From a virus (lineage: Duplodnaviria; Heunggongvirae; Uroviricota; Caudoviricetes): a stretch of 45,125 bases of DNA. Position 1 is the first letter of the stretch. Every line of letters starts with the position of its first letter. The stretch lies in the IMG/VR virus record IMGVR_UViG_2703718832_000003; one strand, given 5' to 3'. The notes beneath the pieces are model-generated. The model ran no database searches, was not told where the DNA came from, and saw nothing but the letters and a program-made list of their open reading frames with translations. The position numbers were made by a program, and so were the translations under genes. Below, piece by piece: positions 1 through 45,125 of the stretch.

Positions 1-1194
1 ATGATCACCGACACAAAGCTCAGGAAGGCGCTCGGCAAGAAAAGAGATGATATCGAGATTATTTCTGATTCGCACGGGCTCAACGCCAGAATCAGCCAGG
101 CCGGAAAAATATCATTTTTCTATCGGTATCGCTGGGCCGGTAAAGCGGTAAAACTCAATGTTGGTGATTATCCTGCAATGAGTATCACCCAGGCAAGAGA
201 GCGTCGCCAACAATTCAGAAACTGGTTAACTGAGGGACTGGATCCGCGAGAGCAGGTGAAGCTGGATAAGCAGACCCGACAGGAAGCGATGTCCGTTGCC
301 GAAGCGTTCAATTACTGGATTGAAAGGCACTGTATCGCTAACGGGCTAGTTAAAGTCGATTACTATCGCCAGGTGTTTGAGAAACATATCGCCGAACCGA
401 TGAAGAATGTCAAAGTCGATAACACAGCGAAAATGCACTGGATCAACGTCTTCGATTCTATAGAAAGCAGGGTGATGGCTCATTACATGCTTTCGCTGTG
501 CAAACGGGCGTTTAGGTTCTGCGTTAACAGAAGTGTGATCGCCTCAAACCCACTCGAGGGATTACTGCCATCTGATGTCGGGCAAAAGCCTAAAAAGAGA
601 ACTCGCAGGATGGACGATGACGATCTGCGCAAAATCTATCAGTGGTTGAAAAGCCATATGTCGATAGAGTCCGTTTTCCTAGTGAAATTTATTATGCTTA
701 CCGGATGCCGTACGGCTGAGATTCGACTTAGTGAGAGATCATGGTTTCGATTGGATGATAATGAGTGGGTCGTGCCTGCGGGCAGTTATAAAACTCGGGT
801 ACATATTAGAAGGGGACTCTCAGACGCCGCCGTTAACCTGGTCAGAAATCACCTCAAGAAAATAAACACCAATCACCTGGTGACTTCACAACGTAAAATT
901 GATGGCGGGATCAAAGATTCGCCCGTTCATTCACCTGTGGCATCCAATTACGCCCGTTCTATTTGGAATGGAACAGGTATGGCAGAGTGGTCGCTTCATG
1001 ATATGAGGCGGACGATAGCCACAAATCTCTCTGAGTTAGGTTGCCCGCCGCACGTAATTGAAAAGCTGCTCGGGCATCAGATGGTGGGGGTTATGGCGCA
1101 TTACAACCTTCATGACTATATCGATGATCAGAAACACTGGCTCCGCGTTTGGCAGAGCCATCTTGAAGAGATCATCGGAGAGCCCTTCAGTTAA
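1..1194 (+). CDS. int: Tyrosine integrase, P4-type (arm-binding N-terminal domain plus C-terminal catalytic domain)
   Basis: 397-aa ORF; N-terminus [10 protein letters not shown]...FFYRYRW resembles the P4-family arm-binding domain; C-terminus has HDMRRT...LLGH...MAHY consistent with the R-H-R-Y catalytic signature. ORF starts exactly at window position 1, so the true start could lie upstream. Confidence 0.85.
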
Positions 1195-1433
1195 TTTATC
1201 TTCTTTTTATCCTCCCACTCTTTGATTGACTCAGAGCGCCAGCGGTTAGGGTTGCCGGGCCAGTCAGGGGGTGGGAACGGGCATACGAAGCCCCGAGGCA
1301 TTGTGTCTGCACTTTGCCATGACCAAAGGGTTTTGCGTGAAATTTTGTAGCGACTGGTCAGGTCTGACGTTACCAAAATATCATCCATAGCTCTCTCCAG
1401 TTGCCCGTTCGGGCCATTCAAAATCTTTTTCAA
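1191..1433 (-). CDS. AlpA-family excisionase / small DNA-binding regulator
   Basis: 80-aa ORF convergent with int, overlapping its 3' end by 4 nt; motif ...[11 protein letters not shown]...FPPP...W...IKEW typical of AlpA/Xis-like HTH proteins. Confidence 0.55.
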
Positions 1434-1672
1434 CCAACCTGCCCGGGCAGGGAGCGGAGACGGCGCATGCCGGTCATCGCTGTGGCCACGTAGCTCGCCT
1501 TTCGGTTCACCACCTCCACCCAGACTTTCACGCCTTCAACCTTCACCGTATAAGTCTCTTTCATCTTGCTTCGCCCATAGTCGCCATATGTTTGCAAGTG
1601 AGCTGCCAGCGCGATGTCGCATGCTTGGCGAGCTAAAGGTGATTGCTTACTTCCTCGATTGATCAGTCGCAT
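1430..1672 (-). CDS. Hypothetical small protein
   Basis: 80-aa ORF whose stop overlaps the start of the excisionase-like gene on the same strand; no recognisable motif. Confidence 0.4.
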   Translation of the reverse strand: MRLINRGSKQSPLARQACDIALAAHLQTYGDYGRSKMKETYTVKVEGVKVWVEVVNRKASYVATAMTGMRRLRSLPGQVG

Positions 1673-1710
1673 ATAATCTCCTTGAGGGAGGGTTACCCCT
1701 CCCGGTTTCG

Positions 1711-2829
1711 TCAGGCCACGTATTCCGGTTTCATATCCGCCAGGGTGATGCTGAATTGATCGTGCAGTTCATCGCCTAAGTGACGCTTTGAAGATGCAAG
1801 CATGCGCTCGGCTTCAGCGAACCGTTCGGCTGCATGCGGCTCGTCGGGCTGGGGCAGGGATTTAATAGCCTCCTCAACCTTGTTGCGTGCATCCACTAGG
1901 TAATAACGCTTTACGGCTTTGTTTTTCAGCTCGGTGAATAGTGCGGATCCCAGCGTAGCTTTCGCCGTTTCAATGTCGGCACGCAGCGATTTGGCGCTAT
2001 CCACGTCCTGAGCAGATTCGATGCGTTCGCGGAAATCATCGGCAAGAGAGTCGACATTTACCGACGATTCCTGTGCGCTTTGCGTGGTTGTGACGGTGTC
2101 ACCTGAGATATCAGCCAGGCTAACGCGTTGCGGCGTTGGGTTGATCTCTTTTTCTGTGCGCTGTTCAATCTCATCAGGGGTGTACACACCAAGAACAACT
2201 GCAGGGCAATACAGGCGCGCCCAGTATTTGAGTGCCAGATAAGCGATCTGCTGTTTCGGGTTTGATACCCAAAGTGGAGAATTACGTGTGATTACGCTGG
2301 AGAGGAAAACAGGCTCTCCCCAGGTGATATCACTTTCACCGCGAATAACGGCACCTACCCGTACCGACAGTCCTTGTTCATCAGCACTTTCCCAACCGCG
2401 TACCATTTCTTTCTTGTCGTACGTCCCGCCACCTTTCGCAGGCTTTTTAACGGTTATCTCGCGGCTGCTGGCACATTTCGACCAGTCGCCCTCGTACTCA
2501 TAGTGAAAGCGGCCAACGATGGCGTTTGAGCTGGAGATCACCGCATTAACCAGTTGCGCTTCGTATCCCAGGACACCGTTAACCAGGTGCGTCTTTTGCG
2601 CCACGGCGTAAGGGTTCATACCCCACTGCATCGCCTGCATGATGATGGCCATGCAGTCTGCCGGATTGCCGCGGAGGTGCTCAGGCACCGTTACGGCTGC
2701 CTGTGCCATCAACCCGGCGACAGACTGAAGCTGGGTTAAAGCCTGCACGTTGAAAATGGCATTGCTGGCTGAGATCGTGTTTGGAGTCTGCTGTTCAGCG
2801 GTTACGATATTCGTGTTTTCCATCATCAT
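1711..2829 (-). CDS. recT: RecT-family single-strand annealing recombinase
   Basis: 372-aa ORF immediately downstream of the RecE-like exonuclease on the same strand (classic recE-recT pair); sequence pattern consistent with RecT/Bet-type annealing proteins. Confidence 0.75.
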   Translation of the reverse strand: MMMENTNIVTAEQQTPNTISASNAIFNVQALTQLQSVAGLMAQAAVTVPEHLRGNPADCMAIIMQAMQWGMNPYAVAQKTHLVNGVLGYEAQLVNAVISSSNAIVGRFHYEYEGDWSKCASSREITVKKPAKGGGTYDKKEMVRGWESADEQGLSVRVGAVIRGESDITWGEPVFLSSVITRNSPLWVSNPKQQIAYLALKYWARLYCPAVVLGVYTPDEIEQRTEKEINPTPQRVSLADISGDTVTTTQSAQESSVNVDSLADDFRERIESAQDVDSAKSLRADIETAKATLGSALFTELKNKAVKRYYLVDARNKVEEAIKSLPQPDEPHAAERFAEAERMLASSKRHLGDELHDQFSITLADMKPEYVA

Positions 2830-2834
2830 TCCCC

Positions 2835-5741
2835 TTATGCCTGAGTACGCAGCGCTTCAAGGCGGCGCAGGTCGAAGTCGTTCAGTTCGTCGGTGTAGTC
2901 AGCAGTGATTGGCGCTGGCCATTCACCTGTGTCGAATCCGGTTGCGATATTGCGCATCGCTTTGCGGTACTCGAGCATACCCAGCTCCAGTAGTTCAGCG
3001 GATGCCTCGATGATGGCGATCCAGTGGTAGTTCTCGTCTTTGTTGACGAAAATCCAGAAGAACTGATCCAGCGCTGCGGTTTCGCAGTACATAGCCGCGC
3101 TCAGGTGATAATCACGTTCAATAATTTCCCGGTGTAGCCTGGCGCGCAGGCTTTCCTGCTTAACATTCCACATGCTGATGGTTTTCAGGTCTGCACCTAT
3201 ACGCACGCCATCCAGGTCGATCTCAAGGTCAGGGCGCACACGAACTTCCAAGCCCGTCTCCTCGTCAAAACCAAAGTAGCTCACCTCAACGGCTCGGCTA
3301 GGGTGGGTCAGCAGCATGCCGGCGGTCGGGTGTGCCAGAAGCGCTTTTTGAATATTCAGCGCGGTGCTCAGCTGCTGGCGGGTGACCAGCACTTTTCCTT
3401 CCGGGTTATCGCGCCAGGCATCCAGCAGTTCGTCGGCAAATACGGCATCTGGTTTGACTGCCTTCACGGCCTGGATCATGTCTGCTTTGGTACCGGACAC
3501 TTTCAGTGGTGCCGGTTTCTGTGCTTCCTGAGCCACAAGGTCAGGGTTGATGATTGCCAACTGCTCCAGCAGCGCGTCACGGCTGCCGCTGGTTTTAACC
3601 GGCGGCGGCAGGGTGGCGTTGTACTCTTTAATGCATGCCTTCATTGCCGTCGCCGTCTGCTTCTGGTCACCATCAATACGCTGGAAGTCAGCTGGCAGCG
3701 CCATATAGTTCTGTGCCGTTTCTTCCAGGTTAGCGCCAAGCGGAACCTGCGGCGGCAGGGTGGCGTTGTACTCTTCCAGTAACACCTTGATGTCGTCGGC
3801 AGACAGCAGCGCCGGCAGGCTGGCATTGTGCTCATCGATAAAGGCGCGCAGGGTCGCGGCCGTTGTGAATGCGCCTTCAGGGATCACCGGTTCAACGCTG
3901 AATTCTGCGTCCAGTAGTTCAGGCTGCAACGCCAGCGCATGCACCAAGTTGCCCATGTCCAGCACCGCTGAGCGCTCTTTGACGATGGTTTTCTCTACGT
4001 GGCGCGCATTGAAGTACATCAGCGAAACGCGCGCATCTTTCACCTGGGTTGAGCTGATGCCGTTGGCGGCGTGGTAAACCTCGTTTGGCAGCCCTTCATA
4101 GCGGCCTGGCTCGAAATAAGCGGGATAAACAACAGCTGGTTCGTCAGATTGCGCTTCTGGCTCGGTTTGTGCTGCAACTGGTTCGGTTTGGCTTACAGAA
4201 TCGCTATTTTTGGCGACAGAATCCGTATTCTGGTCTACATCGTCCTTCTGGCTGGTATCTGACTCTTCACCAGACTCCAGACTGCTTTCGCCTGGCTGTA
4301 CTTCATCACCAGCTTGTTTTTCATCACTGACAGTTTCTTGAACCTGCACATTGCTGGTGGTCTCCGTAGCCTTTTTCGTGCCATGAGTTGCTGAGTTCTG
4401 CAGCAAAGCCGTAACGTCGAATATTCCGTTGCCGACATTTTTAACCAGTTCTTGTTCGACTTTCTGCGGTTGTGCTGCCGCTTCCTCTGCGCGGCGGCGT
4501 GCTCCTTCTTCACGCACGCGTTGCAGGTTCTCTTCGTGAGTGCAGAAGGATTTGCGCGGAGACTCCTTACCTTCAGGTTGGGGAATTTCCTGTGCTGCGG
4601 GTTCAGCCTCATGCAACGGCAATAACTCGACCGCGGAATTGAACGCGGCTGTCATGGTCTGGTTAACAAATTCCAGGTGAGCGACAGGAGTTAAATGAAT
4701 ATTTTCCGGTGCGATACGTACCAGGTTAAAAATAGCCGTGCGGTTAACACCCAGAACGCCTGGCTGATTGCGCAGGATGTTGCTCCATGATTTCCATGGT
4801 TCTTCTTTTTTGGTCACGATTTCTTTAGCGCGACGAAGAATGCTGCCCGGGATCTCGAAGTGGTTGAAGTCCATAGGCAGAAGGGCACACGCAATCTCTA
4901 AATCGAGAGTGTCCAGTGTGTGGTGTGCGTCAGGTCCACGGTCAGTGACGTAACCGCCGTCGGCATTAGTGCCGGAATCAGTACGCTGCACACTACTGAT
5001 GCGATTACCGGCGGCCCATTCACGCGCCAGGATGCCACGGTCAATGTAATCAGTCGCCGCCCACATTCTGGTGAAACGGAGTACCAGCGCGAGTTCGTGA
5101 CGCTTGTCCTGGCTGAACACTTTGCGAATGGCATCGGTGTAGCGCCACAGGTCTTTGGTGTCGTAACCCTTCACTTCCGGGCAGTTCTCAGCAGCTAACA
5201 GCAAGTTCTGGACGTAACTGTTATCAGTGTCCATCTCCAGCGCGCCGATAGCTTCGTACTCTTCGTGGGTTACGTGGTGGCGCAGTTCGTCGGCGGTGAA
5301 CTGGGAAAGCAGTTGCTTACGAAACGGCATCTGCACTACCGGGTAGAGGGTTGAGTCGTCGTCGTGTTCGTCCAGCGTGATGCCAGCGGTTTCTGGCAGC
5401 GTTGACTCAGTAGTTATGTGACTATCAACGGTCTGAGCCGTTTTCTCGTCAGAGTTTTCAGCTGTGACTTTTGGCAGCCAGGTGCGCCCATCGTCCTGAA
5501 GCTCGTAGCGATCACACCAGGTAAAATCAACTTCACCTTCTTTCGGCAGGCCGTCGACAACTGGGAAATCAGTGCGAATCGGTTTGGCGTAGTCCTTACC
5601 CCGACCTGTTTCGATACCTGCATCTTCCAGCGCAACATCCAGCATCAGATTGGCGCGAGCCTCGGTTTTAGCAGTGAACCAGACCACTGCATCTTGCTTT
5701 CCGGATTTCTGAGTGGCTTTAACCACATTAAAGAATTCCAT
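2835..5741 (-). CDS. recE: RecE-like exonuclease VIII (long N-terminal region plus C-terminal nuclease domain)
   Basis: 968-aa ORF directly upstream of recT; long acidic/Ser-rich disordered middle region and conserved-looking C-terminal domain, as in Rac-type RecE. Contains an internal repeat encoding EYNATLPP twice. Confidence 0.65.
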   Translation of the reverse strand: MEFFNVVKATQKSGKQDAVVWFTAKTEARANLMLDVALEDAGIETGRGKDYAKPIRTDFPVVDGLPKEGEVDFTWCDRYELQDDGRTWLPKVTAENSDEKTAQTVDSHITTESTLPETAGITLDEHDDDSTLYPVVQMPFRKQLLSQFTADELRHHVTHEEYEAIGALEMDTDNSYVQNLLLAAENCPEVKGYDTKDLWRYTDAIRKVFSQDKRHELALVLRFTRMWAATDYIDRGILAREWAAGNRISSVQRTDSGTNADGGYVTDRGPDAHHTLDTLDLEIACALLPMDFNHFEIPGSILRRAKEIVTKKEEPWKSWSNILRNQPGVLGVNRTAIFNLVRIAPENIHLTPVAHLEFVNQTMTAAFNSAVELLPLHEAEPAAQEIPQPEGKESPRKSFCTHEENLQRVREEGARRRAEEAAAQPQKVEQELVKNVGNGIFDVTALLQNSATHGTKKATETTSNVQVQETVSDEKQAGDEVQPGESSLESGEESDTSQKDDVDQNTDSVAKNSDSVSQTEPVAAQTEPEAQSDEPAVVYPAYFEPGRYEGLPNEVYHAANGISSTQVKDARVSLMYFNARHVEKTIVKERSAVLDMGNLVHALALQPELLDAEFSVEPVIPEGAFTTAATLRAFIDEHNASLPALLSADDIKVLLEEYNATLPPQVPLGANLEETAQNYMALPADFQRIDGDQKQTATAMKACIKEYNATLPPPVKTSGSRDALLEQLAIINPDLVAQEAQKPAPLKVSGTKADMIQAVKAVKPDAVFADELLDAWRDNPEGKVLVTRQQLSTALNIQKALLAHPTAGMLLTHPSRAVEVSYFGFDEETGLEVRVRPDLEIDLDGVRIGADLKTISMWNVKQESLRARLHREIIERDYHLSAAMYCETAALDQFFWIFVNKDENYHWIAIIEASAELLELGMLEYRKAMRNIATGFDTGEWPAPITADYTDELNDFDLRRLEALRTQA

Positions 5742-5881
5742 GTGAGATCCTCATTTTTGGGTGTTAGAATCCCCGGACCATTGATAGCGCCCATTGGGTT
5801 AACTTTGGTTTTAATGTTGTTTCCGGTGTAACTTTGGTCGGTGAGGCCGGACATGGCGGGCCCACTTCGGTGGGCTTTCGC

Positions 5882-6169
5882 TTAACTGACGGCTACGATC
5901 GCCTCATTCATAAAATCTTGCTTGTATGTACGGTAGGTTCCCCAGCCGGCGTAATCGCTATCGCTGATTTTGAGTACCAGCAAGCTGATCTCCTCAATGG
6001 CGCAGTGCGGGCAATCAAACTTGCCAAGCACATAGCCACCGTCGAGAATGACTGTTGTTTCACCGTTTGTAGTTGAGTGAATAACGCCTGATACTTTCTT
6101 CTCGCAGTTGAATGCAGCCACTTCTTTATTCACTGCTTTCAGGTTCATTTCGATTTTTACGATTTCCAT
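5882..6169 (-). CDS. Hypothetical phage protein
   Basis: 95-aa ORF in the leftward early operon; no recognisable motif. Confidence 0.4.
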   Translation of the reverse strand: MEIVKIEMNLKAVNKEVAAFNCEKKVSGVIHSTTNGETTVILDGGYVLGKFDCPHCAIEEISLLVLKISDSDYAGWGTYRTYKQDFMNEAIVAVS

Positions 6170-6254
6170 AAAATCTCCAGTTGTTAAATTAAGGGTGTAA
6201 GAAGCCGCGCCAAATTAATGGCGAATTTTTCATTTCATATTTCAGGACTGCTAT

Positions 6255-6413
6255 TTAACTTTCGTTCGCCATCTGGTCGTATTCAGCGCATTGCTTAGAG
6301 CAATATTCTTTTTCTTTCTGTGCCAGTTGCGAACCGTTGAGATAGAGCAAGGTGCTCTTTACTTCTGCGCCTTCTTCAACAGGCTTGTGGCAATAACCAC
6401 ATTCTTTTTTCAT
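6255..6413 (-). CDS. Small Cys-rich (zinc-ribbon-like) protein, about 52 aa
   Basis: Not in the ORF track (under 60 aa). Read by eye on the minus strand: MKKECGYCHKPVEEGAEVKSTLLYLNGSQLAQKEKEYCSKQCAEYDQMANES, with an AGGTG RBS upstream and two CxxC-like pairs. Confidence 0.3.
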   Translation of the reverse strand: MKKECGYCHKPVEEGAEVKSTLLYLNGSQLAQKEKEYCSKQCAEYDQMANES

Positions 6414-6446
6414 CACCTGTCCTTAAAGTGTTTTGGCAACTCTCCG

Positions 6447-6653
6447 TTAATGGCTGAGGCCATTCCCCAGACCGTTCAGATAAACTTCAACCAGCAAATC
6501 CCTGGTGTAAGTCATCTCAACGCCGCGATGCAGATACAAACGACCACGAGCATTAGCTGATGCCGTCCAGGTTGAATCCTTGTGTTTGACGAGCATCCCC
6601 GGCTGAACTGCGCCGCGGTTTACTGTCTGTGTACCGTAGTGCTGGTTTACCAT
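6447..6653 (-). CDS. Hypothetical small protein
   Basis: 68-aa ORF in the leftward operon; weak evidence beyond ORF length and orientation. Confidence 0.3.
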   Translation of the reverse strand: MVNQHYGTQTVNRGAVQPGMLVKHKDSTWTASANARGRLYLHRGVEMTYTRDLLVEVYLNGLGNGLSH

Positions 6654-6817
6654 GATTTCCTCTTGGCCTTATCGCGGCGAACGGAACGGTTAATACAAGA
6701 CTTCAACGCATTTATTCAGTGTTTCAATGGGCGGTGGATGGCCGCCGGTTGTCATAAATGGGCAGACTCGAAAATCTGCCTATGTATGGCCGATAAAAAA
6801 CCCGCCGTTGCGGGTCT

Positions 6818-7138
6818 TCAGAAATAGTCTTTGTGGTCTTGCATCGCTCGCTCGAGGATTACCTTTGCATCTTCAAAGCTGGCAGATTCAAAAGCCTCTC
6901 TTATGGCCTTAGCCAGGCAAGTCGCATCGCTTTCATAGTCATCAGCTCTGCTTTCCCAGTTTGATGCCTCTTCTTCAGCCTCATAAAGGCGATCGCCATA
7001 CTCGCACTCGAGTTCCTGGCGCACTTCATCACGAAGCTTCTCCTTGATGATTTCGGAGGCTTCTTCAATCGGCATTGTTTCCAGAATCGTCTCTGGCTGA
7101 TGAGTGCCGTATTTCAGTGAGATGTCAGTAGCAAACAT
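6818..7138 (-). CDS. Acidic hypothetical protein (about 106 aa from the RBS-supported start; track start at 7255 is the alternative)
   Basis: In-frame ATG at 7136-7138 preceded by a strong GGAGG RBS; product is Glu/Asp-rich. The longer 145-aa version from 7255 has no obvious RBS but is preceded by the repeated 17-mer hairpin. Confidence 0.4.
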   Translation of the reverse strand: MFATDISLKYGTHQPETILETMPIEEASEIIKEKLRDEVRQELECEYGDRLYEAEEEASNWESRADDYESDATCLAKAIREAFESASFEDAKVILERAMQDHKDYF

Positions 7139-7302
7139 GCAACCTCCAAAAAAATGCCCGCGCGCTGGCGGGCCAAGAAGACTTTTCCAATCCAACCAGA
7201 ACAGGATCATCGTCTCCTGTGTGGTTGAGATGGCAGTATTACCATCACCAAGCATCGGCGTCCGGTGCTTGAGGCTGGCGCTGTCGTTACCCGCTGATGC
7301 GG

Positions 7303-7491
7303 TTATGTCTCATCGACGCATGGAAGTGATTTCCAGTCGATATCGTTTTTTGCCGAATCCCACAGGCCTTTCTTTTTGTACTTTTCTGAGCATGGAATGC
7401 AGATGTTGTAAGGCCTGCCAACCATGTTTACAGATATTCTCTGCATCTCTTCAGATGCCAGAAAGTACCCACAGAATTGACACTTGTGCAT
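7303..7491 (-). CDS. Small Cys-rich (zinc-finger-like) protein
   Basis: 62-aa ORF MHKCQFCGY...CIPCSEKY with CxxC...CxxC; GGAGAG RBS upstream; first gene downstream of the putative PL region. Confidence 0.45.
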   Translation of the reverse strand: MHKCQFCGYFLASEEMQRISVNMVGRPYNICIPCSEKYKKKGLWDSAKNDIDWKSLPCVDET

Positions 7492-7910
7492 ACGTACTCT
7501 CCACTTAGTTACCCGCTGATGCGGGAGAAATGCTTTGGCGATGTGGTAGGTGGGAGACCCATTTCGACCCGATTCGGCCTACTTATCTTCGGCAATAGCT
7601 CCTCGGGCCTCGCCGCTTTACGTGCGACATATTCCCGTCCATGAACCCTTCACCACATCCCATAACATTCCCTGTATTGGTCAGCGCCAACTCCCTGCCA
7701 GTGTTGCCCGTTCTCACGCCGTTCTCGCTCTCGCGCGGGGATACTCTCTCACCGACCGGATCGCACCCGGTGATACAGCACGTTTACGTGTAGGGGTCTT
7801 AACAGGTCATTGACGCTGTAAATCTGCATGTTGTTAAAAAGCAGGCGACTTGCTGTCCGCCGCTGGCTAACTTCGCTCAGCTGTCGATGTTTCGTTTCGA
7901 TGGATTAAAG

Positions 7911-7949
7911 ATAACCTTAGTTATGAGTGATGGCAATAACCTAATTTAT
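7911..7949. promoter_or_regulatory. OL-like operator region: two ATAAC-N5-TTAT sites (7911-7924 and 7936-7949)
   Basis: Same 14-bp site architecture and roughly 25-bp centre spacing as the three sites between cI and cro; AT-rich promoter-like sequence around it; positioned like lambda PL/OL. Confidence 0.4.
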
Positions 7950-8030
7950 AATTATCATCACATAAGTTATAATGCACTGATAGCTAAATGAATTTATTTT
8001 TGTAAAAAATGTGGCGGGGGGGGATTTCTG

Positions 8031-8057
8031 GCAATAAAAAACCCCGCAATGCGGGGC
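8031..8057 (-). terminator. Intrinsic terminator ending the cI / rex-slot operon
   Basis: Minus-strand transcript folds as GCCCCGC-AUU-GCGGGG (stem 8042-8047 with 8051-8056) followed by a U-run (plus-strand A-run 8032-8041); lies 20 nt downstream of the 8076 stop. Confidence 0.6.
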
Positions 8058-8075
8058 TTTCAATCAAGGTGGGGT

Positions 8076-8765
8076 TTAGAAATAACCACTGTCTTTGCAG
8101 ACGGATAGCGTTGACAGGGTCTCGGCATCATCTCCGCCCATACCAATAAAGCCAGCGTGAGGTTTGCCATTGTTGATAAGCATGACCATGAAAGGAGTGT
8201 TTCCAGCATAGCCGCCATATGAGTTTTTGGAATTAACCAGGCCGCAGTAAGCGCCTTTCCCGTTGCTCACAAACTTAGAGTGCTTGAATCTGGCACTTTC
8301 TGGATCCTTCAATTGGTCTTTCACTGCTGCCTCAACAGCATTTATCTCCTGCTTCGTGAGAGACCTATATTTCCAGGCAGTTGCCGGTTTGTCGTTATCT
8401 GAATTGTTCGGCGATGGACTAACATCAATGCAGTTGGCCCATTGCTCAGTAATTCGAGCAATTCGGTCAGAGATAGCGAAATCAGTTTTAGAAAGGCTTG
8501 CCGCGAACACTTTTGTCTTGTCGTCAAGAAAAAGCATTCCATTTTTTTGTTCACTGATTATTGGTGAAATGATCACACCACCATTTGGACGTGTGGCTTT
8601 AAAGGATTTTCCATCAAATTCGACAGTGCCTTTTCCGCCAGGAATCATTGGAGCATTAGCTCCATTACTGATGTCCGACTTAGCGTAATCGCAGCTCAGG
8701 GTGCTAGAGCCGATTGCGTTCGTAGTTAAAGCCAGTAAAGATAATGCTATTAGTTCTAATTTCAT
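8076..8765 (-). CDS. Secreted/periplasmic protein of unknown function in the rex position (lysogenic-conversion or exclusion candidate)
   Basis: 229-aa ORF with an N-terminal signal peptide (MKLELIALSLLALTTNAIG...) and four Cys; starts 14 nt after the cI stop with a GAGGGAAGG RBS, so co-transcribed with cI; followed by a terminator; appears lower in G+C than its neighbours by eye. Confidence 0.6.
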   Translation of the reverse strand: MKLELIALSLLALTTNAIGSSTLSCDYAKSDISNGANAPMIPGGKGTVEFDGKSFKATRPNGGVIISPIISEQKNGMLFLDDKTKVFAASLSKTDFAISDRIARITEQWANCIDVSPSPNNSDNDKPATAWKYRSLTKQEINAVEAAVKDQLKDPESARFKHSKFVSNGKGAYCGLVNSKNSYGGYAGNTPFMVMLINNGKPHAGFIGMGGDDAETLSTLSVCKDSGYF

Positions 8766-8779
8766 CCCTTCCCTCTTGA

Positions 8780-9484
8780 TTACCAGATAGTAGATGTCCA
8801 GAACATGCGACCAATAATCTCTACGCTCTCGATATCCGCTTCTTCATCAGGATACTCTTCACTGTTGAAGCTGCGAATCACGATGCGGGTAGGACTCACA
8901 CGATAAATGGATTTTAGCCTTTTCCATCCGTCCTGGCTTATTGCATAAACCTTGCCATCAACGATCTTTTTGTCGTTCGTGTTGATGGCGACCGTCGTCC
9001 CTTCCGGGATCATGGGCTCCATGCTATTTCCTGATGCCGGGAAGCACAGCACGCTATCTTTCTGGGCTCCCACCTTACGAAGGGTAGACTTCGCAAAACG
9101 AAGTTTGAATCCGTTATAGTCATCTTCCAAGCAGGAACCATCACCACACGCAAGTTCTATGTCTTTCAGATATGGCACTTCGACCTCGTCATCTGGCAGA
9201 TCTGTTTTGCTATCCCAAGCGTCAACTTTACCCCATTCCGATTCTGGTGGGATAGCGGAGTCCTTGCGTCCTTCGTCCTGCATTGAGCCTATGCCCGAAC
9301 TGAGCCATTCCGGACGCACGTTCAATGCATGAGCAAGCTCAACCATCTTACGGCTGCCTGTGGTTTTGCCTGATGTCATTTTCTGAATTGCAGGTTGAGA
9401 TATGCCGACTTTCTCAGCCAGCTGCCCTTGGGATATGCCTGCGGCTCTCATAGCCGCGTTGAGTCGATCTGCGAATGTTTTCAT
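8780..9484 (-). CDS. cI: CI-type prophage repressor (N-terminal HTH plus C-terminal S24 LexA-like autopeptidase)
   Basis: 234-aa ORF; N-terminal HTH (GISQGQLAEKVGISQPAIQKM); C-terminal S24 motif FPASGNSMEPMIPEG with downstream Lys; divergent from cro across an operator region. Confidence 0.9.
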   Translation of the reverse strand: MKTFADRLNAAMRAAGISQGQLAEKVGISQPAIQKMTSGKTTGSRKMVELAHALNVRPEWLSSGIGSMQDEGRKDSAIPPESEWGKVDAWDSKTDLPDDEVEVPYLKDIELACGDGSCLEDDYNGFKLRFAKSTLRKVGAQKDSVLCFPASGNSMEPMIPEGTTVAINTNDKKIVDGKVYAISQDGWKRLKSIYRVSPTRIVIRSFNSEEYPDEEADIESVEIIGRMFWTSTIW

Positions 9485-9495
9485 AGCGCCAATAT

Positions 9496-9558
9496 ATAAC
9501 TCAGGTTATGCAGAGTAAAATAACAAAGCTTATGGACAATGGTCATAACTTAGGTTAT
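9496..9558. promoter_or_regulatory. OR-like operator/promoter region: three ATAAC-N5-TTAT sites (9496-9509, 9520-9533, 9545-9558)
   Basis: Three near-identical 14-bp sites (ATAACTCAGGTTAT, ATAACAAAGCTTAT, ATAACTTAGGTTAT) with centres 24-25 bp apart in the 110-bp cI-cro intergenic region; tripartite architecture as in lambda OR1-3. Confidence 0.55.
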
Positions 9559-9594
9559 CTTTTCATTAATCCAGTAATCGGATAGGTAAAATCC

Positions 9595-9822
9595 ATGAAC
9601 AAAGTTATTCAACGAGCTTTAGAAATCGTTGGCAGCCAGAAGCGACTCGCAGATATTTGCGGCGTTAGCCAGCCAGCGGTTCACAAGTGGCTTAACGGTG
9701 GTTCCGTATCTCCGGAAAAAGTAACAGCCATCGTAAACGCTACTGGTGGCGAGATTAAGGCACACGAAATTCGACCTGATCTTCCCGACCTGTTTCCACA
9801 CCCAGAGAACCATGCCGCTTAA
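9595..9822 (+). CDS. cro: Cro-like HTH regulator
   Basis: 75-aa ORF divergent from cI; HTH segment QKRLADICGVSQPAVHKWLNG. Confidence 0.7.
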   Translation: MNKVIQRALEIVGSQKRLADICGVSQPAVHKWLNGGSVSPEKVTAIVNATGGEIKAHEIRPDLPDLFPHPENHAA

Positions 9823-9851
9823 CGGCGGCCCTAACCACGAAAGGGAAAGCA

Positions 9852-10394
9852 ATGCATTCACTTGCGTATCAACACAATACCGGAATACACCCGGGAGCGA
9901 TGATAAACCGCGCTCAACCTAAGGCGGCGCCAGACCACGAAAAGATCCGCGATGCGGTCCGGGCATGGTCGTCGGCGCTGGACAATCAGGACGTCGTTTC
10001 GGCGCTGATCATCAACGAATACCGGGAGCAGGGCGGGAACGCCATCAGCTTTCCGGAAGACATCAGCCGGGCGCGGCAGAAGCTATTTCGCTTTCTGGAT
10101 AACCGCTTCGACTCTGAGCAGTACCGCGAGAACGTGCGCCAGCTGACGCCCACAATCATGGCCGTTTTGCCGCTGGAGTATCGCCATCGACTTCTTCCAG
10201 AGGACAGTTTTATGTCCCGCTTAGCTCGACTTGAGAAAGAAACGAGCGAGGCGAAAGTGGCCGTTGCGATGAACGCCCCGCGTCACCAGAAGCTCAAGGA
10301 ACTCAGTGAGGGGATTGTAGAGATGTTCCGTGTCGACCCGGATCTGACCGCGCCGCTGATGGCTATGGTCACTTCGATGTTGGGGGTTATGTGA
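9852..10394 (+). CDS. YdaT-like / CII-position regulatory protein (hypothetical)
   Basis: 180-aa ORF immediately after cro, in the position of lambda cII / Rac ydaT; family assignment is from memory of sequence pattern only. Confidence 0.35.
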   Translation: MHSLAYQHNTGIHPGAMINRAQPKAAPDHEKIRDAVRAWSSALDNQDVVSALIINEYREQGGNAISFPEDISRARQKLFRFLDNRFDSEQYRENVRQLTPTIMAVLPLEYRHRLLPEDSFMSRLARLEKETSEAKVAVAMNAPRHQKLKELSEGIVEMFRVDPDLTAPLMAMVTSMLGVM

Positions 10395-10630
10395 TGGGAA
10401 GTTTCAAAAATGGCGAAAGCCAGTCTGCGCGAACAGAACTGGCCTTCAGATGCAAATCGTGTGCACTCATTGCAGGAGGAATAATGGCAAAAAATCCACG
10501 CTATTACCATACCGCTGTACATAAAAACATAACCCGCGACCGCTTCATCCGCTCGGTTAACCCGATTGTGGCAGAGAAGATGCGCGCCATCCTGGAAGAA
10601 CTGAAACGTAAGGAGAGTGGCCGTGGGTAA
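10391..10630 (+). CDS. Hypothetical small protein (possibly only 48 aa from the internal start at 10487)
   Basis: 79-aa track ORF; internal ATG at 10487 has a strong AGGAGGA RBS (MAKNPRYYHTAVHKN...), so the shorter product may be the real one. Confidence 0.3.
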   Translation: MMGSFKNGESQSARTELAFRCKSCALIAGGIMAKNPRYYHTAVHKNITRDRFIRSVNPIVAEKMRAILEELKRKESGRG

Positions 10631-11522
10631 CGTATCCAATTTAGCCGAAGCCAGAGAGGCCAGAAGGCTCCAGAAACCGCGCACGAATGACGGTAAGGGG
10701 TTTGCCTTGCTGCACCGTAAAATTATGGATGTGCCGTTCTACAAGGACGCTGAGGCGGCTCATTTATGGGTTCACCTGCTCCTGCGCGCTAATCATGAAC
10801 AGACACTGGTATCGACTGATGTCGGCGATGTGATCTGCGAGCGCGGAGAGTTCATTACCGGGCGAAACACGCTGGCAATGGAAACGGGTTTGACCGCTGA
10901 TCGCGTTAAATCACTGCTCCGTAAATTCCAGAACCTGGGCATGATCACCACCAAATCGAACAACCGTTTTACTGTTCTAAAAGTGGTCAAATATGACGAA
11001 TATCAGTCAAATTTTTGTCCAGCCGATGTCCAGCCGGTGTCCAGCGCAAACGCAGTTATATCAATGCCTGTGGATGTGGAGTGTCCAGCCGATGTCCAGC
11101 CAGTGTCCACAGATAACAATATATTAAATAACTTACTACCTAACGGTAGTAAGTATGTCGCAAATGACCAGAAACCCGCTGAAGAGAAAAAGTCTCGTTT
11201 GTCATGCGATGAAGTGTGGCAATGCCTGAAAGACGAACTGCCTGAAGCCAGGGGATGGAGATGCCTCACTGATGAGCGACGCAATCTGATCCGCACATTC
11301 TGGGGTAAGGCTAACAAAATTGCCCGCAACCTGGACGGCAAGCCGATGGACATGGACGGTTTCAGAAGTTATCTGCGTTACATCGCTCAGAACTGCCGAT
11401 GGATGCTTGAAGACCGACCAGACCAGAAATACGGGAAGACCTGGCGCCGCATGAAATTCGATAAGTTCCTGACCGAAAAGCTCTACATCGAAGTGCGCGA
11501 GGGGGATCGTGATGACCGCTGA
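10617..11522 (+). CDS. Replication initiation protein (lambda O-like) with embedded origin
   Basis: 301-aa ORF directly upstream of the DnaB-type helicase; contains the iteron array and AT-rich tract within its coding sequence, as lambda O contains ori-lambda. Confidence 0.6.
   Translation: MAVGNVSNLAEAREARRLQKPRTNDGKGFALLHRKIMDVPFYKDAEAAHLWVHLLLRANHEQTLVSTDVGDVICERGEFITGRNTLAMETGLTADRVKSLLRKFQNLGMITTKSNNRFTVLKVVKYDEYQSNFCPADVQPVSSANAVISMPVDVECPADVQPVSTDNNILNNLLPNGSKYVANDQKPAEEKKSRLSCDEVWQCLKDELPEARGWRCLTDERRNLIRTFWGKANKIARNLDGKPMDMDGFRSYLRYIAQNCRWMLEDRPDQKYGKTWRRMKFDKFLTEKLYIEVREGDRDDR
11016..11153. repeat. Phage origin of replication: six TGTCCAGCC iterons plus AT-rich tract and palindrome
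   Basis: Iterons at 11016, 11027, 11038 and 11082, 11093, 11104 (11-bp period); AT-rich ATAACAATATATTAAATAACTTA at 11111-11135; palindrome CTTACTACC-TAA-CGGTAGTAAG at 11132-11153. Confidence 0.55.
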
Positions 11523-12945
11523 TTTCATGGCCGTACCACAAAACCTCGAAGCAGAGCAGAGCGTTATCGGTGGCCTGCTGCTGGATGATGACAACAGCGA
11601 GCGAGTCCAGAAGGTTCTGGCGATGCTCAAGCCTGAGTCGTTTTACAGCCGACCTCACCAGCTGATCTTTGCCGAGATGCGCCAGATGTTCCGCGACAAC
11701 AAGCCAGTCGATGGCCTGACATTGTTCGACGCGCTCGAAGGCAAAGGGCTCGCGGAGCAGGTAGGTGGCTTTGCTTACCTGGCGGAGATCGCCAAGAACA
11801 CTCCCAGCGCTGCAAACATCGTGGCATACGCTGCGTCAGTCCGGGAAGCCGCAATGGAGCGCTACGGTATCAGCCGCCTGACCGAAGCTACTGAGCTGCT
11901 GTATTCCCGCAATGGCATGAGCGCCACGCAGAAGTACGAGGCCATTCAGGGTATTTTCACCCAGCTCGCAGACCATTCAAAAACCGGTAGTCGCCGTGGG
12001 TTGCGGTCGTTCGGCGAGGTTATGGATGACTGGGTGGCAGATCTGGAGAAACGCTTTGACCCTTCAGGCGAACAGCGCGGCATGAGCACCGGCATCCCGT
12101 CACTCGACCGGCTGCTGGCGCCGAAAGGTCTGGTTAAAGGCTCTCTGTTCGTGATTGGCGCAAGGCCAAAGATGGGCAAGACAACCCTGTACGGTCAGAT
12201 GGCGATCAACTGCGCGGTTCGTGAGAAAAAGCCAGCGCTGATGTTCAGCCTCGAAATGCCGGGCGACCAGATCCTCGAAAAACTGGTTGGTCAGAAGTCT
12301 GGAGTTAACCCGAGCATTTTTTACATGCCAGCCACGGATGACGCCGATGGCCAGTACCAGGGCGATTACGACGGCGACTTTAAGAAGGCGATCGCCACCG
12401 CCGGGCGATTGAGTGAAATCGACATGCTGTACATCGACGATACTCCTGGCCTGTCACTGGCGCACATCGTTAGCGAAAGCCGCCGAATCAAGCGCGAGAA
12501 GGGCTGCGTAGGAATGATTCTGGTTGACTACCTGACTCTAATGACCGCCGAAAAAGCCGACCGTAATGACCTGGCCTACGGGATGATCACCAAAGGTCTG
12601 AAGAATCTCGCCAAAGAGCTTGGCTGCGTCGTCGTGCTGCTGACCCAGCTCAACCGCGAACTGGAGAAGCGAGTGAATAAACGCCCGTTGCCGAGCGATT
12701 CCCGCGACACAGGGCAGATTGAGCAGGACTGCGACTACTGGGTTGGTATCCACCGGGAAGGTGCTTTCGATGACAGCGTGCCGCCGGAAGAAACCGAGTT
12801 AATACTGCGACTCAACCGCCACGGCAGTACCGGAACGGTTTATTGCAATCAGAACAACGGGGCAATTTACGACACAGACCAGCAGGCCGCCGCCGCAGAA
12901 CGCCGCGGGCGTGAGCAGCAGCCGAAAAAGAAAGGGGGGTTCTGA
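11509..12945 (+). CDS. DnaB-family replicative helicase
   Basis: 478-aa ORF; Walker A GARPKMGKTTL, Walker B-like ILVDYL, DnaB-like N-terminal domain; stop overlaps the next start. Confidence 0.85.
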   Translation: MMTADFMAVPQNLEAEQSVIGGLLLDDDNSERVQKVLAMLKPESFYSRPHQLIFAEMRQMFRDNKPVDGLTLFDALEGKGLAEQVGGFAYLAEIAKNTPSAANIVAYAASVREAAMERYGISRLTEATELLYSRNGMSATQKYEAIQGIFTQLADHSKTGSRRGLRSFGEVMDDWVADLEKRFDPSGEQRGMSTGIPSLDRLLAPKGLVKGSLFVIGARPKMGKTTLYGQMAINCAVREKKPALMFSLEMPGDQILEKLVGQKSGVNPSIFYMPATDDADGQYQGDYDGDFKKAIATAGRLSEIDMLYIDDTPGLSLAHIVSESRRIKREKGCVGMILVDYLTLMTAEKADRNDLAYGMITKGLKNLAKELGCVVVLLTQLNRELEKRVNKRPLPSDSRDTGQIEQDCDYWVGIHREGAFDDSVPPEETELILRLNRHGSTGTVYCNQNNGAIYDTDQQAAAAERRGREQQPKKKGGF

Positions 12946-13289
12946 TGACCATAACAATTCGTGGGCAGATTCTTGCAGCCCTGCGTAATAACCCGGGCCT
13001 GAACAGTGCTCGTATTGCCAGCATGATCGGCATGACCACCAAAAAGATATCCAGAACGGTGAGCACGCTGCTGGCAGACGGCTTGATCGAGTTCGAAGGC
13101 AAGCACGGACAGCGGCTTTATCGGCTGACCGATTACGGCATGAAATACGCACCAGAAACAATCCCGGCTATGCCGAAGGGAAATTCGAAGCTGGTGCAGC
13201 GTACAGAGGCAAACGTGATCTGCCAGGAGTGCCGCAACAGCGCGGCGATGAAGCGAGTATTGATGGTTTGGGGGAGGGCAGGGGTATGA
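12945..13289 (+). CDS. Hypothetical protein, winged-helix-like
   Basis: 114-aa ORF translationally coupled to the helicase (TGATGA overlap); MarR/wHTH-like pattern. Confidence 0.4.
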   Translation: MTITIRGQILAALRNNPGLNSARIASMIGMTTKKISRTVSTLLADGLIEFEGKHGQRLYRLTDYGMKYAPETIPAMPKGNSKLVQRTEANVICQECRNSAAMKRVLMVWGRAGV

Positions 13290-13741
13290 AATTATTTGAG
13301 ATGGAAGGTTTTCTGCGTGGCAAGTGCATTCCACGAGATTTAAAGGTTAACGAAACAAACGCTGAATATCTTGTCCGTAAGTTCGGTGAACTTGAATCAA
13401 AACTAGAAACGGCGTTGCGGGAGTGTCGTTCTGCTGGAATCACGATTGATAACCTTGAGGCCAAGTGCGCGGCGCTGGCTGCGGAGAATGCGGGGCTGAA
13501 GGCTGTGGAGTCTAACCTGGTGAGAAACATAATTAACGACCTTGGCGATACGGAATTCCAATACGAAAAAGTCAAAACCCCAGCCACCGATGCTTTTCTG
13601 GCTGAAGTGCGGGCGCAGGGTGTGGATTCAGCGATTAACACAGTCATTGCGATGATGAACCATCAGCATCCTGTCACATCGAAGGCAATCGACATAATGC
13701 GCGTCCATGCCTACCAAATTCGCAAAGGAGTGCAGTCATGA
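13286..13741 (+). CDS. Hypothetical coiled-coil protein
   Basis: ATG at 13286 with G-rich RBS, in frame with track ORF 13229-13741; stop overlaps the next start. Confidence 0.4.
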   Translation: MKLFEMEGFLRGKCIPRDLKVNETNAEYLVRKFGELESKLETALRECRSAGITIDNLEAKCAALAAENAGLKAVESNLVRNIINDLGDTEFQYEKVKTPATDAFLAEVRAQGVDSAINTVIAMMNHQHPVTSKAIDIMRVHAYQIRKGVQS

Positions 13742-14010
13742 GAAAATCATACATCGTTATTCAGCAGTACTGGTGGTGCAACGAGAAAGGCCATGGAGTT
13801 GAATACACGACAGACGGCGTTGACTTCGATAAGCGCGATAAGGCAATCAAGCATGGTCTGAAAACACAAGGTAGTGATGATTTCAACATCGGCGTTATCG
13901 AAGGCGGTAAGCTTGTTTCCTTCGACTGGATGAATGAGCCAGTGGGTGAAAGTGCAGAGACACTTGCTGAAATTGCAGAAGCCATCGGTTACGAAGGAAC
14001 CGCCCAATGA
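13738..14010 (+). CDS. Hypothetical protein
   Basis: 90-aa ORF with ATGA start/stop overlaps on both sides. Confidence 0.4.
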   Translation: MRKSYIVIQQYWWCNEKGHGVEYTTDGVDFDKRDKAIKHGLKTQGSDDFNIGVIEGGKLVSFDWMNEPVGESAETLAEIAEAIGYEGTAQ

Positions 14011-14612
14011 GCAACATCGACAAACAGGCGCTGCGTGAAATCGCAGCGGCAGCAGTTGGCGCACATGAGCGCCTTAGTGTTATGCCGCCTGATGACATTT
14101 TCGATATCTCACTGGCAGAAGGAACTCAGCTTGATGCAGATATCACTGCCTTGAACGCGCTGAACTCCGCAGCAAACCCCACTACCGTCTTGGCGCTGCT
14201 GGATGAGCTGGAGAAGATGCAGGCGCAATCGTCAAAATGGTGCGAAGCCTTCCATAAAGCCGTTTCCGTTGGCGCTCGGTATGAGGAGCGGATTGCTGAA
14301 CTGGAAGCGCGTGCATTCAATCCTGCAATTCTGGATGTGATAGCAGAGCGCCAGCGGCAACAATCGGTTGAGGGGTGGATGCCAGAGCATGATGACGAAC
14401 ACTGCAACGGGGAACTGGCAATGGCGGCGGTTTGTTACATAAACGAAACAGGAACTGTTAACCGCAATGGTGGCAAGCCGTGGGGGTGGCCTTGGGATGC
14501 TTCATGGTGGAAGCCAAATGCCCGCCGTCGCAACCTGGTAAAAGCAGGGGCTTTAATTCTGGCTGAAATCGAACGCATAGACCGCGCCGCTGGCATCGGT
14601 AAGGGGGAGTGA
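14007..14612 (+). CDS. Hypothetical protein (Ea22-like N-terminus / DUF550-like C-terminus, tentative)
   Basis: 201-aa ORF; C-terminal segment ...GKPWGWPWDASWWKPNARRRNLVKAGALILAEIERIDR resembles a phage domain of unknown function, from memory only. Confidence 0.35.
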   Translation: MSNIDKQALREIAAAAVGAHERLSVMPPDDIFDISLAEGTQLDADITALNALNSAANPTTVLALLDELEKMQAQSSKWCEAFHKAVSVGARYEERIAELEARAFNPAILDVIAERQRQQSVEGWMPEHDDEHCNGELAMAAVCYINETGTVNRNGGKPWGWPWDASWWKPNARRRNLVKAGALILAEIERIDRAAGIGKGE

Positions 14613-15043
14613 TGCTTCAACATCAAATGCAGCCAACATTTAACACCTGCATGGCTACCTGCGTTGCAATGGTTGCCGGTCAACCTGTCGATGAGGTAGT
14701 GGAACGCTGGCATCAGAAATTCCACGACAAAACAGACTGGCTCGACGACGCGCTGGATTATTACAAAATCCCGTATTTTTACGGAAGCCAGCGCAAGGCC
14801 GAATTGCTTTACGGGTTTATTTACTTCCTGACCGTTCCGTCACTGAACATCAAAGGCGGCCTGCATCAGATTCTGATGTCGTTAACGGCAGAACGCGGCA
14901 TAGAAGTATTTGACCCGGCAATGGGTCGGCCAGGATCAAAATATTACGTTTGGGGTGAAGCGCAGAACGATGATCAATTCGGCGTTATCTCCTGGTGCGT
15001 CGATTTATCGGTTCCGGTAGTGCAACAGAAAGGTGAGGACTAA
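14609..15043 (+). CDS. Hypothetical protein, possibly papain/C39-like cysteine peptidase fold
   Basis: 144-aa ORF; N-terminal Q...C motif (QPTFNTCMATCVAMVAG) reminiscent of a C39-like active site; very tentative. Confidence 0.35.
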   Translation: MMLQHQMQPTFNTCMATCVAMVAGQPVDEVVERWHQKFHDKTDWLDDALDYYKIPYFYGSQRKAELLYGFIYFLTVPSLNIKGGLHQILMSLTAERGIEVFDPAMGRPGSKYYVWGEAQNDDQFGVISWCVDLSVPVVQQKGED

Positions 15044-15046
15044 CCC

Positions 15047-15840
15047 ATGAGCACTATTACCAAAGAACGTATTGAATTGTTCATTAAAAATCCGCTTGAA
15101 AACGTGCTTACCCGTGGTGAACAAATGGAACTGGCACGGATTGCGCTGGCATCGCTCGAAGCGGAGCCGGTGGCGTGGTTGCTGTCAGGAGGCGGGGAAA
15201 AAAACAACGTCAGCTTCGATAGTGGCAATGCTTATGCCGACCCGCTGCGAGAAGTAACGCCGCTTTACGCCTCCCCGCCAGCGCCGGTATCTGTGCCTGA
15301 TTTGAAACCAGTTGGCTTTTTATTCGTGTCCGATGATGGCTCAGTTGCTTATTCTCCTGCTGGCTGGCCCATGAAAGGATTTAATCTAATCGGTCCGATT
15401 TACGGTGATGTGAACGCCTGCCGCGCCGCCATGCTTCAGTCCGATGGTACCCTCACCAATGAAGGTACCATGCAGTTGTCCGGTAATTCCGAACAAATCG
15501 AACCCGTAAGTAATCGTGATGAGTTGCCGTTGGACTATCTGCAAGGTCACAAAGACGGCCTTGAATGGGCGGCGCAACTGGCAGAGGCCAATCATCCGCA
15601 AACAGGTGACTGGTTATACGACGACCCAATCGATCTTGCCAGGGCGATTCGCAAAGGTCCGGATATGCCTACTGTTCAGGCTGGCAACTCTCCGGTAACT
15701 CCGGATGGTTGGATTCCGGTAAGCAAAAGGATGCCGGAGCCTTATGAATACGTTCTTGTAACTGATGGTTTTGATGGCTGTGAGGTTATGCGTGTTAATA
15801 CAGATGGCTACTGGGGGCCGACAAAGAGTTTATATCCAGG
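15047..15840 (+). CDS. Hypothetical protein, 3' end lost in the N-run
   Basis: ORF starts at 15047 and runs into the N-run at 15841; true length and C-terminus unknown. Confidence 0.4.
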
Positions 15841-16051
15841 TNNNNNNNNNNNNNNNNNNNNNNNNNNNNNNNNNNNNNNNNNNNNNNNNNNNNNNNNNNN
15901 NNNNNNNNNNNNNNNNNNNNNNNNNNNNNNNNNNNNNNNNNNNNNNNNNNNNNNNNNNNNNNNNNNNNNNNNNNNNNNNNNNNNNNNNNNNNNNNNNNNN
16001 NNNNNNNNNNNNNNNNNNNNNNNNNNNNNNNNNNNNNNNNNNNNNNNNNNN
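15841..16051. other. Run of 211 N (assembly gap or masked sequence)
   Basis: Continuous n characters in the sequence; not biological. Confidence 0.95.
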
Positions 16052-16360
16052 ACGTTACAGAAATACCAGCCTTCCCTGAAGTACTAATTGCAAATGTATT
16101 TTGTGAATCATCCCGGCGGGTAGAGATTTATAAACCAGCATCAAGACACCAATGGCCTCTTCGAAAGCCTTTCTCTTATGTTGATTTTCCATAATCAACC
16201 AGCCATAATTTAACCGTCGTCGGAGTTGAACGCCCGACGGTGACTTCTGCGCATTTAAGGGGACTTAAATGCGACCACAATCTGAACTCCTCACCTTGTC
16301 ACAGATGCAGAAATGCACCTGCGATTTTCTGTATTCTGCGTTACCTCTCGGAGGTGGCGT

Positions 16361-16798
16361 ATGAAACAGCCTGTTTTCTACCTCCGCGACGAACGCGTTC
16401 GCGATAACCTCATCGACTACATCAGGAAGCTGCCTGTTAACGACGCTCTGCCGCTCGTGGTGAAGTTTTCTGAGGCTGACCGCACTCTCGCCCAAAACGA
16501 CCTCTTCCACGCTCTCTGTGGCGATACAGCGAAGCAATTGCAATGGGCTGGCAAGTCGCGCGACCTCGCTTCATGGAAAGTCCTGTATGTCTCAGGCCAT
16601 GCCATTGCCACCGGTAAGCCTGGTGAAGTGGTGCCGGGTCTGGAAGGGGAGTTCTGCGCCATCCGGGAAAGCACTGCGAAGATGGGCATCCGTCGCATGA
16701 CCAGTCTCATCGAATACAGCCAGGCATTTGCTGTGCAAAACGGCGTGCAACTCCGTGAAGTTCGCTACTCAGGTGATTACTTCGGGAGGGTTGCGTAA
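16361..16798 (+). CDS. ninB: NinB (Orf-family recombination mediator)
   Basis: ATG at 16361 with GGAGGTGG RBS, in frame with track ORF 16313-16798; sequence MKQPVFYLRDERVRDN...LAQNDLFHALCGD parallels lambda NinB. Confidence 0.75.
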   Translation: MKQPVFYLRDERVRDNLIDYIRKLPVNDALPLVVKFSEADRTLAQNDLFHALCGDTAKQLQWAGKSRDLASWKVLYVSGHAIATGKPGEVVPGLEGEFCAIRESTAKMGIRRMTSLIEYSQAFAVQNGVQLREVRYSGDYFGRVA

Positions 16799-16968
16799 TG
16801 GCTAGCCCTCTCGCTCGCATCATCACCAACGAAATCTACCGGGTCCGGACACGCACTAAGCGCAAGCCTGAACTCAAGCCATCCGAAATCCCATCACTGC
16901 TCGGCTACACCGCGCGACTGACCCAGGTGAAATGGGATCGCCTGAAAGCGCGGAGGTCACATGGCTAA
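16798..16968 (+). CDS. NinE-like small basic protein (56 aa)
   Basis: Not in the track (under 60 aa). Starts at the TAATG overlap with the ninB stop; basic segment ...RTKRKPELKPSEIP...WDRLKARR resembles lambda NinE from memory. Confidence 0.4.
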   Translation: MASPLARIITNEIYRVRTRTKRKPELKPSEIPSLLGYTARLTQVKWDRLKARRSHG

Positions 16969-17251
16969 TTTATGCAAAGCGGCACGCGGCCGCGATTGTC
17001 AGGTGCGGATCCCCGGCGTATGCAACGGCAATCCTGAAACCTCAGTACTGGCTCACATACGTCTTGCTGGTCTATGCGGGACCGGAATAAAGCCGCCTGA
17101 CCTGATCGCCACCATCGCATGCAGCAGTTGCCACGACGAGATTGATCGCCGCACCCGTCTGGTCGATGCGGAATTTGCAAAGGAGTGCGCGCTGGAAGGC
17201 ATGGCTCGCACGCAGGTCATCTGGCTTAAAGAGGGGCTCGTGAAAGCATGA
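16961..17251 (+). CDS. Cys-rich nin-region protein (DUF1364-like, tentative)
   Basis: 96-aa ORF with [11 protein letters not shown]...CSSCHDEID cysteine pattern, between ninE-like and rusA. Confidence 0.4.
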
Positions 17252-17610
17252 ATGAATACCGCATTAGCCTCCCGTGGCCGCCGAGCAACAACCGCTACTA
17301 CCGGCATAACCGCGGGCGCACGCACATCAGCACAGAGGGGCAGGCGTACCGCGACAGTGTCGCCAGAATCATCAAAGACTCAATGCTGGATATCGGCCTG
17401 GCTACACCCGTGAAAATCCGCATTGAGTGCCACATGCCGGATCGCCGTCGCCGTGACCTGGATAATCTGCAAAAGGCCGCTTTTGACGCACTCACCAAAG
17501 CAGGTTTCTGGCTGGACGATGCTCAGGTCGTTGATTATCGCGTTGTGAAGATGCCCGTTACCAAAGGTGGAAAGCTGGAACTGACAATCACCGGGCTGGA
17601 GGCCGTATGA
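17248..17610 (+). CDS. rusA: RusA Holliday junction resolvase
   Basis: 120-aa ORF with typical RusA N-terminus ([15 protein letters not shown]) and acidic catalytic residues (DLDN..., LDDAQV). Confidence 0.85.
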
Positions 17611-17743
17611 CATTTGAATCCTGTTTTTCCGATCACCTCCGCGTTCGCTGGCAGCGGCTTCGCTTATACCACTTTCCCGGCTCTGTGCTAACGGACTACC
17701 GGATACTGAAGAATTACGTGAAAACTTATGCTGGAGAAGCGCT

Positions 17744-18508
17744 ATGAACCTTGAAAACACAGTGAAATACCACTTCGCGAAGTCAACGATGATTAGCGAC
17801 TCTCCACGCGCGACAGCATCTGACTCATTAACCGGCACTGACATTATGGCGGCGATCGGAATGACACAGAGCCGTGCTGCTCTCGGGTTCAGTGCATTCC
17901 TAGGAAAGATGGATATCAGTGATTACGATCGCGAGCGAGCGATTGATTTGCTGACAAAATATGCAATTGAGCACTGCGATAAGGTTGCTGCCTTACGCAA
18001 GCTTGAGAGTGATGTTAAGCCAAAGGTAATGCAAGTTCTCGCAACTTTCGCCTTTGCTGATTACTCCCGGAGTGCGGCCAGCACCAGAACGTGCGACTGC
18101 TGCCATGGAAATAAGTTTGTCGAAGCTGAAGTAATGACGATGAAGCATATCGGACAGCCACACCTTAGCGAAAAAAGAGAGATGGTTAAGGTGCTTTGCC
18201 ACAAATGCAAAGGGAAGGGTGCTCTGACCAACGCATGCCAGTGCAATGGCAAAGGAACAGTATTAGACAAAGAGAAAACTATTCTACAGCGCGGCGTTCC
18301 TGCATATAAAACCTGTACGCGCTGCAATGGGCGTGGTTATGCCAGATTGCTACCTGATAGCGTCCGTAAATACATCTGCGTAACGGTGATGGATATACCT
18401 GAAACCACGTGGCGCAGGTCTTACAAGGATTTTTTCGAAAGTCTGGTAGGTGAGTGCATCAAGCAGGAAGAGTACGCAAACCAGATGTTGAACAAAGTCA
18501 CGCGATAG
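17744..18508 (+). CDS. Q: Late-gene antiterminator Q
   Basis: 254-aa ORF immediately upstream of a promoter-terminator pair and the lysis genes; Cys-rich zinc-binding region (CDCCHGNKF...CHKCKGKG...CQCNGKG...CTRCNGRG). Confidence 0.7.
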   Translation: MNLENTVKYHFAKSTMISDSPRATASDSLTGTDIMAAIGMTQSRAALGFSAFLGKMDISDYDRERAIDLLTKYAIEHCDKVAALRKLESDVKPKVMQVLATFAFADYSRSAASTRTCDCCHGNKFVEAEVMTMKHIGQPHLSEKREMVKVLCHKCKGKGALTNACQCNGKGTVLDKEKTILQRGVPAYKTCTRCNGRGYARLLPDSVRKYICVTVMDIPETTWRRSYKDFFESLVGECIKQEEYANQMLNKVTR

Positions 18509-18550
18509 TGAATGTTTTCTATGAAATAGGATTTATCTAGAAAACTACAC

Positions 18551-18579
18551 TTTACAAAGTGGCGATTTTTGTTTAATCT
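18551..18579 (+). promoter_or_regulatory. PR'-like late promoter (TTTACA-17-TAATCT)
   Basis: -35 TTTACA at 18551-18556, 17-nt spacer, -10 TAATCT at 18574-18579; 40 nt downstream of the Q stop and just upstream of a strong terminator. Confidence 0.4.
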
Positions 18580-18612
18580 CGATTCTAACGATGGGTTACT
18601 GACTTCGTTTCA

Positions 18613-18648
18613 AGCCCCGCGGATAACACCGTGGGGCTTTTGCGTTTC
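18613..18648 (+). terminator. tR'-like intrinsic terminator
   Basis: 10-bp stem AGCCCCGCGG / CCGTGGGGCT (one G-U pair) with 6-nt loop, followed by TTTGCGTTTC. Confidence 0.55.
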
Positions 18649-18894
18649 TGGAGGGTAAGAAAATGCACGGGTAGAACGGACAGACCGCAGTCGAAAGGCA
18701 CTGCAGCAGTCATGATGCTGCCCCGAGTCGCGTAATGGCGAGCCTGTGTAGTGATGGGTAAGGGTTCATAGATCAAAATAAGCTCCGGTAAAGCAGCGTG
18801 AATGCCAGATACGCACCGGTTATCAGCGGCGATGACGCGACAGCACCTCAAGGGCATGAGCGTGGCCACTCCGGGAAGTGGCAAAGAATTTATA

Positions 18895-18920
18895 GCCTCG
18901 CTTATGCGGGGCTTTTCTAT
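18895..18920 (+). terminator. Intrinsic terminator (GCCTCGC-TTAT-GCGGGGC-TTTT), copy 1
   Basis: 7-bp stem with one G-U pair, 4-nt loop, T-run; near-identical copy at 21000-21025. Confidence 0.5.
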
Positions 18921-19031
18921 TTCAGGCCTCACGGGAATCATCCGCTACGTGCTTTGTTGATAAATCCAGCCCGTGAAGCCTGACCCTTTTCATACACACA
19001 CAGCGCCATCCGAAGAATCGGAGGTGAGGCT

Positions 19032-19310
19032 ATGACCAGAATGAGCACCATTTACAGCAGACTTTCATATGGAACAGGCACCACGCTGACCGGCTGCGGT
19101 GTATCAGCGAAGGCATATGCCGAAACAGCAAAAACAGCAAAAGAGGTGTCCTGGATGTTGGCCGACAGAATTGCAGGGTTAAGCCTGAGCGACTGGGCAA
19201 TTATTGTCGGTATCGCATGCACGGTAATCACCTGTGCAGTGAACTGGTATTTCCGCTGGAAAGAACGGGAGGATCGGCGCAATGGCTATGTCTCTAAAGC
19301 TGAAGAATAA
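19032..19310 (+). CDS. Holin
   Basis: 92-aa ORF with GGAGGTG RBS; hydrophobic TM segment LSDWAIIVGIACTVITCAVNWYF and charged C-terminus; first gene of the lysis cassette. Confidence 0.6.
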   Translation: MTRMSTIYSRLSYGTGTTLTGCGVSAKAYAETAKTAKEVSWMLADRIAGLSLSDWAIIVGIACTVITCAVNWYFRWKEREDRRNGYVSKAEE

Positions 19311-19830
19311 ATTGAGCGCAGCGGTCGTTGGTTTGATTCTTGCCGGGGCTTCCGCACCCGTGATTCTCGATCAGTTTCTGGATGAGAAAGAGGGTAACAG
19401 CTTGACAGCATATCGCGACGGCGGCGGACTCTGGACCATTTGCCGTGGTGCAACAATGGTTGATGGCAAGCCAGTAGTACAGGGCATGAAGCTGTCAGCT
19501 GAGAAATGCGCCCAGGTAAACGCCATTGAACGCGACAAGGCGCTGGCGTGGGTTGACCGAAATATCAAAGTACCACTGACCGAACCACAGAAAGCGGGTA
19601 TCGCTTCTTTCTGCCCGTATAACATCGGCCCCGGTAAATGCTTCCCATCGACCTTCTATAAGCGCATCAACGCAGGTGACCGCATCGGTGCATGCGAGGC
19701 AATCCGCTGGTGGATTAAAGACGGTGGCCGTGATTGTCGTCTAACCAAAGGCCAGAAGAATGGCTGCTATGGTCAGGTTGAGCGACGGGACCAGGAAAGC
19801 GCGCTGGCGTGCTGGGGGTTAGACCAATGA
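19282..19830 (+). CDS. SAR endolysin (phage lysozyme with N-terminal signal-anchor-release domain)
   Basis: 182-aa ORF; N-terminal weakly hydrophobic Gly/Ala-rich segment LSAAVVGLILAGASAPV followed by a lysozyme-like domain. Confidence 0.75.
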   Translation: MAMSLKLKNKLSAAVVGLILAGASAPVILDQFLDEKEGNSLTAYRDGGGLWTICRGATMVDGKPVVQGMKLSAEKCAQVNAIERDKALAWVDRNIKVPLTEPQKAGIASFCPYNIGPGKCFPSTFYKRINAGDRIGACEAIRWWIKDGGRDCRLTKGQKNGCYGQVERRDQESALACWGLDQ

Positions 19831-20342
19831 AAATTAATCCGGGTCTTATAGGCGTTGTTGTTATTGCTGTCCTTTCGGTCGCTCTCGCTAAGAGTTGCTC
19901 CAACGCCAGTCGCCTTCAGAGCGATAACGACGTTCTGCGAAGTGACAACTCTATGCAGGGGCAGGTGATCGCCACCCAGGCATTCAACTTCAATCGATTC
20001 AATCAGGTTGCAGAACATGCCAACAGGCTAAACTCCCTGATCGACACCAGCACCGAAGAAACTGTAATCGAATACCGGGAGATTCTCCGCCGTGAAAAAA
20101 CCTGTGATCTGCCTGTTCCTGCTGACATTGCTGGTGGGCTGCTCGAATACGCGTACCGTTTACGTTCCAGCGCAATGCACGCCGATACCGACGGACCTGA
20201 CGCAGCCGATGATAGTACCGCTGCCGCCGGCTCAATAACGTACTGCCAGGCTGTACTCTGGATTAAGCCGCTGCTGGCCGTGATTGAAAAGGGCAATAAC
20301 AATTTCGCTGGAATTCGTCAAATAGAGAGCGAGCGTCAATAG
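19827..20342 (+). CDS. Rz-like inner-membrane spanin (i-spanin)
   Basis: ATG at 19827 in frame with track ORF 19809-20342; N-terminal TM helix LIGVVVIAVLSVALA, coiled-coil body; Rz1 embedded in the +1 frame. Confidence 0.65.
   Translation: MKINPGLIGVVVIAVLSVALAKSCSNASRLQSDNDVLRSDNSMQGQVIATQAFNFNRFNQVAEHANRLNSLIDTSTEETVIEYREILRREKTCDLPVPADIAGGLLEYAYRLRSSAMHADTDGPDAADDSTAAAGSITYCQAVLWIKPLLAVIEKGNNNFAGIRQIESERQ
20092..20238 (+). CDS. Rz1-like outer-membrane lipoprotein spanin (o-spanin), embedded in Rz
   Basis: Not in the track (48 aa). GTG start with GGGAG RBS; VKKPVICLFLLTLLVGCSNTRTVYVPAQCTPIPTDLTQPMIVPLPPAQ has a lipobox (LLVGC) and Pro-rich mature region. Confidence 0.6.
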   Translation: MKKPVICLFLLTLLVGCSNTRTVYVPAQCTPIPTDLTQPMIVPLPPAQ

Positions 20343-20343
20343 T

Positions 20344-20392
20344 CTTTATCCCTAGCAAGGGATAAAGCAACCATTATCCCCGCTAAGGGATA
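20344..20392. promoter_or_regulatory. Two tandem palindromes sharing TTATCCC-N4-GGGATAA
   Basis: Perfect 10-bp inverted repeat CTTTATCCCT-AGCA-AGGGATAAAG at 20344-20367 and a second imperfect copy TTATCCCC-GCTA-AGGGATA at 20374-20392; no T-run after either. Confidence 0.35.
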
Positions 20393-20449
20393 GGCGTTAC
20401 AGCAGACACTCACCTAATGCCTGTTGCCATTCAGCCAAGGAGCCAGCCT

Positions 20450-20695
20450 ATGAAAAAAGTTAAAGTTACAATTGCTCACCTTGAAGAGCACTACGAGGGT
20501 ATTGTTCGAGCCGCAAACGTCACATTCCAGGTTATTCAGAATGAAAGTGTGATAGTGAAGGATTCTTTATCCGGTAAAGCTTCCCATCCCTTCACTAAAA
20601 TTTACGCTGTCGATGTTGATGAATCAGCTGTACATGTGATGCATGATCGGCCTGATTTGAGCTGGTTAACAATTACAGCAGAGCTTGTTGAATAG
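20450..20695 (+). CDS. Hypothetical small protein (moron candidate)
   Basis: ATG at 20450 with AAGGAG RBS, in frame with track ORF 20417-20695; no recognisable motif. Confidence 0.35.
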   Translation: MKKVKVTIAHLEEHYEGIVRAANVTFQVIQNESVIVKDSLSGKASHPFTKIYAVDVDESAVHVMHDRPDLSWLTITAELVE

Positions 20696-20754
20696 TATTT
20701 ATTTTGCAGCTTCAATTGCTTAGCATTATCTCCGGGTACCCAAAGGAGATAAAT

Positions 20755-20976
20755 ATGTTTGTTGCAGAAGGCTTGAAGCCTGACCTTGATAATATAGGTT
20801 GGGTTATGGGGTGGGGGGTTGTAAGGAATGCCCCGTGGCATTTAGTCGGTGTTTACGCCACCAAAGATGTGGCCGAAACTAAGGCAGCCTCACTAGGTGA
20901 GGGCTATGAAGCCCATTATGGCTCACATCGGTTAGGCTCTGACGACTTCATCCACCACAACTTCACGCGCAGTTAA
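20755..20976 (+). CDS. Hypothetical small protein (moron candidate)
   Basis: ATG at 20755 with AAAGGAG RBS, in frame with track ORF 20704-20976; followed by terminator copy 2. Confidence 0.35.
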   Translation: MFVAEGLKPDLDNIGWVMGWGVVRNAPWHLVGVYATKDVAETKAASLGEGYEAHYGSHRLGSDDFIHHNFTRS

Positions 20977-20999
20977 CAAAAGAAGTTGTTCGATATTTA

Positions 21000-21025
21000 G
21001 CCTCGCTTATGCGGGGCTTTTTTAT
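21000..21025 (+). terminator. Intrinsic terminator (GCCTCGC-TTAT-GCGGGGC-TTTTTT), copy 2
   Basis: Same stem-loop sequence as 18895-18920, with a longer T-run. Confidence 0.55.
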
Positions 21026-21136
21026 GCGCATCGCACGCGCACACCGTAGAAAGTCTTTCAGTTGTGAGCCTGGGCAAACCGTTAACTTTCGGCGGCTTTG
21101 CTGTGCGACAGGCTCACGTCTAAAAGGAAATAAATC

Positions 21137-21604
21137 ATGGGTCATAAAATTATCACGTTGTCCGGCGCGGCGACGGATGTTCTGTATGCGCTGTTTTTCC
21201 GTGGCGCGCTTCAGTCTGGTGATCTGCCAGCCAAATCTGGTGCTGCTGAGCTTCTAGAGCTGGGATTCGCTGAAACACGCCATACCGCGACGGAGTATCA
21301 AAAGGAAAATTATTACACCTTCCTGACCGCTGAAGGGCAGGAGTTCGCCATTAAGCACCTGGTGAATACGCGCTTTGGTGTTCCTGCTGGTGGTTATATT
21401 GGTGGCTCTGTAAATATTCAGTTTGGCCGGATAGAGAACGACCCACGAAAAGGCTATGCCATCAATGTTGGCATCTGTCCCGAAATTAAGACCGGCGTGA
21501 AGCTATCCCCTGAAATGGTAAAAGCGATCTCAGATGTTGTGTCCGAGGAACTGAAGAAGAGTCTTCGGCCAGGTGGCACGATATGGTCAGCGCTGTCGCG
21601 ATGA
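21137..21604 (+). CDS. Hypothetical protein (moron candidate upstream of cos)
   Basis: 155-aa ORF with AAAGGA RBS; preceded by a 9-bp inverted repeat GTGAGCCTG...CAGGCTCAC (21064-21117); no recognisable motif. Confidence 0.45.
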   Translation: MGHKIITLSGAATDVLYALFFRGALQSGDLPAKSGAAELLELGFAETRHTATEYQKENYYTFLTAEGQEFAIKHLVNTRFGVPAGGYIGGSVNIQFGRIENDPRKGYAINVGICPEIKTGVKLSPEMVKAISDVVSEELKKSLRPGGTIWSALSR

Positions 21605-21705
21605 ATGGACGTTTAGACGTCCAAATGGGTGCGAATCAAGTCGCATTCCAGCAAATGATAATCATTATCATTTGCGGGTCCTTTCCGGCGATCCGCCTTG
21701 TTACG

Positions 21706-21717
21706 GGGCGGCGTCCG
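21706..21717. other. cosN (cohesive-end nicking site), with cosB-like sequence extending to about 21890
   Basis: GTTACG|GGGCGGCGTCCG followed by CTATTTATGAAAATTTTC and TTTCCGTTCTTCTTC closely parallels the lambda cos region; lies about 190 bp upstream of Nu1. Confidence 0.6.
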
Positions 21718-21892
21718 CGCAGATTCTCGCTATTTATGAAAATTTTCTGGTTTATGCCATTTCCGTTCTTCTTCTTGTTTACTCATTGTTTTTGTTAAAA
21801 ACGTCCTCTCTCCAGAAAGGAAATGCTGAGCAAGGAAAACGGAAGTTTACCGTTGATTGTTTCCTTTCTCTGTTTTTTGCCAGGAGTAAGCC

Positions 21893-22438
21893 ATGGAGGT
21901 TAACAAAAAACGCTTATCCGAAATTTTCGGGGTAAGCGTCCGAACGATTCAGAACTGGCAGGAGCAAGGTATGCCGGTTGTCCGCGGTGGTGGCAAAGGT
22001 AATGAGGTTCTCTTTGAATCTGCTGCTGCAATCGAATGGTACAGTGCGCGCGATGCAGCTATAGAAAATGAAAAGTTGCGGAAGGAAGTTGAAGATCTCC
22101 GTATCGCTTCTGAGTCCGATCTTCAACCTGGCACGATTGAATATGAGCGACACCGACTTACGCGAGCTCAGGCTGACGCTCAGGAATTAAAAAATGCAAA
22201 AGAGTCCGCTGAAGTGGTGGAGACCGCATTCTGCACGTTCGTGCTGTCGCGGGTAGCCGGAGAAATCGCCAGCATTCTCGATGGAATACCTCTGTCGGTT
22301 CAGCGGCGCTTCCCGGAGCTGGAGAACCGACATATTGATTTCCTCAAGAAGGACATCATTAAGGCCATGAACAAGGCAGCTGCGCTGGATGAAATGATAC
22401 CGGGGTTGCTGAGTGAATATATCGAACAGTCAGGTTAA
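21893..22438 (+). CDS. nu1: Terminase small subunit (lambda Nu1-like)
   Basis: 181-aa protein MEVNKKRLSEIFGVSVRTIQNWQEQGMPV... nearly collinear with lambda Nu1. Confidence 0.9.
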   Translation: MEVNKKRLSEIFGVSVRTIQNWQEQGMPVVRGGGKGNEVLFESAAAIEWYSARDAAIENEKLRKEVEDLRIASESDLQPGTIEYERHRLTRAQADAQELKNAKESAEVVETAFCTFVLSRVAGEIASILDGIPLSVQRRFPELENRHIDFLKKDIIKAMNKAAALDEMIPGLLSEYIEQSG

Positions 22439-24335
22439 GGGGCTGCAGCACTCTGCGCGGGCGGGGTTACGTTCGCTGTACCGGCCGCAACCGCAAACAG
22501 CAGTTGAATGGGCAGATGAGAATTATTATCTCCCGAAAGAGTCTGCCTACCAGGAAGGGCGCTGGGAAACACTGCCATTTCAGCGTGCAATTATGAATGC
22601 GATGGGTAATGACTATATTCGCGAGGTGAATGTCGTTAAATCGGCTCGTGTCGGCTACTCAAAAATGTTGCTCGGCGTTTACGCATATTTCATCCAACAT
22701 AAACAGCGTAACTCCCTAATATGGTTACCAACCGACGGTGATGCTGAAAACTTCATGAAGTCTCATGTAGAACCGACCATTCGTGATATTCCGACGTTGC
22801 TGGCGCTTGCTCCCTGGTACGGTAAAAAACACCGGGACAATACGCTGAGCATGAAGCGTTTCTCGAATGGTCGTGGTTTCTGGTGCCTGGGCGGTAAGGC
22901 TGCAAAAAACTACCGTGAAAAATCAGTTGATGTGGCTGGCTACGACGAGCTCGCCGCTTTCGATGATGACATCGAGAAAGAAGGTTCTCCCACCTTTCTG
23001 GGTGATAAGCGTATTGAGGGTTCTGTATGGCCGAAATCCATTCGCGGATCTACACCGAAAGTCAAAGGTATGTGCCAGATAGAAAGAGCTGCTAAGGAGT
23101 CTGAACATTTTCTTCGGTTCCATGTTCCATGCCCACACTGTGGGGAAGAGCAGTATCTGAAATTCGGTGATAAAGAGACACCATTTGGCTTCAAATGGTC
23201 TCCGGGAGAACCTGCCAGCGTTTACTACCTCTGTGAACACAATGCCTGTGTGATTAAACAACAGGAGCTGGAATTTCTGGAGGCCAGGTATATTTGTGAT
23301 GAAACAGGTATCTGGACACGAGACGGCCTTAACTGGTTTTCTTCATCCGGTACCGAAATTGAACCTCCTGACAGCGTTACATTCCACATCTGGACCGCAT
23401 ATAGCCCGTTCACAACCTGGGTGCAGATCGTCAAGGACTGGATAAAAACAAAAGGTGATACGGGTAAGCGAAAAACTTTCGTTAACACGACCCTGGGCGA
23501 AACGTGGGAACCGAAAATAGGTGAACGACCCGATGCTGAAGTTTTAGCGGAACGAAAAGAGCACTTTGAAGCGTCTGTGCCGGAGCGAGTGGCATATCTG
23601 ACAGCGGGTATTGACTCCCAGCTTGACCGTTACGAAATGCGTGTTTGGGGATGGGGGCCGGGAGAGGAAAGCTGGCTTATCGACAAAATTATCATTATGG
23701 GTCGTCATGATGATGAGTCGACTCTCGCTCGAGTTGATGAAGCGATCAACAGGACGTATAAGCGCCAGAACGGTCTCGAAATGGTTATATCCCGCACTTG
23801 CTGGGATATTGGCGGCATTGATCCCACCATCGTCTACAACCGCTCAAAAAAACACGGTCTGTTTCGTGTGATCCCTATAAAGGGGGCGTCGGTTTATGGA
23901 AAGCCAGTGGCGAACATGCCACGCAAGCGTAACAAGAATGGTGTTTACCTCACAGAGGTAGGAACAGACACCGCAAAAGAGCAGATTTATAACCGTTTCA
24001 CGCTGGTGGCGCAAAGAGACGAGCCGCTGGCGGGAGCGGTTCATTTCCCGAATAACCCAGAAATCTACGATCTAACAGAGGCCCAACAACTAACAGCTGA
24101 AGAGCAGGTGGAAAAATGGGTAGACGGAAAGAAAAAGATCGTCTGGGACAGCAAAAAACGACGAAATGAGGCGCTCGATTGCTTTGTTTATGCACTGGCG
24201 GCGCTGCGTATAAGCATATCCCGCTGGCAGCTAAATCTTGATTCACTTCTGGCCAGCCTGCTGGAGGAAGAAGGCAGCCGTAACAATAACAAGACCCTGG
24301 CGGATTACGCGCGGGCATTATCTGGAGATGAATAA
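22413..24335 (+). CDS. A: Terminase large subunit (lambda A-like)
   Basis: 640-aa protein [11 protein letters not shown]... collinear with lambda gpA; start overlaps the Nu1 3' end as in lambda. Confidence 0.9.
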
Positions 24336-24541
24336 TGGCAACACAGACTGAACTGGATGCCGCGCGCGCTGCGTTACATGACCTGATGATGGGAAAGCGC
24401 GTGGCGACGGTACAGAAAGACGGTCGAAGAGTGGAATTTACAGCCACTTCAGTCAGCGATCTCAAAAAATATATTGCTGACCTTGAATCTCAGGTTGGCA
24501 CCACATCACGACGCCGGGGGCCAGCAGGGTTTTACGTATGA
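24335..24541 (+). CDS. W: Head-tail joining protein W
   Basis: 68-aa ORF between terminase and portal, lambda gpW-like in size and sequence. Confidence 0.8.
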
Positions 24542-26130
24542 AAATACCATCTTTGGTGGGACCTGACGGGAAAACATCCCTTCGGGAATACGCAGGATAT
24601 CATGGCGGTGGAGGCGGGTTTGGTGGGCAGCTGCGAGGCTGGAATCCGCCGAGTGAAAGTGCAGATGCCGCACTCCTACCCAACTATTCTCGCGGAAATG
24701 CCCGCGCTGACGATCTGGTGCGAAATAATGGCTACGCGGCAAACGCCGTGCAGCTCCACCAGGACCACATCGTCGGGTCATTTTTCAGACTAAGTTATCG
24801 ACCAAGCTGGCGTTATCTGGGAATAAATGAGGAGGATTCACGGGCATTCTCGCGGGATGTGGAAGCTGCATGGAATGAGTATGCCGAGGACGACTTTTGC
24901 GGGATTGATGCCGAGCGTAAGCGAACGTTTACGATGATGATCCGAGAAGGTGTGGCCATGCACGCGTTTAACGGTGAATTATGCACGCAGGCGACCTGGG
25001 ACAGCGATTCAACGCGTCTTTTCCGTACTCAGTTCAAAATGGTCAGTCCGAAGCGCGTCAGCAATCCGAATAATATCGGTGATACCCGGAACTGTCGCGC
25101 CGGTGTGAAAATAAATGATAGCGGTGCTGCGCTGGGATATTACGTCAGCGACGATGGTTATCCCGGCTGGATGGCGCAGAACTGGACCTACATTCCTCGC
25201 GAACTACCCGGCGGTCGACCTTCATTTATCCATGTATTCGAACCGATGGAGGATGGACAGACCCGTGGGGCCAATGCGTTTTACAGCGTGATGGAGCAGA
25301 TGAAAATGCTCGATACCCTGCAAAATACCCAGCTCCAGAGCGCGATAGTGAAGGCTATGTATGCCGCTACCATCGAGAGTGAACTGGATACCCAATCGGC
25401 GATGGACTTTATTCTCGGCGCGGATAATAAAGAGCAGCAGAGCAAACTTACGGGCTGGCTCGGTGAAATGGCGTCCTATTACTCAGCTGCGCCTGTTCGC
25501 CTGGGTGGGGCAAGGGTTCCACACCTGTTGCCGGGTGATTCTCTCAACCTTCAGTCGGCGCAGGATACCGATAACGGCTACTCGACTTTTGAACAGTCCC
25601 TGCTGCGTTATATTGCCGCTGGGCTTGGTGTGTCGTATGAGCAGCTTTCGCGAAACTATTCGCAGATGAGCTACTCGACCGCACGCGCAAGTGCTAACGA
25701 GTCCTGGGCGTACTTTATGGGGCGTCGCAAGTTTGTGGCATCCCGACAGGCCTGTCAGATGTTTCTTTGCTGGCTTGAAGAGGCGATTGTCCGCCGCGTG
25801 GTCACGCTTCCTTCGAAAGCCCGGTTCAGTTTCCAGGAGGCGAGAACAGCCTGGGGGAATGCCAACTGGATTGGCTCTGGTCGAATGGCAATTGACGGGC
25901 TGAAAGAGGTACAGGAGGCCGTCATGCTCATTGAGGCAGGTCTCAGCACGTATGAAAAAGAGTGCGCCAAACGCGGTGATGATTATCAGGAGATTTTTGC
26001 CCAGCAGGTCCGGGAAACCATGGAGCGTCGTGCTGCGGGTCTGAAACCACCGGCATGGGCCGCTGCAGCTTTTGAGGCCGGAGTGAAAAAATCAAACGAG
26101 GAGGAGCAAGATGGCGCACGAGCTGCGTAA
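24538..26130 (+). CDS. B: Portal protein (lambda B-like)
   Basis: 530-aa ORF in the canonical position with lambda gpB-like sequence. Confidence 0.85.
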
Positions 26131-27454
26131 TCTTCCGCATATTGCCAGTATGGCCTTTAATGAGCCGCTGATGCTTGAACCCGCCTATGCGCGGGTTTTC
26201 TTTTGCGCGCTGGCTGGCCAGTTGGGCATCACCCGGCTGACAGATACCGTCTCTGGCATCACGCTTGATGCCGGACAAATAGCCGAACCGCTGGCGCTGT
26301 TTGGTGAGGATGATGACATGGATCCCCGTCCATCACGCAGCTATCAGGTGGCAAATGGTATCGCGGTCTTGCCGGTTTCCGGCACGCTGGTCAGTAAAAC
26401 CCGTGCGCTTCAGCCTTATTCCGGCATGACGGGTTACAACGGGATCATTGCTCGCCTGCAGCAGGCAATCAGTGACCCCGGCGTTGACGGCATTCTTCTG
26501 GATATGGATACGCCGGGTGGAATGGTGTCCGGGGCGTTTGACTGCGCCGACATTATAGCCCGTATGCGCGATATCAAACCCATCTGGGCGCTGGCCAATG
26601 ACATGAACTGCAGTGCAGGGCAGCTTATAGCCAGTTCGGCATCGCGACGGCTGGTCACACAAACGGCCAGAACCGGCTCCATTGGGGTCATGATGGCGCA
26701 CAGCAACTATGGCGCTGCGCTCAAAACTAACGGCGTTGAGGTCACGCTGATTTACAGCGGCGATCGCAAGGTCGACGGCAACCCTTACGAAAAGCTTCCG
26801 AAAGATGTGCGTGCTGATTTCCAGACGCGTATCGATGCCACTCGTCAGATGTTTGCCGAAAAGGTTTCCGCTTATACCGGCATGTCTGTTCAGGACGTGC
26901 TGGACACCGAAGCGGCAGTATTCTCCGGCCAGGAGTCTTTGGATAACGGACTGGCGGATGAACTTGTTAACAATACCGATGCGCTCGGCGTGATGCGCGA
27001 AGCACTCGACAGACGCAAAAAAACAACCCTTGGAGGAACTATGCCATCACCTTCTGCTTCAGCTGTGACCACTAAGCCAGTTGACCAGGCAGCAACTCAG
27101 ACAACTGCCTCAGCTGAACAGGTCACTACCGTTGACACGACCATTGCTTCCGTAGCGGCCCCTGTAGATGTCAGTGCGCAGGTTACTGCAGCAGTAGCTG
27201 CAGAGAATAGCCGCATCATGGGCATCCTGAACTGCGATGAGGCTAAAGGGCGTGAGTCACAGGCGCGAGCACTGGCCGAAACGCCGGGTATGACGGTAGA
27301 GAGCGCACAGCGCATTCTGGCTGCTGCACCGCAAAGTGCCCAGGCGCGTACCGATACGGCGCTGGATCGTTTGATGGAAACAGCACCCGGTGCACTCCCA
27401 GCAGGTAGCGCATCTTCTGATGCCGCTGACGATTTGTTAAACACCCCCGTTTAA
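26111..27454 (+). CDS. C: Prohead protease / scaffold (lambda C / Nu3-like, S49 family)
   Basis: 447-aa ORF; ClpP/S49-like N-terminal part and Ala/Thr/Gln-rich scaffold-like C-terminal part, as in lambda C with nested Nu3. Confidence 0.8.
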   Translation: MAHELRNLPHIASMAFNEPLMLEPAYARVFFCALAGQLGITRLTDTVSGITLDAGQIAEPLALFGEDDDMDPRPSRSYQVANGIAVLPVSGTLVSKTRALQPYSGMTGYNGIIARLQQAISDPGVDGILLDMDTPGGMVSGAFDCADIIARMRDIKPIWALANDMNCSAGQLIASSASRRLVTQTARTGSIGVMMAHSNYGAALKTNGVEVTLIYSGDRKVDGNPYEKLPKDVRADFQTRIDATRQMFAEKVSAYTGMSVQDVLDTEAAVFSGQESLDNGLADELVNNTDALGVMREALDRRKKTTLGGTMPSPSASAVTTKPVDQAATQTTASAEQVTTVDTTIASVAAPVDVSAQVTAAVAAENSRIMGILNCDEAKGRESQARALAETPGMTVESAQRILAAAPQSAQARTDTALDRLMETAPGALPAGSASSDAADDLLNTPV

Positions 27455-27463
27455 GAGGCTATC

Positions 27464-27796
27464 ATGGCAATTACTGAAGTTTTCACACATAACCAGCCGC
27501 TCGGTAACAGCGACCCGGCGCACACTGCGTATGGTCCTGGCGAACTGACGGCTTCCACTCCAGCCATGACGCCGCTCATGCTGGATGCCACTTCTGGCAA
27601 GCTGACCGTCTGGGATGGTGCTCATGCTGGCGCGGCAATGGGCATCCTGGCTGTAACCGCAGACCAGAACAGCGCGGAACTGGCATATTACAAATCTGGC
27701 TCTTTCCGTATTGAAGATGTCCTCTGGCCATCTGCCGTCACCGACGACAACATTAAACGTAACGCGTTCGCCGGTACTGCAATCAGCATCGTTTAA
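27464..27796 (+). CDS. D: Head decoration protein D
   Basis: 110-aa protein ...[15 protein letters not shown]...MTPLMLD...[10 protein letters not shown] nearly identical in pattern to lambda gpD. Confidence 0.9.
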
Positions 27797-27863
27797 TCCG
27801 CATTTCTACAACCATCATCATTCATAAAAGCCGCTTGCGCGGCTTTTTTTACGGGAAAAATCT

Positions 27864-28889
27864 ATGTCCGTTTACACCACTGCCCAACTGCTGGCGGTCA
27901 ATGAGAAGAAATTCAAATTCGATCCGCTTTTCCTGCGTATCTTTTTCCGCGAAACCTATCCCTTCAGTACAGAGAAGGTTTACCTGTCGCAAATTCCTGG
28001 CCTGGTCAATATGGCGCTTTACGTCTCGCCGATTGTCTCCGGCAAAGTGATCCGCTCCCGTGGCGGCAGCACGTCTGAATTCACGCCGGGTTATGTGAAG
28101 CCGAAACACGAAGTTAACCCACTGATGACTCTCCGCCGCCTGCCGGATGAGGATCCGCAGAATCTCGCTGACCCGGTCTATCGCCGTCGCCGCATTATCC
28201 TTCAGAACATGAAGGATGAAGAGCTGGCGATTGCTCAGGTCGAAGAGAAACAGGCTGTTTCGGCGGTGCTCAGCGGTAAATACACCATGACCGGGGAAGC
28301 GTTCGAGCCTGTTGAAGTCGATATGGGCCGCAGCGCTGGTAACAACATTGTCCAGGCCGGTGCGGCTGCATGGTCAACCCGCGACAAAGAAACGTATGAC
28401 CCGACCGATGACATTGAAGCCTACGCGCTCAACGCCAGCGGTGTGGTCAACATCATTGTGTTCGATCCGAAAGGCTGGGCGCTGTTCCGTTCCTTCAAGG
28501 CTGTTGAGAAGAAGCTGGATACGCGTCGTGGTTCTAACTCTGAGCTGGAAACTGCCGTGAAAGACCTGGGTATGGCTGTTTCATACAAGGGGATGTTTGG
28601 CGATGTGGCCATCGTGGTGTACTCCGGCCAGTACGTCGAAAACGACGTCAAAAAGAATTATCTGCCGGACCTGACAATGGTGCTGGGGAATACCCAGGCT
28701 CGTGGCCTGCGTACCTATGGCTGCATTCTTGATGCTGATGCCCAGCGCGAAGGTATCAATGCCTCGACACGCTACCCGAAAAACTGGGTGCAGTCGGGGG
28801 ATCCGGCGCGCGAATTCACCATGATTCAGTCAGCTCCGCTGATGCTGCTGCCAGACCCTGACGCATTCGTCTCCGTCAAACTGGCATAA
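27864..28889 (+). CDS. E: Major capsid protein E
   Basis: 341-aa protein MSVYTTAQLLAVNEKKFKFDPLFLR... collinear with lambda gpE. Confidence 0.95.
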   Translation: MSVYTTAQLLAVNEKKFKFDPLFLRIFFRETYPFSTEKVYLSQIPGLVNMALYVSPIVSGKVIRSRGGSTSEFTPGYVKPKHEVNPLMTLRRLPDEDPQNLADPVYRRRRIILQNMKDEELAIAQVEEKQAVSAVLSGKYTMTGEAFEPVEVDMGRSAGNNIVQAGAAAWSTRDKETYDPTDDIEAYALNASGVVNIIVFDPKGWALFRSFKAVEKKLDTRRGSNSELETAVKDLGMAVSYKGMFGDVAIVVYSGQYVENDVKKNYLPDLTMVLGNTQARGLRTYGCILDADAQREGINASTRYPKNWVQSGDPAREFTMIQSAPLMLLPDPDAFVSVKLA

Positions 28890-28898
28890 CTTCCCCCA

Positions 28899-28922
28899 GT
28901 GGCCCTGTCGGGCCACCTTTCT
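28899..28922 (+). terminator. Stem-loop downstream of the major capsid gene (possible attenuator)
   Basis: GTGGCCC-TGTC-GGGCCAC at 28899-28916 followed by CTTTCT; weak T-run, so function is uncertain. Confidence 0.3.
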
Positions 28923-28934
28923 GGAGTATTTCCC

Positions 28935-29369
28935 ATGACAGAAAAAGAAAAGCTGGTCGCCCGCCTGAATGAACTTGGGACCCAGCTTAACCGCGAGGTC
29001 AGTACCAGCGGCACCATTCAGGAACTGACGATGCGTATTGCTGAGCTTGAAGAGGAACTGGATGGCAATGCCGGGTCAGTTGACGGTGAAAACGGCGTGC
29101 AGAATGCTTCCGACAGCACCGACAGCACCGACAGCACCGACAGCACCGACAGCACCGACAACAATGTTGCTAACGTGGCAAAAGTAAAAACGGAATCGGC
29201 CACAACGGGTGACCTGGTATCAGTAGAAACGCTGGCCACCCTGCATATTGACGCTCTGCATGCCACGCGTAACGAGCCGGTATCTATCGTAGAGCCTGGT
29301 GTGATTATCCGCGTATCTGAACAGGATGCCGACGACTTGATCGCAAAGGGGCTGGCTTTCGAAGTCTGA
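28935..29369 (+). CDS. FI: DNA packaging protein FI, carrying a (DST)5 repeat
   Basis: ATG at 28935, in frame with track ORF 28899-29369; MTEKEKLVARLNELGTQLNREV... and ...LHIDALHATRNEPV... parallel lambda FI. Confidence 0.7.
   Translation: MTEKEKLVARLNELGTQLNREVSTSGTIQELTMRIAELEEELDGNAGSVDGENGVQNASDSTDSTDSTDSTDSTDNNVANVAKVKTESATTGDLVSVETLATLHIDALHATRNEPVSIVEPGVIIRVSEQDADDLIAKGLAFEV
29112..29156 (+). repeat. Perfect 9-bp tandem repeat (GACAGCACC x5) encoding Asp-Ser-Thr x5 inside FI
   Basis: Five direct head-to-tail copies read directly in the sequence; in frame. Confidence 0.75.
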
Positions 29370-29379
29370 AGGGGGCCAC

Positions 29380-29733
29380 ATGGCTGATTTCGATAATCTC
29401 TTTGACGAGGCCATGTCGCGAGCTGATAGCGCTATCCGTGGTGTGATGGGCACAGAGGCAAAGGTGATGTCAGGCGCTTTGTCAGGTGCCACCCTGGTCG
29501 GTGTATTCGATGATCCAGAAAATATCGGATATGCCGGTGCCGGGATTCGTGTTGAAGGAACCAGCCCGACCCTGTTTGTGGAAACCGCCACTGTCAGGCA
29601 GCTGCAGCGTATGGACACGCTGACGATTAACGGTCGGCAATTCTGGGTTGAACGTATTGGTCCGGATGACTGTGGCTCCTGTCATATCTGTCTGGGTAAC
29701 GGCTCTCCACCTGCATCTTCGCGTCGCCGTTAA
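29380..29733 (+). CDS. FII: Head-tail connector protein FII
   Basis: 117-aa protein MADFDNLFDEAMSRAD... nearly identical in pattern to lambda FII. Confidence 0.85.
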   Translation: MADFDNLFDEAMSRADSAIRGVMGTEAKVMSGALSGATLVGVFDDPENIGYAGAGIRVEGTSPTLFVETATVRQLQRMDTLTINGRQFWVERIGPDDCGSCHICLGNGSPPASSRRR

Positions 29734-29742
29734 GGAGCGCAT

Positions 29743-30297
29743 ATGTCCATAAAAGGCCTTGAACAGGCCATAGAAAACCTTAACAGCATCAGCAAAACGG
29801 CTGTTCCGCGGGCATCGGCGCAGGCCGTTAACCGCGTGGCAAACCGGGCCGTCAGCCGCAGCGTGGCAGTCGTATCAAAAGATACGCGCGTACCGCGAAA
29901 ACTGGTAAAGCAACGCGCCAGGGTGAAGCGTGCGACGGTCAATAGACCTCGTGCACTTATCCGGGTAAACCGGGGAAATTTACCGGCCATTAAACTCGGT
30001 ACCGCAAGCGTGCGACTTTCCCGCAGAAAACGGGACAAGAAAGGGGCCAACAGCGTTCTGCGCATAGGGCCATTTCGTTTTCCGGGCGGCTTTATCCAGC
30101 AACTTAAAAATGGTCGCTGGCATGTCATGAGGCGGACTTCAAAACCTCGTTACCCCATTGAAGTGGTCAGCATCCCGCTGGCAGCTCCATTAACTACGGC
30201 ATTTAAAGAAGAACTGCCGAAGCTCATGGAGTCAGATATGCCCAAAGAGCTCCGGGCATCCCTTACCAACCAACTCAGGTTAATTCTGACACGATGA
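29743..30297 (+). CDS. Z: Tail completion protein Z
   Basis: 184-aa ORF in the lambda Z position with similar sequence. Confidence 0.8.
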   Translation: MSIKGLEQAIENLNSISKTAVPRASAQAVNRVANRAVSRSVAVVSKDTRVPRKLVKQRARVKRATVNRPRALIRVNRGNLPAIKLGTASVRLSRRKRDKKGANSVLRIGPFRFPGGFIQQLKNGRWHVMRRTSKPRYPIEVVSIPLAAPLTTAFKEELPKLMESDMPKELRASLTNQLRLILTR

Positions 30298-30692
30298 AAC
30301 ACAGCGATATTCGCAAGGTGATTATTGACGCGCTGGAAAGCGCGATTGGTACTGATGTCATTTATTTTGACGGCAGACCTGCAGTGCTCGAAGAGGGTGA
30401 TTTTCCCGCTGTTGCCGTCTACCTGACAGATGCGGAATACACAGGGGAAGAACTGGACGCCGATAGCTGGCAGGCCATTCTGCATATCGAAGTCTTTCTT
30501 GAGGCTCAGGTACCTGATTCTGATCTGGATGACTGGATGGAGACTAGAGTGTATCCGGTTCTCGCAGAGGTTCCGGGGCTTGAATCTCTTATCACCACAA
30601 TGGTTCAGCAGGGCTATGACTACCAGCGCGATGACGATATGGCGCTGTGGAGTTCTGCCGACCTGAAATATTCCATTACTTACGACATGTGA
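30294..30692 (+). CDS. U: Tail tube terminator U
   Basis: 132-aa protein [15 protein letters not shown]... similar to lambda gpU. Confidence 0.85.
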
Positions 30693-30699
30693 GGACCCT

Positions 30700-31437
30700 A
30701 TGGCCACACCAAACCCGCTGGCACCAACAAAAGGTGCTGGTACCACCCTCTGGGTTTACACCGGAACTGGTGATCCATACGCCAATCCGCTTTCAGACGT
30801 TGACTGGCTGCGCCTGGCAAAGATTAAAGACCTGCAGCCCGGAGAACTGACAGCTGAATCGGAAGATGACACCTACATCGATGATGAGAATGCCGACTGG
30901 ACATCAACGATGCAGGGGCAGAAATCAGCCGGTGAAACAAACCTGACGCTCGCATGGATGCCGGAGGATTCCGGTCAGCAGGACCTGGTGAACTGGTTCG
31001 ATGAAGGCACCGTGAAGGGGTATAAAATCAAATATCCGAATGGTGTTGTCGATGTCTTTAAGGGCTGGGTGAGCAGTCTCGGCAAGACCATCTCGTCTAA
31101 AGAGGTCATGACCCGCACGGCAAAAATCACCAACAATGGCAAACCATCGCTGGCCGAAGACAGTGGTACCGCGCCGATTGCCGTTACGGGGATCAGCCTG
31201 GATAAATCCACGGCGGCTGTGGCTGTCGCGGCCACGACGCAACTGGTTGTTTCTGTCCTGCCAGCAAGTGCTTCAGATAAGTCTTTCCGCGTAGCCAGTT
31301 CTGATCCGTCAAAAGCAACGGTCACCGTCAGCGGCAATACCCTGACTGTTACCGGCGTGGCGGCAGGCACCGTCGAGATCATCGTAATGAGCAATGACGG
31401 TAACTTTGTGGCGATCTGCAAAGTCACTGTTTCCTGA
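30700..31437 (+). CDS. V: Major tail tube protein V with C-terminal Ig-like domain
   Basis: 245-aa ORF; lambda V-like N-terminal domain and Big_2-like C-terminus. Confidence 0.9.
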
Positions 31438-31473
31438 TAACCGGGGCGAAAGCCCCGTTCCCCCGGAGTAATT

Positions 31474-31896
31474 ATGTTTCTAAAGAGCGAGCTGCTTGAA
31501 AGTAACGGCAGCAGCGTCACATTGTTCCAGCTGTCGGCGCTGCAGCGTATTGAATACCTCGAATACCTGAAACAACTTGAGGCGGTTGAAGCTGGTGATT
31601 TTCAGGCTGCCATTACCCTTACCGTGAAGAGTGGAGCATATCTGGTGGCAATGTCACTCTGGCATGGCCACGCGCTTAAAGGATCGCAGGGAGAAAACGC
31701 GGCGGCGGAAGTGGAGCAGATTCAGGATGAGGTCATGCAGACATGGCCGACCGAACTTGTTGCCGAAGCCGAATATAAGGTGAAACTCCTGTCCGGGATG
31801 ATTGCGCCGGTCACTGATGACCAGGCTGAGCCCGGTGAAGAACGTAATGAACCCGCTGAACCTGTTACTGCGGAAAAGCCCTCGCCAGTGAGCTGA
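31474..31896 (+). CDS. G: Tail assembly chaperone G
   Basis: 140-aa ORF in the lambda G position, followed by an overlapping -1 frame ORF (T). Confidence 0.8.
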   Translation: MFLKSELLESNGSSVTLFQLSALQRIEYLEYLKQLEAVEAGDFQAAITLTVKSGAYLVAMSLWHGHALKGSQGENAAAEVEQIQDEVMQTWPTELVAEAEYKVKLLSGMIAPVTDDQAEPGEERNEPAEPVTAEKPSPVS

Positions 31897-32225
31897 AGTT
31901 TGCCATGAAACTGGCGCGTGAGTTCGGTCGCCCGGACTGGCGTGCCATGCTTGCTGGCATGTCCTCAACGGAATACGGCGACTGGAAAATCTTCTACCAG
32001 GACAATTACTTTCATGATGCGCAGCTGGATGCTCATTTCTCCGGTTTGCTCTACACCATCTCAACCCTGTTTTTTGCTGATCCGGAATTAACACCGGACA
32101 GTTTCAGCATCCTTTCCCCTGTATCGGAAAGCATCGACGTTGATGAGCCGGATGACGATACGCTGATGGCGAAGGCTGCAGGTATTTCAGGAGGCGTGCG
32201 CTATGGCCCAGACGGCAGTGGGTGA
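31872..32225 (+). CDS. T: T portion of the G-T frameshift fusion chaperone
   Basis: The -1 frame is open from about 31863 through track ORF 31905-32225; an A-rich slip-prone stretch GCGGAAAAG sits at 31870-31878 near the end of G. Confidence 0.55.
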   Translation, partial: GKALASELKFAMKLAREFGRPDWRAMLAGMSSTEYGDWKIFYQDNYFHDAQLDAHFSGLLYTISTLFFADPELTPDSFSILSPVSESIDVDEPDDDTLMAKAAGISGGVRYGPDGSG

Positions 32226-34719
32226 TCTGGTCGTTAACCTTGACGTTAACTCGACGAAATTTAACGAGCAGCTTAACTACGTCAAAAAAGAATTAAAGCA
32301 GACTGGCAGCGCGGCGAACGACGAAGCGCTACGGATCCAGCAGTCCTTTAGCCGCCAGGAGAACGCCGCGCGCAAGGCGGGTATTTCAATAGGCCAGTAT
32401 AACGCAGCAATGCGTATGCTTCCGGCGCAGTTTACCGATATAGCTACGCAGCTAGCGGGCGGGCAGAACCCATGGCTGATTCTGCTTCAGCAGGGCGGTC
32501 AGGTTAAGGACTCCTTTGGCGGGATAATACCAACATTCAGGGCCTTACTGGGTACGATCTCACCGTTGATGGTCGGCATCGGTGCACTGTCCGCCGCAAC
32601 GGGTGCGCTGTTCTATGCCTGGTACCAGGGCTCATCCACACTATCTGACTTCAACAAAACGCTGGTACTGTCGGGGAACACGGCCGGATTGACTGCCGAT
32701 CGTATGTTGGCGCTGGCACGAAACGGCCAGGCAGCGGGGCTGACGTTCAATCAGACCAGCGAAGCCCTGAGCGAGCTTATCAACGCGGGGGTGGGCGCGA
32801 GTTCGCGCTTTGATGAAATGAGCCAGGCGGTGGCGCGATTTACTGATGCCTCCGGCGTGCCGGTGGAAAAAGTCGCAGCCGCATACGGCAAGCTCACTAC
32901 TGACCCTACATCAGGCCTGATCGCGATGGCTCAGCAGTTCCACAACGTTACGGCCGAACAGATTGCCCATGTGGCACAGCTGCAGCGTGCCGGTGATGAG
33001 GCTGGCGCACTGCAGGCGGCTAATCAGGCTGCTACTGCCGGATTCAACGATCAGACCAAGGCCATCCGCGACAATATGGGGACGATTGAGTCTTCAGCGG
33101 ATTCCCTGAAGCGTGCCTTCAAGTCGATGTGGGATGCTGCACTTGATATTGGCAGACCTGACACCGCCCAGGAGATGGTGGCAAAAGCCCAGGCCGCGTT
33201 TAAAAAGGCTGATGAAATCTGGAATCTGCGTAAAGGCGATCATTATGTGAATGATGAGGCCCGCGCCCGGTTCTGGAATGATCGTGAAACGGCCAGACTG
33301 GCACTGGATATGGCGCAGCAGCAGGCTGGTATTGCCAAAGCGAACGAAGAGAATGCTTCCCGTGAAGCGGTCGCAGAGTCCGATCGTCAGAAATATGCCG
33401 CGCAGGCTCAGGCCAACTATGCCAAAACCCAAACTGCCCTTGAGAAATACACGGCCAGGCAGAGCGAGCTCAACAAGGCGCTGAAAGAGGGGCGGATCCT
33501 CCAGGCTGACTACAACATCAACCTGGCTGCCGCGAAAAAAGAGTACGAAGACACCCTTAAAAAGCCGAAGAAGACCCCGGCAATCAGAACCCCCGCAGGT
33601 GCCCGTGCCACCGATACGGCCAGTGCCCAGACGCTGGAGCTACAGACACAGCTGCGCACCCTGCAGGAGCATAAGAGCATCAATGACACCATCAGCCAGC
33701 AGCGTCAGGAGCTGTGGCGTCAGCAGTCCCGCTTTACGGTTCTGGAAGAGGCCGCGAAGACCCGAACGCTTTCTGCTGAGGAAAAATCCCTGCTGGCCAG
33801 TAAAAGTGAGGTGCTTTCCCGTGCGGAGCTGAATGCGAAGCTCGGCGATCAGATAGTGGCGCAGGAGCGGCTTAATCGCCTGCAGGATACGTCCCAAAAA
33901 TACGTCACGCAGATCGGCGAGAAAACCCGAGCCCTTGCGGAAAGTGCTGGTATGAGCAGTCGTGCAGCACAACGTCGCAATGAAGAGGCCCAGCTTCTTC
34001 AGGGCTGGAAAAATGGTGGTGGTTCGGAGAACGATGCTGGTTATCAGAATGAGCTGCAGGCGCTGCAGGCGTATTACGCCGAGCAGGATAAGCTGCGGGA
34101 CGACTGGCAGTCCGGAGCCAAATCCGCATGGGCAGATTATGTTGATTCTGCTTCAGATGCTTATGGCCAGATGAAGTCGGCTGCCACCAGTGCGTTTGAT
34201 GGCATCGGGCAAAATATGGCTGACATGCTGACGCGCGGAAAGGCTGACTGGGCTGACTTCACCCGCTCCACGCTCTCCATGCTGACACAGATCCTGCTGA
34301 AACAGGCGATGGTAGGCCTGGTGGATTCAGCGACAACCGCGCTGGGATTTGCAGGTGGCGGTTATACCGGTTCAGGCGGGAAATATGAACCTGCAGGTGT
34401 CGTTCACCGTGGTGAATTTGTTTTCACCAAAGAGGCTACCAGCCGGATCGGCGTCGGCAATCTTTACCGGATGATGAAAGGGTATGCCACGGGTGGGTAT
34501 GTCGGGGGCGGTGGTACAGGCCCGGCTGCAGCACCTTTCGGTGTCAGTGTATATGCCCCGGTGACGGTCGAGAATGCTTCCGGTAACGCACAGCAGCAAA
34601 ACGACGGAGACAGGCTGGGTAAGGCGTATCAGCAGGTGATTAACAAATCTGTCAACGATGGTATCGCCAGGGCAATCCAGCCCGGTGGGCTTATCTGGAA
34701 TGCGAACAATCGCAGGTAA
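32203..34719 (+). CDS. H: Tail tape measure protein H
   Basis: 838-aa ORF, Ala/Gln-rich helical, in the canonical position; C-terminal region lambda H-like. Confidence 0.9.
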   Translation: MAQTAVGDLVVNLDVNSTKFNEQLNYVKKELKQTGSAANDEALRIQQSFSRQENAARKAGISIGQYNAAMRMLPAQFTDIATQLAGGQNPWLILLQQGGQVKDSFGGIIPTFRALLGTISPLMVGIGALSAATGALFYAWYQGSSTLSDFNKTLVLSGNTAGLTADRMLALARNGQAAGLTFNQTSEALSELINAGVGASSRFDEMSQAVARFTDASGVPVEKVAAAYGKLTTDPTSGLIAMAQQFHNVTAEQIAHVAQLQRAGDEAGALQAANQAATAGFNDQTKAIRDNMGTIESSADSLKRAFKSMWDAALDIGRPDTAQEMVAKAQAAFKKADEIWNLRKGDHYVNDEARARFWNDRETARLALDMAQQQAGIAKANEENASREAVAESDRQKYAAQAQANYAKTQTALEKYTARQSELNKALKEGRILQADYNINLAAAKKEYEDTLKKPKKTPAIRTPAGARATDTASAQTLELQTQLRTLQEHKSINDTISQQRQELWRQQSRFTVLEEAAKTRTLSAEEKSLLASKSEVLSRAELNAKLGDQIVAQERLNRLQDTSQKYVTQIGEKTRALAESAGMSSRAAQRRNEEAQLLQGWKNGGGSENDAGYQNELQALQAYYAEQDKLRDDWQSGAKSAWADYVDSASDAYGQMKSAATSAFDGIGQNMADMLTRGKADWADFTRSTLSMLTQILLKQAMVGLVDSATTALGFAGGGYTGSGGKYEPAGVVHRGEFVFTKEATSRIGVGNLYRMMKGYATGGYVGGGGTGPAAAPFGVSVYAPVTVENASGNAQQQNDGDRLGKAYQQVINKSVNDGIARAIQPGGLIWNANNRR

Positions 34720-34724
34720 CAGTT

Positions 34725-35072
34725 ATGACGATAGAAACATTCTCCTGGGGTATTAAGGTCTCCAGCCAGCCCACAGAGGGAAGCAAAGACACCGTCAGGA
34801 AGGTCCAGTTCGGCGACGGTTACGCACAGGTGAGCGGCTCAGGTCTGAATGATGAAATTCGCACCTATGAATTTTCCTTCTCAGGGGATCCGACTACAGC
34901 GAATGAAATTCATGCCTTCCTTCGGCGGCATAAAGTGAAGTCGTTTATTTTCACTCCGCCTTTCGGCGATACCGCGCTGTGGCGTGTCGAGGCTGACACG
35001 CTCAAAAAGGTGGTTAAAAACGTAAAAGTGATAACCGTAACCGCAACGTTTGAACAGGCATTTGCACCATGA
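34725..35072 (+). CDS. M: Minor tail protein M
   Basis: 115-aa ORF, lambda M-like sequence and position. Confidence 0.85.
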   Translation: MTIETFSWGIKVSSQPTEGSKDTVRKVQFGDGYAQVSGSGLNDEIRTYEFSFSGDPTTANEIHAFLRRHKVKSFIFTPPFGDTALWRVEADTLKKVVKNVKVITVTATFEQAFAP

Positions 35073-35824
35073 GTCTTAATGCTGATTATCAAAAACTTGA
35101 GCCGGGCAATGAAGTCCGGCTTTTTTCTGTCGATGGTACAGCGTTCGGTATGTCAGATGTGCTCCGCTTCCACGCACACAATATCGCACACACCCCGGAA
35201 GAGATTGAAGCCGCAGGCGGGGATGAGAATAAACTTCCGGCGAAGTCCATATGGTGGCAGGGGGAGGAATATAAAGCCTGGCCATGTCAGGTGGAGGGTA
35301 TTGAGGCGACCACAGACGGTACCAGCCCACAGCCAAAATTGACGGTGGCGAACCTGGACAGCTCGATCTCAGCGCTCTGTCTTGCGTATGACGATCTGCT
35401 GCAGGCGAAAGTCAGTATCCACGACACGCTGGCTAAGTATCTGGACGCCAGAAATTTTCCGCAGGGCAACCCCACCGCAGACCCGTCACAGGAAAAGCTG
35501 AAGGTCTTTTATATCGACGCCAGAAGTACCGAGACGGATGAAGCTGTTGAATTTACGCTTTCCAGTCCGATGGATTTACAGGGCCGGATGATACCGACGC
35601 GGCAGCTGCATTCGCTGTGTTCCTGGTGCATCCGGAACAAGTACCGCACCGGCGACGGCTGCGACTATGCCGGAACGCTCTATTTCGATAAACACAATAA
35701 TCCGGTTGACGATCCTTCGCGGGATGAATGCAACGGTACGCTGACGGCCTGCAAACTCCGGCATGGAGACAGCAACGAGCTGCCGTTCGGCGGCTTCCCC
35801 GGTACATCCCTTATCAGGAGCTGA
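35069..35824 (+). CDS. L: Minor tail protein L
   Basis: 251-aa ORF; C-terminal Cys cluster (CSWC...C...C) as in lambda L. Confidence 0.85.
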   Translation: MSLNADYQKLEPGNEVRLFSVDGTAFGMSDVLRFHAHNIAHTPEEIEAAGGDENKLPAKSIWWQGEEYKAWPCQVEGIEATTDGTSPQPKLTVANLDSSISALCLAYDDLLQAKVSIHDTLAKYLDARNFPQGNPTADPSQEKLKVFYIDARSTETDEAVEFTLSSPMDLQGRMIPTRQLHSLCSWCIRNKYRTGDGCDYAGTLYFDKHNNPVDDPSRDECNGTLTACKLRHGDSNELPFGGFPGTSLIRS

Positions 35825-35825
35825 T

Positions 35826-36560
35826 ATGCGTCAGAAAACCATTGATGCCATCATGGCGCATGCCGCTGCGGAATACCCGCGAGAGTGCTGCGGCGTGGTG
35901 GCGCAGAAAAGCCGGGTTGAGCGTTATTTCCCCTGCCGCAACCTTTCTGAAGAGCCGACAGAACATTTTCACCTTTCTCCCGAAGACTACGCAGCTGCCG
36001 AAGACTGGGGGACGGTGGTAGCCATTGTTCACAGCCACCCTGACGCGACGACGCAGGCCAGCGAGCTTGATAAGGCGCAATGTGATGCAACGCTGCTGCC
36101 CTGGCATATTGTGAGCTGGCCGGAGGGGGATTTACGCACTATTCAGCCGCGCGGGGAACTGCCGCTGCTGGAGCGCCCGTTCGTGCTTGGCCACTTCGAT
36201 TGCTGGGGGCTGGTAATGAGCTATTTCCGGCAGACCCACGGCATCGAACTCCATGATTACCGCGTCGATTATCCCTGGTGGGAGAACAGCTATCCGGACA
36301 ACTTCTATCAGGACTGCTGGTACGAGTGCGGATTCAGGGAGTTTGACGGCCCGCCTCAGGAAGGCGATCTGGTCATCATGCAGGTGCAGGCCGATAAGTG
36401 GAATCATGCCGGGATTTTACTGGAGGGTAACATGCTGCTGCACCATCTTTACGGGCATCTGAGTCAGCGTGTTCCTTATGGCGGATACTGGCAGGAGCGC
36501 ACGATGAAAATCGTTCGCTATAAAGATTTAAGGGGGAATGAATCATGCAGGAAGTCATGA
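35826..36560 (+). CDS. K: Tail assembly protein K (JAB/MPN plus NlpC/P60-like)
   Basis: ATG at 35826, in frame with track ORF 35763-36560; MRQKTIDAIMAHAAAEYPRECCGV... typical of lambda K. Confidence 0.85.
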   Translation: MRQKTIDAIMAHAAAEYPRECCGVVAQKSRVERYFPCRNLSEEPTEHFHLSPEDYAAAEDWGTVVAIVHSHPDATTQASELDKAQCDATLLPWHIVSWPEGDLRTIQPRGELPLLERPFVLGHFDCWGLVMSYFRQTHGIELHDYRVDYPWWENSYPDNFYQDCWYECGFREFDGPPQEGDLVIMQVQADKWNHAGILLEGNMLLHHLYGHLSQRVPYGGYWQERTMKIVRYKDLRGNESCRKS

Positions 36561-37135
36561 GCCGCATTGAGCTTGGCGGCGTGCTCGGCAAAACGTTCGG
36601 TAAAGTTCACCACCGCCTGATTTCCCGCGTTAACGAGGCGAGTGTTGCGCTGGCAAAGACGGTTCCGGGATTTGAGCAGTTTATGATCTCCAGCCAGCGC
36701 CGTGGGCTCACTTATTCCGTATTCAAAGGGAAAAAGAATATTGGTGTTGATGACCTTGGCTTCCCGGTCACCGGCGATGTTATCCGCATTGTCCCGGTCA
36801 TTATCGGGAGTAAAAAAGCGGGTGTACTACAGACTATTTTAGGTGCGGTTCTGGTTGCTGTCGGTGTGGTTCTTAATTTCACGCCCTGGGCTGCGGCTTC
36901 ACCATTCTTCTACAAACTTGGTGCCGCAGTCATGCTGGGCGGCGTTGTCCAGATGCTTTCCCCTCAACCAGCAGGTCTGGCCAGCAAACAAAGCTCTGAT
37001 AACCGCGCCTCCTACGCGTTTGGCGGGGTCACAAACACCGCTGCGCAGGGCTACCCGGTACCACTTCTTTATGGTCGCCGGCGAATCGGCGGTGCGATTA
37101 TTTCTGCCGGGATATATGTCGAAGATCAGCAGTAA
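36545..37135 (+). CDS. I: Tail assembly protein I
   Basis: 196-aa ORF overlapping the K 3' end; lambda I-like hydrophobic central region. Confidence 0.8.
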   Translation: MQEVMSRIELGGVLGKTFGKVHHRLISRVNEASVALAKTVPGFEQFMISSQRRGLTYSVFKGKKNIGVDDLGFPVTGDVIRIVPVIIGSKKAGVLQTILGAVLVAVGVVLNFTPWAAASPFFYKLGAAVMLGGVVQMLSPQPAGLASKQSSDNRASYAFGGVTNTAAQGYPVPLLYGRRRIGGAIISAGIYVEDQQ

Positions 37136-37186
37136 ATAAAACCTTCTTTCAGGCCACCTCAGGGTGGCTTTTTTTATGGGCGCAAT

Positions 37187-40100
37187 ATGGCTACTTCCAC
37201 TCCGATTAGAGGCCGCAAGGGCGGCAGTTCCAGTTCCCGTACCCCTACAGAACAGCCAGACGATCTCCAGTCCGTAGCGAAGGCCAAGATTCTTGTTGCG
37301 CTGGGAGAAGGGGAATTTGCGGGGCAGTTAACGGCTAAAGATATCTATCTTGACGGCACGCCACTGGAGAATGCAGACGGATCGCAAAACTTCAGCGGCG
37401 TGGCATGGGAGTTCCGCCCGGGGACTCAGGCTCAAAAGTATATTCAGGGCATCCCCGGTACCGAGAATGAAATCAGCGTAGGTACCGAAGTTTCAAGCGC
37501 TACGGCCTGGACGCATACCTTTACCAACACCCAGCTGTCAGCCATTCGTCTGCGCCTCAAATGGCCATCACTGTTTAAACAGGAGGACGACGGCGATCTG
37601 GTCGGCTATTCGATTAATTACGCTATCGATCTGCAGACAGATGGCGGTACCTGGCAGACCGTGCTTAATACCAGCGTCACCGGGAAAACCACGTCAGGCT
37701 ACGAACGCAGCCACCGTATCGACTTACCGCAGGCGGGAAGCACCTGGACGGTACGTCTTCGTAAGCTCACCGCAGATGCGAACAGTGCGAAAATTGGCGA
37801 CACGATGACGCTGCAGAGCTACACGGAGGTAATCGATGCCAAACTGCGCTATCCAAACACCGCGCTGCTGTACATTGAATTCGATTCAAGCCAGTTTAAC
37901 GGCTCCATCCCGCAAATTTCCTGTGAACCGCGCGGGCGCGTTATCCGCGTGCCGGATACTTACGATCCGGAAACCCGGACCTATAGCGGTACCTGGACGG
38001 GGGCGTTTAAGTGGGCATGGACGGACAATCCGGCGTGGATTTTTTACGATCTGGTGGTGAGCGACCGTTTTGGACTTGGCGACCGCCTGACGGCGGCAAA
38101 TATTGATAAATGGACGCTTTACCAGGTCGCACAATATTGCGATCAGCTGGTTCCTGATGGTAAAGGCGGTAGCGGCACCGAGCCTCGCTATACCTGTAAC
38201 GTGTACGTGCAGGAGAGGAATGACGCCTATACCGTGTTACGTGATTTTGCGGCGATATTCCGTGGCATGACGTACTGGGGCGGCAATCAAATCGTTGCAC
38301 TGGCAGATATGCCCCGCGATGTTGATTACAGCTACACCCGCGCTAACGTGGTTGACGGCCGCTTTACCTATTCTGGCAGCACCACTAAAAACCGCTATAC
38401 CACCGCGCTGGTTTCCTGGTCAGATCCGGGTAATGCCTACGCAGATGCGATGGAGCCGGTTTTTGAACAGGAGCTCGTCGCTCGCTTTGGCACAAACCAG
38501 CTCGAGATGACAGCCATTGGCTGTACCCGGCAGTCTGAGGCAAACCGTAAGGGGCGCTGGGGGATTCAGACCAATAACAAGGATCGCATCGTATCGTTTG
38601 ATGTTGGTCTGGACGGCAACATTCCACAGCCTGGTTATATTATCGCGGTTGCCGATGAGCTGTTATCCGGAAAGGTGATGGGAGGGCGTATCAGCGCGGT
38701 TAATGGTCGCGTTATCACGCTTGATCGTGATTCCGCTGCCGTTGCCGGAAGCCGTCTTATGGTTAACCTGCCGTCTGGCGCATCGCAGAGCAGGACGATT
38801 CAGAGCGTAAACGGCCGGGCTGTCACCGTGACCACGGCATACAGCGAAACACCGGCAGTCGAATCGGTATGGATTGTCGAATCCGACGAGCTTTATGCAC
38901 AGCAATATCGTGTTATCAGCGTCTCTGATAATAACGACGGCACGTTTTCTATTACTGGTGCTTTTCACGATCCGGATAAGTATGCCCGTATCGATACCGG
39001 CGCCATCGTCGACCAGCGGCCAATAAGTGTAATTCCGCCCGGTAATCAGTCCCCGCCAGCTAATATCGCGATCAGTTCGTTTTCTGTCGTTCAGCAGAAT
39101 ATCAGCGTTGAGACCATGCGCGTCAGCTGGGACCAGGCGAAAAATGCTATCGCGTATGAGGCACAGTGGCGTCGCAATGACGGGAACTGGGTGAATGTGC
39201 CGCGCAGCTCCACCACGTCATTCGATGTTCCGGGGATTTATGCAGGACGCTACCTGGTTCGCGTGCGTGCCATCAATGCCGCCGAAATTTCATCTGGGTG
39301 GGGCTATTCAGAAGAGAAAACGTTGACGGGTAAAGTGGGAAACCCACCGAAGCCGGTTGGCTTCATCGCTTCTGAAAACGTGGTATTCGGTATTGAGCTG
39401 AACTGGGGATTCCCGGCGAATACCGAAGACACGCTGAAGACGGAAATTCAGTACAGCCTGACCGGTACTGAAGACGATGCCATGCTGCTGGCCGATGTGC
39501 CTTACCCGCAGCGCAAATATCAGCAGATGGGCCTTAAGGCTGGGCAGATTTTCTGGTACCGCGCGCAGCTGGTGGACCGCAGCGGCAACGAATCAGGGTA
39601 CACAGAATGGGTGCGAGGACAGGCCAGCATCGATGTTTCCGATATCACAGATGTGATTCTGGAGGAAATTAAAGACTCCGATACGTTCAAAGACCTGATC
39701 GAGAACGCGGTGGACAGCAACGAAAAAATTGCTGGCATGGCTAACGATATCAAACAGGCCAACGACGAACTGGAGCAGCAAGCGAAAGATATCGCCAAAA
39801 ATGCCCAGGACGTCGGGAAGGTTCAGACCAGCGTTAATGAGCTTTCCAGCACGGTCGGGAATGTTTCGTCTTCACTCAGTCAGCTTGAGCAGACCGTTGC
39901 GACGGCTGATACCGCCCTGGGCCAGCGAATCGACAACATCAGCGTTTCTATGGACGGCATGACGGGCGGGGTGAAGAACTCTGCAATTGCGATTATTCAG
40001 AATGGGCTGGCGCAGGTGGTAAGCCGTCGCTCGCAGACCGCCACGAACGGCGGGAACAGCGCCAGTATAGACAGAGTGGATACTACAATTGCCGATGCCA

Positions 40101-40735
40101 GCCAGGCGGTCGCGCGCGCGCTGGTCACGCTGGATGCAGAAGCTGGTGGCAATATCTCTAACTCAACGGACCTGACAGAAACTCTTGCTGATTTCACACA
40201 GGCATCGGCGACAAAAATTAACACCCTGACTGTTAAATCTGGCGAAAACAGCGCCGCGATAAACGTCAACGCACAGGCTATCGCAGATGTAAACGGTAAC
40301 CTCAGTGCCATGTACAACATCAAGGTGGGCGTAACCAGTAACGGGCAGTATTACGCTGCCGGGATGGGGATTGGGGTTCAGAATACACCCTCCGGCATGC
40401 AGTCACAGGTAATATTCCTGGCCGACCGATTTGCTGTTACCACTGCTGCCGGAAACAGCGTGGCGTTACCATTTGTGATCCAGAATGGTCAGACGTTCAT
40501 CAGGGCCAGCTTCATTCAGGACGGTACCATTGAGAACGCCAAAATCGGTAACTATATCCAGTCGAATAACTATGTGGCTGGCTCTGCAGGCTGGAAACTT
40601 GATAAGGGGGGCACCTGGGAAAACTACGGCAGCGACGGTCAGGGAGCAAGAAAATCCACCAATGTCACTGACAGTATCAGGGATTCAAATGGCGTGCTCC
40701 GCGTGCAAATCGGCAAACTTACAGGGGTGTTTTGA
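37187..40735 (+). CDS. J: Host specificity protein J (central tail fiber / tip attachment protein)
   Basis: 1182-aa ORF in the canonical position, lambda J-like N-terminal two-thirds. Confidence 0.9.
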   Translation: MATSTPIRGRKGGSSSSRTPTEQPDDLQSVAKAKILVALGEGEFAGQLTAKDIYLDGTPLENADGSQNFSGVAWEFRPGTQAQKYIQGIPGTENEISVGTEVSSATAWTHTFTNTQLSAIRLRLKWPSLFKQEDDGDLVGYSINYAIDLQTDGGTWQTVLNTSVTGKTTSGYERSHRIDLPQAGSTWTVRLRKLTADANSAKIGDTMTLQSYTEVIDAKLRYPNTALLYIEFDSSQFNGSIPQISCEPRGRVIRVPDTYDPETRTYSGTWTGAFKWAWTDNPAWIFYDLVVSDRFGLGDRLTAANIDKWTLYQVAQYCDQLVPDGKGGSGTEPRYTCNVYVQERNDAYTVLRDFAAIFRGMTYWGGNQIVALADMPRDVDYSYTRANVVDGRFTYSGSTTKNRYTTALVSWSDPGNAYADAMEPVFEQELVARFGTNQLEMTAIGCTRQSEANRKGRWGIQTNNKDRIVSFDVGLDGNIPQPGYIIAVADELLSGKVMGGRISAVNGRVITLDRDSAAVAGSRLMVNLPSGASQSRTIQSVNGRAVTVTTAYSETPAVESVWIVESDELYAQQYRVISVSDNNDGTFSITGAFHDPDKYARIDTGAIVDQRPISVIPPGNQSPPANIAISSFSVVQQNISVETMRVSWDQAKNAIAYEAQWRRNDGNWVNVPRSSTTSFDVPGIYAGRYLVRVRAINAAEISSGWGYSEEKTLTGKVGNPPKPVGFIASENVVFGIELNWGFPANTEDTLKTEIQYSLTGTEDDAMLLADVPYPQRKYQQMGLKAGQIFWYRAQLVDRSGNESGYTEWVRGQASIDVSDITDVILEEIKDSDTFKDLIENAVDSNEKIAGMANDIKQANDELEQQAKDIAKNAQDVGKVQTSVNELSSTVGNVSSSLSQLEQTVATADTALGQRIDNISVSMDGMTGGVKNSAIAIIQNGLAQVVSRRSQTATNGGNSASIDRVDTTIADASQAVARALVTLDAEAGGNISNSTDLTETLADFTQASATKINTLTVKSGENSAAINVNAQAIADVNGNLSAMYNIKVGVTSNGQYYAAGMGIGVQNTPSGMQSQVIFLADRFAVTTAAGNSVALPFVIQNGQTFIRASFIQDGTIENAKIGNYIQSNNYVAGSAGWKLDKGGTWENYGSDGQGARKSTNVTDSIRDSNGVLRVQIGKLTGVF

Positions 40736-41037
40736 TGTCATGGGGTATACAAACATGGGATGCGTCGGGTAAACCCAACAACTACGGTATCAAGCCAGTT
40801 TCAGTTGTTGGGCGTATACAGCTGGCTGCCGGACAAAACTCCGGCAGTTGGTCTTTCGCGATGCCCTCAGGAATGAAGGTCGGCTTTGTGCTCTCACTTG
40901 ATGAAGGTGGAAACAGCGTAGGGAGGCGCATTGTCGCGTCAGGGAACACAATAACCGTAACCGCTGCCTCTTCTGTAGGCCTAGGTAATTACCCGGCCTC
41001 TAAGTGTGAGGTGATCGTTTTCATGGAGAAAGTATAG
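40732..41037 (+). CDS. Hypothetical protein downstream of J (contains WDASGK motif)
   Basis: 101-aa ORF, stop/start overlap with J and with the next gene; motif IQTWDASGKP. Confidence 0.4.
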   Translation: MMSWGIQTWDASGKPNNYGIKPVSVVGRIQLAAGQNSGSWSFAMPSGMKVGFVLSLDEGGNSVGRRIVASGNTITVTAASSVGLGNYPASKCEVIVFMEKV

Positions 41038-41711
41038 TGTCTGACTTTGGCGCAATGATATTAATGGAGAACGGCAATCCCTTTGTTACACCACAATCAA
41101 CGCCTTTCTGCCTCTACGGAAAATACTCCTTCAATTCCTCAGCTAATGGCAGCTCTCAGCAGGTGGCGCAATATCTTTCGGTTCCTGACGATTATCCGGC
41201 AATGGTCTTCATAAAAACGACTAATACTGCGCAGCCGACCCCGGTCATTTCATATCGGATTGGAGGAAATGTCTATATTAGTGGCGTAAATCCCTATAAC
41301 CAGGGCTTTACGCTGACAGCATATGTATTTGCAATTTTTCCGCAAACACTTCCCGCGTGGGGATTTGCTATCTGGGATGCCTCCGGGAAGCTTGTTCTGA
41401 CGAACGAATCAAGGGTGCTTTCTGATCTGCAAACAGTGGGCACGCCAGGTGCAAGCGGCGGGATTAATATTGACCAGACGCTGAGCGGGTCATGGGCTGT
41501 TGCGCCTGCTCAGTTGGGTCAGACCATCATTGTGAATAATTCAACCAAGCCTCCGACTATCTACACGATAAATGCTTATTCTTCATGCAGGTTTGACGGG
41601 GCCAATACGAGGATAAACGCAGGGGGGACCTCCACTGGGGCAGGTTCACCTGGAGGGGGAACGAATACTGGCATTTCATTAACCGCCATAAATACAGCGG
41701 CCTATGATTGA
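41037..41711 (+). CDS. Hypothetical protein (contains WDASGK motif)
   Basis: 224-aa ORF; motif FAIWDASGKLVLTNE echoes the upstream gene; Gly/Thr-rich C-terminus. Confidence 0.4.
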   Translation: MSDFGAMILMENGNPFVTPQSTPFCLYGKYSFNSSANGSSQQVAQYLSVPDDYPAMVFIKTTNTAQPTPVISYRIGGNVYISGVNPYNQGFTLTAYVFAIFPQTLPAWGFAIWDASGKLVLTNESRVLSDLQTVGTPGASGGINIDQTLSGSWAVAPAQLGQTIIVNNSTKPPTIYTINAYSSCRFDGANTRINAGGTSTGAGSPGGGTNTGISLTAINTAAYD

Positions 41712-41822
41712 TTGATCGTTTTTAGCGATCAATAACATAATATTGATCTATCCAATCAATTATACCCACCAGAATTGTATTGGTATCGTCTAAGATACTG
41801 AATTCCTCTGGATACTATCAAA

Positions 41823-42056
41823 ATGAGAAAACTGATTATCTGCATGGCAGGCGCTGTCATGCTTACAGGATGCGCTGGCGTAATTGAGAAACAGGAACCA
41901 GTTTGCAGCGGCACTGCAATCGTTGGCGGTCAGGAAACTACGGTTCAGATTTACGGTGTGCGTAAACAAAACAACCAGACGCAGTACCGGGCTGGATATC
42001 CTTTCAGCTGGCGCTGGGTAAGTGCGAATACATTTACCGAAACAACCTGCAAATAA
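41823..42056 (+). CDS. Small lipoprotein, Cor-like superinfection-exclusion candidate
   Basis: 77-aa ORF with signal peptide and lipobox (MRKLIICMAGAVMLTGCAG); sits between J and the side tail fiber, the position of cor in related phages; followed by a terminator. Confidence 0.45.
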   Translation: MRKLIICMAGAVMLTGCAGVIEKQEPVCSGTAIVGGQETTVQIYGVRKQNNQTQYRAGYPFSWRWVSANTFTETTCK

Positions 42057-42077
42057 CCCACTACGCTTAAACATAAA

Positions 42078-42100
42078 CCTCGCTCCGGCGGGGTTTTTTT
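42078..42100 (+). terminator. Intrinsic terminator after the Cor-like gene
   Basis: CCTCGC-TCCG-GCGGGG stem-loop (one G-U pair) followed by seven T. Confidence 0.6.
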
Positions 42101-42116
42101 ATTGCCTGGAGAAAAT

Positions 42117-43685
42117 ATGCTTTATAACACCGGCACCATCGCCATTAATGGAAATACCGCCACCGGGACGGGTACAAACTGGACGGAACCGGCCAGCCAG
42201 GTCCGCGCTGGCCAGACGATTATCGTGATGTCTAACCCGGTGCAGCTGTTTCATATTTCATCCGTGAACAGCGCCACGTCAATGACGGTTACGCCTGCCG
42301 CTTCCCCGGCGCTGAGCCGCCAGAAATACGCCATTCTGGTGTCAGACATTATCTCCGTGGACGGACTGGCCCAGGCAATGTCGCAGCTCATCAAAGAGTA
42401 TGACGAGAACATTGGCGCGTGGGAGACGTTCGCCACTACCTCAGCAAACCAGACCATCACCGTTACCATCAACGGAACCTCCGTTAATATTCCAAGTATT
42501 GGCGCGCTTGCCAGAAAGGGGTCCAACAGCGATATCACCGAGCTGAAAGGGCTCACTACTGCGCTGTCTATTGCACAGGGCGGGACTGGGGCAAAGACCG
42601 AAGCTGACGCTCGCGCAAACCTCGGTTTAGGATACGGCACCAAAGCGGGCACTGTAGCCCAGGGAAATGATGAAAGGCTGAACACCGTCAATGGTAAATC
42701 AGGAGGAAATGTTACCGGCAGTTTGATGGTAACTCAGGGTAGCAGCATTGGCGTATCTACTCAGGAAGGTGGTGATAAGACTGTAAAGCTATACAACATT
42801 ACAGGGGATGGGACTGTCGGAGGTTATGTAAACGCCGTGGGAGGTGCCTGGTATAACGGGAACTGGTCTCTTGGCGGCGTTCGGGGGAGTGGGACTAATT
42901 TAGACAGAGCGCAGTTAAATGTTAATAGCGGAACTGGTACCGCGGGTTCATTTTTATTTTACCACGATGAGAGATTCAAATCATCTTCGTGTGGAGCTGA
43001 TGGGGCTGGTTATGGTGGCTCATGGTTAGACATTAACACATGGCAAAGAAATATCTCTTTTTTCCGAGGTAACGTATCAGTTAATAATGATGCAGGGTTT
43101 ATTCCCTTTGCCCGTTGGCATAGTCAATGCAGTGGTGGATATTCTTCAACAGTAGGGCTTGGTTCTATAGCTACCGGGCCTAGTTCGTGGGCGGATGTAG
43201 CAATAATAACGCTCGGGGATGGTGGTTCTTCCGGGAAACGTTTATTTCAATTCACGACAGCAAACGGTGATATATACGCTAACGCTGGTGGAAATATTTC
43301 CGGTAACTATATTTTCCAGAAGCAGCCTAACTGTGACATTACGCTGAAGCACGATATTAAATATGATGATGGTTATCAGTCATACGAGAATATCAAAAAA
43401 TTTCTGCCAGCAACTTACGTCTACAATGATGACCCTCGTGAGAGAGTTCGCCGAGGCGTAATTGCTCAGGACGCGATGAAGATTGACAGTGAGTACGTCA
43501 AACTGGTACCTGCATCACCGGCGTTCGACAGTGAAGGCAACAGGATTGATGCTGATGATACGTTGGCGCTTGATACGAACGTCATTATGCTTGATACCGT
43601 GCTGGCCCTGAATTACGTCATCAAGAAGCTGGAGGCTACACAGAACGAGCTGGAGGAGATTAAGCAAAAAATAGCGGCATCATGA
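42117..43685 (+). CDS. Side tail fiber protein with invertible C-terminal part and S74-like intramolecular chaperone
   Basis: ATG at 42117 (track ORF begins at TTG 42102); N-terminus MLYNTGTIAINGNTATGTGTNWT...; C-terminus ...DAMKIDSEYVKLV...LALNYVIKKLEA...; a crossover site lies inside the gene. Confidence 0.75.
   Translation: MLYNTGTIAINGNTATGTGTNWTEPASQVRAGQTIIVMSNPVQLFHISSVNSATSMTVTPAASPALSRQKYAILVSDIISVDGLAQAMSQLIKEYDENIGAWETFATTSANQTITVTINGTSVNIPSIGALARKGSNSDITELKGLTTALSIAQGGTGAKTEADARANLGLGYGTKAGTVAQGNDERLNTVNGKSGGNVTGSLMVTQGSSIGVSTQEGGDKTVKLYNITGDGTVGGYVNAVGGAWYNGNWSLGGVRGSGTNLDRAQLNVNSGTGTAGSFLFYHDERFKSSSCGADGAGYGGSWLDINTWQRNISFFRGNVSVNNDAGFIPFARWHSQCSGGYSSTVGLGSIATGPSSWADVAIITLGDGGSSGKRLFQFTTANGDIYANAGGNISGNYIFQKQPNCDITLKHDIKYDDGYQSYENIKKFLPATYVYNDDPRERVRRGVIAQDAMKIDSEYVKLVPASPAFDSEGNRIDADDTLALDTNVIMLDTVLALNYVIKKLEATQNELEEIKQKIAAS
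42610..42635. promoter_or_regulatory. Left inversion crossover site (gix/hix-like), inside the tail fiber gene
   Basis: CTCGCGCAAACC-TC-GGTTTAGGATAC; the AAACC-NN-GGTTT core and GTATCC half-site match the Gin/Hin-family site pattern; core dinucleotide TC at 42622-42623. Confidence 0.5.
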
Positions 43686-44498
43686 ATCCTGAGCATTCAA
43701 CTGCAGCCCGTTCCGGAAAATTACGGGCTGCAAATTATTCAGCTTCCTTGTTCCAGTTTTTCAACCTTACTCGTCAAATTATCGACCCTAACCATTAGGG
43801 CCAGAATTGCCTCATGGTGCAAAGCTGCAGCAACCCCGTAAGTATCGACAGTTTTCACATCAGGAATAATAGTTCCGTCCTCCAGAGTAATATCATAGCC
43901 ACCTTTAACAGCTTCGGGAAATACTTGCTCAACGTCCTGTGCAATAAAGCCGTAACCAGTGGTTTCATTGTCTATACGCTCCCAAAAGCAGCCTTTAATG
44001 GCTTTCATCTTTGTGAGAGGATCGGATATGCGCGCGATGTCTTTTTTTATACGCGCATCTGAGAGTGATACCCATTGACCACCAGTGCCACGACCATCTG
44101 GGTAAAACATAAATGATGCTGCTGCCCCTCCAGATTCTGCCACCACATTTAACTGAACACGATCAAGTGGGGTAGAGCCGCTACGTATTGCACCAAACGC
44201 CCATGAACCGCTATACCACTTACCAATTATCTGATTAACATAATTCCCCTGAGATGGATCAGTGGTCGTATTATTCATCTCAATGGAGTTATCACCGCCA
44301 CTTCCCTTTCTGACCCCTAAACCACCACCGGCATTTGTATGCCAGTCAGTTGCTCCGCCGCCAACACCGTTGATTGTCACAGCAGATGAAATCGTTCCTC
44401 CTGATTTTCCGTTCACCGTACCCATGCGTGAATCATCCCCGGCCGCCACCGTTCCCGCCGCCGTTCCAACGTTCCTGGTGGCGCTGTTTCCCAAACCG
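42623..44498. mobile_element. Invertible tail fiber segment (G/C-segment-like host-range switch), about 1.9 kb
   Basis: Bounded by inverted gix-like sites with identical TC core when the right site is reverse-complemented; contains the 3' part of the plus-strand fiber gene and a startless inverted alternative; invertase gene immediately adjacent. Confidence 0.5.
43739..44494 (-). CDS. Alternative tail fiber C-terminal segment (no own start codon; expressed only after inversion)
   Basis: Open frame continues upstream to a stop at 44504-44506 with no ATG; first codons NVGLGN run through the right crossover site in the same frame relation as the left site; homologous to the plus-strand fiber (TVNGKSGG) and ends in a chaperone-like segment. 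Confidence 0.6.
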   Translation of the reverse strand: MGNSATRNVGTAAGTVAAGDDSRMGTVNGKSGGTISSAVTINGVGGGATDWHTNAGGGLGVRKGSGGDNSIEMNNTTTDPSQGNYVNQIIGKWYSGSWAFGAIRSGSTPLDRVQLNVVAESGGAAASFMFYPDGRGTGGQWVSLSDARIKKDIARISDPLTKMKAIKGCFWERIDNETTGYGFIAQDVEQVFPEAVKGGYDITLEDGTIIPDVKTVDTYGVAAALHHEAILALMVRVDNLTSKVEKLEQGS

Positions 44499-44511
44499 AC
44501 GTTTTATAGAT
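44486..44511. promoter_or_regulatory. Right inversion crossover site (gix/hix-like)
   Basis: Top strand GTTTCCCAAACC-GA-CGTTTTATAGAT; reverse complement ATCTATAAAACG-TC-GGTTTGGGAAAC matches the left site in inverted orientation. Confidence 0.5.
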
Positions 44512-44576
44512 TGCTCTCGAGCGGCCTGGCCGATAACTTCACCTGATTTTTTTGCAGAAATAACTGGGTGAAAAAT

Positions 44577-45125
44577 ATGCAAATTGGCTATGTCAGAGTG
44601 TCAACAAATGACCAAAATACAGATCTCCAGCGCCAAGCTCTCGAACGCGCAGGATGTGAACAGGTTTTTGAAGAAAAAATGAGCGGGACGGTAGCGAACC
44701 GGCCAGCGCTCAAAAAGCTTCTGCGGACTCTGAATGCGGGCGATACACTGGTGGTGTGGAAGCTGGACAGGATAGGCCGCAACGTTCTGCATGCGCTGTT
44801 GATGTTCCAGCAGTTACAGGAAAAGGGTATCAACTTCCGCAGTATTACCGATGGCGTGGATCTCAAAACAGCCAGCGGCCGCTATAACTTTCGTAACATC
44901 CTTTCCGCAGCACAATATGAATCTGATCTTAATAGCGAACGTACCTTAGCAGGGCTGGCCGTAGCCAGGGCAAAATGGCGAGTTGGTGGTCGCAGGCCTA
45001 AGTTCACGGATGAGCAATGGCGGGAAATGGGGGAGCGGATGGCAACCGGTGAATCACGACAAAGCGTATCAAAAACGTATGGAGTAGGGCTCTCAACTCT
45101 GTATAAAAAGTTTCCAGCTAGCTGA
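44577..45125 (+). CDS. Serine recombinase, DNA invertase of the Gin/Hin/Pin/Cin family
   Basis: ATG at 44577 in frame with track ORF 44568-45125; MQIGYVRVSTNDQNTDLQ... with catalytic Ser in the conserved VRVST motif; adjacent to the invertible fiber segment. Confidence 0.85.
   Translation: MQIGYVRVSTNDQNTDLQRQALERAGCEQVFEEKMSGTVANRPALKKLLRTLNAGDTLVVWKLDRIGRNVLHALLMFQQLQEKGINFRSITDGVDLKTASGRYNFRNILSAAQYESDLNSERTLAGLAVARAKWRVGGRRPKFTDEQWREMGERMATGESRQSVSKTYGVGLSTLYKKFPAS

Follow-up and report, generated by a model that had tools for sequence, protein, structure and literature searches.

The interval between Rz and cos

The window, a stretch of 45,125 nucleotides of tailed-phage DNA, matches the lambdoid coliphage Enterobacteria phage mEp237 (NC_019704) at 100% identity over the region analyzed here. 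Rz ends at 20342, and alignment to the left ends of lambda, phi80, and 434 puts the start of the cosN cohesive end at ~21706; between the two lie three ORFs, gp60 (20450-20695; 81 aa), gp61 (20755-20976; 73 aa), and gp62 (21137-21604; 155 aa), all on the + strand and all annotated as "hypothetical protein" in mEp237. Each is preceded by a ribosome binding site (RBS) of the AGGA/GGAG type (AAGGAG at 20437-20442 for gp60). Searches of Pfam, NCBIfam, and PADLOC gave no match for any of the three, nor did PDB sequences for gp60, and PHROGs places them in families of "unknown function" only. A preliminary description, made from the sequence alone, had likewise listed three ORFs with RBSs and no recognizable function. 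gp61 is a compact beta-beta-alpha-beta domain; its sole PDB-profile match is the DamX SPOR domain (E = 0.37).

The interval from Rz to cos/terminase carries differing genes in phi80, HK620, HK106, mEp390, CobraSix, and E. coli prophages. Judged from these sequence comparisons it is a cargo hotspot, as had been proposed. gp60, gp61, gp62, and the leader RNA of gp62 (see below) are all co-oriented with the late operon. The GC content of gp60 (0.40 to 0.44) sets it apart from the lysis genes (0.52 to 0.55), whereas gp62 (0.51) is not distinct. A consensus-site scan of 19800-22000 found 0 sigma-70-like promoters, where chance alone would give 2.2; the scan covers sigma-70 consensus sites only, and a weak or activator-dependent promoter may be present in this stretch. 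On the strength of the scan and the alignments inspected, a sigma-70 promoter within the leader or 5' of gp60 was rejected.

gp62 consists of a conserved, possibly winged-helix-like N-domain (residues 1-81) and a short C-terminal tail, and has 458 homologs. About half of the positions of the N-domain are invariant or nearly so in this family, the middle is hypervariable, and the C terminus carries an LxPGGxIW motif; the end of gp62 resembles that of tape-measure proteins (..IQPGGLIWNANNRR). The AlphaFold model has a pLDDT of 59 overall and of about 57 to 79 in the N-domain (residues 1-76), for which the top Foldseek matches are MarR-family proteins, although these are weak (E = 4.6e-3 to 5e-2; TM about 0.4). 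By sequence, gp62 is a minimal member of the phi80 ORF x171.28/N15 gp59 family: the N-terminal 81 residues (about 80 to 98% identical in many homologs) and the PGGxIW motif are shared, and the gene sits in the same pre-cos position. gp62 is the shortest form and does not have the J-like middle segment; PF09327 (Phage_Tail_Tip, a segment of the lambda J-like tail tip fiber) is absent from it and present in 17 of 44 homologs (best E = 8.7e-11). PGAP names for the family are "Fur-regulated protein" or "phage tail tip fiber protein". The former label is attached in phi80 to another small ORF, x171.8, and our literature search did not find a paper explaining the name; a Fur-box-like palindrome belongs to the conserved cos-proximal region.

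Palindromes, gene pair, and terminator

Directly 3' of the Rz stop codon lies a tandem palindrome element, which has no assigned strand and comprises two copies of TATCCC-N6-GGGATA (20347-20364 and 20375-20392) in a 28-bp register. In the first palindrome (20344-20367), CTTTATCCCT and AGGGATAAAG form a perfect stem of 10 bp around the loop AGCA; the second copy (20374-20392) follows 28 bp from start to start. TTATCCC-N6-GGGATA occurs only at this site in 45 kb, against 0.00 occurrences expected from shuffles. Tandem palindromes at 20344-20392 had been noted before, and they are present and nonrandom, but the heptamers TTATCCC and GGGATA(A) are separated by six bases and not by four, and the second copy ends in GGGATAG. 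The element as a whole measures 46 bp and is dyad-symmetric overall; at position seven the bases (C..A and T..G) do not complement each other, which gives the symmetry to the element as a whole.

The motif was found in >120 IMG/VR viral contigs, usually at the junction between Rz and the next gene. Of 121 copies, 120 lie between genes, 99 have a spacer of 10 nt, and 79 read GGGATA in the unascertained arm. In Klebsiella prophages the palindromes stand 5' of divergent gp60 homologs and abut the gp60 RBS. The conserved arms, the 10-bp spacer, the dyad symmetry, and the missing T-run bear out the earlier suggestion that these sites resemble protein-binding sites rather than terminators; the element is most likely a putative protein-binding DNA site, as far as sequence can indicate, and the palindromes could instead act as RNA hairpins.

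gp60 and gp61 form a conserved pair with a low GC content. Homologs of gp60 fall into 19 clusters, all from Enterobacterales prophages, and in several genera they are located 3' of Rz and 59 nt ahead of a gp61 homolog. The pair is closed, as previously described, by an intrinsic terminator, AGCCTCGC-TTAT-GCGGGGCT plus T-run (20999-21024, + strand), the hairpin of which (20999-21018) has an 8-bp stem with 6 G-C pairs. The same hairpin sequence is the usual 5' neighbor of the leader, preceding it in many loci including that of P22; it also recurs at 18888-18920 in the window.

The preliminary description treated the three genes as one cluster, and this is not borne out by co-occurrence. Across 120 palindrome loci, gp60 is the commonest downstream gene, yet it is found in only 24; gp61 is found in 10, the gp62 N-domain in 10, and the leader in 17. 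The palindromes precede many unrelated genes, and even the terminator plus leader. gp60 and gp61 are found as a pair, but gp62, the palindromes, and the leader can each be present where the rest are missing. Homology to mEp213 and mEp043 begins exactly at the terminator/leader (query 713, equal to window 21012), and that to HK639 is limited to the leader (21008-21131; query 709-832), which in HK639 is located in the tail operon. On these sequence comparisons the interval is separable into a palindrome module, a gp60-gp61 module with its terminator, and a module formed by the leader and gp62.

It was originally proposed that the interval is an independently regulated moron cluster that could function in defence, anti-defence, or conversion. 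Spelled out as a single unit, a dimeric regulator would act on the palindromes at a lysogen promoter for gp60-gp61, and an inverted repeat would serve as the gp62 operator. We consider this unlikely. The known cargo slot, the foreign composition of gp60 (GC 0.40), and the terminator closing gp60-gp61 agree with a moron, and the palindromes, which are dyad-symmetric and constant in spacing, have conserved arms, and abut the gp60 RBS in the Klebsiella loci, agree with a regulator. Against it, no promoter-like hexamers were detected and the genes are co-oriented with the late operon, so independent transcriptional regulation is unsupported; the palindromes stand before many unrelated genes; and some gp60 loci persist without palindromes, a pattern that had been named in advance as counting against the idea. 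Nothing links the genes to defence (there were no PADLOC matches), and the gp62 family shares segments with tail-tip proteins. The inverted repeat, in turn, belongs to an RNA helix with G.U-tolerant covariation and not to a DNA operator, as described next.

The structured leader RNA of gp62

Between the terminator and gp62, a structured leader of ~115 nt (21023-21139, + strand) runs from helix P1 to the start codon, as defined by a covariance model. It has five helices and two pseudoknots, all of which show compensatory changes. P1 is a hairpin, GCGC-AUCGCAC-GCGC (21026-21040), in which GCGU/ACGC variants stay paired. The first pseudoknot, PK1, joins UCGCAC in the P1 loop (21031-21036), supported by covariation, to GUGCGA (21103-21108), recovered in an alignment-free pair table; the second, PK2, joins GAAAGU (21049-21054), in the linker between P1 and the anti-Shine-Dalgarno (anti-SD) strand, to ACUUUC in the apical loop (21085-21090). 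The 5' strands of P2 and P3 (21054-21072) comprise the anti-SD UCUUU (21054-21058), AG (21060-21061), and UGUGAGCCUG (21063-21072), and their 3' strands (21109-21127) comprise CAGGCUCACG (21109-21118) and the SD AAAGG (21123-21127), according to both fold and covariation. The 9-bp inverted repeat pointed out earlier in the gp62 leader, GTGAGCCTG/CAGGCTCAC (21064-21072 and 21109-21117), is real, and it is helix P3 of a pseudoknotted RNA, not a simple operator or hairpin. This leader is the main putative regulatory feature of the locus.

The predicted fold has a free energy of -55.6 kcal/mol (z = -3.97 against shuffles). Covariance model R1 scores the window leader at 130.7 bits (E = 6e-32) and has 63 further matches in the fetched loci. 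Once aligned to this model, the members pair in 94.5% of cells and show double (compensatory) changes in 28 of 36 pairs; the covariation score is 0.228, compared with 0.089 ± 0.005 after shuffling (0 of 500 shuffles reach it) and at most 0.059 when the structure is slid. RNAalifold on a plain MAFFT alignment, in which the subtypes are misaligned, recovers no more than P1, P3, and a portion of P4; the covariance-model alignment was used instead.

The pseudoknots behave in the same way as the helices. PK1, which was left out of the model, is 99.2% paired with compensatory changes in 5 of 6 pairs, and its variants include UCGCAC/GUGCGA, UCUCAC/GUGAGA, UCGCAU/AUGCGA, UCACAC/GUGUGA, and UCGUAC/GUACGA as well as G.U intermediates. 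Because such intermediates pair on one strand only, it is the + strand RNA that is selected. PK2 is found as >10 complementary sequence types (among them CGAGAG:CUCUCG, CACAGAA:UUCUGUG, CCCGAG:CUCGGG, CCCAGAG:CUCUGGG, CGAUA:UAUCG, and GAUAA:UUAUC), and a Watson-Crick run of at least 5 is present in 79% of members versus 25% with shuffled linkers. In P3, GAGCCUG:CAGGCUC is replaced by ACCCUUG:CAAGGU or GCCUUUG:CAAAGGU; in P2, where the anti-SD pairs with the SD and covaries with it, CCUUU:AAAGG is replaced by CCUA:UAGG. Subtype D and P22 have entire helices swapped with the architecture kept. When compared with the 4227 families of Rfam 15 at relaxed thresholds, the window gave chance-level matches to the terminator only (E >= 0.5), and the leaders of HK620, phi80, subtype D, and other subtypes gave none.

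The breadth of the family was assessed in phage, IMG/VR, and E. coli collections. The leader is present at 68 to 98% identity in 55 phage records and in >120 IMG/VR contigs by each of two independent patterns. Carriers include many temperate enterobacterial phages, such as phi80, HK620, P22, and Stx2 phages, with hosts in Escherichia, Salmonella, Klebsiella, Enterobacter, Cronobacter, and Citrobacter. Among complete E. coli genomes, about 5% have it, including laboratory strains with phi80 remnants and Nissle 1917. A search of genome contigs with the P3 pattern gave, among the matches listed, only chance palindromes from unrelated bacteria. The genome records inspected do not annotate the leader.

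All members are on the coding strand, and an ATG follows about 9 to 27 nt past the P3 3' strand (GACAGGCUC) in 101 of 105 elements. The genes behind the leader encode KilA-N proteins (41), gp62-family proteins (34), glycosyltransferases (9), and others, Rha among them. The median predicted unpaired probability of the SD is 0.10 for 131 leaders, compared with 0.43 for 25 other mEp237 genes. The SD of the P22 type, however, is next to P2 on its 3' side and not within it, so simple pairing of the SD may not be the whole mechanism. The notion of a separate small RNA gene was rejected, as the leader lacks its own terminator and runs at its 3' end right up to the ORF.

Conservation of the leader might also reflect a role as DNA, as a boundary or linker for homologous recombination between phage modules, with the RNA fold incidental. 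The homology breakpoints at the leader edges (709-832 in HK639 and 713 onward in mEp213 and mEp043) are what such a role predicts; the leader is also more conserved than the coding sequence behind it, and the same cassette stands before unrelated genes. A recombination linker would, however, need identity and not complementarity, and P2, P3, P4, PK1, and PK2 are each swapped for other complementary sequences, with G.U intermediates on one strand only. RNA from this region, moreover, accumulates in infected cells (PMC13397905). We regard this explanation as highly improbable.

Possible function of the leader and comparison with known systems

The reading that we favor, with a probability of roughly 0.6, is that 20344-21604 is made up of three late-operon cargo modules that form a mosaic and are each exchangeable separately, and in the last of which an SD-occluding leader throttles translation of gp62. 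Since all modules face the same way as the late operon and the scan detected no promoter, their transcription is probably late read-through that is Q-modified and terminator-resistant. The leader, for which structure, covariation, and a fixed site just 5' of diverse cargo ORFs were observed together with predicted SD occlusion, would then fold as a long irregular hairpin (P2-P5) in which the anti-SD UCUUU base pairs with the gp62 SD. Two pseudoknots would lock this fold, one between the P1 loop and the internal loop GUGCGA, the other between linker and apical loop. With its RBS occluded, the cargo gene would by default be translated at a throttled level or not at all, until a trigger opens or cuts the leader, either by binding of a protein or ligand to the conserved fold or by nuclease processing of the long helix. 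Translational control by the leader, and the nature of the trigger, are what we infer.

Two pseudoknots and many invariant unpaired bases exceed the needs of a plain inhibitory hairpin; the leader could therefore have a function other than hiding the SD, for instance in sensing a ligand, in catalysis, or in resistance to nucleases. Taken further, it may represent a new class of effector-sensing RNA (riboswitch-like, protein-sensing, or self-processing) that gates potentially toxic KilA-N, Rha, gp62-like, and glycosyltransferase genes late in infection, with terminator and leader moving as a portable cassette together with their cargo. We hold this extension to be possible, if tentative.

A different role, in which the leader does not switch translation, would be that of an RNA-processing or stability element (a site for RNase III or RNase E, a nuclease-resistant fold, or even a self-cleaving ribozyme) that splits the long late transcript into a lysis part and a cargo part, with a stable hairpin left behind. 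The P2-P5 stack is an interrupted helix of about 26 bp, the size of phage RNase III sites, examples of which are found in T7 and in the lambda N leader, and a double-pseudoknot architecture is typical of small ribozymes. There is, against this, no likeness to any Rfam ribozyme or processing motif. A discrete fragment of the P22 leader is informative here. P22F, a small noncoding RNA of Salmonella phage P22, is 89 nt long, accumulates during infection, and has its 3' end 6 nt before the rha start codon (PMC13397905); it was described in 2026 in Noncoding RNA as a read cluster with an Mfold hairpin and "no known function" (PMC13397905). It corresponds to the P2b-P5 hairpin, beginning inside the 5' strand of P2, together with the SD of the P22 leader. 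Accumulation of this hairpin fragment, the 3' end of which falls between SD and AUG, is in keeping with processing, but its ends do not show the 2-nt stagger that RNase III would leave. We doubt that processing alone accounts for the leader; translational control could go along with it, as cutting would also decide whether the SD stays on the ORF.

Cargo of prophage late regions is usually assumed to have its own promoters or to be expressed by plain late read-through. The leader is, by comparison, a portable and highly structured RNA cassette, absent from Rfam, that precedes many different accessory genes, and the 46-bp tandem palindrome at the ends of lysis cassettes is a second recurrent element of similarly wide distribution. 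If the leader controls translation, it would offer a testable handle on how phages restrain KilA-N and Rha-type proteins, a new class of structured RNA for structural and effector studies, and a practical marker for finding cargo genes. It would also bear on the puzzle of rha and IHF. The annotation of phi80 describes rha expression as harmful in IHF-deficient hosts, and the same effect of rha/ORF201 expression was reportedly the finding of Henthorn and Friedman in 1995. Since rha of phi80 and of P22 carries the leader, the harm indicates that genes behind it need tight control. Inspection of the leader sequences revealed no conserved IHF consensus, and a link between IHF and the leader RNA is speculation.

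The locus can be compared with several known systems. Morons of lambdoid phages, such as lambda bor and lom and HK97 gp15, are similar in being extra genes between conserved neighbors in the late region, and the compositionally distinct gp60 and the 3' terminator add to the likeness; the definition of a moron is said to be that of Juhala et al. in 2000. gp60-gp61 have a terminator of their own, whereas behind gp62 there is just a hairpin (21609-21626) that lacks a T-run. The proposal of an independently regulated moron thus holds for the slot, the terminator, and the composition of gp60; the locus differs in that no promoter of its own was detected, that its modules are three and separable, and that the gp62 module has an RNA leader, and not a promoter, as its defining feature.

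Among SD-sequestering leaders (preQ1-II, SAM-II, ribosomal-protein leaders, and RNA thermometers), the likeness lies in a pseudoknot-stabilized fold that includes the RBS and is conserved by covariation; the mEp237-type leader differs in having no Rfam match and in preceding diverse phage accessory genes and not those of one pathway. The rha genes of phi80 and P22 (ORF201) carry related leaders, of the long subtype in phi80 (locus L008, 210-346; 78.8 bits) and of the P22 subtype in P22, although gp62 itself is not an Rha or KilA-N protein. The P22 leader is recognized by R1 with 20.8 bits (E = 1.8e-4, filters off), and inspection reveals P1, PK1 (CCGCA:UGCGG), PK2 (CCACCGA:UCGGUGG), P3, and P4. 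The published account of P22F does not include P1, the pseudoknots, a family, or a connection to the SD. The P22 locus shares with mEp237 the position of the leader (after Rz and a terminator, 5' of rha/ORF201, on the same strand) and its architecture of P1, PK1, PK2, and P2-P5, the mEp237 leader being another sequence subtype.

Organization of the interval between Rz and cos

The region is 100% identical to Enterobacteria phage mEp237 (NC_019704), a lambdoid phage whose late genes run holin (19032), endolysin (19282), Rz (to 20342), the interval studied here, cos and Nu1 (21893); the cohesive end starts near 21706, as placed by alignment with the lambda, phi80 and 434 left ends. Three ORFs with good RBSs, each annotated as hypothetical, occupy the interval (gp60, 20450-20695; gp61, 20755-20976; gp62, 21137-21604). 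The preliminary description had recorded these ORFs, tandem palindromes, a terminator (20999-21018) and a 9-bp inverted repeat (21064-21072 and 21109-21117), and all were confirmed. It was also right to regard the site as a cargo hotspot and the proteins as lacking recognisable function; none of gp60, gp61 and gp62 matches a family in Pfam, NCBIfam or PADLOC.

The three genes do not form the single moron cluster that had been proposed: megablast sharing and co-occurrence resolve the region into a mosaic of separable modules, and the promoter that defines a moron was not found in a consensus scan. By megablast, the whole interval occurs only in mEp237, one Phi06 fragment and three E. coli prophages. 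Phages mEp213 and mEp043 have only 21012-21689 (terminator/leader and gp62) in common with the window, at 98.5% identity, and HK639 only the non-coding 21008-21131; the HK639 copy sits within the tail operon, flanked by the major tail protein gene and a further gene. Co-occurrence counts place gp62 and the palindromes each independently of gp60 and gp61. Homologues of the latter two fall into 19 and 58 clusters, respectively. A gp60 homologue directly follows the spanin genes in Citrobacter, Leclercia, Yokenella, Rahnella and Klebsiella prophages, and in all those loci except Citrobacter youngae a gp61 homologue lies ∼59-62 nt further on (59 nt in both Leclercia and Yokenella); gp60 and gp61 therefore constitute a conserved pair. 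gp60 is compositionally foreign, its GC content of 0.40-0.44 contrasting with 0.52-0.55 for the lysis genes. Close upstream of the gp60 RBS, a block (20396-20430; TTACAGCAGRCAYTCAC..RTGCCTG) that includes a short inverted repeat is conserved in gp60 loci across genera; the Yokenella version holds an extended -10-like TGTGATAAT, which is degenerate in mEp237.

The terminator hairpin sequence AGCCTCGCTTATGCGGGGCT recurs 5' of the holin gene (18888-18920; 91% over 33 nt), where it is probably the Q-controlled late terminator. Directly 3' of the gp62 stop codon lies the hairpin TGGACGT-TTAG-ACGTCCA (21609-21626), without a T-run. A near-perfect Fur-box-like palindrome, AAATGATAATCATTATCATTT (21651-21675), has two mismatches to the 19-bp Fur consensus, with 0 expected by chance, and is situated ∼30 bp upstream of cosQ/cosN; many lambdoid phage matches to the cos region start exactly there, which makes the palindrome a piece of the conserved sequence next to cos.

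A tandem palindrome at the end of the lysis cassette

The palindromes are real and tandem (20344-20367, with a perfect 10-bp stem, and 20374-20392; 28 bp start to start), although the gap between the heptamers TTATCCC and GGGATA(A) is six bases, not the four first given. The pattern has no other occurrence in the 45-kb window and none in shuffled sequences. At least 120 IMG/VR loci match TATCCC-N6-GGGATA-N8-12-TATCCC. Among the matches listed, the element is intergenic in 120/121 copies, the spacer between palindromes (8-12 permitted) measures 10 nt in 99 of the 121 and 9 nt in another 20, and the sole ascertainment-free arm reads GGGATA in 79/121. The seventh positions are mostly noncomplementary, C..A in site 1 and T..G in site 2, so the whole 46-bp element is an inverted repeat of an 18-bp unit. 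The palindromes could possibly be two RNA hairpins; a protein-binding DNA site is favored by the conservation rather than covariation of the sequence, the fixed spacing and the overall twofold symmetry.

This putative site, which agrees with the operator-like character suggested previously, belongs by its distribution to the ends of lysis cassettes rather than to the gp60-gp61-gp62 trio. Its commonest setting among the matches listed is Rz/Rz1, element, next gene, the gene being gp60-like in 24, an HNH endonuclease in 12 and a gp62 N-domain protein in 10 of 120. Across all fetched loci, the tandem pair abuts, on the 5' side, the RBS of Klebsiella gp60 homologues (38% identity) and also precedes unrelated genes; of the gp60 loci compared, Leclercia has one weak copy and two others have none. 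No promoter accompanies the element in a consensus scan.

A double-pseudoknotted leader RNA 5' of gp62

The inverted repeat noted in the gp62 leader is helix P3 of a large conserved RNA, and this widespread, double-pseudoknotted leader is probably the real regulatory feature of the region. On the plus strand, P1 (21026-21040; GCGC-AUCGCAC-GCGC) is joined by a purine-rich linker to P2, in which an anti-SD, UCUUU (21054-21058), pairs with the Shine-Dalgarno sequence (SD) AAAGG (21123-21127) and AG (21060-21061) with CU (21120-21121). P2 is followed by P3 (21063-21072:21109-21118), P4 (21073-21078:21097-21102), P5 (21079-21081:21093-21095) and an 11-nt apical loop; the gp62 start codon is at 21137. 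In pseudoknot PK1 the P1 loop UCGCAC (21031-21036) pairs with GUGCGA (21103-21108), and in PK2 the linker GAAAGU (21049-21054) pairs with ACUUUC of the apical loop (21085-21090).

A covariance model trained on 20 leaders of the short subtype scores the window leader at 130.7 bits and was used to align 63 elements from the fetched loci. Standard pairs fill 94.5% of cells in this alignment, vs. 26-48% when partners are slid, and 28/36 pairs change on both sides; covariation is 0.228 vs. 0.089 ± 0.005 in shuffled alignments (0/500 reach 0.228) and ≤0.059 in slid ones. PK1, which was left out of the model, is 99.2% paired with 5/6 pairs compensatory. It has complementary variants (UCUCAC/GUGAGA, UCGCAU/AUGCGA, UCACAC/GUGUGA, UCGUAC/GUACGA) and, in addition, G.U intermediates, which identify the plus-strand RNA as the selected molecule. 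PK2 also varies (CGAGAG:CUCUCG, CACAGAA:UUCUGUG, CCCGAG:CUCGGG, CCCAGAG:CUCUGGG, CGAUA:UAUCG, GAUAA:UUAUC, CUCAGAA:UUCUGAG). The anti-SD:SD helix also covaries, CCUUU:AAAGG becoming CCUA:UAGG in some members and a C.A mismatch becoming C:G in one. Whole helices are swapped in subtype D and P22 with the architecture intact (P3 is ACCCUUG:CAAGGU and GCCUUUG:CAAAGGU, respectively). In subtype D (L277, L269 and many other IMG/VR loci) the P3 3' strand CAAGGUUC can form the family fold with ACCCUUG, but it can also pair with GAACCUU, a stretch that includes the anti-SD; the alternative pairing would possibly free the SD.

The P22 leader also has P1 (GCGC-ACCGCA-GCGC), PK1 (CCGCA:UGCGG) and PK2 (CCACCGA:UCGGUGG), and its subtype occurs in 67 phage records, Stx2-converting phages included. 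A P22-type leader before a KilA-N gene in Stx2a_WGPS8 (L501, 870-995) apparently lacks a recognisable P1 and could represent a truncation or a variant. Small RNAs catalogued during P22 infection in a 2026 survey (PMC13397905) include P22F, an 89-nt RNA listed with no known function and having its 3' end 6 nt short of the rha start. Its sequence comprises the P2b-P5 hairpin and SD of the P22 leader, with the 5' end within the P2 5' strand, and P22F thus provides experimental support that an RNA of the leader family exists. The PMC and bioRxiv full texts searched hold no trace of the family beyond this uncharacterised read cluster, and Rfam 15 has no family matched by any subtype.

Cargo and proposed action of the leader

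Sensitive BLAST matched 20990-21140 in 55 phage records (68-98% identity), and the leader is found in 259/5426 complete E. coli genomes; 30 of these 259 records, spread down the ranking, all lack an RNA annotation for it. The terminator sequence found at 20999-21018, with its conserved U.G pair, accompanies the leaders of many phages, P22 among them. In all 17 retrieved loci the leader lies just 5' of an ORF, and the ORFs vary: HK620 hkbK (KilA-N), HK106 gp64, mEp390 gp54 (glycosyltransferase), CobraSix Rha and, in phi80, which has two copies, rha and x171.28. Two IMG/VR scans with independent patterns each returned at least 120 loci; among the matches listed, the ORFs 3' of 101 leaders encode KilA-N proteins (41), gp62 family members (34), a 485-aa glycosyltransferase (9) and assorted others. 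Two leader copies of different subtypes precede successive cargo genes in phi80 (L008, 210-346 and 1804-1923) and in loci L017, L058, L080 and L115; a single late operon thus uses the cassette more than once. Aeromonas phage AsXd-1 (L010), Elizabethkingia phage EKP1 (L013) and Actinobacillus phage vB_Apl-pPE4 (L014) have nonenterobacterial recorded hosts, leaders 70-95% identical to E. coli phage versions and enterobacterial-type lysis cassettes; their host assignments or isolate purity may be worth checking.

The gp62 family, in which gp62 itself is the shortest protein, has 458 detected homologues, including phi80 ORF x171.28 and N15 gp59-like proteins; PGAP names relatives "phage tail tip fiber protein" or "Fur-regulated protein," and a search for the source of the latter name found none. 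About half of residues 1-81 are invariant or nearly so, the middle is hypervariable and the C-terminal motif is LxPGGxIW; the N-domain model weakly resembles MarR-type winged helices. PF09327, a lambda J-like segment, is present in 17/44 relatives and absent from gp62 itself; in one relative it matches the mEp237 J gene (40292-40504, E = 2.5e-8). The C-terminal motif of gp62, LRPGGTIWSALSR (21494-21601), resembles the final residues of the tape-measure protein, ..IQPGGLIWNANNRR (34606-34713). This tape-measure-like C terminus and the J-homologous segment of longer relatives suggest a family assembled from tail-tip modules. The shared segments point toward a link of some kind with the tail tip or DNA-injection machinery, not toward defense.

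In a thermodynamic model without pseudoknots, the median unpaired probability of the SD is 0.10 for 131 distinct leaders vs. 0.43 for 25 other mEp237 genes. The simplest reading is a translational element that would keep often toxic cargo off by default or throttled, such cargo including KilA-N and Rha proteins (according to the phi80 annotation, rha inhibits DNA synthesis when the host is IHF-deficient). In P22 the SD adjoins P2 and is not part of it; occlusion may therefore depend on denying the ribosome its landing site and not on base pairing of the SD itself. That P22F accumulates as a discrete fragment keeps alive a role in RNA processing, either in place of translational control or in addition to it. 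The two pseudoknots and invariant unpaired bases suggest that the fold is recognized specifically, perhaps by a protein, small ligand or nuclease. Structured leaders that occlude a ribosome-binding site are an already known type of mechanism, whereas the leader RNA family itself is new by the Rfam 15 and full-text searches.

Follow-up and report, generated by a model that had tools for sequence, protein, structure and literature searches.

The analysis of the window (i.e., the whole stretch of 45,125 nucleotides under investigation) revealed that the gene located at positions 41823-42056 on the plus strand is, as judged from its sequence, the phi80 allele of cor, and more than a merely Cor-like gene. 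On the whole, a probability of about 90% can be assigned to the reading in which the ORF represents cor of a phi80/mEp237-like lambdoid phage, embedded as a moron among the late tail genes and coding for a lipoprotein that would inactivate FhuA, most likely through a route similar to that of the Llp protein of phage T5.

Identity of the cor Gene

The coding sequence, which starts with ATG and includes the stop codon in the coordinates given above, specifies a precursor of 77 amino acids, MRKLIICMAGAVMLTGCAGVIEKQEPVCSGTAIVGGQETTVQIYGVRKQNNQTQYRAGYPFSWRWVSANTFTETTCK, corresponding to a mature lipoprotein of 61 residues (Cys17-Lys77). The precursor is identical at 77/77 residues to the Cor proteins of phi80 (CBH95076), mEp043, mEp213, mEp237, HK140, and HK225, and shares 79% and 37% identity with those of HK022 and T1, respectively. 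It matches the NCBIfam equivalog NF047972 (phage exclusion lipoprotein Cor) with 140.9 bits, the cutoff being 31, over residues 1-76 and profile positions 1-76 of 78, and it also matches PHROG 1119 (Cor superinfection exclusion protein) with E = 7.1e-37. No Cor family model was found in Pfam, whose matches were confined to sub-threshold noise, i.e., DUF4223 (on the signal peptide) and MiAMP1; similarly, the NCBIfam matches to the TraV and TssJ lipoproteins (residues 4-58 and 3-54, respectively) lay far below the cutoffs and involved mainly the N-terminal, signal-peptide end, and all of them were discarded. The initial annotation had read the product as Cor-like and had proposed an alignment to known Cor proteins, with a lack of similarity as the outcome against it; the similarity is clear, reaching 100% with phi80 Cor, and the two family matches, together with the naming of the same DNA in RefSeq, point in the same direction.

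At the nucleotide level, the 411 bp between positions 41700 and 42110 are 100% identical to the corresponding sequences of HK140, mEp237, mEp213, and mEp043, and 95.1% identical to that of phi80. A three-way alignment with phi80 and HK140 disclosed that all the differences from phi80 are located upstream of the cor ATG, with no base differing in the coding sequence, the spacer, or the terminator. Moreover, the identical 278 bp embracing cor and its terminator are present in 44 of the 5,426 complete E. coli genomes; all the copies are chromosomal, and RefSeq labels them as "cor: phage exclusion lipoprotein Cor".

The gene belongs to a widespread family. At E <= 1e-3, 113 homologues were retrieved from the protein database. 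They come from Escherichia, Enterobacter, Salmonella, Cronobacter, Klebsiella, Rahnella, and others, and most of them bear the name cor or "phage exclusion lipoprotein Cor"; tblastn with the Cor sequence matched 242 records among 50,697 phage records. On the basis of these homologues and tblastn records, the cor ORF cannot be regarded as a chance frame. It is true that an antisense ORF of 94 amino acids (41790-42074) overlaps the cor region and might, in principle, be the real feature; however, it is the plus-strand product that possesses the 113 homologues, the conserved cysteines, and the intact lipobox and that passes the curated family model NF047972, and every annotated record calls the plus-strand gene. 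The family model, the tblastn identity, the homologues, and the conserved residues thus rule out this reading, whose probability is practically negligible.

The Cor Lipoprotein

The N-terminal part of the product (MRKLIICMAGAVMLTGCAGV), when read directly, shows two basic residues (R2 and K3) followed by a hydrophobic core and by a lipobox (L14-T15-G16-C17). Cleavage by signal peptidase II is predicted to occur before Cys17, the lipoprotein signal peptide being represented by residues 1-16 (41823..41870, plus strand); the phi80 record carries a sig_peptide annotation for this segment. The residue following the lipobox cysteine is Ala18 and not Asp. According to the +2 rule of E. coli, a residue other than Asp after the lipid-modified cysteine leads to sorting to the outer membrane; therefore, the presence of Ala18 at position +2 predicts the outer-membrane sorting of Cor. 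Cor thus has the features expected of a signal peptidase II lipoprotein with an outer-membrane sorting residue. The product of 77 amino acids with a signal peptide and the lipobox LTGC, which had been described at the outset, was recovered both as an ORF and by direct reading.

Four cysteines (C7, C17, C28, and C76) are present in the precursor. In an alignment of 28 diverse homologues, extending down to 55% identity, C76 is conserved throughout (28/28) and C17 and C28 in at least 90% of the sequences, while C7, which falls within the signal peptide, is not conserved. Hence, the "several conserved-looking cysteines" of the initial annotation stand for C17, C28, and C76, but not for C7. Apart from the lipobox cysteine, the mature protein has two further conserved cysteines, C28 and C76, which presumably form a disulfide.

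Gene Neighborhood and Receptor

The gene is preceded by the host-specificity protein J (37187..40735, plus strand), whose C-terminal part is the receptor-binding region, and by two genes lying on the same strand, i.e., a phi80 gp22-like gene (40732-41037, 101 aa; PHROG 557, "outer membrane protein", E = 1e-35) and a phi80 gp23-like gene (41037-41711, 224 aa; PHROG 425, "membrane associated protein", E = 5e-78), neither of which matched any Pfam or NCBIfam family. The same gene order (J, gp22-like, gp23-like, cor, and stf) is found in phi80, HK140, mEp390, mEp237, Enterobacter phage LAU1, and Erwinia phage 49. The position ascribed to the gene in the beginning, between J and the side tail fiber and comparable to that of cor in phi80/N15-type phages, is thus the canonical one, with the correction that cor directly precedes stf but is separated from J by the two ORFs at 40732-41037 and 41037-41711. 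These two genes were always found between J and cor, and they adjoin cor in T1, too; this regular association with J and cor hints that they act at the tail tip or take part in the interplay with the receptor.

The last 510 amino acids of J are 70% identical to those of phi80 J, and the identity rises to about 93% in the last ~270 amino acids (our own count from the alignment). Since phi80 is a FhuA-dependent phage and the tip of J is so similar to that of phi80, the phage analyzed here very probably uses FhuA as its own receptor. If so, its cor gene would silence the very receptor on which the phage itself depends, as is usual in systems of this kind.

Terminator and Start of the Side Tail Fiber Gene

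The cor unit ends with an intrinsic terminator (42075..42100, plus strand) composed of a 9-bp stem, a 4-nt loop, and seven T. The terminator scan placed the hairpin at 42075-42096 (nine pairs, five of which are G-C), overlapping the run of seven T at 42094-42100 and starting 18 bases after the cor stop codon; the corresponding RNA folds at -14.9 kcal/mol (z = -3.2 vs shuffles), and the structure is identical to the terminators annotated in phi80, HK140, and mEp237. The strong terminator noticed earlier is therefore recognized by both the scan and the RNA fold, its end coordinate (42100) being the last T of the run, so that the segment 41823-42100 frames the gene and its terminator exactly.

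According to the ORF tool, the side tail fiber gene starts with a TTG at 42102, while the phi80 and HK140 homologues start at the ATG equivalent to position 42117, which in the window is preceded by GGAGAAAAT. As in the phi80 record, the start is most likely this ATG rather than the TTG; in this case, the cor terminator falls outside the fiber gene. Only about 17 nt (42101-42116) lie between the end of the cor unit and the ATG of the fiber gene, and cor is read in the same direction as the late tail operon.

Downstream of cor, the region 42612-44510 looks like a candidate invertible tail-fiber tip of the Gin/Pin/Hin type. A hix/gix-like site, CAAACCTCGGTTTAGG, is located inside the fiber gene (about 42612-42637), and an inverted partner site, CCAAACCGACGTTTTA, at about 44485-44510; the reverse complement of the right site matches the left one at 16/20 positions, with the same central TC. 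The current C-terminus of the fiber (up to 43685, plus strand) and an ORF for an alternative C-terminus (43739-44494, minus strand, 251 aa) lie between the two sites, and a Peptidase_S74 intramolecular chaperone domain (Pfam) is present in each of the two tips. As read from the sequence, inversion would join the alternative tip in frame (N-L/V-G-L-G). A gene for an invertase of the recombinase family (44568-45125) is cut by the window end, and an invertase is annotated at the corresponding place in mEp237, HK225, and mEpX1. An invertible fiber tip is a known kind of host-range switch.

Expression of cor

The promoter annotated for cor in the phi80 record (FN582354) was carried over to the window via a gap-free alignment, which placed it at 41759..41797 (plus strand), with the -35 ATTATA at 41759-41764, the extended -10 TGGTATCGT at 41781-41789, and the start site at position 41797. 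The -10 hexamer differs by one base from that of phi80 (TATCGT vs TATTGT). In the consensus promoter scan, this site went uncalled, the matches reported being weaker ones (9/12) at 41679-41708 and 41712-41741. Being a poor match to the consensus and having been missed by the scan, the promoter is not established here. In the phi80 record, the product, identical to the one found here, is described as a lipoprotein that blocks FhuA and is cleaved by signal peptidase II, the gene being endowed with its own promoter and terminator. In the present phage, cor is read as a self-contained moron with its own terminator and probably its own promoter. In a review of the work of the Kameyama laboratory, mEp213 is listed as a FhuA-dependent coliphage and the Cor-mediated exclusion among mEp phages is discussed; since the upstream DNA is identical to that of mEp213, mEp237, mEp043, and HK140, the expression of cor is expected in the phage analyzed here as well.

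These data also bear on the idea that cor is intact but silent, a passenger that, because of a weak promoter with a changed -10, would not be expressed from the prophage and would confer no exclusion phenotype, or that would be expressed only by late read-through from the tail operon. By virtue of lambda-type late antitermination, late transcripts should also pass through cor and its terminator. The Cor protein made late might then prevent progeny virions from being lost on the receptors present in debris. In keeping with this idea, the phi80-homologous promoter is the poor and uncalled match described above, and, as cor has the same orientation as the late tail genes, late read-through is expected. 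On the other hand, the 100% identity over 411 bp, including the upstream region, extends to mEp213, i.e., to a FhuA-dependent phage belonging to a group whose Cor-mediated exclusion is discussed in the review; the coding sequence has remained unchanged with respect to phi80 although the upstream region has changed, which suggests selection on the protein; and late and prophage expression can coexist. A silent cor is, on balance, decidedly improbable, and a cor gene expressed in the lysogen is the preferred reading.

The intergenic region between the gp23-like gene and cor harbors a cluster of ATTGAT/ATCAAT half-sites forming two palindromes (41706..41761), which abuts the -35 annotated in phi80. 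Five of the 27 ATTGAT/ATCAAT hexamers of the window fall in these 56 bp, a clustering far beyond chance according to our own estimate. The same 56 bp also represent the only place in the window where three GATC lie within 60 bp, the three Dam (GATC) sites falling in 31 bp, a clustering that by our own estimate is close to chance, about 0.8 such clusters being expected given the 152 GATC of the window. Conservation of the palindrome motifs extends to phi80, mEp390, and Enterobacter phage LAU1, the sequence that separates them from the -10 being variable; in HK022, a 4-nt deletion affects one palindrome arm. The RNA corresponding to 41700-41770 folds at -16.7 kcal/mol (z = -5.2).

The palindrome cluster may be a regulatory element (operator) of cor, or else an RNA hairpin ending the message of the preceding tail gene. 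More specifically, an operator through which a host or phage DNA-binding protein, or the Dam methylation state, regulates cor appears rather unlikely. If it existed, the FhuA blockade would be conditional or heterogeneous in the lysogen population, rather than constitutive, and phage exclusion would be balanced against the cost for ferrichrome uptake. As to the proteins that might bind the cluster, fhuA is Fur-regulated, which makes a Fur control of cor attractive; however, the best upstream match to the Fur box reaches only 11-12 of 19 positions, and this idea was rejected. The upstream TTGAT/ATCAA half-sites resemble those of FNR but are spaced by N7 or N11, whereas the consensus spacing of FNR half-sites is N4.

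Proposed Mechanism of FhuA Inactivation

According to the mechanism proposed here, the 77-aa precursor would be exported, lipidated on Cys17, and cut by signal peptidase II, giving a mature protein of 61 residues that is predicted to fold as a small beta-barrel, presumably held by a Cys28-Cys76 disulfide. Anchored in the inner leaflet of the outer membrane, presumably facing the periplasm, Cor would inactivate FhuA, the ferrichrome transporter. By analogy with T5 Llp, it would most likely bind the periplasmic face of FhuA, causing the extracellular loops to fold inwards allosterically and thus destroying the phage-binding site. With FhuA inactivated, lysogens would stop adsorbing phi80, T1, T5, N15, HK022, and mEp phages; they would also become insensitive to colicin M, and their ferrichrome uptake would be reduced.

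The two parts of this scheme do not have the same standing. The inactivation of FhuA by the Cor protein analyzed here is most likely, given the literature on its orthologues and its identity with the phi80 protein. As reported in papers citing Uc-Mass et al. (2004), Cor of phi80, N15, HK022, and mEp167 protects lysogens from FhuA-dependent phages through the functional inactivation of FhuA, with a lower ferrichrome uptake and protection against colicin M. The Llp-like allostery of Cor is instead a suggestion by analogy. It is known that Llp binds the periplasmic face of FhuA and closes its extracellular loops 7 and 8 allosterically, and a similar action of Cor is anticipated by the authors of the Llp structure, in whose hands AF2 placed Llp on the wrong side. 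A 2026 preprint reports similar predicted folds for Llp and for the Cor proteins of phi80, T1, HK022, and mEp167, and describes the mechanism of Cor as not elucidated. No whole-word mention of Cor occurs in PMC10373560 and PMC13449921. The primary papers on Cor include that of Vostrov et al. (1996), in addition to Uc-Mass et al. (2004) and Arguijo-Hernandez et al. (2018).

The AlphaFold2 model of Cor, obtained with the 28-sequence alignment, is a small five-stranded beta-barrel with a mean pLDDT of 82.5; averaged over blocks of 10 residues, the pLDDT is 92-94 within residues 31-70 and 90 in the last block. When the model was compared with the PDB using Foldseek, weak matches to Tudor, chromo, and SH3-like barrels were obtained, and T5 Llp ranked 44th (E = 0.39), not being separated from the generic Tudor/SH3-like barrels. 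At the sequence level, the phmmer search of Cor against all PDB sequences, including Llp (8a60 and 7qjf), gave no match at E <= 10, and in the comparison of the Cor profile with Llp using hhalign only the signal peptide was aligned (22 columns, probability 62%). The Llp sequence used for this purpose was checked against the T5 genome and agrees with llp at 100% identity. Since neither approach links the mature domains, Cor was not filed as a member of the Llp sequence family.

[quoted passage not shown] Interactions of Cor with these same proteins in exclusion have been attributed, in a review, to Arguijo-Hernandez et al. (2018); the statement of the preprint on the mechanism and the lack of sequence homology between mature Cor and Llp detectable by phmmer and hhalign go in the same direction. 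An Llp-like action is weighed against this alternative by the expectation of the authors of the Llp structure and by the structural likeness described below, and it is the one favored here.

Significance

Since the work on phi80 and N15, cor has been a textbook case of lysogenic conversion and superinfection exclusion. The gene found here is already known, its coding sequence being fully known, and the NCBI annotation pipeline already names the exact sequence; it thus carries little weight as a discovery. It is, however, useful for the annotation of the window, as a lysogen would be expected to be refractory to T1, T5, phi80, and other phages of the FhuA-dependent group, as well as to colicin M, and to import less ferrichrome. 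What the analysis adds is an independent structural check, in which the predicted model of the phi80-type Cor was best matched by the FhuA-bound Llp, and the description of a conserved palindrome cluster in the cor control region.

Organization of the Phage Genome

The window reads like the whole genome of a lambdoid phage in the prophage order, with the integrase side at the start, followed by cos near 21.7 kb, the head and tail genes, and the invertase cut by the window end. This order is indicated by the cos region together with the position of the end of the phi80 record. A lambda-type cos region is located at about 21700-21900 and precedes the small terminase gene; it includes at 21706-21717 the sequence GGGCGGCGTCCG, which resembles the lambda cohesive end, and the linear phi80 record ends at a point corresponding to about 21717. 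The phage combines known modules in a new mosaic, to which mEp237 and HK225 come closest; none of the phage records covers at least 80% of either half of the window.

Two further features can be mentioned. A perfect 25-bp palindrome, GCAAATGATAATCATTATCATTTGC, is located at 21651-21675, on the left side of the cos region and at a distance of about 30 bp; it matches the 19-bp Fur box consensus at 17/19 positions, the best match in the window, and it is a candidate Fur site, unless it is a cosQ-related or another element. In the early region, positions 5783-5880 (plus strand) match the Hfq-binding sRNA isrB (RF01386) with 38.2 bits (gathering score 35; E = 0.0019), which is the only Rfam match of the window.

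Comparison with Known Systems

The closest known system is that of phi80. The two phages have in common the Cor protein, the DNA of its coding sequence and terminator, the gp22 and gp23 genes upstream, stf downstream, and the type of the J C-terminus. They differ in the ~120 bp upstream of cor, all the changes being 5' of the ATG and one of them falling within the annotated -10; furthermore, in the region downstream of cor, the phi80 record lacks the candidate invertible fiber tip and the invertase carried by the phage analyzed here. The Cor proteins of HK022, N15, mEp167, and T1 belong to the same family and possess the same lipobox and the same two further cysteines. In the lambdoid and N15-like gene sets, cor occupies the same position, after J-gp22-gp23; in T1, cor adjoins the same two small genes but is opposite in orientation to the tail genes.

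As far as T5 Llp is concerned, this protein is made early in lytic infection, whereas cor is a prophage gene, and periplasmic binding and allostery have been shown for Llp only, the authors of the Llp work having proposed them for Cor. In the structural alignment, Llp (PDB 8a60 chain B, in complex with FhuA, and 7qjf) shares just 13% identity with Cor. Mature Cor and Llp are both 61 residues long, with cysteines at mature positions 1, 12, and 60 in Cor and at positions 1, 11, and 58 in Llp, where Cys11 and Cys58 are joined by a disulfide. The predicted model supports the view that Cor shares the fold and the cysteine topology of the FhuA-bound Llp.

Follow-up and report, generated by a model that had tools for sequence, protein, structure and literature searches.

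Organization of the locus

The window, by which we mean the whole analysed stretch of 45,125 nucleotides, contains a complete tail module (J, Cor, and fibre) and belongs to a prophage whose integration site is yciI (phi80-type). At its right end, a constant 168-codon N-terminus of the fibre gene is followed by a 26-bp crossover site and variable cassette 1, and then by variable cassette 2, which lies tail-to-tail with cassette 1 on the other strand and starts at a second, inverted crossover site. The features of this region are as follows.

42117..42621, plus strand: N-terminal, constant portion of the gene for the side tail fibre, comprising codons 1-168 and base 1 of codon 169 (E about 1e-67 to 1e-69 to phrog_1591 and phrog_12714)
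42610..42635, plus strand: left crossover site (gixL-like) within the fibre ORF, core TC at 42622-42623; 16/26 bases, among them the whole central AAACCTCGGTTTA, match Mu gixL when the two are placed in the same register
42624..43685, plus strand: variable cassette 1, currently expressed as part of a 522-aa fibre; Peptidase_S74 at ~43332-43499, then a coiled-coil tail (PF13884, E=6.5e-9, residues 406-461)
43703..43731, no strand assigned: hairpin between the convergent cassettes, G+C-rich stem of 9-10 bp (fold -20.5 kcal/mol, z=-3.15)
43739..44497, minus strand: variable cassette 2, silent here, an intact 253-codon fibre C-terminus; Peptidase_S74 at about 43904-44062 (from frame, domain search, and homology to cassette 1)
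44486..44511, plus strand: gixR-like crossover site on the right, core GA at 44498-44499, with the start codon of the invertase 79 bp further downstream; 15/26 bases identical to Mu gixR
44577..45125, plus strand: Gin/Pin-type serine DNA invertase of 182 aa with nucleophile Ser9, the last prophage gene before attR at yciI (phrog_125 DNA invertase, E=1e-74)
44599..44661, plus strand: candidate recombinational enhancer within the 5' part of the invertase gene; the two Fis-consensus matches, at 44599-44613 and 44647-44661, are 48 bp apart

At the DNA level, the constant N-terminus, which is the tail-attachment part of the fibre, is 85-97% identical to the corresponding fibre regions of HK022, HK140, mEp390, and mEpX1. 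The exact 522-aa fibre is on record in E. coli, and cassette 1 matches the C-terminus of a T5-type L-shaped tail fibre (8hqz_d, E=5.7e-8). Full-length relatives of cassette 2 are common, and the homology of the silent C-terminus to the expressed one, which had been proposed in an earlier note on this DNA, holds with 39% identity over 147 aa (E=1e-27). The same note had described cassette 2 as lacking a start codon. Its own N-terminus is indeed absent, and in the minus-strand frame ('...SNL*NVGLGNSATRNVG...') a TAA stop stands immediately before it, with no N-terminal domain; however, the frame is not literally startless, as a TTG lies in frame within the crossover site and an ATG is found at codon 26.

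The invertible segment, 42622-44499, measures 1,878 bp. Just two sites and two cassettes are present in the window, and thus only two states are available to it. The hairpin between the cassettes, which was missed by a simple terminator scan, is conserved in the related loci of L018, CX07, and CX15 and probably serves as a bidirectional transcript end or as a stabiliser. Because it is located inside the invertible segment, it goes with whichever cassette is expressed. A terminator upstream of the fibre gene was detected by the terminator scan, and the promoter scan yielded no convincing candidate for either the invertase or the silent cassette and none for the fibre gene.

Crossover sites and reading frames

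The pair of inverted 26-bp sites with identical TC cores, on which the earlier note was built, was confirmed base for base. The left site, CTCGCGCAAACC TC GGTTTAGGATAC, has a perfect AAACC-NN-GGTTT centre, and the right site, GTTTCCCAAACC GA CGTTTTATAGAT, reads AAACG TC GGTTT on the minus strand, with one mismatch to this pattern beside the core. The asymmetric core dinucleotide is shared by the two sites and points in opposite directions. When the sites were aligned to published gix sites, the register, the TC/GA cores, and the left/right polarity proved to be those of Mu gixL and gixR. The outer half-site ATCTAT(A/T)AAACG adjoins the invertase in all relatives, and the two sites form the longest inverted repeat of the region (26 nt, 81% matched). 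The pattern by itself is not significant, with 2 matches to AAACCNNGGTTT at no more than one mismatch in 45 kb versus 1.28 expected. Since this count of the 12-bp pattern is near chance, we relied on context and relatives instead; in related 4.5-kb loci there are 3 pattern matches versus 0.12-0.17 expected, and 0 of 200 shuffles reached 3.

At the left junction, fibre codon 169 is C42621-T-C (CTC), and at the right junction the codon on the minus strand is GTC. As had been predicted, TC occupies codon positions 2-3 at both sites, and therefore the constant part would be joined in frame to cassette 2 upon inversion. Inversion of the segment in silico gave an in-frame 421-aa fibre identical letter for letter to a recorded E. 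coli protein, MDK7727059.1, which is a member of a 90%-identity cluster with 71 members. In principle, this fusion protein might come from a relative of the L005 kind, which is fixed and has no invertase.

Chaperone domains of the two cassettes

Both cassettes scored above the PF13884 cut-off of 22 bits, cassette 1 with 36.4 bits and cassette 2 with 49.8 bits. Work on endosialidase and MYRF has placed the autocleavage site of Peptidase_S74 at a Ser-Lys dyad with the spacing S-x4-K. Cassette 2 retains this motif at profile position 1 (S147 and K152, SDARIK). Cassette 1 has C406 and K411 (CDITLK), that is, a Cys where the autocleavage Ser normally sits, in 17/17 copies. The proposal that both alternative C-termini carry a chaperone-like tail holds at the level of the domain; self-chaperoning is well supported for the silent cassette, but for the expressed one it is only probable because of the Cys. 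That the system has no separate assembly gene was borne out, in that no tfa gene is present and the two cassettes fill the segment, where we found no further ORF with family matches (42624-44497). In the literature searched, we found no paper joining the Peptidase_S74 intramolecular chaperone with invertible cassettes, none combining tail fiber, invertase, and intramolecular chaperone, and none combining mEpX1 and invertase. It has been reported, however, that 'tail fiber domain-containing protein' is already among the enriched classes in predicted programmed inversions (PMC9881135).

Invertase and candidate enhancer

The Gin/Hin-type serine invertase expected beyond the right site is full-length and contains Pfam Resolvase (E=1e-38) and HTH_7 (E=1.6e-9) domains, and its residues 1-181 align end to end with the Gin structure 3uj3 (E=4e-62). 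It retains YVRVS(9)TNDQ with Ser9, Arg7, R42, and LDRIGR (DRxGR motif). In the collection, 1205 blocks contain the identical 182-aa protein in intact form. It deviates at three places that are conserved in Gin, Hin, and Pin: D33E (corresponding to Tn3 D36), Arg to Ser in helix E (Tn3 R119), and Gly to Trp. The Trp stands in the 'AKWRVGGR' motif, at a position occupied by Gly in mEpX1 and Gin. In Tn3 resolvase, R119A is active while D36A and D36N are inactive, D36E being outside the assayed set (PMC2794168).

The two Fis-consensus matches are at gene positions 23 and 71, and a pair at the same positions, near-identical in sequence, is present in Mu gin, the CX07 invertase, and mEpX1. A pair of this kind occurs in 1.3% of shuffles. 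The stretch also encodes conserved protein motifs, so that its conservation by itself is no proof of an enhancer.

Both arrangements occur in relatives

The inversion predicted in the earlier note is found among relatives, in which both orientations lie beside the same invertase with the predicted combinations of half-sites. When the segment was flipped in silico, the window aligned colinearly and without gaps to six loci (L026, L027, L028, L030, L032, and L033; 96.3-99.7% identity), whereas in its native form it aligned to them only in pieces, with the middle one reversed. In one of these, L030, the 1.9-kb segment is flipped at 99.57% identity, with the same invertase and the same yciI site. 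The predicted recombinant sites, ATCTATAAAACG TC GGTTTAGGATAC and GTTTCCCAAACC GA GGTTTGCGCGAG, occur exactly in the flipped loci. Furthermore, in L018 and L019, both of which encode the identical invertase of the window, one and the same pair of cassettes is arranged in opposite ways. The two exact copies of the prophage that were found (L009 and L010) are both in the window's orientation. This layout recurs in the free-living phage mEpX1, whose invertase is nearly identical; CX07/CX15, L013, L014, L029, L031, and L025 contain three sites and three cassettes in several arrangements; and L012 and L015-L017, which carry the same invertase as the window, are clearly locked, with a degenerate site that has no partner.

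The flipped loci L026-L033 were reached through a 69-aa tail ORF of the silenced cassette 1 that is on record; the 319-, 320-, and 282-aa versions callable in that cassette were absent from protein records. No complete E. coli genome had a record covering at least 80% of 42102-45125, and hence no flipped sibling could be obtained there. An IMG/VR scan with the predicted 46-nt recombinant junction gave 2 matches, which are not decisive: the junction of L024 runs into a 528-aa fibre, indicating that the first ~40 nt past the core are a shared linker. The same scan with the native junction gave no match.

A detailed record of an exchange came from an E. coli clone of ST635 (CX04/05/07/15), whose sister prophage at yciI encodes an invertase protein 100% identical to that of the window. 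CX15 inverted core to core in silico equals CX07 over 4401 nt except for one base, which lies in the core dinucleotide. The core states at this locus are TC/AA, TC/GA, and TT/AA, that is, the parent plus the two segregants, one per strand, that a 2-nt staggered exchange should leave, and the exchange was mapped to an 11-bp interval containing the core. In a second prophage of the clone, at yejM, a 2023-bp segment is exactly inverted at 100% identity. This segment is flanked by perfect 71-bp inverted repeats, and for that reason the crossover there cannot be placed more precisely. Because the CX strains carry two different invertases, inversion in them is not assignable to the identical enzyme. 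Taken together, these comparisons show that inversion as predicted does take place in this family of loci.

Discussion

In this study, we found that the region 42117-45125 very probably forms the right-hand end of an E. coli prophage resembling HK97/HK022, with a working-type Gin/Pin inversion switch for the side tail fibre tip. The inversion mechanism is a textbook one (Mu, P1, and e14), known since phage Mu, and the locus is a real but ordinary example of it. In the proposed scheme, the invertase, encoded 79 bp beyond the right site, would bind both sites, most likely assisted by host Fis on the candidate enhancer in the first 90 bp of the invertase gene. Both duplexes would be cut at the central TC/GA with a 2-nt stagger through Ser9, and one pair of half-sites would be rotated by 180 degrees and then religated. 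As a consequence, the 1,878-bp segment 42622-44499 would be turned around, the 421-aa fibre would replace the 522-aa fibre, and cassette 1 would become the silent copy. By analogy to endosialidase and T5 pb1, Peptidase_S74 may fold the trimeric tip and then cut itself off; as the chaperone domain is borne by the cassette itself, no tfa/U-type assembly gene would have to travel with the cassettes. A population of lysogens would then release virions with either of two tips, a form of bet-hedging on adsorption specificity.

The G segment and Gin of Mu are among the closest known systems. In both, a constant fibre N-terminus is combined with alternative C-termini by inversion, the sites are 26 bp long, centred on AAACC-TC-GGTTT and of equal left/right polarity, the right site is immediately followed by the invertase gene (at a distance of 67 bp in Mu and 79 bp here), and Fis-like site pairs lie at the same gene positions. 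Beyond the central 13 bp, however, gix and the sites described here have little in common. Mu is a myovirus, whereas the fibre here is a side fibre of an HK97/HK022-like siphovirus, and the Mu segment is 3 kb long with a separate chaperone gene (U or U') for each cassette, in contrast to 1.9 kb with a fused Peptidase_S74. A U/Tfa gene per cassette is typical of Mu, P1, and e14, but it is not defining for the mechanism. Like this prophage, the lambdoid or temperate E. coli elements e14 (P/Pin, PinQ/PinR) and P1 (C/Cin) use an adjacent Din-family invertase to swap fibre C-termini in frame, and inversion in this class has been detected in ordinary cultures (PMC4272514). Unlike the segments of e14 and P1, which carry tfa-type genes, the present one is followed by an invertase, and in this apparently complete prophage no other gene lies between the invertase and attR. 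The relatives with three sites and three cassettes, as opposed to the two of the window, resemble Min of p15B and the 'shufflon' of an EPEC P2-like prophage, the latter with three repeats and three C-termini (PMC4272514). The Peptidase_S74 domains in both cassettes recall endosialidase tailspikes and the L-shaped fibre pb1 of T5, with S-x4-K shared by cassette 2 and a Cys in place of the Ser in cassette 1. The locus belongs with Mu G/Gin, P1 C/Cin, and e14 P/Pin, and is carried on an HK97/HK022-like prophage.

The earlier note regarded the locus as a tail fiber host-range switch. The structure was verified and the predicted inversion occurs in relatives, while flipping in the present lysogen and an effect on host range are what we infer. 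The siphovirus tail is of the J type, the fibre in question is its side tail fibre, and a Cor exclusion gene is present. It is more likely that the switch modulates adsorption specificity than that it determines the host in an all-or-none manner.

Whether the present prophage still flips deserves particular consideration. The unusual D-to-E, R-to-S, and G-to-W substitutions, together with the essential role of D36 in Tn3 resolvase (PMC2794168), might mean that this invertase variant, or the slightly degenerate right site, is inactive, and that the two orientations in relatives reflect earlier activity or were produced in trans by other invertases. Din-family invertases can act in trans (PMC12529663), the CX strains do contain a second invertase, the locked relatives carry the same invertase as the window, and both exact copies of the prophage share its orientation. 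Nevertheless, the identical protein is kept intact in all of its 1205 blocks, both cassettes and both sites are intact, and the D-to-E change is common to both CX invertases, yet both CX segments have been inverted. Moreover, the segment is flipped elsewhere at 99.6% identity and the exact fusion protein is on record, which implies that divergence since the last flip is very small. We therefore consider a frozen architecture quite improbable in comparison with a working switch.

It is also conceivable that the alternative fibres serve the bacterium rather than the host range of the phage, for example by masking receptors against other phages. There is a precedent in the PinQ-driven inversion of the e14 P segment, which generates a fibre chimera (StfE2) that blocks T2 adsorption (PMC12529663), and the naturalised or clinical E. 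coli background and the very wide distribution of the invertase would fit such a role. However, the window has a complete tail module, a near-identical system is found in the viable phage mEpX1, and the terminator before the fibre gene and the lack of a detected promoter give no sign of fibre expression from a repressed prophage, which makes a bacterial function highly unlikely here. General (RecA-type) homologous recombination between inverted repeats, which may explain the CX yejM locus with its 71-bp perfect repeats, is rejected as the least probable of these alternatives for the window and for the CX yciI locus. RecA could not efficiently use a repeat as short and imperfect as that of the window, and at CX yciI the 11-bp crossover interval, the single differing base in the core dinucleotide, and both strand segregants are the footprint of a 2-nt staggered cut.

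Because the mechanism is already textbook knowledge, the main value of the locus is practical. In public records, the silent cassette and the crossover sites are unannotated; the cassette is labelled as a pseudogene or as a truncated 'tail fiber domain-containing protein', and in mEpX1 a spurious ORF on the wrong strand overlaps it. Contigs often break at the invertible segment during assembly, and host or receptor prediction based solely on the fibre gene covers only half, or a third, of the tip repertoire. For engineering, cassettes that bring their own chaperone, with a defined 2-bp crossover and a fixed codon phase, are attractive natural parts for tip swapping. The CX sister isolates with both strand segregants represent a rare natural footprint of the 2-nt staggered cut of a serine invertase.

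A broader idea, which we consider unlikely, is that these cassettes, each consisting of a tip and a self-removing S74 chaperone behind a 12-bp crossover core and a short shared linker (GLGNSATRNVG...), are compact plug-in modules. Loci contain one, two, or three cassettes, the same 1.9-kb cassette pair is found in two prophage families at two attachment sites with two different invertases, and exchange is seen even between sites with unequal cores. On this reading, the Cys-type variant of Peptidase_S74 could also represent a distinct self-processing chemistry. If the modules were freely portable and any Din invertase present in the cell could act on them in trans, the prophages of a polylysogen might exchange fibre tips with one another.

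Fiber cassettes and crossover sites

The switch at the end of the window consists of the following elements.

42117-43685, plus strand: tail fiber ORF, 522 aa
42610-42635: left site, CTCGCGCAAACC TC GGTTTAGGATAC, within the fiber ORF
42624-43685, plus strand: cassette 1, the expressed fiber C-terminus
43703-43731: G+C-rich hairpin between the convergent cassettes (z=-3.15)
43739-44497, minus strand: cassette 2, the silent alternative C-terminus
44486-44511: right site, GTTTCCCAAACC GA CGTTTTATAGAT, at the head of the minus-strand frame
44577-45125: serine invertase

An earlier note, made from the sequence alone, had described these as two inverted sites with an identical core, one inside the fiber ORF and the other at the 5' end of a minus-strand ORF for the alternative C-terminus, and this description was borne out. 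Both sites carry one asymmetric dinucleotide in opposite orientation, and at the right site, which has one mismatch to AAACC-NN-GGTTT, the minus-strand frame reads '...SNL*NVGLGNSATRNVGTAAG...', that is, a stop followed by 253 open codons down to 43739. The 12-bp pattern by itself is not significant in 45 kb. No other inverted repeat in the region is as long as the pair of sites, and a pattern of the AAACC-NN-GGTTT type was found again in every relative examined. Aligned to published gix sites, as the note had proposed, the left and right sites agree in register and polarity with Mu gixL (TTATCCAAAACC TC GGTTTACAGGAA) and gixR. The core occupies codon positions 2-3, being the TC of fiber codon 169 (CTC) and of the minus-strand codon GTC, so exchange at the core preserves the frame (...ARANL|GLGNSATR...) and gives the in-frame fusion that had been proposed. 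Flipping the window in silico, by reverse-complementing 42622-44499, predicts the junctions CTCGCGCAAACC-TC-GGTTTGGGAAAC and ATCTATAAAACG-TC-GGTTTAGGATAC.

The alternative C-terminus is homologous to that of the fiber (39% over 147 aa, E=1e-27), and each ends in a Peptidase_S74 (PF13884) domain, the chaperone-like tail noted earlier. No tfa/U-type gene lies within the invertible segment, and its role would be taken by the S74 domains. The S-x4-K motif is present in cassette 2 (SDARIK) and is replaced in cassette 1 by CDITLK (fiber residues 406-411, window 43332-43349, QPNCDITLKHDI), the Cys of which aligns with Pfam position 1 and with the Ser of a T5-type fiber. This Cys at the usual autocleavage-Ser position is conserved in 17 of the 17 522/528-type cassettes seen (the window, L002, L003, L009-L011, L018, L019 and L025-L033 among the related loci retrieved for comparison); other cassette types retain Ser there. 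The hairpin between the cassettes inverts along with them and would therefore terminate either transcript. Codon 26 of the silent cassette is an in-frame ATG (minus strand, 44414-44425) with GGGGA about 9 nt upstream, and gene callers accordingly give shortened proteins of 123-251 aa, which would be missing the domain for attachment to the tail.

Inversion among relatives of the window

Four comparative lines of evidence indicate that the switch family of the window inverts, and does so at the dinucleotide predicted in the earlier note. The 421-aa product of in-silico inversion is, letter for letter, MDK7727059.1 of E. coli, whose 90% cluster has 71 members; a fixed 421-aa fiber without invertase is also on record (L005). 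The flipped loci L026-L033 were reached via a 69-aa ORF that gene callers report in the silenced cassette 1. The in-silico flipped window gave gap-free, colinear alignments with them that cross the junctions, whereas the native window aligned piecewise with its middle piece reversed, and the half-sites in these loci are combined exactly as the window predicts. The L030 segment, 99.57% identical to that of the window, is flipped and adjoins the invertase, also at yciI. Moreover, L018 and L019 encode an identical invertase protein and the same cassette pair in opposite arrangements. Several short-read contigs (L030-L033) break within or beside the invertible segment; such breaks are expected from mixed orientation and indirectly support ongoing inversion in those samples.

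Four E. coli chromosomes with a prophage at the yciI site (L012, L015, L016, L017) encode the same invertase protein and a 413-aa fiber. No recognisable site was found in this fiber, and only a degenerate site lies beside the invertase, its partner being absent; these look like locked or orphaned relatives.

Core-to-core inversion in the CX clone

On sequence comparison, the most direct evidence for inversion comes from the E. coli sister isolates CX04, CX05, CX07 and CX15, one meat-plant clone of ST635, O10:H25 (PMC11169474), with genome lengths that differ within 17 bp. The invertase of their yciI prophage (L020-L023, L034; NZ_CP0817xx, about 2,815,500-2,820,000) is 100% identical to that of the window, and the expressed fiber has 412 aa in CX15 and CX04 and 446 aa in CX07 and CX05. 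When CX15 is reverse-complemented core to core (2315 bp), the 4401 nt compared match CX07 at all but one base, the first of a core dinucleotide.

Core dinucleotides of the yciI prophage switch in the CX isolates
CX07, CX05: beside the invertase TC; in the fiber AA
CX15: beside the invertase TC; in the fiber GA
CX04: beside the invertase TT; in the fiber AA

An exchange model with a 2-nt 3'-overhang and a CX07-like parent with unequal cores predicts a top-strand daughter with TC/GA, as in CX15, and a bottom-strand daughter with TT/AA, as in CX04. The CX isolates are thus the parent and both strand segregants of one inversion between unequal cores, and their core pattern is the footprint of serine-invertase chemistry with a 2-nt staggered cut. 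It corresponds to the 'localized conversion' that Iida and Hiestand-Nauer reportedly described in 1986 for P1 Cin. These segregants locate the crossover at the very dinucleotide first named, and they show that unequal core dinucleotides were no bar to exchange in this case. In a second CX prophage, located at yejM/tRNA-Pro and with three sites and three cassettes, a 2023-bp segment is exactly inverted between CX07 and CX15. Din invertases can act in trans (PMC12529663) and the CX strains encode two distinct ones, so the CX inversion is not assignable to one enzyme.

The invertase and a candidate enhancer

The Gin/Hin-type serine invertase that had been recognized after the switch aligns to Gin over residues 1-181 (E=4e-62), with Ser9 present. 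Its residues corresponding to Tn3 D36 and R119 are Glu and Ser, and its motif AKWRVGGR has Trp where mEpX1 and Gin carry Gly. Among Tn3 resolvase mutants, R119A is active, and D36A and D36N are dead (PMC2794168). Glu at the D36 position is common to both CX invertases, and the segments of both were inverted, which argues for tolerance of this change.

The invertase gene contains two Fis-consensus matches, at its positions 23 and 71 and thus spaced 48 bp; a pair at this spacing occurred in 1.3% of shuffles. The pair is shared, in position and almost entirely in sequence, with Mu gin, mEpX1 and the invertase of CX07. In Din invertase genes the enhancer is located inside the gene, and the placement of the pair fits a candidate enhancer of this kind. 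Since the stretch codes for conserved residues too, its conservation is no proof of an enhancer.

Prophage setting and related systems

The switch region makes up the right end of an HK97/HK022-type lambdoid prophage, in which these genes precede the fiber and invertase genes.

37187-40735: J-type tip protein
among the genes before the fiber: two small conserved proteins
41823-42056: Cor superinfection-exclusion lipoprotein (phrog_1119, E=7e-37)

The DNA of the fiber N-terminus is 85-97% identical to that of HK022, HK140, mEp390, mEpX1 and others. A contig of E. coli GCA_014420755.1 carries window 41000-45125 unchanged, and in it the invertase is the final phage gene and is followed by yciI-yciA-ispA-yciC-ompW-trpA; the yciI locus is the phi80-type attachment site. 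A strong terminator-like hairpin lies after cor (42075-42096), 20 bp 5' of the fiber start codon, so fiber expression presumably requires late-gene antitermination.

The switch functions like Mu G/Gin, P1 C/Cin and e14 P/Pin. With the Din family it shares the small serine recombinase, the inverted pair of sites with one asymmetric core and the occurrence of both orientations among relatives, and it has a candidate enhancer. Unlike these systems, it is compact, is carried on a siphovirus side fiber, and has its chaperones fused rather than separate. The three-cassette relatives of the locus resemble the EPEC prophage 'shufflon', which has three repeats (PMC4272514). Every PF13884-bearing relative in our protein search is named 'tail fiber domain-containing protein', and predicted programmed inversions are already known to be enriched in proteins of this name (PMC9881135). 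The layout is the same in the isolated phage mEpX1 (L001, NC_019709.1, 3486-5617), which has a site in the fiber, a second, inverted one at 4985, and a nearly identical invertase annotated as 'DNA invertase Pin-like protein'. On the minus strand, the silent cassette of mEpX1 has no annotation and is apparently frameshifted, and gp25, a hypothetical gene annotated over it on the other strand, is probably spurious. No paper on the mEpX1 switch was found in a literature search.

The whole two-cassette segment of the window (1888 nt, 99.5% identity) also occurs in a prophage that differs from this one and has another attachment site, in L002/L003 and in two metagenome contigs with the yejM/tRNA-Pro prophage (L029, L031). 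There, a third cassette of the Phage_tail_C_2 type is added, a third site lies immediately 3' of the fiber stop codon, and the invertase is different from that of the window. Cassette sets evidently move between prophages. The system of the window may act as a 'host-range switch'; given the J-type tip and the Cor gene, the fiber probably tunes adsorption and is not the sole decider of infection.
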